DNA of 61,959 bases, filler included, from Porpidia crustulata (taxonomy: Eukaryota): NCBI GenBank assembly GCA_964255105.1. It is 6 parts of 6 records of this genome, joined end to end, with 100 filler letters (N's around TTAATTAATTAA, not from the genome) between each part and the next. Parts side by side here need not be neighbours in the genome. Positions count along the whole stretch, not along the records: positions 10,354 to 20,600 come from CAXUWE010000806.1; 5 more parts are not named here. One strand, written 5' to 3'. Positions 1 to 61,959 of this stretch are shown in pieces; position 1 is the stretch's first letter; every line of letters begins with the position of its first letter. Below the pieces are notes generated by a model, which was given only the letters and a program-made list of their open reading frames with translations, ran no database searches and was not told the DNA's origin. The translations under genes were made by a program, and so were the position numbers.

Positions 1-875
1 GTGAGCATCCTGAGGCCTACGCGCAGCCCGCGTAGCCTGTGTCCTGGGCAAGTGTCCCTAGCCTGGGACTAACATAATAGTAAATTTATCGAAATTACTA
101 ATCCGAAACAACAAATATAATTAGAACATTAAATGTTAATTCGAGTTTATAATCTGTTAACGTATCAGATCAAAAGTGAAAGCATTTATAATGATGTTGT
201 TATTAAAAAGTTATCTAAAGGATGAAACAAGAAATACAGAAAATTATCCACTAGCGTCCTCAGTCCCATGTGGCGGAGATTGTCAATTCCAACAGGAACA
301 AGTAAATTAAATCAATAAAAGCTCGTCCGAAGTAGTAGCAATGTCAAGACCACGGAAAAGAAAATGGACTTCGACTCGGAACACGATCTTGCCGTTCTTT
401 ACAGTCCTCTTGTTTATACTAGGAGGCTCGTCATCGGACCTCTAAGCCAAACACATTGACCGAAGGCGAGACGCGAGACCTAGAGCACCCGGTTTAGTCC
501 CTGAATGGCTGCCTTCACGAGAAGTAAGAGGGCGTGAGCTGCCACGGCGGCCAGCAGAGCGATTCGATTGTTCGGGCACAGATGAGGTGCGGGAAGACCT
601 GGGATTCCAAGTGCTGGATCTTCTCGCCGGCTCAGCCAAGGGTCCGTGGAACCGGGACGCCGAAGCTTGGATTGAGGCATCCGCACTGTCAGCGTGAGTA
701 AGTCTATACCTCTCACGGTCGTCTGCAAGATGTGAATCTCAGCTCCACTTGGCGTTCCTCGAGACATGACTGAGTTCAGAGCATTTTTTTGGACCCGAGT
801 CCCTAGAGGAGGGGATGCTGGAGACCCATCGGAGTCTTCCCAATAATGGAACTCCCAACCGAAGCCGCAATCAGG

Positions 876-1361
876 TCACAAAGAGCTGCTGGATCCGTAG
901 GCTAAGGGTGACGCGTGCGAGGACTGATAATGAGACGAAGACAATCCCGAAATTCCGTAGTGCGAGGAGGATGATATTGTCAGGCCATGACGAGCGGATG
1001 ACGGGCTCGAGTGCTCAAAGCGCCGAGATGAGATGGCGGATCGAGACTGTCGAGAGGACGAAGACCGAAATAAACTCTGACGATCCTTAGAGGCCAGCCG
1101 GCGCAATGACTCCGAAGTGGACATCCCTGATCGGCTTCGAAGCACAGGATGAAGTGCTGGCTCGCTTTTTGGGACGACCATCAAAGTCCTGCAAATAGGA
1201 CATTCATTGCTCTGTTGAAGCCATAATCTCAGACATTTTTCGTCCACGATGTGCAGGCAGGGAAGACGAAGGGGTTTCTCGTGATTGGCGTCGTAGTCCT
1301 CATGGCATATTATACACTGGTGTTCATGGGGGTTTGTGACCGTCGAGAAGCGACTTGCCAT
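876..1361 (-). CDS. RING-finger protein with Ser/Arg-rich tail (putative E3 ligase; possibly truncated)
   Basis: CIICHEDY...LPCLHIVDEKC...W...ECPICR follows RING spacing with Asp at ligand position 5, then low-complexity Ser-rich sequence; TGA at 876-878. Confidence 0.6.
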   Translation of the reverse strand: MASRFSTVTNPHEHQCIICHEDYDANHEKPLRLPCLHIVDEKCLRLWLQQSNECPICRTLMVVPKSEPALHPVLRSRSGMSTSESLRRLASKDRQSLFRSSSSRQSRSAISSRRFEHSSPSSARHGLTISSSSHYGISGLSSSHYQSSHASPLAYGSSSSL

Positions 1362-1761
1362 GCTATACCTTCCGCGAAATGCTCAACTTGAGACAATGCA
1401 CGTTCTTCACTCACCGTTAAATATGTAATCCTTGCACGCTGGCAGATGATACGACCTTCTCAAGTTCGTATCATTAGCAGCTGGATTGCGCTTCCAGAAC
1501 GAGACAATAAGCTGCTGAAGCATTGCCAGTGACAGGACTCGAAGGCTAGTTATATAGTCGTCGTTGGCATGGCGAATAGACCTCACAATTGCAGTCTTTT
1601 TCTTCTTTGTGCGAAACTCCTACCGGTAGCGGCCAATCCGTGCACAAAGGTCCTGAACCGCGTTAGAGCGAACCTAGGGGCAATGATTGTGGGCCTGGGC
1701 GCAGCACGAAAATCAATTACAGATTACTGCTGGGCTTGGGAGCGAATTCTCCGCAGAATAT

Positions 1762-2012
1762 CTACAACGTATCCGGGGAATCAATTGGTAGCACGTGGCG
1801 TTTGGCTATCTATACCCAATTTGACATCGTTTATGATCGGTATATCTACCCTAAAATCTCGTATGTTTTCCCTCTGAATCAATAACGATCTAAATAGATA
1901 AGCCGAGAAGATAAATAGATAGGTGAATAATTTAAAACAATTCATCAAATGCTTGAGCACGTATTTGAGTAATTCATCAAACAGATGAAAATTTATTGAA
2001 TTAGGGACCGAG
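1762..2012. mobile_element. Degenerate MITE copy, inverted relative to the 2013-2329 element
   Basis: 1762-1890 (ctacaacgtatccggggaatcaattggtagcacgtggcgtttggctat...ctgaatcaataacg) aligns by eye with the reverse complement of about 2205-2330; 1950-2010 aligns with the reverse complement of about 2093-2155. Confidence 0.75.
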
Positions 2013-2329
2013 TACTACGGTATCCGGGGAATCAATTGTTAGTACACTCGGTTAGCCCCCCTGCTAGCGTCTGATTTTCAATGTCAGAATATCCGGCCCC
2101 TAATTCAGCAAATTTTCACCTATTCGATGAATCACTCAATTATCTGCTCAAGCATCTGCTCAAGCATCTGCTCAAGCACTTGATACTATACATGCTCGTT
2201 GTCAGACCGTTATTGATTCAAAAGGAGAACATACTAGATATTAGGATAGATATACTGGCATAAAACGATATCAAATCGGGTATAGCCAAAAGCCACCTAC
2301 TAACAATTATTCCCCCGGATACCGTAGTA
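2013..2329. mobile_element. Non-autonomous TIR element (MITE), Tc1/mariner-like, TA-flanked
   Basis: Left end TACTACGGTATCCGGGGAATCAATTGTTAGTA; right end reverse complement TACTACGGTATCCGGGGGAATAATTGTTAGTA; near-perfect TIR of about 30 bp, TA at both ends, about 315 bp long, no transposase ORF. Confidence 0.85.
2142..2177. repeat. 12-bp tandem repeat (ATCTGCTCAAGC)x3 inside the MITE
   Basis: Three exact copies read directly at 2142-2153, 2154-2165 and 2166-2177. Confidence 0.95.
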
Positions 2330-2536
2330 GGCAACAGTCTAGGCAGCCATCAAAATATTCTGAAAATTACCGATCCATACCGTAAGATTCGTTTTGCCAT
2401 TGCAGGCGCTAGAAATAAACAGTGGGAAGCCCTCGTAAAACAGCGGCGAGACCATCGCCGCGTCTCACAAGCCCATTAACCTTAAATTTCACCACTCAAG
2501 ACAAAAGATCGAACTATTCCTTAAGATATCCCGATC

Positions 2537-2892
2537 ATGCCCCTTGTAGTCCCCGGCGTCATGACTGCCAGCGACGGAAACCAGCAGGACAGCTGGATGA
2601 ACAAGCTTGCGGGAAAGAAGATTACCGAATCAGCCAGTGATGCCACCGTATAGCCTCCAAAATAAATCTCGCTGGGTTCAGTTGACGCTAATGATTGTAC
2701 AGAGCTTCTCTAGGCAGGATCTGCCGAAAAATCATCGAATTATTGAGCCTGACTCCACGATGACTACGGATCACGTACCAGATCGGTAAACGAGACACGT
2801 ACGTCGGAATATAGAACAGAGGCTGACCCTGTACCAGCTTGAATGTTCATGTCGGCGAGGACGGGATTGTCAAGCATGTGGATTTCAAGTGA
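2537..2892 (+). CDS. Small conserved fungal protein, peptidase inhibitor I78-like (about 82 aa, 3 exons)
   Basis: Exons 2537-2647, 2703-2785 and 2838-2892 with GT-AG introns and CTAAT/CTGAC branch sites give MPLVVPGVMTASDGNQQDSWMNKLAGKKITESASDATSFSRQDLPKNHRIIEPDSTMTTDHVPDRLNVHVGEDGIVKHVDFK; the T-x-D-x-x-P-D-R-L-N-V motif is typical of I78. Confidence 0.85.
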
Positions 2893-3074
2893 AACATTGA
2901 ACGTTTGGGTGGTATTTGACGAATTTATGAAGCCCACGGAATGCACTTTCTAGTTTGTCTTATTCTTACGTTTCTCGTCATGTCATACTTTTGTAAGCAG
3001 AGCCATTATGTAGCGTACTCCAGAATCCTCTATAGGGTGACTAATCCTGCAACTTCCTCTCGGGTGACACTTAT

Positions 3075-6000
3075 TTAGATTCCAAAATCTTCTCCGACTG
3101 CATCTAGTACCGTCTTCAACGCTCTCGTCATGTCTGCGTCTCTTTGTGCGGCGCTCAAAGCTTTCATTATGAATGGATAAAGTCGATGTAAATGGTTTTT
3201 GGTGCTTTCGCTAATGCCTGGCATTGGGGGTATAGCCTTTGGCTCAGGCTCCAGTTCCACAATCTTTTGCAAGATGCACAGCATCTCTTTCTTCTGAGAT
3301 AACGGCTGCGGCATACGCCCACGCAGTGGCTGGTCAAGCGCATATGCCTTGAGTGTGATACCTACGCGAAGAATCAGATAAGGAGCGGCGGCTTGAGCCA
3401 GTCTAATACGTTCAGGGGAACTATCGTGGACGGCGACAAGGTCGAAAAGCTCGTCAAGCAGCACATAAGCGAGCTTTGATCTTGGGCTAGGGGGCAGATC
3501 TTGGACACGGCCGATATGTTTGCTCCGCAGACCTTCAAGTGGTTCATGCCCAGGCCTGGGGAGATCATCAGGGTGGGGCTCGTGTATGACGGAATGCGTG
3601 AAGATAGATTTGCTGTACGTACGGCATACGGAATCCGAAAGCAACTGGTTTCCCAGATTACCGGTGAGAAGGTTTCGAATGGTAGAGAACGCGGAGGTGT
3701 CAAACTCCTGATCCTTTTTTATTTTTGAGTCGTCAAGATTCATCGACGATGAGAATTTTGCACTTATGATACCATCGTTGATCCTGATTACTTCGTTCAT
3801 GAACTCCGAATAGCCGGATTCCATATTTACTGGTGGCTTGGTAACGGGTATGAATGTTTGTAAAATGGCCACTGCGGTTGTGGTAGCCTTCTCCCATGTC
3901 GAGGGTGGCTTGCCTTCCGTATGCCACTGATACTTTAGGTGCAATGGCACAGACAGGGCTTGTAATGCTCTTGATAGCAGTCTAGGCGTTTCCGTCCCGG
4001 CCGGACTTACATGGCCTACAACGTAGGATTGAAGCGAGTCCATGGCGGATTTTGAAAGAGCAATATAGGTCGGACCTGCTCTTCGATCTTGGACTTCGAC
4101 ATCAAAAGCTAGAGTCACCAACTCGGCGGCATTATCGATCAATTTTGTCATCACCCCAGGTATGCCAGGGGGGATCGTCTTCAGGCTCTCGATAGCATAC
4201 TTTTGCACAGGTATCATGCGATCAGTGTCGCCATCGTACGTCGCCGTGCCTGCGCTAACAATAGTCGCACGGAGCGCTTCGATGACTCTTCCAGCACGTT
4301 CGCATGATAAATCCGAGCCGACAAGGCGAAGCAACTGCTTAAGACAGTCTAGATAAACCACGAGGGTGCCCTGACTTCTGTTGTTTCCATCAGGAGAATC
4401 GGTATGAGCACCAGGATTACCGTCCTGCCATACCTGCCAAGCTTTGTCGAATGAGCTCGCTCCCATCGTCTCCATATCTTTGGTTTCTACAAGCATCCTT
4501 GTCAATCCAGAAAACACAACGCGACTCACACTCAAAACTTGTCGTCCTAAAAGCTCATTGAGGTAGTCTAATAGGCCCGTCCACATCTCTGGAAAATCGG
4601 CATTAACTCTTATGGTGTCCAAGAATTGAGCAAAGATCTTGGTAAGTCCTTCGGTGAGTATAATCGTAGTCTCGTTCCATTCAGCCATAACCTGTTCGCG
4701 TATGGTGGTGTTTTCTATGCCTCGAGCATCAAGATAGTTTCTTTGGTTTGCGGAAAGTAATAGAGCAAAGACTACGCTATAGCAGACTCGCCACGCAGAG
4801 GCACTTACTTGGTCACCGCTGGCGTCAAAGATTCTAAATAAGGTGTGTAAGGCGCCTTAAGAAACTTTAGTATGGATTCCTTCTTGAATAATAATTACCT
4901 ACTATGCCGTACTTCCGTCCGTCTGTCAGTCGTCACATGCATCAAGTGAACAAGCAAACAGAGCCATAAAGCTGGTAATGGTACATCACGATCATGTGCG
5001 TATATGAGATCCATAAAGTCGATCCTTGATTGACATTCCATGATACGACTATCGAATGTAATGCTTTCACTGTCACGCTGGAGAAAGTCCGATATATTTC
5101 GGAAGAACGTCGTTGTCTGAATTGTCATGAAGTAAGTAAACATTCGTTTCCAACAATGCGTGTCGGATTACTTGCTGCGAGTGAGATATTGAGATCTTCT
5201 TCTTGGGTGCTAAACGAGTAAAGAGTCTCTAATAAAACTGGTAAGTAAGAGTGTGGGACAGCATTTAGAAAGTCGGAACATATAAGTTGCAATGATGCAT
5301 ACGAGGATTTGACGAGCCTTGGGGACAGCATTCGGAGTGCGACGGTATTTGGTGGCTGGGGTTTCCCAGATGATGTTGTTATGTGGAAAACACTCGTCAT
5401 TATAGCAAAAATGGAGTCCCAGCCATGACGAAGAGAGTATCCGCACTGTTCTAGGACCGCATGGAGCGTCTCTAGTGCCAATCTGAGGATTTCAACTTCG
5501 CAAGATTGCTGGCCTTTAGGAACTTGCTGATTTCCATCATCGCGAATTGAATTAATCTCTTTCAGTAAAGCATCTAAGCATCTCTTTCGAGTAGCATCCT
5601 TATCTTCTACAGATGTAGACTCCTGCGCAACAGCTGTACTTGAAACAAGAGTGTTCAACGTGCTCGCGGCTTGGATCCGAATATCGGAAGTGGTCTTGAG
5701 TGAGCTAAGTAGAATGACCAAAACGGAGACTATAAGGTCCCAACCGGTTTCAAAGGTCTCTTCTTGTAATAGCCGAATCAAATTACACCGAATGAGATTA
5801 CCGAGCTTCCTAAGAACAAACTCATTGGCTCTCTCATTGACAGTCCCTTCTGTCGATTCCCCAATTCTAGAAGCTACTTTGTGTTTATCTTGCGATGCAA
5901 AGTGAGGGGAATTTATGTGGTCCATGGGTGACTCCTTCGGAAGGTCCACACTGCGCAGTAGGCCGCATAGACAATTTATCATGTCCATAAAAGCCTTGTT

Positions 6001-8484
6001 CGAAAGGTCCGCAGTACTCTCAAACATTCTAGATGCGGCTGTCTCTGCAGCAGTAATCTCGACTCCGACTTCACCTGGGCTGTTTACAATCCCACTAGCG
6101 CTCCGGTCTTCTGATGACTGCCTTGAGTGCTTGCCAGTGGTTTGTTGACGCATTGTACCAGAGTGAGTCAATATCAGATCTGCTTGCTGCAGTATCTCTA
6201 GTATCATTAACCACGAGTCTCCCAGTACTGGTCCCAAGGCTATACCAAGATTGAGTAAAGCCCTCAAGCAGAGCAGATTTCGAGTGTTCAATCTGAGGGA
6301 ACCGCGGTCGACGGACTGTCTGACATGGTCTGTTGTTACACTTTGCATTGGATTAGACTCTGGATCACTTTCTTCCTCTTCCCCATTCCAACGCCCAACA
6401 TCTCCACCATATCCAGAAGCCGCAAAATGGTTATCCATGTTAGGTGTATTGAGACTTACTGGGGGTACGGCATGCTTCCCAAGGGTCGTAAGGAAAGCAT
6501 CTCGAGGTGTCATCATGTCCAGTAACCCAGCAACATGAGTAAACTTTTGGAACGACCGGATGAGCGCATGATAGTAATCAGAGTCAAGAGTCGCGTTCAA
6601 GAACGTTGAGCATCCCGCCAATACAGCTGGCCAGCAATTTTCAACTATATGCCCCGAGGTACGGATCTGGCTGTAGAGAACATGGTCTTCCAAAGATAGT
6701 GGGTTGACCGGCACCTTGCGTGTCCGGTAGGATCGATTCCGGGAAAGTCGTTTTTCCTCACTAATCGTAGGGGTCGTATTAGTAGTGTCAGTAGCAACGC
6801 CTGAGCTTACCTCTTGGCTTTGAGATACACGGGTCTTCCGTTTTGGCTTCACCTCGCTGGGTGTCGTGAAGGGCAGAAGAAAACGCGCAAGACCTTCAGA
6901 AAATGTATTGAAGCAAGTAAGAGTGAGTCCGTAGATGTACGCAGCGGGAAACGATGGAGCTTCCAATTTGTCAAGCTGGTCGATGCACGGGATCCTGATC
7001 GTACTCGACTGGGTACTGATGCCGGGCGGGTTGGGTCCAATCACGTTGACGGCAGCTCCGATGCTGCTCATGATTCCAGTATCTGTTATGATTTTTCGCA
7101 CATTTGAGTCATCTAAAGGCGTCGATGTGGACGATGCAAGTGTAGATTGTTGCCCCATACCAACGGCAATCGGATTCTCGGAGGCGAGACGTACAAGAGC
7201 CGCCAAATGATCCCGAAGAATGTTTCTTTTGCCTTCTTGCTCATCGAAGTGAGAGTAAATACTCCTGATAAGCGCCGGTTCGGAGTGAAGCCCACGGAAC
7301 ATCTCTAGACATAACGCCCGCTTCCATACAACTGCAGCATCCGGATCCAACATGTGGTTGACAAGACTCAAGGCAACCTCACATTCAGGCGCGAGAGCAA
7401 AGAGAAAGCGCCGGACTATGACTTGCAAGAGCCTTGTCGCCCGTACAGTAGCGGGAAAACTTGCTTTTTCAGACATGATCTTGACTACGAGTGGCATTAA
7501 GCCAGTACGAAGGACGTGAAGTTGCTCTGGACGGGCCATGACAATTTCGTCATGATTGACAAGTATAGACTCTACGAGCTCAAGGCCGAAATTTTGAGAT
7601 AATGACGCCCCTTTAAACGTCTTTGAATGCTGGCCTTCTGTCAGAAGGCACAGGTCCGTTGAGACCTATACGAAGTTATCAACACTTAGCTTGCATTGAG
7701 GAACTAGTGTGAACTTACATAGTAAGCATCTAATGCGGCACCAGATATGTGTATAGTATCATCGGCTGTTGGTACCTCTACGGCAAGTTCGTCTTCAGAA
7801 TTCCTACCTCCACCATCTTCTTTCGCAATTTTTTCAAAGCTAGATAAGACTAGCTGCTGGAGTGTAGCTGCAGCAGTATTGGATACTACTGCTGTCTTAA
7901 TGCTATGTAGTAAGAAGCATACTTGGAAAGCGGCTACTAATAGCTCTCCTGTGATGAACTCTGCAAAATTTTGCAATAGCGACGGAAGCGCTTGAAGTAC
8001 TTTCAATTGAATATCGAGGGCTATGAAGCATCAGTGCAAAACTCTCAAGCTTGCGCCGTAAGTGTTATACCTAGCAATGAGCATTCTCGGAAGGCCTCTA
8101 GGGTAGCTCCAAGAGCCTCAATTGGAAGGCCTTTGGTGACAATAAGTCGCTGAAGGCAAATGATTGCACTGCCGGCCAATTTTGGATTACGCGTATGGCA
8201 GGCGAGTAAAAATGGTTGCACAAAATAAGGGCGACTTTTCAAATCTCTTTCAAGGTCAGCTAGAAGCACAAGCCAGGAAGTCTGACACAAACCTGCCGAA
8301 AGCTGAAGCTCAGAAGTGTGAGGAAGAGCTTTGAGATCGTTTATGGACTTGTCAGCAGCCTTTGAATTTGTTAGGGAAGTCACATCAAAGTCTTAAATTG
8401 ACGCACATTTCTCAAATCCGAGTTTTTCCTCTTAGAATCTTGAATCAGAGCTGACAGCTCGGAGTTGAGCAGCTGAGCTGTCAT
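3075..8484 (-). CDS. MON2: Mon2 (Sec7-family-related endosomal/Golgi scaffold), multi-exon
   Basis: N-terminus MTAQLLNSELSALIQDSKRKNSDLRN; DCB-like exon (PFLLACHTRNPKLAGSAIICLQRL); motifs LLDMMTPRDAFLTTLGKHAVP, LNTRNLLCLRALLNLGIALGP and LQLICSDFL; ORF blocks 8045-8383, 7704-8006, 5125-7539, 4895-5143 and 3075-4688. Confidence 0.93.
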
Positions 8485-8856
8485 GACTGGACTTGGGATT
8501 ACATTCAAGTCTTTGTAATGCCAACTTCATTCTCAAACATGCCCGTCTCGGAAAGGATTCTGTAGCCCATTTGGCACTTGAATCCCGAGGAATCTTCTTT
8601 GATTTGAACTAGACAACGGTGTTCTGATAGATTAGGCTCCAAAGTACCCCGATCGTTTACTTACTTTATCTTACGATATGTTTGTATTATATCTTTAGCG
8701 GTAAATTAAAGTGGGTTGAAGTCGGGTGGGCTGCAGAAACCTCACCATGACGCTGATTTATGAGCACCGAAATTTGGACTTCTGCACTTTACCAACTGAG
8801 GACCGTCTACCTCGTTCCTTTAAGCCCGTCTCTTATAGCTGAGGTCTATCGTGATC

Positions 8857-9500
8857 ATGGGAGCCAAGATTCCGAGGAATTTTCGGCTGCTTGAAGAGCT
8901 TGAGAAAGGCGAAAAAGGACTCGGTGCCGGTAGATTGCAAAGGCTCTCATTGGAGACGATCCAATTACTAAATGAGTACAAATAGAGGCTTGTTCATACG
9001 GCCTCTCTGATGGAGATGATCTGCTGATGTCCAACTGGAATGGGACAATATTGGGACCCCCACATGTGAGATTCTTTCCAGCTCATGGCTGGAGAGATGC
9101 CTGCTTACAGTCTGTTCCATACTCACAGAGTGCACACGAAAATCGTATCTACAGCCTAAATATCCATTGCGGGGAAGAATATCCCGATAAACCTCCAGAA
9201 GTGAAATTTGTTTCGAAGATCAATCTGCCGTGTGTAGACCCAAGACATGGAAAGGTTAGGAACAAATATATCGTGATTATTCCTTGGCTCATGGCAAGAT
9301 CAGGTCGATCCAACAAGACTTCCATGCCTTTTCCAGTGGAAACGAGAGAACACTATGGAGACTATCCTGATCGAGCTTCGAAGGTTGCAATCTTCTCTCC
9401 AGATTCCGAACTTCGTCATTGACATGTATATCTCAGATACATGGCTCTCCCCCAACATAAGAAGCTTCCACAGCCGGCCGAGGGGACTACGTTCTCCTAA
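8857..9500 (+). CDS. MMS2: Ubiquitin-conjugating enzyme variant Mms2 (UEV), 5 exons
   Basis: Spliced product [31 protein letters not shown]...MSNWNGTILGPPHSAHENRIYSLNIHCGEEYPDKPP...INLPCVD...METILIELRRYMALPQHKKLPQPAEGTTFS; TAA at 9498-9500. Confidence 0.95.
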
Positions 9501-9794
9501 TCGGTCAAGGTAATAAAGTCGTAAGATCTGAACTTATGGATAGCGAATTTCACCTTGATGTACGCATTGCTGGCGTCTACGGGGATGTGAATGGCAGCTC
9601 TGGAGCGGATATGGGTTATTGATATTACTACAGTAGCTTTGCCTTAAGAGATACAATTCTCTCTGCAAATTGCCCATGCTAATATTGTTGCTTGTGATAT
9701 CCGATATCATCACGTGACCCGCGCGCCTGTTCAGCTTAAAAAGGTAAACTTAACTTCCGCCAAACACGCCGATTTACCGACACATGAGCGTCGA

Positions 9795-10253
9795 ATGCCA
9801 AGGTGGATCACCCTAAATAAATCAGGAGTGCATCGAGCAGCATGTAAGTATATTGTCAAAGAGTATACAATATTCTCTAATAGAGGCTCGATTCAGGCTT
9901 CGCTCTCTACCGTGCGCTCCTTCGGCGGGCCTACCGGCTGCCCGTGTTTGAAGAGCCACGATCGCTTTTGACAAAGCGGATTAGAAAGACCTTCCAAAAG
10001 AATGCAAACCTCCAGGGTCCTTCGGCCATTGTCACCGCACTGCGATCGGGCTACTCGGTGAGCAAGAAAGAATTCCGCATATCGGCGCCCGAAGTACTAA
10101 CCAAACTCTAAGACCCTACAAACACTCCAGACCGGACCACCCGGCTGGCAAGATGCCTTGACCTCCGCCTTGCGCCCCACGACCAAATCCTCGATACCTC
10201 CCATACTGCATTCAACCCCAATCCCTCCAATCCCATCAACCAAACTCGTGAAC
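9795..10253 (+). CDS. LYR-motif (Complex1_LYR-like) protein, 3' end lost at contig end
   Basis: ATG at 9795, introns GTAAGT...CAG and GTGAGC...AAG; product MPRWITLNKSGVHRAACFALYRALLRRAYRLP...RIRKTFQKNANL; LYRALLR motif plus downstream R-x-x-F. Confidence 0.7.
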
Positions 10254-10353
10254 NNNNNNNNNNNNNNNNNNNNNNNNNNNNNNNNNNNNNNNNNNNNTTA
10301 ATTAATTAANNNNNNNNNNNNNNNNNNNNNNNNNNNNNNNNNNNNNNNNNNNN
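10254..10353. other. Artificial contig spacer (N44-TTAATTAATTAA-N44)
   Basis: 100-bp linker with stop codons in all six frames; identical copies elsewhere in the window. Confidence 0.98.
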
Positions 10354-10747
10354 GGGCTGGGGCAAATCATCGTCTATTATTCTACGGGCGACACATGCCA
10401 CAGTTGTTCTCAGCATACTACCACACTACTACGTGACCCGGTCAAGCTGGACATGACCCGTCTGCGACCTGCAAAACACTGAAAAGACGACCGTGGATCC
10501 TGGTCCTCGTCCTAGATACCCCGCAGAGCTGTGACATCTAATGGCGTCCGGCAAGTGGGCCTCTGGCCAGAACTCTTTGCAGGTCAACTGTCGATACGAC
10601 CAATTGGCCTCTGATCTTCTCTGATCCTGACACATCACATATACGCAGTCAAAGTTTTCTAAACTCTTTAAACATTACCATCAAATGGTTGTGGGAGCTA
10701 TTCATACGATCTGACGTCTCCGTGTAGCCAAGTGCTCTCCTGCTATC

Positions 10748-11873
10748 ATGGGTCTCACGATTCGCGACCACAACAATATGCCAGTCACGCACGGCCGGCA
10801 AAGACTCGCAACAGGCGTCCGGCTGCATTACTACACCGCAGGCTCAGGACCAGCATTGATGCTCCAACATGGCGTACGACGACCCGTCCTCCTCTCATGG
10901 CAAAGACGCCCCTGACTAAGACATCCGCGTCGCAGATCCCAAAGACGAGCTACTACTGGCGCAAAGTGCTACCGTTCTTGACTCCAAAGTACACGGTGGT
11001 AGCCGCAGATATGCGCGGCATCGGGGACTCGACCCACCCCGACGGTGGCTACGACATGGCCACCGTAGCCGACGACCTCGCCGAACTGATGACCCACCTC
11101 GGCCACGACAAGTTCCACATGTGCGGCGAAGATTGGGGCGCTGCCGCGGCATATCAGGTGGCGGCGCGGTACCCGGAGCGAGTGATGAGCTTGGTGTTTC
11201 AGGAGATGCTGTTGCCGGGCTTCGGCTTGGAGGAGTGGGCGCAATTCAATCCAGATCGGCCGGAGACGCATCTGTGGCATGTTAGGTGGGATACTTCCGG
11301 GGAGGGCCTCGATACGGTGGGCAGCGACTGACGGAGACGGCAAAGCTTCTATTATGTGCGCGACGTTCCGGAGCTGTTGATAACAGGCCGGGAGAGGGAG
11401 TACTTTACTTGGTACGGATGTTCCGTGCTTGGTCTTGGTCTTGCCAGACCCGGTGCTGACGGTTTTTTCCCTTCAGGTTCATCAAGAACGAAGCCTACAT
11501 CCCCACCGGCATCGACGACGATGCCATTGACGAATACGTGAGCAAGTACTCCCAACCGGGTGGACTGAGAAGCATGTTTAACATCTGTAAGAGGCCCTCG
11601 TCTTCGAACGACTACTTTGGCTAATAGTTCTTCGCAAAAGATCGAGCAACGGAGTCAAATGTCAAGCAAAATAGGGAGGCCGCCAAGAAGGCCCTGGGCA
11701 TGCCGGTTCTCGCGGTCGGCAGCGAGGCGTTCATTGGTAAAGATGTTGAGAAACAAATGGAGAAGGTGGCGGGCACGGTGGAGTATCAGGAACTTAAGTT
11801 TGGCCATCAGCTGGCCGAGGAGTGCCCGGAGCAATTGGCAAATGTCTATCTGAATTTCCTCAATGCGCTTTGA
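10748..11873 (+). CDS. Alpha/beta-fold hydrolase, epoxide hydrolase/haloacetate dehalogenase class (5 exons)
   Basis: Spliced product MGLTIRDHNNMPVTHGRQRLATGVRLHYYTAGSGPALMLQHG-IPKTSYYWRKV...DMRGIGDS...GEDWGAAAAY...GHQLAEECPEQLANVYLNFLNAL; HG-x-P oxyanion motif, Asp nucleophile motif G-E-D-W-G, C-terminal catalytic His. Confidence 0.9.
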
Positions 11874-11969
11874 GGAAAATGTGGTTTATGCTCGTACTTT
11901 CACAAACAGATAGTCAAGAGAGATACAACATTGGAGTTTTTCAGCAGACATCATGCGCCGATAGACGGA

Positions 11970-13419
11970 TCACCATTTATTGTCAAACACTTTCCCATCG
12001 ACATGATTCACAAGCTCCTTGACCGGTTCGAGTTCATCACTTCCCCCACCGAACAGCATCCCCTGGCGCATGACGTGACGGTAGTTCCGGCCGGGCGACA
12101 CCTTCCCCAGCACATAGGGCCGACGATTCTCGGCGCGCGATGGCACGGGGATGGACCGGCCGACAATGGCTTCCATGCCCTGCCACGCGAACGTGATGGC
12201 TTCCTTGGCGCCGCCGGGGATTCCCGCCTCATCGAGCATGTATATCCGCGTCCGCGGGTAACTCGCCTGAATGAAGTCGACGATGTTGGGGTTGTGGGCT
12301 CCGCCGCCGCACATGAATATCTCGTCGAGGTCTTGCGACGGAGCGTAGCGCTTGTAGTGGTCAACGATGGCCTGAGCGGTGACTCGAGTGAGGGTTGCGA
12401 CGACGTCGTCCGGAGAAAGGCCGTTTCTCTCGGCTTTCTCGATCAGATTGTGCGCCAACGAGTCCCGAAAGACTTCTCGGCCAGTGGTCTTGGGGGGGTC
12501 GAGATGGAAGTAGGGATGCTCTAACATCTCGTCGACGAGAGCTTGATCCACATTTCCGCGCTTGCCCATCTCGCCGTCCTTGTCGTACTCTCGTTTTCCA
12601 TTGGAGAAATGCCGCACGGCCGCATCGATGAAAACGTTTCCCGGACCAGTATCGAAGTCGTAGCATTGATCGATGCCACCTCGGTTGTCTGGTGGGATGA
12701 AGCAGACGTTGGCGATACCCCCGATGTTTTGGCAAGCCCGAAGCTTGGTCGGATGATGTAGGGTAAGGGCGTCGAAGAATGCGATCAGGGGAGCGCCTTG
12801 ACGACCGGCAGCTTGATCACTGATCCGGAAATCCGTGACGGTCGTGATGCCCGTTCGAGCGGCGATGATCGAGCCCTCGGCCATTGTCAATGCGCTCTTA
12901 ATGTGCCCTGGCTCTGGCATCGACAGCAGCCAGATGGTTTGACCGTGTGATCCGATAGCATCGATGGTCGACATGTGGATTCCATATCGTTCCGTAAACT
13001 CCACAACCGCATTCGCAAATGTCTCTCCAAATGAGACGTTCACCTCCGACAGCTCTTCTGGCGTCGTGCGATTGTGGAGGATCATCTTCATCACGCGCTT
13101 TTTAATTATCTCTTCTAACGGTATTTCGCCATACTAAAGATAGATATTAGAACAAGAAGAGAGGACTAGCTCGAGGCTGCTCACTTTGAGCAACTCGAAA
13201 TGCATAGGAGAGCTGGCACTCTCTTGTCGAAAATGGCACAATGCACAATCAACGCCATCCTGTCTCGTAATCGAATGTCAGCAGGACACGATACCGTATT
13301 TCGCAGCAATGTCCGACCATAGAAGTACCACTGTTCAAACCCAATACCGTCAAGTCTAGAGGCGCGCCTGAAGCTCCATTGACGAGTCCGTTGACAAGTT
13401 CATTAACTTTGGAACCCAT
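11970..13419 (-). CDS. lgk: Levoglucosan kinase (anhydro-N-acetylmuramic acid kinase AnmK family), about 446 aa, 3 exons
   Basis: Exons 13419-13318, 13259-13185 and 13133-11970 give ...[22 protein letters not shown]...[13 protein letters not shown]...[21 protein letters not shown]...[14 protein letters not shown]...[13 protein letters not shown]...[12 protein letters not shown]...CGGGAHNP...[10 protein letters not shown]; long stretches match the Lipomyces starkeyi LGK sequence as I recall it. Confidence 0.92.
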
Positions 13420-14143
13420 GTTTGTGGATGAGACTCGATTTCAGCAAGGAGAAATGTTTTTAAGTGATCATGAGATCTTGACAGATTGGACTACTGGACT
13501 GAGACATTAGTCAGAGCGAGTTTAGAGAGCAAGAGAATAGAAGTCTCAAGGCTCACCGTGGCAATAAGTCAAGCGTCACGGTAGCCACTACAAAGGCGGC
13601 TTCTTGTCAACTTGGGCAGGGCAGCTCAGCTTCGGCCCACGGCCACCAGTCGAGTTGGAAGATTCATCGCTCGGGACAATCGGAGAGACGTGTTGGGCTA
13701 ATGATCCGCAGCAGCGATGCCATAGAGATGTCAAAGGCCATATTCGGCAGAAAGGGGTTTCATTCGTTGAATGCACATCCAGACAGGACACGCGGGGCAT
13801 GGTGGACCAGCCTGATTGGGATGCGATCCTCACCGATAATAGGTTAAACGGCTAAACTCCTCAACGCCTAAACGCTTGTTAAGCTTCGACGAATACGCCA
13901 CATTAATACGGTTCATCGTTTCTAACTTCGGACTAGGGAAGCATCTTTTATTCCTCTCAATCAGTAGATATTCCAGCGATGGTATATATAATTGGGATCC
14001 TAATCAGATGTCCAGGTCGAGCCACAAATCACATACCATTGACGAGACTGAAGCTAATCACACGGCATCTCTCGGACTTTCTGTATCTGCTCTGAGCTTC
14101 AACTCGAGCCGCGTGACTGGTAGTAGATAGATTGAGTATCGGA
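13420..14143. promoter_or_regulatory. Divergent promoter shared by LGK and the sugar porter
   Basis: 724-bp head-to-head intergenic; TATATATAA at 13983-13991, SYGGRG (CreA-type) GCGGGG at 13792-13797, CGGCTAAA at 13849-13856, CGG-N6-CGG at 13672-13683; short motifs, individually weak. Confidence 0.5.
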
Positions 14144-16126
14144 ATGGCGGTCATGACATGGTGGAGGAAGCTCTCGCCGCAACAGCTGAATGTCGCCGTC
14201 CAAGCCTTCTCCTTGATAGCCATCTTTTTCGAAGGCTACGACCAGGGGGTCATGGGAGGCGTCAATGCCACTCCTGACTACGTGCAAGAGGTGGGCATTG
14301 GCCTCCCAGACGGAACGGTAACTTCCACCATCCACCAAGGCGGGATCGTGAGCATTGTGAGTGAGACCTTTCCAGGCTATGAGCCGCAGGCGAAGCTATC
14401 ACTCACTGGCTTGGCAGTACTACCTTGGATGTATTGTTGGCGCTTTCATTGGGGGTTGGTTGGCCGATAAAATTGGTCGCATCAATGGACTTGTAATTGG
14501 AGCCTGTTTTGCGCTCGTCGGCGGCGCGCTACAAGCGGCCACGCAAAGCTCGTCCTTCATTTTGGTCGCACGAGTGGTGACTGGATTGGGTACCGGAGGT
14601 ACGTACCCATCACCGAATATAGGCAGATTTACTCTGACGTGCTGGTCTGTACAAAGCTCTGACGGGTATCACACCGGTCTTGGTGTCAGAAATGTCGACT
14701 GCGGACCATCGCGGTGGGTTCTTGGGGTATGTGTTCATCGCCAACTGTAAGATGCAGCCTTTCCCTCATGCCCATAGCCGGTCATTGATCCCAGTGGCAG
14801 ATCTGGGTATCTCGATTGCCTACTGGCTGTCCTTTGGATTGTCTTACGTCGACAATGGCTATTCAGCTGTTCGATGGCGTTTCTTGTTGGCATTCCAATG
14901 CTTCCCAGCGCTGCTGCTGCTTGCTGGCGTGAGACTGCTCCCGGACTCGCCGCGGTATTACGCGTCCGTAGGCAGATACGACGAAGCTAGAGAAGTGCTT
15001 GAACATCTCCGAGGAAATGGACCCGAAGTTGAAAAGGAGTTTGCCGAAATCTGTGTGGTTGCCAAAGATAGCAAGCCCGCGTCACCCTTGCAATTTGCAA
15101 AGGTCCTTGCGGGTCGAGGAAGCGGCACCGCACCACATCTCGGGCGGCGAGCCTGGCTTTCTCTCTGGCTTCAGATCATGGCTTCGTGGTCTGGCATTAC
15201 GGTCAGTCAGAGACCTCGTCCGATAGCGATCGGAATTCATGTAGGCTTACTTGAAGAGATCAGGCTGTCACGGCGTACTCTCCTGTGCTTTTGAGTCAGG
15301 CAGGATACAGCAAAACCAAGCAGAATGGGCTCGCTGGTGGTCTCAACACCGTTGGCATCATCGGGACCATCATCAGCGCTCAGATTGTGGACCGACTAGG
15401 ACGTAGGAAGTGTTTGATTGGAGGTTCTCTGGGTCTCTTCTCCGTCAACTTGATAGGTCTGCTTCGCACTGATTTCCACTATCCGAGAAGCTGTTATTGG
15501 ACTGACTATGGTCAGCTGCTGCGTTATATGAGAAGTCTCGCGCCGATCCCACGGCTTCGACACACATTGCGCCCGCTGCTGTCACCATGCTGTTCCTCTT
15601 CAATCTGATATATGCCGCCACCTGGGGTACTGTAGCCTTCCTGCTTCCCACGGAAATCTTCCCGTCCGAGATGAGAGCGCAGGGCAACGGCTTCGGCATC
15701 ACTGGTTGGGCCATCGGTGTGGGCTGGACAGTCCTGGTGAATCCCATCATGTTTGGTTCCATCAAGAGCCGGACGTATTTCCTATTTGCCGCCTTGAATC
15801 TGATCTGGGTGCCTATTGTGTTTTTCTTCTATCCAGAAACGTAAGGGTTCCCCGCAGAAGGGCTTGAACAAAATTGCTGACCATGTCTCAATAGCAAGGA
15901 CCGTTCGTTGGAGTCCATTGATGCCCTCTTCTCTTCGAACTGTCCCTTCTATACCAAGATGGAGGAGTCGTATCGGCAGCGAAGCGATGTCCTTGGTAGC
16001 AGAAAGCTGTCGGTGGCCGAAGCTGTTGACGCCGCAAGAAGCTCTTCGGTCGGTAGAGCCGGACATCGAAGGCCCGTCGAAGATGGAGAGAAGCTTTACG
16101 ATTCTTCACACAATTCCGCCGCCTGA
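14144..16126 (+). CDS. MFS sugar porter (Sugar_tr family), multi-exon
   Basis: Motifs FEGYDQGVMGG, ADKIGRINGL, ARVVTGLGTG, WRFLLAFQ, LPDSPRY, VDRLGRRKCL, PTEIFPSEMRAQGNG and FFYPETKDRSLESID across exons separated by GT-AG introns. Confidence 0.93.
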
Positions 16127-16230
16127 AATGTAATCAATCAGACGGGCTAACAAAATGCTTAATTGTTGTGATTATGGTGGAGCGCCACCAGCTGTCGAGT
16201 TCTTTATACATATCTACTGCTGCTGCGAAG

Positions 16231-18411
16231 TCACTGAGCGAATTGGTTGAACTCAGATGACCACGGCCAGTCGGCGAGAAGTTCCATGGGTAGTTCGAAA
16301 TGTACATTCCCATCTTGAATATGACCAGGCTCCGTCTCAGGAATAGATTGGTGGCCCTGAAGCACAGAGTTGGCACTGTAGTCACCATAACCAGAGACGA
16401 ATTGCTGGGACGAATTATCAGAAACCTTCTGAGGCTGGCCCTCTGTCCGCATGTACTGATCAATGCCGAAAATGATTGACCTCAATCGATCACCGGTTCC
16501 CGTCGAATGACTTAGTCCCACTTCGAGAGTAGCAAGTAGATCGGCCATGTCTAAGCTAGGCATGACTTCCCGTCAGTACGTGAACAGGCAGCAAAACGGG
16601 GGTACGAACAGGACCGCCCGGATCTGAAGGTAGGATGGCTCGGTCAGACGGCCTTCGATGGCCGAGCCAAGAACAGATCCGATCCCAGCAAGGTGATGCA
16701 ACTGCCGCCAAGATTAGCGCATGTTCTCCATGTACCTGACTATTGCGCGAGCTCTTTGACTTACTAGAGGACTTGATATTGCTCGCAGATACCGGACAGG
16801 TACTGTGGCAATGTTGGCCAACAATTCGCTAGCAAGTAAGCATTTCTGCTCTACTGATGAATGTCCCGTCGTGAATAGGACCATGCGGACGAGCTAAGGG
16901 TAGATTTAGGAGGTGCCTCGCCAATGGTATCACATCAAAGACCATACCTGGAGAGTAGCCGTGATATTTGCGGCTTGGAAGTTGAATCGGTCCTCGGATG
17001 CATCAGCCTCAACCTCGGGAGTTTCCTTGAAGCGTTGGGGCAACTGGTTGTAGAGCGCCATGACATGGTCTAGAACCTTTGCTTGTGAAGGGTTGTCACT
17101 CGTGAATAAGTCAGTCACGGTGGGTAGCGAGGCGCTGCGGCCTTTCAGTCGATGATATTGATCCATGACATGCTCGAGGATCCGATAGAGGTCAGTGGTG
17201 AAATTCCACCCTCGTAGCCAGCTGGATGATGATCCGTTCAACCTAGAGACCAGTGACGGGAGGTCATTTGACACTTGCGGGGCTATGGTTGTGGAGATGT
17301 GGATGCCAGTGTCGGAGAACCATTCATCCTCAATCTCACTCGGGTAAGACACTCTTGCTTGAGCCTCCCGCCAATGAATGATGCCGCCCCAGACGATAGT
17401 GGAGTAGACGTCCAACGTGTACATGGACCAGAACTAGCCATAGCAACCTGTCAGTACATCGTGGGTACTATAAAGGGGTACAGCGGACCAGTCTCCGGCG
17501 TTCCTCCATCTCAACGAGACCCGTCCCTTCAGGCCAAGCCGACTCGTCGTACAGTCGCTCGCCCGAAACAAGGGCGTGATAGATGCCCATGTTCAGCTGC
17601 ATGGCATCGATTCGTCCACTCTGAATCGAGAACAGCGCGAGCAGGGCGAACGTGCGCATGTAGTCTATACCTCGGGCGCTGCTAAGATCCTTGGGCACAG
17701 CGCTTTGCGCGGCAGCGTAGAAATCCTCAGAGGACCAGTAGTTCTGTGTACCTGGCACCCCAGCTGATGATGCAGCAGCGCCATCTCGGACGCGAGCTAA
17801 AGCCAAAGCACATATCACCATCACACAAGCCAAGAGCCCCTGGTTCGTAAGATATTCGCGGTTGGTGATTCGACGACGTAAGCTTGGACGATGGAAGAAA
17901 GGGAAACTACACGTTGCATGAGCGACATGTACGCAAGATACGGGGAAAATTGTAGGCAGATTTACATGGGATAGACAATGTCAAAGTAGACTTCTACCAG
18001 GGCACCAATTGTCTCCTGGTCTGGCATAGACTCTGCCCGCCAATGGCTGCTTGCACTGTGAGCGGGGCTCTCCGACTCGACGGCTGAGTGTACGCCATTG
18101 TGAGGCTGGAAACTGGCACTTTCAAGATTGCTGTGTCGTCGAGCTTCCCGTGTTTCTTGCTCTTCGTCATCTGCCAGGTCGGGTGAGCCCAGGGTAAGGT
18201 GGGTTGTGGCAGAAGGACCAGCTCTTCTCTTGGGTTTAAGTCCCCTCTTTTGGACTGGCCGTATATAGGTGCATTGAAGATCGAAGTCGATACACTTCTG
18301 GCATCTGGACGTGTCCTCGGAGCTTTGTTGGCATCGCGAACTTCTGCTATGGCAAAAGTCACAGGCACGCGAAACTCGTTGTAGCTTGCGAAGTCGAGGG
18401 TCTGAAGGCAT
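16231..18411 (-). CDS. Zn(II)2Cys6 binuclear-cluster transcription factor with fungal TF middle homology region (about 6 exons)
   Basis: ACDFCHSRSSRCQQSSEDTSRCQKCIDFDLQC fits C-x2-C-x6-C-x9-C-x2-C-x6-C; downstream YFDIVYP-FPFFHRP and EERRRL-FWSMYTLD. Confidence 0.92.
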
Positions 18412-18620
18412 CGCTATAGAAATCTATAACCTATCTTAAGAGCACCTACTCATGATAATGAAGAGAAGCAGTCGTTCGTGCGTTGTGTTTGATTGCATCC
18501 ATATGAGAGGAGGCATGGCCAACGTGTGGGTGAACAAAGACCTGATGGCTTCTTCAGAGTACATAGTAAGTAAGGTATAGTACGTAATACCCGTAGAGTA
18601 GGTAGATATCTCGTGACTTT

Positions 18621-18636
18621 GCGGGGGCTTCCGGGG
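18621..18636. promoter_or_regulatory. Tandem CreA/Mig1-type SYGGRG sites upstream of the Zn2Cys6 gene
   Basis: GCGGGG at 18621-18626 and CCGGGG at 18631-18636, about 210 bp upstream of the ATG at 18411. Confidence 0.4.
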
Positions 18637-19622
18637 TTCGGGCTGGCGACAGTCATCAGTACGAGTAGATAATCTCTTCCTCAACATTCAACTTCGCTGA
18701 GGTACGAGGTCTACTTCTCTCTTGTCATCCGTCATTAAAGAATCTGTGCTCTACTGGCGTAAAAGTACTGTGATCTGTTGAATCACGCCGATTGATAGAG
18801 TACGCCAGATCAATTGGCTTGACGCGAAAGCTTAGTTTTTCATCATCGCTACTTTTCTTTCACAAGCACACCGGAAGATATCTTGCTGAAGTAAGAAATA
18901 CGAACGGTATGCTTCAGCTAAGAGAAAGAGCCCTTAAGCGCAATACTCCACTTCTGTCTTTGTCAACATGTCGAGTTACAACTGTATTTGTGCACGACAA
19001 TGTTAAATCTAGAGAACTCCACGTCGGTCGAAGGACATATTGAGAACTCAGCTTCATTACGTTGATTATATCTCATTTGAAGACATAAAGACTATGCAGT
19101 CTCACACATCTTGCATATCTCGATTTTGAATAGACTTTACTATACTCCCTTCTACGTTTACCCTCTATACTACAGGCACAAGGCTTGAGCGCCTTTGCCT
19201 TGTACTCGTCTCTCTTATATCCCCTCCGTATTTCTATGGCATCCTGGAAGACCCTGCTTTTCTCGACATTCAGTTTGCCTTGTTTTCAGAGCATGCAGAC
19301 GACTGTGCCGCAGGGTCGCTATGGGCCCGCCTCTTTCATATTCAGAGCAATGCCTAGGATTACAGAAATAGTATCTATCGACTGATAATGTATGCTGTGT
19401 TGTCGATTTTGCACGCACTCGATTCTGCGAAGGATTCGATGAAACACTTGCGCAAGGCACATAGGTGGCGCAGCCTAGGCAGAAGCACTGCAAAACTCCG
19501 AGACTGCTATATACTACAATATCACGTTCCCCATATCAATTGTGTAACCTTGATTCTTTCAAGACTGATTCTTTTGAATTTGATCTCTGATACATGTGCG
19601 GTTGCTGTTGTCCGAATTGATC

Positions 19623-20141
19623 ATGAAGTTTCTCCAGGCATACGTTGCTTTAAGCGCCACGGTGCTGCCATCAATCGTGTTTGCGCGCCTCGATCCCCAA
19701 GAGCTTGGACTTCTTACAATGGTTACTAACTACACATTCCATTCTATTTGCAATGACTTCAACAATCCAGATCTCTTTTTCGACGAAGCGGTACCTCAAC
19801 CTATCCCCACGCCCTCATATCTACAACGAATTCTAAAGCACCGGAAATTCTAGGCATTATATCAATACATTATCGACTACAGCTCAGATCTTTACTCCTA
19901 TTATATAGCCGAGAGTGATGATGGTACCGATGGTCTTTGTAGTTCCGTTGAAGTTTCTACTATTGATTTGATGCAAGCTCCGAGAACTTCGAGTCCTACG
20001 CTGATACGAACAATCCTAGGCAAGACACCCCCCGACTTCGTATCTCAACAAACCGTCGAAGATCGTCGTCGCAGTGTCGATTGCAGAGACTTTGAACGCC
20101 AAGTGCGAAGTGTACGTCTTACTGCCTGTTCCGACCGCTAG
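19623..20141 (+). CDS. Possible small secreted orphan protein or gene relic
   Basis: MKFLQAYVALSATVLPSIVFA resembles a signal peptide; a putative intron at 19791-19853 keeps the frame open to a TAG at about 20141; no family recognised. Confidence 0.3.
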
Positions 20142-20600
20142 ATTGTCCAAGGCATATTCCAACACTAACACAACGCCCGTCTCACAGTTCTCAGAGAGCT
20201 TCAAGGTATCGAACCCGACCATGATCCAAACACGTATGATGAAGCTCATAGCGAAAACTTTAGAACATGACCTACGCAATCTCGGAAAAGGTCAGATACC
20301 AGCCGCAATAATCATCGATCGTACTAACGATAAAACAAGTGCTACCGCCAATGCCAACCGACTGGCTATGTCTGGAATGCAGCATACCAGCTACAGCGAA
20401 CGTACGAACAAAGCTACTCGGGCGTGAGTTCACTCTCTGTATACTGCATAACGAAGACCGTGAATAAGTTCCACGTTCTTGTCCGAATCTGGGGTTCACC
20501 TGCATCTGCGTCAAGTCCATGTTTTTTTACTATACGGCTTCTCTCATCACTCTCTCCATCCCCTTCACTCGCCTCCCCAAACCCACTCCCTTCCTTCCCT

Positions 20601-20700
20601 NNNNNNNNNNNNNNNNNNNNNNNNNNNNNNNNNNNNNNNNNNNNTTAATTAATTAANNNNNNNNNNNNNNNNNNNNNNNNNNNNNNNNNNNNNNNNNNNN
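20601..20700. other. Artificial contig spacer (N44-TTAATTAATTAA-N44)
   Basis: Identical 100-bp linker. Confidence 0.98.
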
Positions 20701-20819
20701 GAATTGAATCGGGGATAGATGAAAGAAGAAATGTTATTGCAAGAACGATCAACTATAATAAAGCTATGTAAATAAAACCATAACCACCTATCTTAAAGAA
20801 GGGAACACCTAGCCCTCAC

Positions 20820-21660
20820 ACAATCAACTTTTCATCCTCTTCACTCCAATTTCCTCAATCCATTCTCCACAACAGACTAAGATACAAGCACCGTATACGC
20901 TCCGTCATGAATCTACTCATGGCCAGAAATACAATCCAAGTTCCTTAAAACAACCTTCCTTTGCCGAAAATCAAAACACTGTGCCGTCGAAGTTTCCGAA
21001 TGGGGGCTCTCAACACCTTGCTGGTGCGATACTGAGCCTCACAGACATACATTATTGTTTCCGAGGCCCCCGGGGTGTTCTTAGAGGCAATGATCACCCA
21101 GTCCTTCGCTGGGGAATTCAGATAGTACGGTTACGAGCTAACTACTACCGTCTAGCTGTCTTTCGACGACGAGCTGGCTCGGAAACATAGCATCGTAAGT
21201 ATGGAACGGAAAGAAACGTCAAAGTCTTCAGCGAAGCACAGTAGCGGGCGGGCGAAAAAGGCGAACAAATACTATCGCGGACTAGTCCACGGGAGCTTTT
21301 GTTTGTGATTGTCGTAATTGTTGGTTTGAGAGGGCTGGTATCTCAGGTAGATTCGATTGGGGGGGTGGAGATGGGCAGTCGGTGAAGGTGTTATCGAAGT
21401 CAATGCTTGAGGAGGTGAAGATGTTGTTTGCGGAAAACGCGGGTGATGCTTCACTGTATACCTATTGACAGGCCCGCAGGATGGTGCTCGTGTCATACAC
21501 GTCATTGTAATGAAGTTTCCCGATTCCTCCCGCGGTGTAGGTGTACTACGGCAATTTGAGCTTGAGTGGATTAACGACAATGTGACTGTAGATACATAAG
21601 CGGATTTCGAGTAGAAGGGAGAGAAGAGATTTTCGGGCATCAATTATGACTTTGGAATGA
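20820..21660 (-). pseudogene. F-box-like fungal protein pseudogene
   Basis: One frame reads SLLSLLLEIRLCIYSHIV...LP*YTY...STILRACQ*VYSEASPAFSANNIF, matching the L-P-x-E-I-R-x-x-I-Y and I-L-R-x-C-x-Q-x-Y-x-E-A motifs of fungal F-box-like proteins; in-frame TAG at 21546-21548 and 21462-21464; boundaries approximate. Confidence 0.6.
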
Positions 21661-23196
21661 GCTTTGCTATGCATGAATATGTAGATAAACATCGAGCTAT
21701 AAGCGTATAGAAAGTAGGCTTGTTCTTTGGGTTCAGCATCACTGAATCGGTCTTCCAAGGGACTTTGCCTTTGACGGGATAGAGAGACATTGGAGGTGAT
21801 CTTGTCAGCGTGAAAGGACAAAAGTACCGTCTAAACATAATATGAGGATTATATTGTCCGATGAAAAAGGCTTGTAAAGCTTTGAATCTCCCATCAGCAA
21901 GAAATATTATGCAAAAGGGTTTATTGTGATAGACATGTATTGAGGCGATGCCGTTCAGAAAGTGGAATGAGCTCTTAATGAGAATTCTCCAAAAAGGATA
22001 TAAGTTTAATACGGGCTATGCTGTGCTCATTTGCCTGTTTGAACAGGGTTACTTACTCGATCAAGAGATGTAGCCCTCTTCGCAGGTCGTCAAACCCCGT
22101 AGAAGGTGGCATTGGGCCAGATCCCAAATCAAATCCAAGGATTTGGTTGATATGTAGACGGTAGGGAGAATATTCGCCTTAGTTGTTTCAAACTAAGAAG
22201 CTTGAGAATCTTGGACTCGCGATTCACGGTACGAACGCATCTTCCTAGTTGCTAAATGTAGGGAGTTGTAACAACCTATCAGTGTGGATCATAGTAACGT
22301 GCAAGGCGCTTATTGTAGGAATTTGAGTATATCAAAATATGGGTTTGTCTATCTCATTAGCATTTTATGTTGCTTGCCTAGTTTAGCATTCGTTGTCTGG
22401 GTAGGTATGAGAAGTGTACGTGAATTTGTTGAACCCGAGTCGGCATTTTTGTGGAAGGTTCATCCATGAGTTTCCGGGCCTTTTTTTCTATGAATGTGGC
22501 CTCCCTGTTTTGCTTGCATTCTGCTCACGAATCCTCCACCTCCACATGCAGCTGCTAGATGATTGAAGTAGCCACGTCTGTACAGACTCTCTGTCCACAA
22601 AGCTAGTCAAAGATAGTCATAAGACGCTTGTGATTATCCTAATTCTTCCTTGGCTTTTTATTAAACTTCCACATGTTCGCATCGTAGTAGCCGCTTCCTT
22701 TGGTATTTGATCGAGGTTCTTCTTTCCTTATTAGTCACTAGCCATGGCGACTCAGAGCCACCGACACTGCCTTCGGATTTCGGATCAAATTACGCTGCAA
22801 TTCACTCTCAATCTGCGTGGCTCTGATCAATTCTCATATTTGTAACCTATACCTGTCCCGGGCATGAGAGGTGTCTCGGCAAGTTTTATTTGTCGTTGTG
22901 ATCTATGCTCAACCGATAGCCAATTCACGGGCCATGACATCTATTTGGCGTTAAAAGGAGCACAAGATGCCGTCAATCAGGATCATAAAACTTGACAGTG
23001 CTTGGAATGTACTCTTCCGCGTCATGGATCACTAAAAGTCCCTGAAACGATCTATCGCCTCATCAATTTAGTACATTGGCAAGCAAAGCACCGGGACAGG
23101 TAGGGATCATACAATAGGTTTCAGCCATCAAATTTTGGCTCAAAGATAAGATTTTGCCGGCTCGATCAAGCCGAAACTGGGAAGGTATGACTTTTG

Positions 23197-24561
23197 CTAG
23201 TTGACCGTCATCCCCGGCATGGACCCAGGCATCTCGTATCCTCGATCACCACCCCTACCCCTCCATCTAAAGCTCTCTTGCCCGTTTCCCCTTCCTTCCT
23301 CCCTTGATGTTCTCTGCCCTCTCATTTCCTCCTCCACTTCTCGCCTAGCCTCTTCCCTGAGATCGCGTACGGCTTCGTTAGCTGTAGTCTCCTCGTCATT
23401 CTCAGGTGGCCCCCTCGTATTCTTTTTCCTTGGCCATAGACTTGGTAGTACTACCTGTTGTACCCTGGGTTCTACACATCTCTCATCAAACCAGGAGTGC
23501 AATCTATTCTCGACTAGTTGAGCAATCTTTGGAATGTCTTGCAGACGAGAGCGAGATCCAACCAGTGAGCGCACACTAAGATCTAGCCGGTAATCTGGGA
23601 GAAAACAGAAGGCAAGCGTAGTGGGTGTGGTAGAAGGCGGTTGCTGCGGTACGGACGTAGAAGATCCAGTGTGTGTGGCATTCGCTGGCTTCGAAGAAGA
23701 TGGAAGGAAGGAGATTGACAAAGTACCAGAGAATCGAACTATAGATGCAGCCAGCGCTACTGGTAGGATAGCCGTGAGTGGCTTAGGGTAATTGAGAACT
23801 ATCTTGGTTTCGATACCCAATGTGATGAAGTCACTAAGATCCACGTCCATACGCGCCTGTAGTCGCCCACCGTCTGGCCCACTAGTATCATCTTCTACAG
23901 GGTGTACACGGCAATTGCTAAAGATTGGAAAATCCTCTCCTAGACTTATCTCAGTTACTTTGATACTGGATAGGAAATCCGGCTTCTGGGGACCATTCAG
24001 TACATTGGTTAAGGAAATTAGAATGGCATCATTGTCCTGAGCATCATTCCTGAATTGTGCTAAAGTCTGTGCCACCAGGACATTAAACCAATCTAAGGAT
24101 TCTGGCTGGTGAGAGTTGACATTGTAGTAGGTTTTGGAAAGGATTGTAGCGGTGGTAAGTCGTGGAGGACTCCGCAATACATTAGACGATGATCTTTGGG
24201 TTTTCAACTTTTTCGGTGCCGAAGAATTCGAGTTGATGGAAAGGGAACGTCGATGGTCAAAGGCACGATTACGGCGGGCTAGGGCACGGTTCGCGGCAGT
24301 GGCCTCAGGAGAGGGAGGTTCGCCGAATATAAAGAATTTGATGAAGGCGCCGATGAGTATGATGACAGATAATTGGCCAAGAAGAAATCCCTCTGTGAAA
24401 GACAGTCTACCAAGCCATTAGTACAAACTATACTGTAGCTCTAACAGTTAGACTTGCGATGTTTGCTGCGGAGGAAGTTGAGATGGGGCGTCTGTATATA
24501 TGGCTTAGCTATACGCAACGACATGCAGCCAAATACTATGCTAACTCTGGGAATTCTTCAT
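23197..24561 (-). CDS. MMM1: ERMES subunit Mmm1 (SMP domain), 3 exons
   Basis: Spliced N-terminus [45 protein letters not shown]; motifs [45 protein letters not shown] and [12 protein letters not shown]. Confidence 0.95.
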
Positions 24562-25092
24562 GCTTTCAAGGTTTGTCCAAATCCATCGTTGCCGATTATT
24601 CCTCCTGTCTGTGCGATCTGCTGGAGTAGTCTGGTAGTTTGACGTCAAGTATGACGCCTTGTAGGGCTTCACAGGGCTGGCACAATGGACCGTGAAAACT
24701 AACCTTGAAATTGAGCAATGTACTTAGTAAACTAGGAGTAGATACTTATGAATGCGATAGAGATTGAATTGATATCATTTGCGATCAAACGTAACCTTCT
24801 CTAATTTTCCTCTAGACTCACAAATTAACAACCTTTAGTATTACATGAAATAGTAAGTTGGCAGCGTTGTACGTTCGGTTGTTCACAATATCAACCCCCA
24901 AATATCTTAAGCCGATCATCTACCCAGATGCGATTTAACGAGCCAAATGTTGAGAAATAGCCATCCAGTAGCTCTTACCACCACATCCAGCCTCTCACCA
25001 AACGCCTTATTCAGCATCTCTTCCAATCTCTCCTCTCAAGAAAACAATACTCCAGCGCCCGTTCCTCTAGGTATCGCGTAATTGCTCGAGTC

Positions 25093-26411
25093 TTAGGCCT
25101 TGAATGAGTCCCTTGCGCTTTGGCTACTGGCGCTTATTGGTGGGTTCGAAGTTGGGAGGACGCCAGTCTTCGGCTTGGATGATTGCTTAACCTTCGCTAA
25201 TGCGTACACGATACCGCTAACAAAGCCAACACCGATGGCAGATACGCTTGGAAGTGTGACCGGAGCGTCGAAGAAGATAAGCCCACTCAAAGCGATGGGT
25301 AGCTTATTCAAAGCGCCAACCATGGAGTATGTTGTAGAGGACGTAACACGCACGCACCATGCGGATGTGTAGGAGATGAAAACCGAAGAGAGCCCGGAAA
25401 AGACCATGGCCATGATAAGATTATTGCGCTGTTCTATTGGGAAATTCTTCGCCACGTTCTCGGATGACCAGTTCTCGAGAAAGAGGGACGCAAGGAGGAG
25501 AATCGGGATGGAGAGGACGTTGTTGTAGAACATGGCTAGGGCAGATATGTTAGCTGTACCAAGTTGCCAGACTACGACAGAAAAACTTACTGTCAAAATC
25601 CTTGAAGTTGGTTAACTTTATCCTCTTTCGCATACCCAAAACGTAGGCTGCACTGCAAATGCAATTGAACATCATCCACATATAGCCCGCATTAAGTGTA
25701 GAGACTTTTGCGGACGCCTCCGTCTCTGAGTGACCATAATTCTGCAGTGCGTGCTGGATGTCTGCCCACGCCGCAATCACAGAGCTTAGGACCATCAATC
25801 CAAAGGAGAACAGAGCCATCCCCGTTACGGAACCGCCAAACCATAGCACCTCACCATAGGCAATCAAGATGATGGTCAAATTCTTGAAGATGGTGTACAC
25901 GGGGATTGACAGATACTGAAGGGCCTTGGTGCTTGTGTAGATGGTACCAATAAGGAGTAAGGATACCGGGAACCCTGCAGCCAATGTCAGTTGTGTAGGT
26001 CAAAATTCGGACACAGAGAGCAACCCACATTTTCTAGCTTCATCCGTATTGAAATCTCTGTAGGTGATGACCCCAGATGATTTGCAGGACTGAATTGCGA
26101 TCACACAGACAACGGACTGAAACCGTTAACAAAACGCCTGGAAATTATGTGCTTTTGCGACGCACCTGTACGAACAGAAGGAAGAAGTTCAGATTAAAAC
26201 CGAGCCCTGATAGAACGAACTTGTTTGTCACGGTCATCAATATCGACGAAGCGCAGTAGCTAAGCACCGGAAATATAGGATTGTTGGTCACAGCTGTAAG
26301 AGGGGCAGGTGCTTGCGGAACGTAACGCGGTGAACTTGGCGAGTCGTAGGATTTGCCATTGAGCTCATTCATTTCAATTGCGAAATCATCTCGTTTTTTG
26401 CCGTCCACCAT
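25093..26411 (-). CDS. VRG4: Golgi GDP-mannose transporter, multi-exon
   Basis: Motifs [49 protein letters not shown] and [23 protein letters not shown] (GALNK motif). Confidence 0.95.
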
Positions 26412-26869
26412 TGTTGAACGCCGTGAAAGGGGGAGACAAAGCGATTTCGGGTTGCGCAACCAAGAGGTGTAGAAGATGTTCTAGGCCTTTACAAAGGCGT
26501 ATCGAAAATGAGTAAGAATATGAGAATGATTTTGACAATCAACAGCTGCTGGAAGGGTATACCAGTCGAGGACTCAAGATTTGTTTGCTGGATAGAATTG
26601 TTGGTGGACAGATTTGTTAATCTCCAGCCAAGCCGGTCAGCGATGAAAATCGCCTAAATTAAGACGGCGCTACGGTACGGATACGATACACAGGGTTCTT
26701 AGCGATTTTTATTTCCAAGCCACCAAGCCTCACAAGCCTCATTGTTTCGAACAACCTCTACAACACCTGCGCATCCTCCTTGGGTTGGGCAATGTTCTGA
26801 TTCTGTTCAAATCTTCACCGATGCTGCCAGCACAGTACAATTCATACGATCCCTCCACTACTACCCACT

Positions 26870-27561
26870 ATGCCCGGTTTAGATAGCACAGTTGCCTCTC
26901 TCCTCGACAGCTCTCACCCCACAGCCTCTGACGATGAAGATGCCCTCCTTGATTCCCTCGACAATGACCCATCTCTATCCCACCTGCGTGAGCAGCGTCT
27001 CCAACAGCTTCATTCCGAATTCTCGCGAGCCAAAAATATGCGAAAACAGGAATTTGGAACGTATACTACAATCAATGAGGAGAAGGCTTTGATGGATTTG
27101 ACGACTTCGGTGAAGTGGTGTGTGGTCCATTTCTTTAAACCGGATTTCGCACGTTGCGGAGTTATGGATAGGCATTTAGAGGTGTGTTTTTGATCCTCGA
27201 TTTTTGTACGTTTGGTAATTTCGGAACTAATGAGGAATGGGAGAAGACCTTAGCTCCTAAACATTTTGATACTCGGTTTCTTAGAATGAACGTTGAAAAT
27301 GCGCCGTTCCTGGTCACCAAGCTGAAGGTCCAGGTACTACCATGCGTTCTTGCATTTGTCAAAGGAGTCAGTACAGATCGTATCATAGGCTTTGAGGGCC
27401 TAGGGTACAGCGAAGATACATTTACAACCACCGACCTGGAGACGAGGTTGCTGGCTGCAGGGGTGTTGGCCCGGGCGAAGACAAGAGGTGATGAGACGAT
27501 TGCGAAAGCGAGGAAGAAGCTAGAAGACGAGGATATAGGCGACGATGATGATTGGGATTAG
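26870..27561 (+). CDS. Phosducin-like/thioredoxin-fold protein (Plp1/TXNDC9 type), 2 exons
   Basis: LREQRLQQL...VVHFFKPDFARCGVMDRHLE-TLAPKHFDTRFLRMNVENAPFLVTKLKVQVLPC...IIGFEGLG. Confidence 0.88.
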
Positions 27562-28158
27562 TGGTCTAGGGCCAGCGCTCGGCAATGACCTATATGTTCC
27601 ATCTTCGGGAAAATATGGATCTCGTAGTGGTCTGGAATGCAATAAGCGCAATTACACAGGATAAAACAGTGTGCGTACATATGTTGCAACACGGACCGGT
27701 ACGCTGCAACAAAGAGCCTTCTCGAAGGCTTCAGATCTGACTAGTATGCAGATGATATCAGGCACGCATGCTACCTGCACCGTGGTCGACTACACCTCCA
27801 AGGGGTTTGTGTACAATTCAAATTTTCGAAGGCTACGTAAGACAGAAGGAAAGGATTTACAAATATTCCAGATTGCCCTCTCGAAAGTATGGTGTCCAAG
27901 CAAGTAGCTTTAAGTCGCAAGTAAGATGCAGGTACGAAGCGATACTTTAAGGATGTGGTCACAGCTTCTGTTTCGCGACGCTTCCATCTGTGATACGTCA
28001 TGTCGATGACCTCAGATTGCAGATTCATACAACATAGATGTATATGTACAACTCCATTTCGATCAATCATATAACAAACTACGAAAACAATATAGCTATC
28101 GAAATCCGAATCTCCCGAAAATCAAGAATCGACAGCAATAAGGTCAGATTTGAACATC

Positions 28159-28492
28159 ATGCCTCGAGGATCTGAGTACGTCGGTGGGCCACCCGCATCT
28201 GACAACGCCATCGATGCGGGCGAGAATGAAATAGCAGGGGCACCGCAAGGCTCAGATGTAAGTTCAAATGGAACATACAATATGACTGTCTTCTGACGTA
28301 CTACAGCAACCGACATCATCCGGAATAGACCGTTCACATAAAGCTGCTCCAATGCCGGAGGGAATCACCGAAATGAAAGACGGGTCGTTGAGCGGCGGCG
28401 GAAGTCAAGGATTGACGGGAGGCGGTAGCGGAAAAGGAGGAAAGGACGAGCCATTCGTTGATAAAGCTGCGGAAAAGCTAAAGGGGAAATAG
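28159..28492 (+). CDS. Small Gly-rich hydrophilic protein (94 aa, 2 exons; hydrophilin-like)
   Basis: Exons 28159-28257 and 28307-28492, intron GTAAGT...CTGAC...CAG; product MPRGSEYVGGPPASDNAIDAGENEIAGAPQGSDQPTSSGIDRSHKAAPMPEGITEMKDGSLSGGGSQGLTGGGSGKGGKDEPFVDKAAEKLKGK. Confidence 0.75.
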
Positions 28493-29150
28493 ATATTGGG
28501 CGTGGAGGCAAAATGATCGACGCGAAATGGACAAATGTGCTCTAGCAGTGGCCATAACCAAGTAGCACAAATGCAGGATCGCTGAAGCGTAGATCTAAGC
28601 AATAGGAGAGTTCCTTAAAATAGATACTTCAGTGAAGGCAAAGCTGTGATTTTGGTTCTCAGTCAATTTTCAATGCACGAGGTGGTGGCGGTGACGATCA
28701 ACTGATCAAGGCAGGTAGGGAACATTCAGTATTAAAACTACCACTACACACAGGGCAGGGACATCCGTTGCCCCTCAATCTTCAGCAGTCTAAACCGAAG
28801 AGACCCCTCGCCCTTTCAAACATATTTGACCAATGAACTACCTGTATATGATCTGAAACATTATATGACTCAGCAAAGCTGTCAAGATTTATCCATAGCC
28901 TGTTATCGGAGGGTGTTACCTTAGCGCAGAGTGCTTTATGTGTATTTAATTTAAATCTGGCGCTTTCCTTAACTTGGCAGACGCGAAACTCCTTTCCTTG
29001 TCTTCCATTTCTCATCTTAGCACATTCTAATGCCCGTTGCGACCGTCCTTCTTCCGAATACAATCTTGTTTATATGACGGTTCACAGATCAGAGGATGCT
29101 TCCATAATTCCTCAACTTTCGTTGCGCCCACGAATTCTAGTATAGACGCT

Positions 29151-30833
29151 ATGGCAGCTTCGTACGTTGCAACCCTTGTCAACAATTGACGTTGTGCCGA
29201 CGCTGGCTTACTGACTTGTAGCAATGGCAGTATTGGGTCGGCATGGCGCTCTTTCTGGCACACCATGACCTCCTATGACCGCCATGCATCACACGACTCT
29301 CCTTATCGGACCGGCCAGCACATGCCTTTGAACCAAAGCCGCCATGCTCCCCTCACCTCAATTGCAACTAGTGCAGTGGATTCGCGAGCCGACCTTGATC
29401 AAGCCTATGGCGATGACAACGGCGGACGCTCTACACCTGGCCCCAACGGCAGTGCCGCTGCTCTTCAATCTCCTACGTCTCCGTATTCGCCTGGAATGAG
29501 ATCTAATCTAGCTTTACGCAACAGCCAATCTCACGAAAACAATCCGTTTGAAAGCATCACTCCTGGAGAGATACAGATGCAAAGTTTCCAAGAAGGCCTT
29601 CCCCCTCCTCCTCCTGTCTCGCATTCCTGGAAAAGAATTGACCGATGGGCTGAGGACAAATACGAGGAGCTCTATGATCAACTCTCCGAGGGCTGCACTC
29701 AGAACGACGTTAACGAATTGGAACACGAACTGGATTGCTCGTTACCTCTAGAAGTACGGGAGTCTCTTCAGATCCACGACGGACAAGAACGAGGTGGTAG
29801 GCCGACTGGTATTCTGTTCGGCTGCATGCTCCTCGATTGCGAAGAAATGGTGCAAGAGTGGAAGAATTGGAGGGTAGTCAACGAAGAATATCTTACAACC
29901 CCTGCCAAAAACCGAACTCAATTCCCACCAAGGGCGTTTGCTGGTTCTTCATCTTCTGCTGCTCAATTCTCGCAACCTACGGCTAATCCCTTATGGAGGC
30001 AAGAGCTCCTGGACAAACAAGATTCTCAACCTCCCAGGGCCGTACAGAAAGCTTATGCTCACCCTGGCTGGATTCCACTCGCCCGTGATTGGGGGGGAAA
30101 CAATGTCGCCGTTGATCTTGCACCAGGGCCGGTTGGGAAATGGGGACAGATCATCATTTTCGGGCGTGACTACGATTGTAAATACGTTGTTGCACGTTCT
30201 TGGGCGGCATTCCTCGCGATGGTCGCAGACGACATGAGCAGCGAAAAAGTCTTTGTCGATGAAGAAACCCAAGAATTAAAGCTTCGGGAGTTCAAGCAAG
30301 CTTCCGTCGAGCCAGCTTACCTTGATATCCTACGCTGGAGAATGGATCAGAAATATGGCCGTAAGGGTCCCAAAAGAAGGCCAGGCAGCGCGCAAGGTCA
30401 AAATGGCCACGGTGGCTCCCCCAAGGGTTCTCCTTACGGCAGCCCAACCGATGAGAGGGGTCGTTCGCCGCATAGATTCTCTAGCCGTGGTCCCCAGACC
30501 TCAAGTCCGCGTGGCAACATGGGAAAACCAAGTCCGCTGGCGCAGGTCACGGAGGAGGGTAATTCCGGCATGAAACCCATCGTCATCGGAGGTGATGCCA
30601 ATAAAGATCCAACAGCAACAGAGACCGCAGCAAGCGAGCGAGGTGGGACATTGCTGGAACTCGGGAGCCCTACTACCGACGAGGGCAAGGGACTGATGAC
30701 CTCGCTTGGTCCTGTGATGAAACCGGCTATGGTACATGATGGAACGAACAAAGAGAAAGAACACCAGGCACGGCCTTTGGTCACCGGACTCGGGGTGGAT
30801 GGAGTGGACGAGCTCAAGAGCGTGGATATTTGA
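29151..30833 (+). CDS. SMI1: Smi1/Knr4 cell-wall assembly (glucan synthesis) regulator
   Basis: 11-nt first exon at 29151, intron, then SAWRSFWHTMTSYDRHAS; SMI1_KNR4 core SLPLEVRESLQIHDGQE...AYAHPGWIPLARDWGGNNVAVDLAPGPVGKWGQIIIFGRDYD. Confidence 0.93.
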
Positions 30834-30944
30834 TGTGCCTCGTGGACTTTGAATCGGATCCAACAATCTTTCCACAGATTAAGGGGATCCCGGTCTAACA
30901 CACTAATCAAACCATTCCCCAGGCTCATCTAAACCCACCATCGC

Positions 30945-31044
30945 NNNNNNNNNNNNNNNNNNNNNNNNNNNNNNNNNNNNNNNNNNNNTTAATTAATTAA
31001 NNNNNNNNNNNNNNNNNNNNNNNNNNNNNNNNNNNNNNNNNNNN
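30945..31044. other. Artificial contig spacer (N44-TTAATTAATTAA-N44)
   Basis: Identical 100-bp linker. Confidence 0.98.
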
Positions 31045-31732
31045 TGGGAGCATGAAGTCTCGGATTCGGAGGAGGGAGAGGTGGGCCGCGGCGGTAGGAG
31101 CCAGGGGTTGTCCGAGCACAAGGAGGAAGACTTGAACGATGTCATGGAAGCCTTGGAAGTAGGAGAGTTGAGGGTGCTCTCGGAGGACTTGGGTGATTAC
31201 GTCTGAGAGCTGTTGTTTCCTGCGGTCGAGCTGCTGGGAAGACTCATCTGATTGGCGTCAGGATCTTGAATCTTATGTGCTCGTCGAACTGCACTTGACA
31301 TACCTTTGGGGTAGTAGATAAAAGACCTGTTCACGTCAAGCTCCACCTGATCTTCATCTTTATGTCGTGGTAGCTCCCGCCATCTTTGCGATTGCTCTCC
31401 CTGAGCATTCGATTCCAATTCATATCCCAGTAGTAATGGCCCTAGATGCACGTTGAGCGGTGTTCTTCCTGAAGAGTCGCCGTCGACATACAAGCTACAC
31501 GACGTACCTCATCATCAACTAAGCCACTGGCTGCAGTAGCTAGTGTACGCAAATGATCGCTGTCGTAGCCCTCTTTGCAAGCAGCTAAGATGCGCAATTT
31601 TTTGGAACGTGCTGCAGGGGTTTGAGCGGACCCACGCCATTTGTCTGACGCCGAATCACTGGGCGAGGTGGACTCAGTGCGGAGACCTTTTTCTTGCAAT
31701 TCTTCGACCACAATTCGATCTTCTGATCCCAT
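31045..31732 (-). CDS. GYP8: TBC-domain Rab GAP, Gyp8/TBC1D20-like (5' part; truncated at contig end)
   Basis: GLVDDEVRRVA-WPLLLG, HKDEDQVELDVNRSF (Arg finger) and LSYFQGFHDIVQVFLLVLG (Gln finger). Confidence 0.8.
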
Positions 31733-32926
31733 TTGGTGGAATTGAAGAGTAGGTTACCGATAAGTCCTCGACCACAGCCTCACGATAAGGAAGATTCAAG
31801 GCACCCAAAAAGGGCAAACAGGAGATTACTCCTCGAAGGCATGTGCTTGCCGTTGATGAAGGTAGCAGATTGTCTTCGTTTGTTTTTATATTTCCCGTCC
31901 TTTGAGAGGAATGCCTGAGGCCCAACTACGAATGTCACTAGAGTACTCCAAGGCACCTTCTGGGTTAATATGTAGGACTTGACTAAGCCGAACACTGGCA
32001 GAATATCTTCTGTAGTCCACCACGTACCCCGTCGTGCCCGTGCCTATCGAGGGACGACTTATTGCAGCGTCGTACAAAACCATTCGCACTAGATAATGGA
32101 TGCAGATGCTTTGTCAATCCCACACCGCCAAAACCAACGCCGGTCAGAGTTTGGTATCCTGCATGCTAAATCGTGAGCGTGCGTTATCTGTTCTGCACCG
32201 GATCGCCCCCGCTCAATGACTGGCAGAATTTGTTTTCTTCAGGGACATTCAGCAAAGCAAGATCTTCCTCGAGCCCCGGAACGCCAATTCATATTGCTCG
32301 GAAAGCATATAACAGATAGCCTGCCTGTTTGGTGTGCGGTGCCCTTCTAATCCCGTCGATACGACCCCTAAGTCTCTCTTTTAAGTGAGTTGCAGGAACT
32401 CAATTTGGAGCTGCGGATGAGAGTGGTGCCGCTCTCAAAGGCTTTCAGCCATAAGGCATCATGCTGTATCTCCCAGCTACACCTGCTGTCTTTCCTTGAT
32501 TCTTGGACGGCGATTGAAATGCGTTTGGGCTAATCCGATTGGCTCCTCCTCACTGCATGCGCGGTGTTTGTTGTTCGCTTTCAGATGCCACGCGAATTTG
32601 GTTCACATCGTATCAGAAAATCACAGGCTCAAGGCCGAGTCTTCTTCTACTATCATTGGTTCGAGTTACCATCTGCCATTTCAGGATGTTTCTGTTCTAG
32701 CTAGGCACTTCCCTTCTATGAAGCTTTGTATGTACGCAAATATCCCTTGGTCTAGGACTACTTTCGCAACCTGATATCCGACTGTTCCCGACTCCAAGAC
32801 TTTCGTCTCGCGATCCTTAACCACTTCATGTAATACTTATGAAATTGATTTCAGTATTTGTCGCTTGAGCCCCTGAGTTCTAAGCTAGGTTGAACGGCAA
32901 GGACGTCGACGGAGACCAGATTCATT

Positions 32927-35900
32927 GTGAACGGACGTTGGACTACCGCAAACTTTGCCGTTCCGCAGATTATGGCCGGGAATAAGGAAGGGGATGATCA
33001 GAGGTCTCACATCAATGGGATTTCTGGCGCTCCCGAGCCCCCAGTTCTAGGATGCCTGACTCAGACACTGGTAAAAAGCCCAGTCATCAAGTATATGATC
33101 CCTGCGCGAATCCGGCATCAGAAATATAACGATGTAATTTTCGTATACAGCAACTACATTGAGATCAAACAGGTGATTACAGAAGGTCATCTTGAAGATC
33201 TGTCGGTCGAGCTTCGAGATGTTGCTTTCAAGTCAGACTTTGACTCAACGATCCGTGCTGCTAGAATCTTTGGCTCCTCCAGAAAGATCACTGCCTCAGT
33301 ACAGAAACCTACAGGCATTGAGGCCATTATCAAGAAAGAGGAACTGCCGCCTCCAGACAACGCTGATGATTACCATCCAGGGATACCACCTCAGATCCTC
33401 GTACTAAGCCTCGAGTCGAAGAAACTAGTGTTTCTATTTGCTTTTCACAATGCTTCAGGTGCTGTACATTTTGTTTGCAGACAAAGAGCGCTCCCATCGG
33501 CGGCAGCATATAATGAACAAGTTGGTGAATATATAGCTGTAGATCCGAAGTGAGTCCACCATATGATATACTCATAGAAGACACTCATGTCGTCAGATCA
33601 CGGGCTATGGCAGTTGCTGCGTGGGAAGGATGGCTTACCATTTATTCTCTGAAGCCCATGAAACGGCTGAAAGAAGAGGTAGAGGTAGATGAAAAGCTCA
33701 TAGGCAATCGATTTGAACCAGTCAAGAATGTATGTTCATCCAATCGGCCACACCATGAGAACTCAACGCTAACCTATCACTCAAGGAGAGAAACCTACAA
33801 ATCCAAGGAACCATACTCAAAATGGAGTTTCTTCATCCCCAAAGGGGTGACGACGACCACATCATCTTGTTGCTTGTTGTTTCTAAGGAGGGCAAGACTT
33901 CTTTGGTATGGTATAGTTGGGATCTCTCGGAGACCGATCTACCACATCCCAATACAATACCTCATCGCCAGCGCTTCTCACAAGAAGACCAGCTACCACT
34001 TCTACTGATTCCTCTCACTATGTCATCAGCTTTTGTGCTGATTAGTGAGGCGCAAATCACGGTCTATAAAGACATACTTCATGGAATTCCAACTGTTTAC
34101 AAACAGAGAACCCTGGATAACTTAGAGCCACCCGAAGAACCCGGCAGTTCTAAGAGAGCACCGCTTTGGACTCAATGGGCAAGACCCATGAGAGGAGAGC
34201 ACTGGTCAAATAACCAAGACGATGTCTATCTTTGTCGTGAGGATGGTTTAGTGCGCTATGTACGCATCAGCGACGAGCGCCCGATGATGATTGACAGTTC
34301 ACACCGGGCAGGTATTCTTAAAGTCAATGTCAATACAGCCTTTACGAGCATCGATCTAGGTGTTCATCATACCGATCTTTTGGCGGTAGGAGGGGACCTT
34401 TCCAATGGGGGCCTTTGGATCTTTCCACCTCGGCACCACCCTAAGATGAAAGCAGTGATTCCAAATTGGACTCCTCTGATCGAGTATACGACAACGCGAA
34501 ATTCTTCCAAATTGCAAACCAACTATGGACGCCCAGTCCAAGCTTACGATCCTTCCGTGACCCATACACGAACTTTCGCTTGCACTGGTAAAGGGACTAG
34601 ACATGGGGCGATCAGTGAGATGAGATACGGCCTAGCAGCGTTTGGCAGCACCTGCGATGTTGGCGATCTAAGTGAAGGCGGGATACTACGCATCTGGGCG
34701 CTTGCCCGCCCTTCCGATGCTGGGAACTATCTCATGCTGGCTCATCCGACCACAAGCTCTCTCTGGCTGATAGCCACCAATGAGGATGGCAATGGGCCCG
34801 AGCTTGGGCAGCTAGGCGAAAACCTTGGTATCAGTCTTGATGCTCGAACTATAGCTGCAGGTGTCACCGCCAGCGGTCTGATCATCCAGGTGACAGAAAA
34901 CTCGATCAACGCCGTTTCGCCTGAAGAACGCCTACCTCAATTCGAAACACGCTGCCACAAGGAAAAAATCGCTGCGGCTTCAATCGGAAGGATACAGACC
35001 AACGAGTCTGTGCTCTTGACAGTCGTGCGGGATGACCAAGGCTTTCATCTGCATTACGGCTACTTCAGGTCAGACTTTTCGCAAATTACATTCGAGCAAC
35101 TAGGAGATCCAGTCTTACTTTCTAACGAACCTTCTTGTATATCGATTCACGAGATTTGGCACCAATTATTCGCATTCATCGCTACGACAGCAGGAAGAAT
35201 CCTAGTTTACTGTGCGGACGTTGGCTCAAGCTTAACTTTAATCTATGAGTATGCGTTTGAGGGCGAGGTTCCAATTTGTGACAGTATTGCTGTCCTCACA
35301 TTAAGCAAAGATCGAGTTCATACCACGGAACACATAATTGTCTGCGGCCTTCGAAATGGTACTTTGCAAACCCTCTGCCTCAATGGCTTGAATACCTCAG
35401 GTTAGCAACGAAAATACATCTGAAACAGTTACTCGCTGACGGTATTTTGCAGATAGTCTACTGACATTCTGTGAGACAATATTCATTGGCGATACCTCTG
35501 TTCACGTAGCGACCGACAAAACGAGGGCAAACAGAGCTATCGCAGTTTGTGAGCAGCAAATGTTCTCGATCGAATATCCTTCAACTTTTTCTAGGAAAGC
35601 GCCTGCTACGATGAGTAAAGTTTACTTTACTAGTAATGACCTGCCTGCATTTCAGCCAAGCAGCATCATTTTGGATACTCAAACAGATCCAACCGGTCTC
35701 GGCGACTTTTCGGATGGAACATTTTACTTTCTTTCCGGGACTCAGCTTCACATGGCCCATCTGCAGCAGGCGCCCCAATTGTTACCCCATCATCTACCTG
35801 TCGATGGCACTCCGTCAAAAGTTTTGTATTCTAAATACCTCAAGAAGCTTATCGCGCTGTACACCAAGATCAAAATAATACAACCTCGACAGTCTAATGG

Positions 35901-37263
35901 ACATTATGTCCGAGCACCACAGCGTGCGCTGAGGCCAATGATTGCCTTTCTAGATCCTGATAGTGAGCCTGTCAAGTATGATCCCGACGATATTGACCAC
36001 CAGGGTTCTCGAGTCCTGGGTGAATGTAACCCAGGGGAAAAGGTCCTTGGTATGATGGAATGGTTTCCCCTGGAGAACGACGGTAAAATGTATCCCCTGC
36101 TTGTCCTTAACACCTTGGCAAAGCAGTACGGGCAGAATGCTTCTGGACGGCTTCTTATGTTTGCTATACGACAAGGTACCAACGGTGAAATCACACTGGA
36201 TATGAAGATCAATCTAGAATTCGAATCCCCAGTGTATTCGGTAGCAGCTTATGGCAGAAGTTCGCTGGTCTACTGCTGTGGTAAAGATTTAATACTCCGC
36301 AAGTTGGTCATGCACCCTTCCAAGAGATGGAATGAGCCTGCCAGATATTCTTTGACATCGCCAGCAGCTCATATCTCGGTCCACGCATCTGACGTGTATG
36401 TCACAACGACCAATAGCTCTTTGTCAATCCTCAAGATCGAAGACGACAAGATAGTCTCCCACTTCAACGATCAAGTCGCCCGAGCCGGACTTCATCATTT
36501 AGAAGTTTCCAATATGTCACTCATCCTGGCATCTGGAAGAGACTGCACAGTCACCGGTTTGTGGAAGCCTCCGAAGCCACGGATAGATAATTCGACGTGC
36601 ACTCTCTTTCAAGTCAGACTCCCCGGATCGATCACTCGATTCCGGTACATCTTGAAGGCGGGTTGGCATCGTGCGTCCCCGATCGCTTCTTTATCACGGG
36701 TTTCCGACACGAGGCGGCCTTCCCCAAAGTTCAAGTCGAGCATACCTGATTCTCACAATGACCTCATTGACCAAAATCGCCTTATCAAAGAAGGCGAAGC
36801 AATCATAGGGGTCAGAGCTGATGGCGCCATACATCAATTCGATGTGTTGGATGAACCGTCGTGGAGATTACTCCGCTATATCCAGAATATGGCGATGCTA
36901 GACCCGATAGTCTGTCCTTTCCATGAGCAATTCCGTCCGCGAAGCCTGGAGCCAGTCATGTCAAACAAGAGAAATATGCATGTTGATGGTGATATTTTGC
37001 ATCAATTGCTCGAGCGGGGCGGGGAAGATTTATTAGGTGACATCCTTGACCGTGACGGGGAAGATTATTCAGCAGATATAATGGATATCGATTTCATTAG
37101 TGGAGATCATGAAGGGGAAAGGCTTGCGAACGCGAAAAAAGCATCAGCCAGAAGAGCCAGATTTAAGGAACTTGCTGCAGATGTTGCGGAGCTGGCTGAC
37201 GGGGAAAGAGACGAGGCTGCAGTGGTACAATGGATTAGGTTCAAGTTGCTCAGGGCACTATGA
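32927..37263 (+). CDS. Mms1-like / DDB1-superfamily beta-propeller protein (MMS1_N plus CPSF_A-like), 4 exons; start uncertain
   Basis: GCLTQTLVKSPVIKYMIPARIRH..NDVIFV, GEYIAVDPK-SRAMAVAA, ILKMEFLHP, FACTGKGTRHGAISEMRYG and C-terminal MHVDGDILHQLL; ORF blocks 32927-33553, 33822-35405 and 35560-37263. Confidence 0.75.
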
Positions 37264-38149
37264 TTACGCTCCACACAAGTCTATGGAAGTGTTCGTTCGA
37301 TTCAATCATCGCTTGTATAATAATTCGGTTCATGTTTCTGTTCCTTTGTCGTTGGCGACACGACTGGCATCTGATGATTGTAATAAACCGACATCGTGAG
37401 GGAGATAAGATGCAATGCCTCAGATATTACTTCGGTCGGTCTCGAATAAGGCAAACCGTGTGGATGAATCTCTTTCTCTGTTCTCAATCTATACTTCCAA
37501 GCCAAAGCATGAAATACATGGCAAATGACAGGTAGATAGTGTGAGAGGGCTGCTCCCAAAAAGTCAAAAGCCGCCCTAACCTTCAAACAAATATTCCAGA
37601 GAATTTCGGGAAGGATTGGACACGAAGGATAGCGTCTGCATCATGTGAAGCTCCTCTCAAGAGAACTCTCTCCTTGCCTAGCTGGCCCACCATTGATGAT
37701 TTAGCTTATCGACAATGCCTCTTCTGATCACTATCCTAATCTAGAGAAGCAGCAGGATTTGCATTGCGGACTAGTTCTGATCTTACTTATTTTACTCCTG
37801 GCTCGTCAAGATTTGCTCTATCTGTGCTGTCTCTAGAGATGGCATTAAATTCAGCGTTCAAGAGGGCGTGACTGGGCATTGAAGATTGCAAATAGAAAAT
37901 ATCAGGTCCTCGGGAGTCGGTGGAGAGTATCTTGACGTGCCTGAGTATATAATACTACGCTAGTGCTAGCTAATCGATAACGTACTTCGCCACGCTAAAA
38001 TCCGGCAGCATCAAAATACTTTAAGCCCCATTGCCCTTTGCAGTAATTACTGGATCAGCTTTGACCGATGTTCAGCTGTTCTTGCCTGGCTGAGCTAGAC
38101 TCAAGTACTGTGTGTTTCTTCTCTGAGAAGTCTATAAGCGCTTCTCATT

Positions 38150-41100
38150 ATGCCGCCCAAAAAGAAAGCGAACAAGAAGGGGAACGATGACTGGGAGGCA
38201 GAGCTAGGAGAAACCGTGGACCCCGTCGCCGCCGCGACACAAGAAGTAACAGAAGCAGATCCCGCTCAGTATGTAGAGGAAGACGGCAGTGCTATAGGAG
38301 GTGGAGGGTTGCTGGCGGCGCTGAAAAAAAATAAGAGTAAGAAGCAGAAAAAAGGCAAGCCCGTCGACGAAGATTACGTGGAAAGCGAAGATGCGCACGG
38401 GGTAAACGGGACCAATGGCTACTCGGAAGTCAACGGCGTTGAAGATCTTGCAGCGAAGGCACCGGAGGAGGCCAACACAGATGATCTATTTGCAGCACCA
38501 ACCTCCAAAGGGAAGGCAGCCAAGGGAAAACCAGGGAAAGTAGAACCTACCCCGAAAGAAGACGGGGAAGCGTTGGAAGAGGACGGGGGTACTCTGAAAA
38601 GCAAGAAGGAAAAAGAAAAGGAGAAGAAAGAGAGGGAGAAGCAGAGGAAGAAGGAACAGGTGTGCCAAACCCAAGCGTATCACTTTCCTATTCGAGTCGG
38701 GCTAATCAGGTTTCGAATGGTACAAAGGCGGCCAAAAAGGCTTCAGAGAAAAAAACAGCGCCACCTATACCAACGCCAGCTGCCAAGGCAGAACCAGTCG
38801 AGCCTATTGCGGAAGCCAAAGCCGAACCTGCTCCAGCCCCTGGCGCTGACAAAAGTGGCAAGAAGAAACTACCCGGTGCTCTTGCAGCTCTAAAAAAGCA
38901 ACAAGAAGCTATACGGCAGCAGCAGGAGGAGGCGGCGAGGCTAGCAGCTGAGGAGAAAGCTCGTTTAGATGATGAGGAGCGGTTGGCCGCAGAGGAAGAG
39001 AAGAAAAAAGAGGAAGCCCGGGCACGAAGAAAGGAGAAGGAAAAAGAGAAGAAAGAGCAGCTGAAGAAAGATGGTAAGCTACTTACCAAAGCTCAAAAAG
39101 AGACAAATCAAAGAAACGAAATCAAAAGACAGCAGATGCTGGCTGCTGGCGGTAAGGTCGCTGGGTTAGAGGAAACTGCTGAGAAGAAAAAACCCGTCTA
39201 TGACAATAAGAAGAAAAAGGGGCTGAAAAAGCCTGGCGAAGAAGCTAAATTGGAAGAAGAGAAGGCTGCAGCCGAAGCTGAAGCTCGACGACAAGCTGAG
39301 CAACAAGAGAGGCTAAGGTTAGAAGAAGAGGAGAGAGTAAATGCTGAAGCTGCGGCGGCTGCTGCAGCTGAAGCGGAGTCGGAAAGTGACCCCAATGTGA
39401 AGGAGAGCTGGGATGCCGATTCGGAGGACGAGGACACAAAGTCAATATCAAGTACTCCAGAACCAGATAACAATACACATAAATCGCACGATCTAGTAGC
39501 TGCACAGGTCGATCTATCAAAAAGACCATCAGCGAAACTACAAAACAAGCAAGCTGTAGAGTCGGATTCGGACTCGGATTCCGATTCCTCTGAAACAGAA
39601 ACCAAGACCGCTACTCAGCGAGCACTTGCGCAGAAGAAAGCAGAAGCGGCCGAGAGAAGGAAGAAGCAACACGAGGAGGCCTTGGCTGCCAGATCGAAAG
39701 ATAACCTGCGTTCACCCATTTGCTGCATCCTGGGTCACGTCGATACCGGCAAAACCAAGATTCTCGATAAGATTAGGCAAACCAACGTTCAAGAGGGCGA
39801 GGCTGGTGGTATCACTCAACAAATTGGTGCTACATACTTCCCTCTGGAAGCTTTGCAGGCCAAAACGCAAGTGGTCAATAAAAATGGAGCGTTTGAATTC
39901 AAGGTTCCCGGCCTTTTGGTAATCGACACTCCTGGCCACGAATCTTTCACGAACCTTCGTTCGCGTGGCTCTTCGCTTTGTAACATTGCCGTTCTTGTGG
40001 TTGATATCATGCACGGGCTGGAACCGCAAACACTCGAATCAATGAGGCTACTTCGTGACCGCAAAACACCCTTCATTGTTGCTCTAAACAAAATAGACCG
40101 TCTATACGGTTGGAAAAAGATAGAAAACAACGGGTTTACAGAAAGTATGGCGATGCAAAATAAGGGCGTTCAGAATGAGTTCCGAGATCGTTTGGAGAAG
40201 ACTAAAGTCGCATTTGCCGAGCAGGGGTTTAATGCCGAGCTTTACTCGGAGAATAAGTCCATGGCAAAGAATGTATCCCTGGTTCCAACATCAGCACACA
40301 CAGGCGAAGGGATACCAGATCTACTGAAGCTATTGGTCTCTTTGACTCAAGAACGGATGACAAATAAACTCATGTACCTATCAGAGGTAGAGTGCACTGT
40401 GCTTGAGGTTAAGGTTATCGAAGGCCTTGGCACGACCATCGACGTAGTACTGTCTAATGGTATTCTAAGGGAGGGTGATCGCGTTGTACTCTGCGGGCTG
40501 AACGGAGCGATCTCGACAAACATACGAGCATTACTCACACCAGCGCCATTGAAAGAACTTCGCCTGAAATCACAGTATGTTCACAATCAGGAATGCAAAG
40601 CTTCTCTTGGTGTCAAAATCGCTGCTAACGACCTCGAACACGCCATTGCCGGCTCACGCTTACTCGTAGTCGGTCCCGGAGACGATGAAGAAGATCTCGA
40701 AGAAGAGGTCATGTCAGATATTGAGAATCTGCTAGGTAAGGTCTCCAAGACTGGTCGCGGTGTCAGTGTCCAAGCATCCACTCTCGGCTCCCTCGAAGCC
40801 CTCCTCGAATTCCTCAAAGTCTCCAAAATCCCTGTCGCCAACATCTCCATCGGACCCGTCTACAAGCGAGACGTAATGTCCGCAGGCATCATGCTTGAAA
40901 AGGCCAAGGAGTACGCCGTGATGCTCTGCTTCGACGTCAAAATCGATAAAGAAGCGCAGGCTTACGCCGATGATGTTGGCGTCAAGATCTTTACGGCTGA
41001 TATCATTTACCACCTCTTCGACGACTTTACCAAGCACATGGCCCAATTAGTGGAGCAGAAGAAAGAAGACAGCAAACTCCTCGCCGTCTTCCCCTGCGTC

Positions 41101-41286
41101 CTCACACCCGTAGCCGTCTTCAACAAAAAAGACCCCATCGTCGTTGGCGTCGACGTCACCGAAGGAAACCTCCGCCTCCTCACTCCCATCGCCGCCGTCC
41201 GCACCAACCCAATCACCAACGTCAAAGAAATCGTCAGCCTTGGTCGAGTGTAAGCCCCATCCCCTCCCCCCCAACCTTCACAGAAG
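38150..41286 (+). CDS. FUN12: Translation initiation factor eIF5B (3' end lost at contig end)
   Basis: K/E-rich N-terminus; [48 protein letters not shown] and [12 protein letters not shown]. Confidence 0.97.
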
Positions 41287-41386
41287 NNNNNNNNNNNNNN
41301 NNNNNNNNNNNNNNNNNNNNNNNNNNNNNNTTAATTAATTAANNNNNNNNNNNNNNNNNNNNNNNNNNNNNNNNNNNNNNNNNNNN
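41287..41386. other. Artificial contig spacer (N44-TTAATTAATTAA-N44)
   Basis: Identical 100-bp linker. Confidence 0.98.
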
Positions 41387-42402
41387 GTTAATGAGGGATT
41401 TGAGGTGTTCGTGCGGAAGAGCGGGGAAGTCGACGGCTAATTCGCAGACGTGCGCTTCGAGGAGGGCGGGAGGTGTTGTGGAGACGTATGGGTTTGGGTT
41501 GGACTCGTGGAGGTCGCAGAGGGCGATGATGGTGGCGGGAAGGGAGGCGCCGGATTTGTGGTAGGTGGAGGTGACGGTTTGGCGGGGCAGGTAGGTTCGC
41601 TGGGTTATGTATTCGACGTCTTCTTTGGCTCGATCCCAACGGCTTGGTGTCAGGGGAGGGTCGGTGCTTGGTTGCAATTCCGAGAACGAAGGTGTTGAGC
41701 TGGTGCGGCGCGTTGGTCTCTTCCTTCTACCTTTTCCTTTACGGCCTCGTGTCACATCCGAGGGCTCAATAAACCCGTCAATCCCCCTCTTGATGATCTG
41801 CCCACCCCCGTTGACGTCTTCGTCCTCGAAAAAGACATGGTTTAGGAGCTCCTCCACTGTTCGCCCATAGTTGTATCCTAGCTTTTTGAGAGTATAGCTT
41901 ATATCAAATTCCTTCACGCTGGGGAACATCTCCATGAGAATTGTAATCTTGTCTGCGCCTGACAGCGCTTCCAGCTCCAACTCATAACGCGCTTTCTGAG
42001 TGAAATCCTCTTGTTGTACTTCATTGTTTGTTGATAGGGATGTTTCGGTCAAGTCCGTCTCCTCAGATGTAGATACAAAATCGCCGTGCCATGATTTTGC
42101 TCGGCTGGGGGAACTTTGCCGGCTATAGTCGTCATATTGTTGTCCGCTGCTTCCAGAGGGATCGAATGATGTATCGTCCTCCGCAGTATTGTTTTTGAGG
42201 ACGTCAAGTATCCCTCGTATTTCTTTCGCCGATTCTACATTTGACAGATCATAATCTGAAACTATAGCAAAAAGGAGGGCGGAGTCTATGGGAGGGCAGT
42301 ACTCCACCTGCGGGCAAGCGCAGTTTTCTGTCAGCAATGATGGGGGTTTCCAGAGGGTCGACAATTCCTCACCTCTAAAAGTTTGAGATTGTTCTCATCC
42401 AT
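41387..42402 (-). CDS. CUE-domain protein, probably Cue2-like Smr-domain family (5' part; truncated)
   Basis: Short first exon MDENNLKLLE, intron GTGAGG...CAG, then VEYCPPIDSALLFAIVSDYDL; CUE-like segment LMEMFPSVKEFDISYTLKKLGYNYGRTVEELL; the Smr domain itself is not visible. Confidence 0.65.
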
Positions 42403-42884
42403 GCCCGCTGTGCGACATACACATATGAGAGACCTTACGGCTTTTAGATTTTTTTTTGAACTTGATCAAGAAGTATTTATTTGACTAAAGATAAATAAAC
42501 AACAAATGCTCATGCTTGCGTCAACATCTCGATAAGTGACAGTAGTGTTGGTTTAGCCAAACACAAAGTTACAGTACATGTAATTAATCTCGACATTACC
42601 CAGTTATGACTTTCACGATCAATGCACTTGGCCACTGTCATAGATGTAAGTGACTAAGACGGTTGCCTCTGTACAAAGAAACGTTTAGTCTAAGTTTATT
42701 ATCCTTGCTAGGAACAAGGCCTAGGCGTACGCTCACAGTGATATATTGACGATTACTCCGATGTCATTTCGTAACATATAAAGATTTTGCGTTGATTCTG
42801 GTACTCAAATCTAGTAGCTCTTTTGTAGAAAAGGAAAGAGAAGAAAACCCGGTTGTAGTCGGATTCTGAAAATCAAACACGACA

Positions 42885-44330
42885 ATGCTCTCCGCGAACA
42901 TGGCGATCGGCAAGCTTCTTGAGAGAAACACCCATTTGATGCCAGGTGAGCCAAAGTAATCCTCTTTTGGTTTTAGATTCTAATCAGCCCTCATATCGGT
43001 CCTAGGAAAGCTGCTTGTCTCTGAGCTCGCATACTTGGTACCTCTTGACTACCGTAATCCTGAAAAAGAGCGTATACGTCTCTTTGCTAGGAGTGTAGAC
43101 CGCTTCGAAAGGCCAATTGACCCTAGTACCAAAGAGAATAAACAAAAACCTTGGTTCGTCTACTTGCAAGGTGGACCTGGACTTGGCTGTGGATCTCCGC
43201 AGAACTTCCCGTGGGTTGATTTTGTCCTTGACAAGGGCTATCAAATACTTCTACTAGACCAGCGTGGCACAGGACTTAGCAGTACGATCACTGCAAAGAC
43301 CCTTGAAACCAAGGGGGATCCTGAGGTGCAAGCGGCTTATCTGAGAAATTTCCGCGCCGATAGTATTGTCCGTGATTGTGAAGCCATTCGTCAAAATTTG
43401 ACCAAAGAGTACCCAGAAGACAAGAAGAAATGGACAATAATGGGCCAAAGCTTTGGGGGTTTCTGCGCTGTCAATTATCTTTCAAGATTTCCAGAGGGAC
43501 TCAAAGAAGTCTTCACTACCGGAGGTCTCCCGCCACTTGTTAAGCAACCAGATATAGTCTACAAACACACATTTGAGAAAGTTCGCCAACGGAACGGGGC
43601 CTACTACCAGAAGTTCCCTGAGGATGTCCAGTCAGTCAAAGATATTGCAAGATACCTTAATGCAAAGGCGCAGCAGAACCAGCAGGTTGTGCTGCCCTCT
43701 GGTGGTAACCTTTCTGTCCTCAGACTGCGGCAAATTGGAATATACTTTGGATTCCACAACGGTTGTGATGTAGTTCACGATATGATCTACCGCTTAGTGA
43801 ATGACTTGAGGTATTTTAAGGAATTTACTCGACCAACGCTCACAGCATTTGACACTCTCTTGCCCTTCAATGTTGCCACACTGAATGCACTGCTGCATGA
43901 GCCGTGCTATACACAGGGAGCAGCATCCGATTGGTCTGCCGATCGTGTCATGAGGACGCTGCCGGAATTTATGCAGTCATTAGACGGAGATGATCCGATC
44001 TTGTTCGTTGGCGAGATGGTGTTCAGAGACCAGTTCGCAGATTACGACGAGCTGCGACGCCTGGAAAAAACGGCGGACATTCTGGCGAAAATGACAGATT
44101 GGCCAGACCTGTATGACGAGACACAGCTTGCCAAGAACGAAGTGCCCGTCTATTCGGCATCATTCTACGATGATATGTACGTATCATTCGAGCTGGCCCA
44201 GCAGACCGCGTTAAAGATTAAGAACTGCAAGCATTTCATCACGAATGTCATGTATCACAATGCGATCCGTGCTAAGAGTGACGATCTCCTGAAGCAGCTA
44301 TTTGCCCTCCGAGATGACGTGATTGATTGA
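42885..44330 (+). CDS. Proline iminopeptidase (prolyl aminopeptidase, peptidase S33), 2 exons
   Basis: VPLDY, YLQGGPG, LDQRGTGLS, FRADSIVRDCEAIR, nucleophile motif GQSFGG, DDMYV and C-terminal HNAIR. Confidence 0.92.
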
Positions 44331-45410
44331 TATGTGGCGCAAGAGGCTTTTCATGAGACGTTTGGTGATGTCGAGCGTCTTGTGTGGACGGACTTGTAAC
44401 GTGACGAGTGCCGACGTTTGAAAGAGGCCATTTGTTGACGGGGATTTGGACTCTGTAGGAATAAATATACAGCAGCACGCGTGCTTCTCAATCGGAACTC
44501 GTCAAGGTCCAACGGCGGTGGAGATACCCAAAAAGTATCATCTCCTGTCACGGTGAGCCAGTATTATCTGGCCTGGGCGCTACAGAAACCATGATTCACG
44601 TCCCAGGATCGACTCATTACTGAGAGATAACGATAACTATCTAGTGACCTACATCTGCTGCTCAAGGAGATAAGATGCAGCTACGCAGAGCTAGCCGTAT
44701 CTTGAGACGGTAGATGCAGAGGTACGATGATAGCTGTGATGAAGCGGTCATGCCAATACGCTTGCAAAAGAGTTTACCCAAGCCGCCTAGCAAACATATA
44801 GATCTCTATAAAAGCTGAAAGATTTCATGTTCAAGGTCTTCACCCACAAGACCTTTCATGATTATTGAAGTTGACCCAAGAAATCCCAATTGTTGCACAT
44901 CATTTCGACTGATCGATGCCCCAGCAATTATAGATACGTCGCACAGCCATACAGAAGCTACCAGTGCCGAGCTGGAGTCAAAGTACGGGTCAGTTCACGG
45001 ACTCCGACTATATACTGATATTCGCACACACTCGCTGCGACGAGTGCTTTGCATTTCCTCGCGGCTCCGTCCTCGGGGATCATGGAAGAGGGAAAGGCGA
45101 CTTTCTCGTACATAAGATTCCCCAATCACCACAACATCATCAACCGTGTCTTGGACGAGAGGGAGGACCGTAGGTGCCAGCCTCTACCGTACTTAATCTT
45201 AGGTCAAGACTACAGGTGATGAAGATGTAAAATACATTGTCGAAAAGTCTCTTCATGCGAGAGATCGGCACGATTGTGCCAGAGCGTGATGAATGTTTCC
45301 CTGTACTTGAACCGCTCGTGGAGGCGATGAGTCATAAGGACCTGGTCTTTTGTTTAGAGGCATTCTCCGTCATCAAGTTGACTGCTGTTTCCAACCGACA
45401 AGTCGAACTG

Positions 45411-45455
45411 CAGGGACATCTGTCAGGGTCAGGGACACCTGTCAGGGACATCTGT
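45411..45455. repeat. Imperfect 13-bp tandem repeat CAGGGACA(T/C)CTGT x3
   Basis: Copies at 45411-45423, 45430-45442 and 45443-45455, with a 6-bp partial copy in between. Confidence 0.85.
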
Positions 45456-45785
45456 AAGGGGCGATTCTCAAGGTGGTAGAAAGCTTTGATGAATGTGTGG
45501 GGCTTTGCGGCATATTCAAGTTTCCGTGCGAATGGGGTATTTTCCCCGACTATAGGCGGATGCTTTTTGATCTATTGATGACCGGCGAGAGACAGGATGT
45601 ACTCTGGTTCCTTCGACAGGGGTACACCTAAGTGATGAAGAGGGAAGCGCCAGGCAGCTGCTGGTGGCTTCTCGATGAACTTTATTTGACATTATAGGTT
45701 TTTCCGGAGAGCCACCAAACAGTGTTACATATGCTACTCATGGAAGCTGCGGTCGATCAAGGAATCGCTCATCTCTCCCAAATCT

Positions 45786-46907
45786 TCATCCACAGCCGAG
45801 CATAGTGCTAGCGAAGTCTACCAATCGTAACTTTCTCGCATCTTCAGGATGAAATTGCGCAACTTTTTCCCGGACCATGAATCGCACTCCTGCAGTCTCT
45901 CGTTGTAATACAACGTAAGGAGCCGCAGGCCCTTCACCAGCAGCAGCATTCAGGAGGTCCTCGGTCAAATTACGAAATTCAGCATGAGCAAGGTCTTTCT
46001 CAGCACGATTCCCTATGTCTGCGTCCTCATCACCACTCTGAGGTCCCCAAATCGCTTCGATCCGTCGTTTCCTCAAAGCATTGCCTTTAGCGTCTTCGGC
46101 TACTGCTTTCTTCGCTTTGCCCTGCTGGTTGAAGCCTGCCTTTAAGGAGTCTTCATCGAACTCAACCATATCGCCGACCACGGGTCCACCTAGGTCTTCA
46201 GCTGCTAGCATAGCAGCTAGATGTTGCTCGACAAATTTGTTGAAGGCTTTTACTAACTTTCGAAGCTCTTTGGCGAAATGCACCTTGCGTAGGTGTTGCT
46301 CCTGGACGATTTCTCTCATTAGGGCTTCCGGCGATTTTCGCGTGTGATCTTCGTGCTCCAGACGAAGCTCTTCAACTCGCTTCTCTAATGCGTCGGAAAG
46401 CAGGCGAGCATCACGAAAGTCATCCTCTTCTTGATTTAATGATTTTTCTTCTTGCGCTATACTTTTCTTCGTCACAATAAGCGAGGCTTTGGTCTGATCG
46501 ATTACATCTACTGAGTTGCGTAGCGCGAGTAAAGTTGGCAAAGGGGATTCGGGTGCTGGTAAGGTAGGTTCAGCACCAGCCAATGCTTTGTATCCTGCTG
46601 TGAGGGTACGGAGCTGGTGGATACGTGATATATTATCATGAGAAGGGTGGTCTAGAGATATGGACGGATTCGATGCTTTCAGCTGAGTTGATTGAGTCTA
46701 CAATACGAAATATATCTATCTTGATAGGATTACCTTTTCTAGCGCCGCCTCCTGTTGCTTGACTTGATCTTGCAAACCTTTGAGAGTTTTCTTCAGCCTG
46801 GCTTCGTACACGATATTTTCGTCAGGGAAAGTTGTGTCGTGACCCGTATCTTCTACTTTGCTGGCGTATTGCTGTAGCTTGATGAATGCCTGCTGCTGGG
46901 TGGCCAT
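45786..46907 (-). CDS. Centromere protein K-like (CENP-K/Sim4 family), 2 exons
   Basis: Coiled-coil N-terminal half; MLAAEDLGGPVVG; C-terminal VRFMVREKVAQFHPEDARKLRLVDF resembles the CENP-K H-P-x-D...R-L-x-D-F terminus; intron at 46733-46683. Confidence 0.7.
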
Positions 46908-47785
46908 TCTTTGATATAAGATTAGGTTCGTAGTTTGAATTGGTTTTTCCTATGCATCCTCTTATCTGAGATATAACGTCAATGAGGAGGCTCAAGAATT
47001 ATTTAAAGACGTCGCGATCACAACATCATAATTTGCTTATATCTATCAAGTCAAGTATGATAGGCACGCTCTATGCGTGAGGTTGCGGTTTGGAGGGCTA
47101 AATAAGGATCAAGCTAGTCTAAAAGAAGCTAGACAGGACGCCAGAATCTTCCCTTATTCACACTCCAACTTTCACCGTAGCTTTCTCCTTCCTCTTCCCT
47201 TACACCTCACCTCACCTCACTAAACCATCGCGATCAACGCGTCAAGTACACCTTTCGGCACTCGGGACGCTCCTTCTTCAGTTGAGGAGAGTGATCAAGT
47301 ATCCGAAGGTCGCCTGAAATTCGCGGCAAAGGCTGCTCTACAGATAGGTTTGGGTTGAAAAGACAGAATTGCGGAGGTCTCTTCATTGGAACATCGTTGG
47401 CGGCCGTCCTGTCCTGCGCTCCTTGAACCAGAACACGACTTCTTCCTACCCTCGCAACCACTCCATCTACACATCACTCCACACTATCACCACCGTCCGT
47501 CTTCCTTCGTAAAGTCGCAGCTGACATCTCCTATCACTGCCTCCTTTACCTCAAACCTGTCACAACCCAGCATCATCATCCCGAAATCAGTCATATCACC
47601 GTCTTCTTCCGTCACTACACGCACCAGATTACCCGTGTCTACTCCACGATTTCCTGCACCAGCACGTTTTCCTTCGAAACCCCTGGTGTACATAGACGAT
47701 CAATTCAAGAATTAAACTTTGACAAAGTCCCCGTGACGTCCCATATTCGACCCACTTGAAGGAAGATTATTGATCAATAGGCACA

Positions 47786-49376
47786 ATGTCCGTATCGCCT
47801 TCAGCCCTTCAGACTCCTTCAACCAAGCGTCCCCTTGACGATGAGTCTTCGCCATCCGGCCCCACCGACCAGCCGGATGCTAAGCGGCCAGCTTTAGATA
47901 AGGTCGTCAAAGCCGAAGATTCGGAAGATGAGACACTCAAGCCTGAGCCAGTAGAAGCCCCTCTTTCTACTGCTGAAGAAGTTAAGGTCGAGCCTGAAGC
48001 TGCATCCGTGGAGAACGGGGAAGGACACAAGGACACGCAAGGCGATACCCTCGTCCCGGATGCTCCAAATGGGTCTGCACCTTCTGCAGCATCGGTCTTG
48101 GAAACGCAGCCCATCCAATCTACTGGTGGCCAATACGATAGGGCTACATCACACGGGCCGTCACAGCACCAAGGACACCAAGATGAAACCGGCTGGATTC
48201 ACGTTCGTGCGGTCATCTCAAGTGCCGAAGCTGCCACAGTCATCGGAAAGGGTGGCGAGAATGTATCCCTGATCCGTCGCTTCTCTGGGGCAAAATGTAC
48301 CGTCAGCGATTACTCCAGGGGCGCAGTTGAAAGAGTTCTAACTGTTAGTGGTCTGGTGGATGCAGTTGCAAAAGTATGCCCTTTTTTTCTTCTAGGGATG
48401 TACTACACATAGCTAATAGCCTCAGGCCTTCGGTCTTATAATTCGAACACTTAATAATGAACCTCTAGAAGCAGCTTCAACATCGCAATCTAAGACTTAC
48501 CCGCTTCGCTTGCTTGTTCCTCATATTCTGATTGGGTCCATAATTGGAAAGTCTGGTGTTCGCATCCGCGAAATCCAAGAGGCCTCTGGGGCTCGCCTTA
48601 ACGCTTCTGATTCATGCCTACCCCTGTCTACTGAGCGATCACTGGTGGTATTAGGCGTAGCAGACGCCGTCCACATAGCTACGTATTACGTTGGGCAGAC
48701 ATTGGTAGAACAACTGACCGAACGATTTGGTGGGCCAGCAGCTTCAGCATATGCTACTCGTAGTGGCGGACCTGCAGGAGTCGTTCCAGGTGGGATGCAG
48801 GTTGTCCCATATGTGCCGCAACCTGCTGGCGGCCAGTACGGCCATCCTGACAACTACAAGCGGCATAACAATCAACCCCAACGAACACCAGCTAATCCTT
48901 ACGGTGGATATATCCATGGACAACCCCCCCAGCAGCAACCCCAAGCGCCCGTACATTACGGAGGCTCACCTCAACATGGCTATGCCGGTGCTGGGCCACA
49001 CCAGCCTCAACAGCATGGTGGCCACGTCCCTCCAACAAACCATGCTGGGCCACCTAATCAGCCGGTGCAAGGAATGGTGCCGGGCCAGCCTTTGACACAG
49101 CAAATTTTCATACCCAACGATATGGTTGGAGCCATCATCGGAAAAGGAGGAGCGAAAATTAATGAGATAAGGCAACTCAGTGGAAGTGTGATCAAGATTA
49201 ATGAACCTCAAGACAATAGCAACGAGAGATTGGTTACGATCACGGGGACGCAGGAGTGCAACCAGATGGCTCTCTACATGCTTTATTCCCGACTCGGTGC
49301 GTAATACATATCCGGATTTTCCGCTAAGCTGTTGATGCTAACAAATTACTTAGAGAGTGAAAAGCATCGGATCTAA
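47786..49376 (+). CDS. Triple KH-domain RNA-binding protein (Rnc1/Hek2/Pbp2-like), 3 exons
   Basis: Three GxxG loops (VIGKGGENV, IIGKSGVRIREIQ, IIGKGGAKINEIRQ); last exon ...ESEKHRI with TAA at 49374-49376. Confidence 0.92.
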
Positions 49377-50032
49377 AGCAAGTGAAGGGTCGGTTCAAAG
49401 TTTCCATGCTGGCGATGTGTGACTTGAAAGTCTACTTACCACGTTCATCGTGTAGTCTTAACATTGCGCAATGAAGGGCATTGCTGAAATTTGTGCAGAG
49501 GCACTTCTCTAGGTGTGTTATCGGACATTCTTCCGATGACCTGTGTCTGAGTGTGACGTCTCAAACCGTCACGACGTGCTGTTCACGGCCAACATCTTTA
49601 GCGATAACAAGCGAAAACAGCCAAGACAACACTACACGTGAAGCCTTTTCGGAACTTTTCTTTCCACTTAGTCGTGTCCAGCAATGCGCAGCTGTCGCAA
49701 ACTTCTTCAACAGTTCTCTACAAATGACACACCTGTTTTCTTTGTGTCTGCGTTCACACCATGTTTTTGCAGGCAGTCATGTCAAAGCTTGCTGTTCACA
49801 ACACCCCATTTTACTTCTTGCTCAGATTTCTATGGAATTTGGGGAGATATCCGCCAACACATATGAGGCCCCGATGAAGCTCTCACGATGACTCTGCGTT
49901 CGATAACACCATTCATGGCTCCACGCGAACGTTTGTCGCACCATAGATCGCATAGCACCTTCCTCACCTTCAAATCCCCCACTCATATTGTCCTGACCAT
50001 CCAACCTCCACACAAGAAGCTCTACATCCAAG

Positions 50033-50909
50033 ATGCCGGGCACCACAACCAACGACAACAATCCTAGACCTAGACATTCCCCTCCTATGACCTCCCCTTT
50101 ATCCTCATCAAAACTCCTGCCTAATCCCCCTATACGGAATCTTTTCAAGACCATCGTTACCGTCTCCGTTGGCTGCGACCGACACCATTTCTATGTTCAT
50201 TTGGAATCCTTATGCGCCGCCTCGCCCTTCTTCGCCGCCGCCTTTAACAAAACTTACAACTTCGCCGAATCAAGCTCCGCGACAATCCATCTCCCGGAGG
50301 CACGCCCGGAAGACTTTGAATATTTCGTCCAGTGGCTGTATACGCATACTCTTAATCACGAAGGGCTTGTGGGATCGCACCCGGCGTACTTCCGGCTGCT
50401 GAGGTTGTACATACTGGCCGATGCGATCGCAGTGACGGGCTTGAAGAACGACATCGTGGATGCGATCGCGGCATTGGCGGATAGCTCGAATACCGTGCCG
50501 ACGGCGGAGGACACGAGGACGATATATAGCGAGATATCTGAGACGAGTCCGTTGAGAAGGTTGATCGTCGATCTCTTCTATTGGAAGAAGACGGATAATC
50601 TTATCGAAACGCATCCGGATAGCTGGTATGTAATTTTTTTATTTCCCTTTGGCTCCAAGGACCTGGTTTCTTGTTTTCTTGAGGACTGACTAGCACCTCT
50701 GTGTAAATAGGGATGAGCGCTTCCTTCGAGAACTCGTTGCAAAGTTGAAGCGTAAAGAGTCCCAGGAGCCTGCGTTCCCGTGGAGATCCGGGTCGAAAAA
50801 GTGTGAGCTTTATCATGAGCACGAAAAGGACTCCCGGTGTCAATGCCTTGCAACGGATAGGTCAATACATTGTCCAACACATGGGTGGATAAATCTAATC
50901 ATTTCCTAG
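50033..50909 (+). CDS. Fungal BTB/POZ-domain protein, 2 exons
   Basis: IVTVSVG...FYVHLESLCAASPFFAAAF...F.ES...IHLPE..PEDFEYFVQWLY, LYILAD and SPLRRLIVD; second exon ends with C-x-x-YHEH. Confidence 0.85.
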
Positions 50910-51093
50910 CGAGCACGAACCTCCGGTGTATATACCACGGCCACCGCCTGGGGTTCAATCATCCTGAGTAAAGGAACTAAGCTATGTCCTGGCTTGGAGA
51001 GTGTCTGATTAGCATTCCGGCGTCTGGATTTCGCAAGTGGCGGTATTGGAAATCCGTCAAATAAGTCTAGTGTGTGTATCGGTGTATCTATTC

Positions 51094-51626
51094 TTATATT
51101 TCCTGAAACTTGACATGGTGCATCTCGCTCCCCTTGATTCCGCTGCCTAGTGATCCAACACTCTCTTGGTACGCCGGATGCTTCCTAAATTCCATATGCG
51201 CCTCTATACTTTCCCACCCGATGACCCCCGTCACAGCCTTTGCTTTTCCTTCTATGCTTTCGTGTTCTAGCTCTTCGACGATCCAGCCGGCAGAAGCTCC
51301 TTTGTAGCCTTCGCCAGCGTGGTCTTCGAGGACTTTGATGAGCTTCTTCAGGTTCTTGTCCCACGAATTCATATCCGACTCGGACATGTCGCCAGCGAAA
51401 TAAAAGGTCATTCGTTCGGTGATTGGGGCACGGCTGAGGGCTGCTGCCGGGGGATGAGGATCGAAGTGCGCATGGTGCAATGAGACGCCGCCGTCCAGGA
51501 TTGTCATGAAGTTTTTTGTAAAGGGGCCGTACTCAGGACTGGCGATGAAGTCCTTGTGGGCTTGCACGGAATCCCAATCTAGACAGGTGGGGCGCATTAG
51601 CTGGCGCTGCTAGGGTTGGTTTGGGG
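51094..51626 (-). CDS. Dimeric alpha/beta-barrel (ABM-like) protein, last exon only (5' part lost at contig end)
   Basis: Two W-x-S-x-x-A-H repeats: WDSVQAHKDFIASPEY and IGWESIEAHMEFRKHPAY. Confidence 0.8.
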
Positions 51627-51726
51627 NNNNNNNNNNNNNNNNNNNNNNNNNNNNNNNNNNNNNNNNNNNNTTAATTAATTAANNNNNNNNNNNNNNNNNN
51701 NNNNNNNNNNNNNNNNNNNNNNNNNN
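51627..51726. other. Artificial contig spacer (N44-TTAATTAATTAA-N44)
   Basis: Identical 100-bp linker. Confidence 0.98.
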
Positions 51727-51844
51727 CAATTCCTATATCCAATAATCTCCTCCAGCAAACAAAAAGTAAAAAGGAGTTTATTATAGTGGTTCTGTCAATT
51801 GATTTGAGGATTTTTTCTGCGCTAGAGGAAGTTGGATTAGGATA

Positions 51845-51913
51845 AAGGAGGCAGAGGAGGTAGAGAAGGTAGAGGAGATAGAGGAGGCAGAGGAGGTAGA
51901 GGGGGCAGAGGAG
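51845..51913. repeat. Purine-rich degenerate 9-bp tandem repeat (AGAGGAGGY)n
   Basis: aggaggcagaggaggtagagaaggtagaggagatagaggaggcagaggaggtagagggggcagagga read directly. Confidence 0.8.
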
Positions 51914-52774
51914 GGTTGGTTGGTTATGGGGTGTTGATGTTGATATTGGCGAGTGAAAGAGGATGGGGGAGGGTGTACGAGCAACAAAACCCCCCCACGC
52001 AAAACCCGAAAAAATCCATCTCCACGATGCCGCGCGCGAACATAAAAATTACAGCTTCATCCCTATCAATCGCAAAAGCTAGCCCCGAGTCGGAAAGACC
52101 CGTTTTGGGGCATCGTGATGGCTCGTGTACATCATATCTAGCATAGCATATCTAGGTATCCTTTTGAGATTAATGTAGATATTCTAGATGGTTAGATACT
52201 CTAACGCAAAAATGATGGAAAATTCCTGAAGCTCACTTTAAACAATCGAAAACCATTTATTTTGAAACGAAAAAACGAAAGAGTAAATGGTCTAAAAAGA
52301 AAAGGGATGAAGAATGGAGAGCGTGGTTTCTTTGGGTTGATGCAATACGGATGAAAAAACTAATCATTGTTTCGTAGTGATGGCTGAGATAGGAGAGTCG
52401 GACGTGACATGCTTTACTTTTTCGTAGCGTTGAGGTTCTGGAATGGGAATATGGTGTGTGCACAAATGTAGCGAGATAGTTGAACATTATTGGCAAAAAA
52501 GAGTGTGTTTTAGATTGCGCTCACAAGGTCATATAGCCCGAGAGTTACTGAATGCGCGGTTTTGATGGCGTATCGTTCCGTGACCCTCTCTGGGGCCAAC
52601 TAGTCGATTACTCTATGGGTATCAGATCGCAGGACACCTACATTTCAATAAGAACAAACAAACCAAAACAAACCACCCAACCCTCCCCATGTATTTTAAA
52701 TGCCACCCATCAACCATATATCCCTGCCACCAATAAACCTCAAACCAAAGACCTTCATTAAACCCCCCGGGATA

Positions 52775-55700
52775 TCATTGCGTGACCGCCCTGATCCCTT
52801 GCAGCACCAACGCAAACATCAGCCCCCGCGCCACCCGCTCCACCTGCAAACAATCAAAAACCCGTCCCAACGCCTCCCCGCTCGCCGCCGCGCCCATCAC
52901 GCTCGTGAGCGCCTGTGGCATCCCGCGCTCCACGAGCAACTTCCGCGCCTTCACCCGAAGGCTAGCCTTTTCCTCCGCGGTCGGCGGCGGCGGCGAGGTT
53001 TTGAGTTCCTCTTCGGTGGGGAGGGTATTTTCGCGCAGCTTAATGATGTGGGACGCGATGCCGGCGTCCGAGGTGTTGGCGTCGATGAGGCTGCGTTGCA
53101 GGAGGAGGCGGATGGCGTCGAGGTTGGGGTTGCCGGGGCGGAGGAGGAAGGATTTTGCGGCGTTGAGGAGGGTGCGGCGGATGTTCCAGGCGGAGGAGAG
53201 GGTGTAGAGTTCGTTGATGACGGCGAAGAAGAGCTCGACGGCGACTTGGGTTTCTTTTTCCGATAAGGGGTCCGGTGGTGCAAGGCGCTTTTCGGGGAGG
53301 GAGGGTGCCGTAGAGTGGTCTGAAGACTTTGTTGGTGAAGATATACTTTTCTGCTCAGGCGGATGAGTAGTTTCGGGGAGAGTGCGTATAGGGTGGAAGG
53401 TAGATTGATTTTCAGAGGCTGACAAGGCAAACGACTCTTGAGAGACGTTATAATCGTCGGATATCTCACTTGGTGGAGGAGGTAAATGAAGTTCGTTTTC
53501 TCTTTTCGGAGTGGTTGGTACAATCGTTTCACCAATACCATTAGACTTTTGTTCTTCGATAGAACTGCGATATGTATGGTCCAGAGCAGATTGAAATTCC
53601 ATAGAGGGCCTAGAGGGTACTTCATGCTGCTCAGATCGGGTCTGGTCAGGTCGGACAGGCAGAGGAGGTGCTCTCATGGAATTTGGGGACGTATCGGGCT
53701 CATTGCGGGAGGTGTCTACGGATTCCCGACTTCTCAGGGGGCTTGTCGCTGTATGGCTGTTACTGTCGATCCTGGAAAGGTGTGTATCTGAGCGTTGAGC
53801 CGGTTTATCCTGGTTCCCTGAACCTTGTTTCTTCTGTCCCAAAGATCCTACACTACCAAGCACCCCCGAAACACCACCCACTATAACTTTACCACCTCCA
53901 GCAACCCCTCTCGGCGCACTAACAAGAACGTCAAGCATTCCCTTGCCCATTGTTTCAAACGCAGCTGGGCTGGGAAATCCGAAGCTACCTTTACCCATAC
54001 CGGGCGATGACTTTCCCAGCCCTTGGTCCTTTTCGAGAAATCGTTTCATGCCCTCACTTTCTGCAAGCCTTTCAAAGGATAGCGCATTGCGGAGGTAGCG
54101 CTCTAGATCAACACGCAAATCGCCTTTTGATCGATTTTTCCATCTTGGGATTGACGCATATCTTTCGGTGAAAGCGGCTACTCCAGAAACAACAGATATC
54201 CTGCGTAAGACCTCATGAAGGGTTTCAAAATCGGCGTACTTCCGGGCTATCATCCAGCCTGGATGTTGAATCGTTGCAGGTTCTATCTGTAGTAGATACT
54301 CCACGGTTGGCTTTGTTCTTATTGTGCCTCTTTCGCCAGGTGAAGAATCATCAAATATAGAAATAACAGCATTATAAAGCGTCAAGGGCGGGACTGTAGT
54401 AGATCGTGATAGTGCGGTGTTGCTTTGCAGAACCGTGGGTTGGTTTACTGGCATAATCTGATCAAAACTCGTAAAACTAGGAACACTAGAATCCACCGAG
54501 TTAAGCGACGTGGGTACTTCTTCGCCCTCTCCACTGAGTCTCGTGGGTGAATTATAATTATCTGCAGCAGGATCGCTTTGGGAAGACGTAGGGGTTCCTC
54601 TTCCTGCTGTTGTCAAACCCGATGATACGCTATCGTCATACGTTTTATTCTTTCGTTCATCTTCCGCAGCCATCAACTCACTGAGCCGCTTCGCTTCTTG
54701 CATGGCTTCTTCCATAGCGTCCTCGGCTCTGCTGAGAGTTCGCTTATGATCGGTCTTTGGTTGCGGCTCAGGAGTACCTCCGCTCGCGGACATCCCTGGT
54801 CCTATAGGGCGTTCATCAACGATAGACTGATATGGTCTTTTCATTTGCCCATTTGCTGCCGCGACACCTACGCCTGTATCGATGGCATCTATTAGCTCCG
54901 TATCGGCCTCTTCGAGTAGATAGATTATCCAGCCATTGATCCATTCGGGTTTTGAACAGCTTTGAACTGTCATCTCAAGAACCAATCCGGCTAGTACCTC
55001 CCGGAGGAAGGCTCTTACTGGCTCGCAATTATATGCTTTGAATTCTAGGAAATTCTGCAGTATGTCTTCTGCCACAGCCTTAAGCTTCTTCTCCTGCTGC
55101 GTATAGTCGACAACGTTGGCAAGGCTACTCTCCGGATTTGCGTCTAGATATTGGGACAGCGCAGCCACGGGTTCCTGACCGAATGATTCGGGACTCATCA
55201 GCGCACTGGAGAGCTCACTAAGAAAAACTATGACGATGGAAGAAGAATTTGTTAGGAAGTCTAAGAAGGTGTCTGCGGGTCGTTTGCGGGATAACTGCGA
55301 GGATATGGAAAGGAGGAAACCTGTCAAAGTTTGTCGACAAGCAATAGGAAATGAAAGCTCCTTTGGCAATACTGGCACATACCACCACCTTAAGAAATTA
55401 GCACAGCGCCCATGCATTTTTTATCCACGACCATACTTTACATAGTCACGGATAACAGCGTCTGTGAGACCATCCAAAGCAGTTGCTGTCGCGGATCGGA
55501 AGCCCGAGAAATCCAGCTCCTTCCGAGCAAAGGCTTTATCATTGGTATCTTGAGAGACAGTTCTAACCTGCCTGCTCTGTCCTTGCTGCTCAGATTGCCA
55601 GTTCAAAACGCGCTCCACCACCCTTAAGCTTGTTTCTCTCCTTCCAGTAGGTGATGAGCCCTCGGTACGACCATTCGCCTGGTTATGAACAATCTCTTCC

Positions 55701-56008
55701 CATGCAGCATGCAGTATTGCGCCTCCAATGATGCCGATGATGACCAGCCCGACTCTCCCGAGGACAAAGTAGATGATCGAAGCTAAGCCGACTGCACAAG
55801 CTCCTAGCGTTTCATTATTTGCAGCCGAGAAGAATCGCAGGACTCTGTCAGTGAGGTCTTCCACCTTAGCAGGCTTCATGGCGCCGTTGCCAACATGAGG
55901 GAGCCCAGAGGCCTCCGAATTGGCGTTCGTTCCAGTCTGGGGAGAAGCTGATCTGTCCTTCCCCATTTCCGTAGCTTCTTGAGGGTCGTGGGAATTGTGA
56001 TATACCAT
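52775..56008 (-). CDS. PXA-PX-(nexin C) sorting-nexin-family protein, 2 exons
   Basis: N-terminal TM pair; PXA motif LTDAVIRDYV-KWWY; PX motif YLLQIEP...GWMIARKYADFETLHEVL...MKRFLE; C-terminal MPQALTSVMGAAASGEALGRVFDCLQ; start may instead be the ATG at 55966. Confidence 0.88.
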
Positions 56009-56254
56009 AATTTCTTAGAATCATTTTATAACATCCACTAGTTAGTGCTTTTCCAAGCCAGGACTGTTGTGTAGACACTCAAACACTTAGGTCAATCAAA
56101 TCTTTAATGTCCAGTCCGCAACGTACCCGGAATACTAGCGCCAACGGCGAATCTTAAGCGCCGGGATTTATTTAAAGTTATCACCGAAGCCAATCACTAT
56201 CAGGATCAAATACTTAGTGGTTGACCGAAAGAACTCTTCAACTAAATCTGCAAT

Positions 56255-57088
56255 ATGAACTGTGTAGCGTGCCAAAAGCCTTTGACACTAGAAATTGTGC
56301 TAGAAGTGGAACAAGAGAGAGATGAAGAAAATGTTAGTGAGGATACCAAGACCTGCACTGTTCCTGACTCGGTTGAAATGCAATGTGGGTGTCTTTTCCA
56401 CTGGTTTGTATTCGAATAGAACATAGATAGGAGCAAGTCAATAGGACTGACTCGCCTGAGTTAACCCAGGCAATGCCTTGTGAACGCTTATTCGATGACT
56501 GAATGTCCTAGCTGTGGGCGCGAACTCTCACTTGTTGGACCATCTGGTGAACAAAAAATTCTTTGCAATTTGAACAACGAAGGGGGTCTACAAGTTGGCC
56601 TCGACATACTACCCTTGCTTACCGAGGAAAGTTATTTGAAAGCCTATCCAGAAGAGCGCCGTTGCAGGGCGTTTCTCGAATTCTGTGCAGAAGGTGACGT
56701 CGATGCAATGGTCAATCTTCTTGACGATGATGAAGATAAGATTGATGATGGCAGTGAAGATTCGGTGTTGAAGATAGATGTCTTGAGGTATCAAGATCCA
56801 ATGGGATCAATGAATTCAGGGTTGCATGCCGCGATACTCAAAGGGAGGGAAGAGATTGTATGGCTTCTGCTATTGCTTGCTTCAAAACTCGAGATGAAAC
56901 AATTTCCACCGGAGGTTCTCCAACGTGCAGAGACATTAGATATTGCAAGAGAAGATCAAGCAGAGAAAGTGGATATATGTTCTTTGAGAGACTTTGAGGG
57001 CATGACAGCTGAGCAGCGTGCTAAAGAAATCGGAGGGGTGTGGAAAGTCTGGGTAGATTCCGGAAGATTGAACATGGGGACGTCTTAG
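56255..57088 (+). CDS. RING-like zinc-finger protein with an ankyrin-like C-terminal region, 2 exons
   Basis: Spliced MNCVACQKPL...VEMQCGCLFHW-QCL...ECPSC; later AFLEFCAEGDVDAMVNLL and SGLHAAILKGREEIVWLLL. Confidence 0.78.
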
Positions 57089-57433
57089 TAATATGGCAAT
57101 CTTTGTATCATATCGATGAGAGAACGGGTGATGATCTGAATATCATTGGCTTCTGAACGTCTTGTCTTCCTCAATAAATAGCAAATCAATCTGAATGGTA
57201 TGAACCAAATTTGAAGAGCTGTAAAACAAAGATCTGTGCTCATCCGAATTGTCTAAACGTCATCGCCTTGAAGCTGGGAAAGACATCCAAAGCGTAAGGA
57301 TGGCAAGCAATATTCGCAATCCGAGTGAAGTCTGACGCTATTGGTATAGTGCGTGAGACGCAAAGAAGAATGCGTAGGATCTGAGAATGGGCCTAATGGA
57401 GGGACCAAAAGCATCTCTGACGGCCAGCAGCCA

Positions 57434-57871
57434 TCACCTGACGTATTTAGTATGAGTTCCTGTGCTGATGATACTTCTGCCTTCGCCAGCGTGTCGAATC
57501 TCCACCGTCGTAAAGGCCAAACTCGCTCCTACTTTGCTTGCACGAGCCTCAACCTCAATCATATCACCCTCTTTGGCAGTAGAGACGTAGGTGGTGTGAA
57601 TGTCCGTGGATACGCCAGTCTTCTCCAGACCCACAGTAGCGATTGCCATCCCACCAGCCCAATCTGTGAGACACGCCGAGACAGTACCATGCAAGGTTCC
57701 CTTCGAGTTCAGATGTACAGGGAGGATGCGAAGACGAGCTTTCATCAGGCCACTTGTGGCGAAGGAGATTTCAATGTCACTCAAGAGAAAGTTGTAGATT
57801 GGGCTCTTCGACTTAGTCCTGGCCCAGAAGCTTCGTACCAGCTGAAGCTCGGAAGAGCCTTCTTTCTCCAT
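57434..57871 (-). CDS. Hotdog-fold acyl-CoA thioesterase (ACOT13/PaaI family)
   Basis: HLNSKGTLHGTVSACLTD, TGVSTDIHTTYVSTA, KVGASLAFTTVEI and GTHTKY. Confidence 0.9.
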   Translation of the reverse strand: MEKEGSSELQLVRSFWARTKSKSPIYNFLLSDIEISFATSGLMKARLRILPVHLNSKGTLHGTVSACLTDWAGGMAIATVGLEKTGVSTDIHTTYVSTAKEGDMIEVEARASKVGASLAFTTVEIRHAGEGRSIISTGTHTKYVR

Positions 57872-59488
57872 TACCGCTTGTTAGTCAGTAGACGACTGTG
57901 CAAATGTTGATGCTTTGCTAGAATAACCTAATAAGTAGGGTCTGACATCCGGATCTCTAGGAAGGGACTAGCTTTACACTACGGCTCAGGCCTAATTAAA
58001 AGTTTCACCTCGCCTCCCGCAAAATACACACACATCAATCACTATCCATATGACAAATTCAATTCCTATCAAATTTACTACTATATCTACAGAGCACGTA
58101 AACAGCACGCTACCAGACTACGTAGAACCATCAAAAATCTTCTTGAAACAATCTTGAAATCTGAAGTTTGCGATGTAGATTTTCGTGTTCCCAGCGTGTC
58201 ATTTCTACAAGCTTACGATAGGTGGACAGTAAGCTAGATCATCTCATTAGCGTTGGACATGCACGAGTTATTCTTGAATGCTGATTGGAGCACAGTGACG
58301 TTGCAATTGCCCCCGGACTCGGCCCACAGTCAAACAGTCGTCATTTGGATTGTACTGCACATGAGGCAATTCTTCGATGAGCGTGGTCAAACTACGACTG
58401 TGGGAAACCTCATTGCGGATGCTTCTTAATTAGGAGCCACGCGGAGTAGCTTGGAGTAACTGACGCTTGACGAATTCAGAGAAGCTTTGGGATCGGCTGT
58501 CAGGACTCACGTTTTTGGCTGTATAAAGTACGCTCAACGCAAAGAGCAGGAACGAAATGTAAGAGAATTTGAATTTCTTAGCTTGTCCTATCCTCTGATA
58601 TATATTTCTTTAACTCTCAGGCTCGTCGAGTTCAAGAGATTCGCTTTTGATACTATCTGAACCAAATCATATTCACAGGACTTTTACTTGCGACATTTAT
58701 CGAAGTCTACGTACTTGAATCACTACCACGAATCAAAATGTGAAGTTCCCAAATTGCCCTCTTGGTCTTTTTTTGGGTTCGGAAGTTCGTCAAAGACTTT
58801 AGGGCAGGCTAGCGTTTGTTTAGAAGAGAAAACGCAGTGGAACCGAAGTTAATATAGTTAGCATTGATCCGAATAACGGCGCAAACGCACTCCCCTAAGA
58901 TTGAGTGTAAAGGTGCGGCCAAAAGTAGTCTAGACATCCCAATAATAAAGATCCTGCCTCGTTTTCCAAAAACTTGAAAAACCATGACGAATAGTCATTC
59001 GGCTTTTCACGATATAGCTGACACGCTGAGGATGACATTAGGGAGTTACTTTTCAGAAATTCGTCTTGAAATATGAATTTGAGGGGGTGGGTTTGGGGAG
59101 GTGGGTTTGGGGCGTGAACTGTGACCTGTGTACCTGTGTTGTTTTAGTCGATTGGCTAGTGATTGTCAATTGTTGACTGTGAATTCTGCTAGGTAAAGTC
59201 TTGAATCGTAAATCGAAAATCGAACATTCCTTTGATCGATAGACTATGGACTGCACTAGATTTTGACATTTCGTTAAATAGTTTTGATTTTATCCCTGTT
59301 TTTGAATCTAAAACAGGGGTCCCGAATATAATTGGAATACTCCTTCGGAGCAACCTCCGCGTGCTCCGAACCAACGTATCGAGGCGTCTGCGAGTTTGGA
59401 AAAATATGAAGCTACCATTAATGCAATCGATGTCAACACGGTTAACAAGTTGGCCCGCTTTAATATTCTCCGGTTATACCGACCTAGG

Positions 59489-61959
59489 ATGGCTGCTGCC
59501 CCCGGATTCCTAGATTCAATTTCCCCGTGGACATCTCGCAGCAATACACCCAAACCGGGTCCGGGGAAGATAGACAACAGCAGCAACCCTCCAGAGCCTG
59601 CCAAGAAACAGAGTGTTGACCATAAACTAAGCCATCGCCATCGACTCAGTCTTCGAGATTACCCTGAAGATTGTCCCAAGTCAAACGTACGATGGTTTTA
59701 CGCAGTTGATGTACGTCACTCCCGCCCAATGCGACTTAACATCTCTTCTACTTTGAGGATACTAAGCTTTTGAGCCAGGTACCGAAGCGGAGGCCTCTCC
59801 CCCTTGATCAACCGCTCAAAGATGCCAAGCCCCTGCCAGCCCCGAAAAAATACGCTGCATTTTCTGCTCACGACTCCCGGTCCATCGAACATGCGTTTCA
59901 AAAGCTTGCTGAGCATGAAGATGATGCGGCTCGTGCAGACCAAGCGGAAGGTGACCTTGGAGATATCATTCTCAGGCGCACTGAGGCTACCTCAGACCTT
60001 GGTTCCAAGCAGAATACGAGCATCAGCGACTCGACAAAGACAGAGAAGGGTGGTCTAGTCAAAGTTCCTGTCAACGAAGACTATTTATTTGATGTGGATA
60101 TTCAAGAACGAGAACTTGCCCCAATATATTGGCTGGGGCCTATCTACGATGTCCGTCGAGGCAGTTGGTTTTATCAAGATGGTTCTATACTAAGGCCCTG
60201 CGACGAGAATCTTGCCATCCAATTAGAGGAAGGATATGTCAAATTCAAACCGTGGCAGTACAAATCGGCCCCAACCCAGCACGCAGCATCGCAATCAAAA
60301 ACAAGACCAGTTTCGATGAACATAGGGTCCGGAATCGCCAGCCTCAACAACGCCGCTGACTCGAAACTTTCAAAGAAAACTTCTGCTGAAAATCTACACA
60401 GTAGTTTCAAACAAGAAGTGATAGATTCATCGACGATTCCGGCAAAATTTGAACTGCAGACCCAGCGGCTGTTCGGCTCATATATGAACTCTATGGTCAC
60501 TTATCAAGATGCTACAGTCGCGTGGCTTCTTACCGATGACTTATTGTCTCGAATGAGTAGCACGGTCTATCAACGTTTTGCTGGTGGTGGTCATCTTGGA
60601 GGCACAAAAGTCGTCCGCGGCTATATCGAGTTAGCTAAATCAAAGGAAGGCAAAGCAGAATCTGACGAGCCTACTAAATCTAGGGATCTGGCAACTACTG
60701 CCTCCACCACTGATCCTAAAAAACGCTTGTCCCCTTCTAGGACAGGTAGCGAACCTAATTTTGAAGCGCAACAAAGCCAAGAGTCTGATACTCGACGGAA
60801 GGAAGAAGATGAGGCTCTATCCGAGTCCAAACTCGCAAAGCTGGAGAGGCAAATGTCTAATCTAGTCTCGTCAGCTGAGCCAGAGAATCCAGTCAAGCAA
60901 GAGGAAGAAGTGCGTAAGCGGGATCAAGATGAGATCCAAGAAGACTACCGAGAAGCAGATGGCGACGACCAAGCCCGCGAGATTGAGCATCTCATCCTTG
61001 TCACCCATGGTATTGGCCAACGACTCGGCATACGTATGGAAAGTGTCAACTTCGTCCATGATGTCAACGTTTTACGCAAGACACTCAAAAGCGTATACGA
61101 GACATCTCCAGATCTTCAGGCTCTGAACTCGGAGGTCGATAAGCTACCTAAGAACTGCCGCGTGCAGGTTCTGCCTGTTGTCTGGCGGCACCTGCTAGAC
61201 TTCCCGAAGCAAAGCTTCAAACAGAATCGTCGGGAGCAGGATCTGACCGATGCTGATATGTTCGGTGACGAAGAGCGATACCCAAGCTTGAACGATATTA
61301 CTGTGGAAGGTGTTCCAGCTATTCGTAATCTTATCACAGATCTAGCATTGGACATCCTTCTTTACCAAAGTGCATACCGTGAACACATAGCTGGCATCGT
61401 TCAGCGCGAATGTAACCGCATATATGAGCTGTTTATGCTGCGAAACCCCAAGTTTACTGGAAAAGTAAGCCTCATTGGCCACTCTCTGGGTTCAGCAATA
61501 CTCTTTGATATCCTTTGTCGACAGGGCGGAACCGCCAAATCCACCACCCATGGCCGCCGTCGGTCGCGTTCGTATCGCAACGCTCCCAAACCTCCCAACG
61601 ACCAAAAGCAAGACCTTGGCCTAATCTTCGAGGTCGAAGACTTCTTTTGCCTCGGCTCCCCTCTAGGTCTTTACCAGATGCTCAAAGGTCGCAGCATCGC
61701 CGGTCGTCGCTCCATGCACGCTCCCCCTATTCAAAGCCCCTTTTACTCAGACTCACTCGATGACCCCTTCCTCGGCGCCCCATCAACCCAAGCCGACGCC
61801 GCTGACATAGACAAAGACTCTGAAATACTTTCTATCACCGTCTCCTCCCCCAAATGCCAACAGCTCTTCAACATCTTCCACCCCGCCGACCCCATCGCGT
61901 ACCGTATCGAACCCCTCATTTCCCCTGCCATGGCATCCCTGAAGCCCCAAGCCCTCCCT
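59489..61959 (+). CDS. DDHD-domain phospholipase A1 (Ddl1/PA-PLA1-like), 3' end beyond the window
   Basis: RWFYAVD-VPKR, VPVNEDYLFDVDI, IYWLGPIYDVRRGSWF, HLILVTHGIGQ, lipase motif GHSLG at 61477-61491, FCLGSPLG and FNIFHPADPIAYRIEPLI; the long exon is missing from the ORF track, presumably because it has no stop in the window. Confidence 0.92.

What the first reader, a model, noticed from the sequence alone, without database searches (positions are those of the whole stretch)
10748..18411. Candidate fungal levoglucosan/anhydrosugar utilisation cluster: hydrolase, levoglucosan kinase, sugar porter and Zn2Cys6 regulator
Seen: four genes within 7.7 kb of one contig, arranged hydrolase(+), LGK(-), divergent promoter, sugar porter(+), TF(-). 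The convergent stop codons are only 96 bp and 104 bp apart. Known: fungal LGK (AnmK family) cleaves and phosphorylates 1,6-anhydro-beta-D-glucopyranose, a biomass-burning product, to glucose-6-phosphate, and enzyme+porter+Zn2Cys6 is the classic layout of fungal sugar-catabolic clusters such as MAL. Inference: this is a self-regulated uptake and catabolism module. I know of no characterised fungal levoglucosan transporter or regulator, so it may supply both. The substrate could instead be another 1,6-anhydrosugar, such as anhMurNAc from bacterial walls.
Basis: partly seen in the sequence, partly recalled or inferred. Interest (0 to 1): 0.85.

Follow-up and report, generated by a model that had tools for sequence, protein, structure and literature searches.

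The report
Fungal levoglucosan cluster with epoxide hydrolase
A fungus carries a compact gene set for eating levoglucosan, the main sugar of wood smoke, and one of its genes, an epoxide hydrolase that also sits in bacterial levoglucosan operons, points to an undescribed step that turns a second smoke sugar into food.

Summary
Confirmed: four intact genes, stop-to-stop gaps 96 and 104 bp. The kinase is of the levoglucosan-kinase type. Kinase, divergent porter and Zn2Cys6 gene recur in other fungi (12 of 17 long loci); this scan saw that trio before in another genome (e1-7647555). New here: (1) a conserved 8-bp-period repeat in the shared promoter (16 of 19 promoter groups) that is absent before the regulator, so no autoregulation; (2) close relatives pair the hydrolase with a second porter under the same repeat; (3) the hydrolase is a Cif-type epoxide hydrolase whose bacterial relatives sit in levoglucosan-dehydrogenase operons of three phyla (gene in 36 of 57 genomes, within 10 kb in 29; background 6 of 400); (4) the porter has alanine where Gal2 Q341A raises levoglucosan use tenfold. 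This favours levoglucosan over anhMurNAc. Best model: the hydrolase opens an imported epoxide dianhydro-sugar to levoglucosan (inferred, untested). Against: hydrolase beside the kinase in one fungal clade only; no expression or activity data.

The parts
10748..11873 (+). Cif-type alpha/beta epoxide hydrolase, 294 aa, 5 exons (10748-10873, 10936-11285, 11346-11411, 11477-11586, 11641-11873); D108, E132, H273 triad; H157 and Y218 ring-opening pair
   Evidence: model; nearest solved proteins are epoxide hydrolases; residues; bacterial relatives in levoglucosan dehydrogenase operons
11970..13419 (-). Levoglucosan-kinase-type AnmK-family kinase, 446 aa, 3 exons (13419-13318, 13259-13185, 13133-11970)
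   Evidence: 659 bits to Lipomyces LGK 4yh5 against 170 to the best bacterial AnmK
13420..14143 (.). Bidirectional promoter of kinase and porter, 724 bp
   Evidence: same arrangement in 34 of 41 informative loci
13832..13879 (.). Conserved direct repeat with 8-bp period (unit WCGSYTA plus one base); candidate binding site of the cluster's regulator
   Evidence: (best two sites of the whole window, 13840 and 13864, with a matrix built without the window's clade)
14144..16126 (+). Sugar porter (porter 1), 544 aa, 7 exons; remodelled pocket F158, N161, A289, S290, T295, F401; candidate levoglucosan transporter
16231..18411 (-). Zn2Cys6 transcription factor with fungal middle-homology region, 631 aa, 6 exons (18411-17966, 17906-17489, 17433-16948, 16893-16765, 16701-16610, 16555-16231)
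10354..10747 (.). Truncated hydrolase promoter at the contig end; in relatives it continues into a second copy of the repeat and a second porter gene (porter 2, 41-43% identical to porter 1)

Best explanation
A levoglucosan uptake-and-catabolism regulon with an accessory feeder branch. Core (widespread in fungi): porter 1 imports levoglucosan; the kinase opens the 1,6-bridge and phosphorylates it to glucose-6-phosphate; the Zn2Cys6 protein switches on both from tandem 8-bp sites in their shared promoter, and is not itself under those sites. Accessory branch (this lineage): porter 2 and the epoxide hydrolase share a second promoter with the same sites; the hydrolase converts a second, related small molecule into a substrate of the kinase, most simply levoglucosan itself. 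Shown: gene content, synteny, repeat, catalytic residues, bacterial context. Inferred: transport specificity, which protein binds the repeat, the inducer, and the hydrolase's substrate, for which an epoxide dianhydro-hexose (1,6:2,3-dianhydro-mannopyranose or 1,6:3,4-dianhydro-galactopyranose) is my best guess. Odds: core levoglucosan regulon about 0.8; hydrolase feeds the same pathway about 0.6; epoxide dianhydro-sugar specifically about 0.35.
For: Kinase: 659 bits to LGK against 170 to AnmK; 77% identical to a Rhodotorula toruloides enzyme, a species whose 'AnmK' gave the best levoglucosan kinase activity in yeast (PMC9476349; not shown to be the same sequence). Synteny: divergent porter in 34 of 41 loci with at least 1.5 kb upstream, 14 of 17 informative groups after dereplication, all three genes in 12 of 17 loci with 5 kb on both sides; consecutive accessions in 4 of 4 pre-selected named genomes and two consecutive locus-tag pairs. 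Repeat: motif likelihood 101 against 41-46 in four shuffles, top window sites in this promoter, top sites of L001-L004 in the kinase-porter 1 and hydrolase-porter 2 promoters; leave-one-out 16 of 19 above all 30 shuffles; best score 10.0 before 34 regulator genes. Hydrolase: levoglucosan dehydrogenase within 6 kb in 18 of 78 bacterial loci (13 over the NF052479 cut-off, 5 cut by the locus edge); in 36 of 57 genomes outside the long-branch Streptomyces clade, within 10 kb in 29 of 57, against 6 of 400 random genomes of one order and 0 of 16 Streptomyces-clade genomes. 11 of 78 bacterial loci hold two binding-protein genes; in 8 of them the one before the hydrolase forms its own clade, which parallels porter 2. 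Porter: alanine at the position of Gal2 Q341 in 112 of 112 scorable homologues (120 examined) and phenylalanine at W455 in 99 of 101 (mapping through GlcP); Gal2 Q341A and W455A each raise levoglucosan use about tenfold. Chemistry: epoxides on the 1,6-anhydro skeleton usually open trans-diaxially (PMC4901990); 2,3-anhydro-mannosan is listed at 0.5-4.6% of peak area in liquid smokes (PMC3951573).
Against: No activity, binding or expression data. The hydrolase is next to the kinase in only 4 of 49 fungal loci with room for it, all one clade, and in two Rasamsonia assemblies the two genes are on different contigs. None of the 6 background genomes with the dehydrogenase has the hydrolase: it is an accessory, not a core step. 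21 of 57 genomes have no dehydrogenase over the cut-off, and 21 of 78 loci form a clade without sugar genes, mostly beside a TetR gene. Related genomes are not independent counts. The repeat unit overlaps the XlnR/AraR site CGGNTAAW. The smoke-compound assignment is a spectral library match (quality 86-93), and isomers of that formula are easily confused (my knowledge). Porter 1 is destroyed by deletions in all four closest relatives while the kinase stays, so it is dispensable there. 3 of 17 long loci lack the divergent porter and 2 of them the regulator too.
Confidence: 0.7

Rival explanations
1. Core regulon as above, but the hydrolase is a detoxifier: it removes reactive epoxides that come with smoke sugars, is co-induced by levoglucosan, and its product does not enter the kinase pathway.
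For: Nearest solved relatives act on small xenobiotic, lipid or polyketide epoxides; a derived clade of 21 loci sits mostly beside TetR genes with no sugar genes; unlinked from the kinase in Rasamsonia.
Against: It is paired with an importer in both kingdoms (porter 2; a separate binding-protein clade), which a detoxifier does not need; it lies on the same strand inside the transporter-dehydrogenase operons.
Confidence: 0.15
2. The natural substrate of the whole module is not fire-derived levoglucosan but another 1,6-anhydro or related sugar: anhMurNAc or anhydro-GlcNAc from bacterial walls, mannosan, galactosan, cellobiosan, or an unknown biological anhydrosugar for which levoglucosan is a surrogate.
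For: [quoted passage not shown]
Against: The kinase scores far better with LGK than with AnmK, and below the cut-off of all 14 NCBIfam AnmK models on its main exon; none of the 150 flank ORFs scanned (of 265 listed) was a GlcNAc-phosphate deacetylase, MurNAc etherase or beta-glucosidase; the bacterial partner passes the curated levoglucosan-dehydrogenase model; no AnmK gene lies in any of the 78 bacterial hydrolase loci.
Confidence: 0.12
3. The repeat is read by the general pentose regulators XlnR/AraR, and the neighbouring Zn2Cys6 gene is a co-inherited passenger or acts elsewhere.
For: XlnR and AraR bind CGGNTAAW (PMC8180590); the window's promoter holds one such site; the repeat persists in L006 and L061, where no regulator gene lies within the locus.
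Against: Half of the units carry CGC instead of CGG (21 against 20), and only 6 of 19 promoters hold a strict CGGNTAAW; the regulator stays beside the kinase in four different relative positions; lone kinases without it score low (11.4, 11.4, 5.6).
Confidence: 0.12
4. The hydrolase is an esterase or dehalogenase that unmasks acylated or halogenated levoglucosan.
For: Same fold; fluoroacetate dehalogenases are among the structural hits.
Against: Aspartate nucleophile with the His/Tyr ring-opening pair; the two arginines after the nucleophile that mark fluoroacetate dehalogenases (recalled) are absent (W109, A112).
Confidence: 0.06

Closest known systems
Levoglucosan kinase of Lipomyces starkeyi (PDB 4YH5, 4ZLU, 5BSB)
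   Same: Full-length match, E 2e-197; D26, D212, N217, G189 and E362 positions kept (their roles are recalled, the structure paper was not held)
   Different: Described as a single enzyme; no transporter, regulator, promoter element or hydrolase partner was found in print
Bacterial levoglucosan pathway lgdA-lgdB1-lgdB2/B3-lgdC with ABC importer (PMC7676230, PMC10066097)
   Same: Same substrate; importer, enzymes and regulator clustered; a minority of these operons carry the same hydrolase family
   Different: Redox and elimination chemistry instead of a kinase; neither paper names an epoxide or alpha/beta hydrolase in the text I saw (figures and network files not seen)
Cif-like epoxide hydrolases (Cif, Burkholderia Cfl1/Cfl2, CorEH, Alp1U)
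   Same: Fold (TM-score 0.82-0.86 for a Penicillium homologue), Asp/His/Glu triad and His/Tyr ring-opening pair
   Different: Only 31-35% identical; no obvious signal peptide; family-specific K45, E107, E141, E186; sugar-catabolic context
Fungal enzyme-porter-Zn2Cys6 sugar clusters such as MAL (recalled)
   Same: Divergent enzyme/porter pair on one promoter with an adjacent pathway-specific regulator
   Different: Kinase instead of glycosidase; different porter subfamily; 8-bp-period direct repeat; second porter-hydrolase pair
Engineered Gal2 Q341A and W455A levoglucosan carriers (PMC9476349)
   Same: Small residue at the Q341 position and no tryptophan at the W455 position
   Different: Natural porter subfamily, with further changes at Q215, I218, Q342 and N347 positions; untested

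Membership tests
Levoglucosan kinase (AnmK family, fungal LGK type) | AnmK domain, far closer to LGK than to bacterial AnmK | tested here: met
   PF03702 E 7e-81; 659 against 170 bits
Levoglucosan kinase (AnmK family, fungal LGK type) | Catalytic and sugar-site residues D26, G189, D212, N217, E362 | tested here: met
   Window D35, G198, D220, N225, E370; roles recalled
Levoglucosan kinase (AnmK family, fungal LGK type) | ATP-dependent conversion of levoglucosan to glucose-6-phosphate | not testable with these tools
   needs an enzyme assay
Bacterial AnmK (anhMurNAc kinase) | Reaches the cut-off of an NCBIfam AnmK equivalog | tested here: inconclusive
   Below all 14 cut-offs (best 332 against 387), but only the 387-aa main exon was scored
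Cif-like epoxide hydrolases | Asp nucleophile, Glu acid, His base, H-G-x-P oxyanion loop | tested here: met
   D108, E132, H273, H41-P44; align with Cif D129, E153, H297
Cif-like epoxide hydrolases | His/Tyr ring-opening pair in the cap | tested here: met
   H157 and Y218 align with Cif H177 and Y239; kept in 10 of 11 fungal and 87 of 87 bacterial rows
Cif-like epoxide hydrolases | Epoxide hydrolysis shown | not testable with these tools
   needs an assay
Fluoroacetate dehalogenase | Two arginines after the nucleophile, His-Trp-Tyr halide pocket (recalled) | tested here: not met
   W109, A112 and V158 instead
Sugar porter family (PF00083) | Sugar_tr profile over the gathering score | tested here: met
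   four exon frames over the cut-off
Hexose-type sugar porters | TM5 Gln, TM7 Gln-Gln..Asn, TM10 Trp sugar site | tested here: not met
   F158, A289, S290, T295, F401 against GlcP Q137, Q250, Q251, N256, W357; GlcP roles recalled
Zn2Cys6 pathway-specific regulator of a sugar cluster | Six-cysteine cluster and middle-homology region | tested here: met
   PF00172 at 21.7 bits (cut-off 21); PF04082 in two exon frames, each just under its cut-off; six cysteines in 14 of 14 distinct rows printed
Zn2Cys6 pathway-specific regulator of a sugar cluster | Conserved site in the target promoters | tested here: met
   16 of 19 promoter groups; also the hydrolase-porter 2 promoter in 4 of 4 relatives
Zn2Cys6 pathway-specific regulator of a sugar cluster | This protein binds the site and is needed for induction | not testable with these tools
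   needs binding and knockout tests
XlnR/AraR regulon | CGGNTAAW site in the promoter | tested here: inconclusive
   6 of 19 promoters, the window's included; half of the units have CGC

The most novel reading that the evidence does not exclude
Fungi and bacteria share an undescribed branch of pyrogenic-carbon metabolism: a dedicated importer and a sugar-epoxide hydrolase capture epoxide dianhydro-hexoses from smoke and open them to levoglucosan, which then enters either the fungal kinase or the bacterial dehydrogenase route; the fungal gene came from bacteria and was wired into the kinase regulon. The same locus supplies the first native fungal levoglucosan transporter, its regulator and the regulator's binding site.
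Probability: 0.35. Interest if true: 0.9.

Novelty: new variant of a known kind. Interest (0 to 1): 0.76.

Why it matters
Biomass burning makes about 90 million tonnes of anhydrosugars a year (PMC7676230), and levoglucosan is the main sugar of fast pyrolysis. Uptake is a stated bottleneck for engineered yeast, and finding better transporters is called an open challenge (PMC9476349). This locus names a testable native transporter, regulator and inducible promoter element. The hydrolase links two unrelated levoglucosan pathways across kingdoms and predicts a further substrate and reaction; if it is a sugar-epoxide hydrolase, it widens the known biological fate of smoke carbon and gives a catalyst for upgrading pyrolysis oil.

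Tried and rejected
No whole genome is held for the window, and the fungal records behind L002, L004, L023, L025 and L070 are not searchable, so the repeat was not counted genome-wide. Sequencing runs: no RNA holder listed; the small-share runs were not used for habitat. In run X1 no contig bridges hydrolase and porter 2. Linkage of hydrolase and kinase in other named fungi: accession look-ups gave the pair only for Rasamsonia (unlinked); for Penicillium lagena, P. decumbens, Cladophialophora, Exophiala, Cyphellophora, Saitoella, Elasticomyces and the Tremellales record no kinase accession from the same assembly came up. Recurrent further neighbours of the fungal kinase: none across clades among 3,320 flank ORFs clustered and 150 of 265 filtered ORFs scanned. 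Autoregulation rejected. Residue-level separation of LGK from AnmK was not possible: the structure paper was not held and the AnmK paper gave no residue passages for my terms. The Atlas gave no named family for the regulator. The careful hydrolase tree did not finish; the quick tree is used, and no root test was run, so direction of transfer is not shown. A gapped-trimer count missed the repeat; the matrix search found it. Higher GC3 in the cluster (0.56-0.71 against 0.42-0.56 in 11 long ORFs elsewhere in the window) fits foreign origin or high expression and was not used as evidence. No complex prediction was sent, since no binding is claimed. The scan's notes hold nothing on the hydrolase link.
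Full report
Observation. The window is six contigs of about 10 kb joined by N-linkers. The finding lies on the contig 10354-20600. Four genes splice cleanly: hydrolase (+, 294 aa), kinase (-, 446 aa), porter (+, 544 aa) and regulator (-, 631 aa). Pfam supports all four assignments; stop gaps are 96 and 104 bp and the divergent promoter is 724 bp. The models rest on sequence and homology; no RNA was available. The closest named kinase is from a Chaenotheca gracillima assembly, 90% identical, which suggests a related lineage.

Kinase. The main exon scores 659 bits with Lipomyces levoglucosan kinase and 170 with the best bacterial AnmK. Positions D26, G189, D212, N217 and E362 are kept (roles recalled, as the structure paper was not held). 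The best 120 homologues are 75-95% identical, and the named ones are fungal, both asco- and basidiomycete.

Synteny. A scan of metagenome contigs confirmed 122 kinase loci and kept the best 80. A porter of this family is divergent from the kinase in 39 of 80, or 34 of the 41 with at least 1.5 kb upstream; the regulator is in 38 of 80; both are in 12 of 17 loci with 5 kb on each side; after grouping at 88% kinase identity, 14 of 17 informative groups have the porter and 11 of 32 groups all three genes. Exceptions exist: L025, L026 and L040 carry a lone kinase.

A fifth gene. The hydrolase is beside the kinase in 4 of 49 loci with room for it, L001-L004, the window's closest relatives. All four have a second porter (41-43% identical to porter 1) divergent from the hydrolase, and in all four porter 1 is broken by deletions of three different patterns, one shared by L002 and L003. 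The flanks differ between L001 and L002/L004, so the block survived rearrangement. In the window the contig ends inside the hydrolase promoter. Run X1, which holds 99% of the window's sampled words and may be its source, has a porter 2 contig whose end faces that promoter, with no bridging contig; one contig of run X9 joins kinase, hydrolase and the start of porter 2. The window's cluster therefore probably has five genes, both porters intact.

Promoter. In 19 non-redundant kinase-porter promoters a direct repeat with 8-bp period stands out. A matrix built without the window's clade has likelihood 101 against 41-46 for four shuffles (these seeded from two sequences instead of three). Its two best sites among 123,888 positions of the window are 13840 and 13864, and in L001-L004 the two best clusters are the kinase-porter 1 and the hydrolase-porter 2 promoters. 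Leave-one-out scores beat all 30 shuffles in 16 of 19 groups; 12 of 19 further kinase promoters score 15 or more (many are kin of training loci; the L037 group is not); none of 34 regulator promoters exceeds 10.0. So hydrolase and porter 2 belong to the regulon, and the regulator is not autoregulated through this site. The unit overlaps the XlnR/AraR site (PMC8180590, passage), but half of the units have CGC and only 6 of 19 promoters have the strict site. CCCCAGA, which fits the CreA repressor site (recalled), is in 11 of 19 promoters against 1.3 expected; the window's own promoter has a single SYGGRG.

Porter. Against GlcP (via a 78% identical homologue) the pocket reads F158, N161, A289, S290, T295, F401 in place of Q137, I140, Q250, Q251, N256, W357. 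The TM7 pattern is kept in 112 of 112 scorable homologues of 120. By residue spacing these map to Gal2 Q215, I218, Q341, Q342, N347 and W455; Q341A and W455A each raised levoglucosan consumption about tenfold, while the double mutant did less well than either (PMC9476349, sections 3 and 16 and passages). The mapping to Gal2 is by spacing, not by direct alignment. Porter 2 has a different TM7, which fits a different substrate.

Hydrolase. Its nearest solved relatives by sequence and by fold are Cif-like epoxide hydrolases (the model, mean pLDDT 88.5, is of a 76% identical Penicillium homologue). D108, E132, H273, H157 and Y218 match the Cif triad and ring-opening pair. It is patchy in fungi. 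A scan of bacterial genomes confirmed 251 loci and returned 78, 50-62% identical. 43 of 78 hold a sugar ABC importer and 18 of 78 a levoglucosan dehydrogenase within 6 kb; 13 pass the curated cut-off and 5 are cut by the locus edge; one matches PDB 6A3F at E 1e-191. On the quick tree the fungal proteins form one clade (support 96) among these bacterial ones, and 21 loci, mostly Streptomyces and TetR-linked, form a long-branch clade. Outside that clade the dehydrogenase is in 36 of 57 genomes (18 + 4 + 14) and within 10 kb in 29, in Actinomycetota, Bacillota and Pseudomonadota. It is in 0 of 16 tested genomes of the long-branch clade (5 not tested) and in 6 of 400 random genomes of one actinobacterial order (four candidates scored per genome). 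The reverse link is weak: none of those 6 has the hydrolase. Eleven loci have two binding-protein genes, and in eight the one before the hydrolase is a clade of its own. No AnmK gene is in any of the 78 loci.

Mechanism. The only known substrate common to the fungal kinase and the bacterial dehydrogenase is levoglucosan (PMC9476349; PMC7676230, first quarter of the text). A hydrolase recruited to both routes, each time with an extra uptake component, most simply makes levoglucosan from a second imported compound. Epoxides on the 1,6-anhydro skeleton usually open trans-diaxially (PMC4901990, passages); for the manno-2,3- and galacto-3,4-epoxides that gives the gluco product (my inference), although an enzyme need not follow that rule. 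2,3-Anhydro-mannosan is listed in liquid smoke by library match (PMC3951573, passages), which is soft evidence. This step is inferred, at about 0.35; detoxification, another anhydrosugar, and XlnR/AraR control are the rivals.

Literature. Searches for levoglucosan kinase with transporter and cluster, with fungi, alone (40 of 49 listed), for levoglucosan with fungal transcription factor and sugar transporter (none), for levoglucosan dehydrogenase with hydrolase and for epoxide hydrolase with levoglucosan showed, by title and abstract start, no description of this cluster or of the hydrolase link. The neighbourhood study PMC10066097 does not mention an epoxide or alpha/beta hydrolase in the passages, part 3 of 5 and two text supplements I saw; its figures and network files were not visible and may show one. 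Subscription papers are not covered.

Verdict. Real, conserved and apparently undescribed in print: a levoglucosan regulon of a known architecture with candidate transporter, regulator and site, plus a cross-kingdom hydrolase branch that predicts new chemistry. New variant of a known kind; interest 0.76.

Noticed in passing
L037:11269-20902 (also L038, L062): A larger fungal kinase cluster: regulator (35%), Gfo/Idh/MocA oxidoreductase, short-chain dehydrogenase, GMC oxidoreductase and a porter that keeps the TM7 glutamines; the repeat is present before the kinase. Resembles a fungal counterpart of the bacterial 3-keto route; the oxidoreductase does not match the levoglucosan dehydrogenase model.
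   Followed up: partly
L104, L119, L121, L125 (whole loci): Operons with the hydrolase, an LgdB-like TIM-barrel gene and sugar ABC genes but no levoglucosan dehydrogenase in the genome; a GMC oxidoreductase stands there instead, in L119 and L121 with a mycofactocin-type short-chain dehydrogenase. Possible alternative 3-oxidation step; pyranose oxidase was tested on levoglucosan in PMC8056934 (abstract start only).
   Followed up: partly
L001:8391-9074, L002:8133-9004, L003:1-574, L004:8183-8987: Porter 1 lost by three different deletions in the four closest relatives while porter 2, hydrolase and kinase stay.
   Followed up: yes
L106, L108, L113, L094: Hydrolase with levoglucosan dehydrogenase in Christensenella and Gleimia, host-associated bacteria (habitat recalled); suggests a dietary or non-fire source of the substrate.
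   Followed up: no
L096, L111, L112, L115, L117, L139: Two hydrolase paralogues in one locus; in Pseudonocardia and Actinomycetospora they belong to two distant clades.
   Followed up: no
L031, L042, L044: The porter divergent from the kinase is closer to porter 2 than to porter 1, and L042 and L044 lack the repeat.
   Followed up: partly
L018, L019, L072: A GH2 beta-mannosidase gene lies just downstream of the cluster in three loci; probably local synteny.
   Followed up: no
window:19580-20430: Short frames without Pfam match that read like a small or decayed secreted-protein gene.
   Followed up: partly
window:1-10253 and 20701-61959: The other five contigs hold ordinary housekeeping genes (Mon2, a ubiquitin-conjugating-like gene, Mmm1, Smi1/Knr4, an Rse1/DDB1/CPSF1-type propeller, IF2/eIF5B, a KH protein, CENP-K, a PXA-PX protein, a DDHD lipase); they need not be neighbours of the cluster.
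   Followed up: partly
window:29979-29994: One further match to the promoter matrix (14.6 bits), inside the Smi1/Knr4 frame; probably chance.
   Followed up: no
P0247: An Exophiala bonariae gene model joins this hydrolase to proline dehydrogenase; likely a mis-joined pair of neighbours.
   Followed up: no
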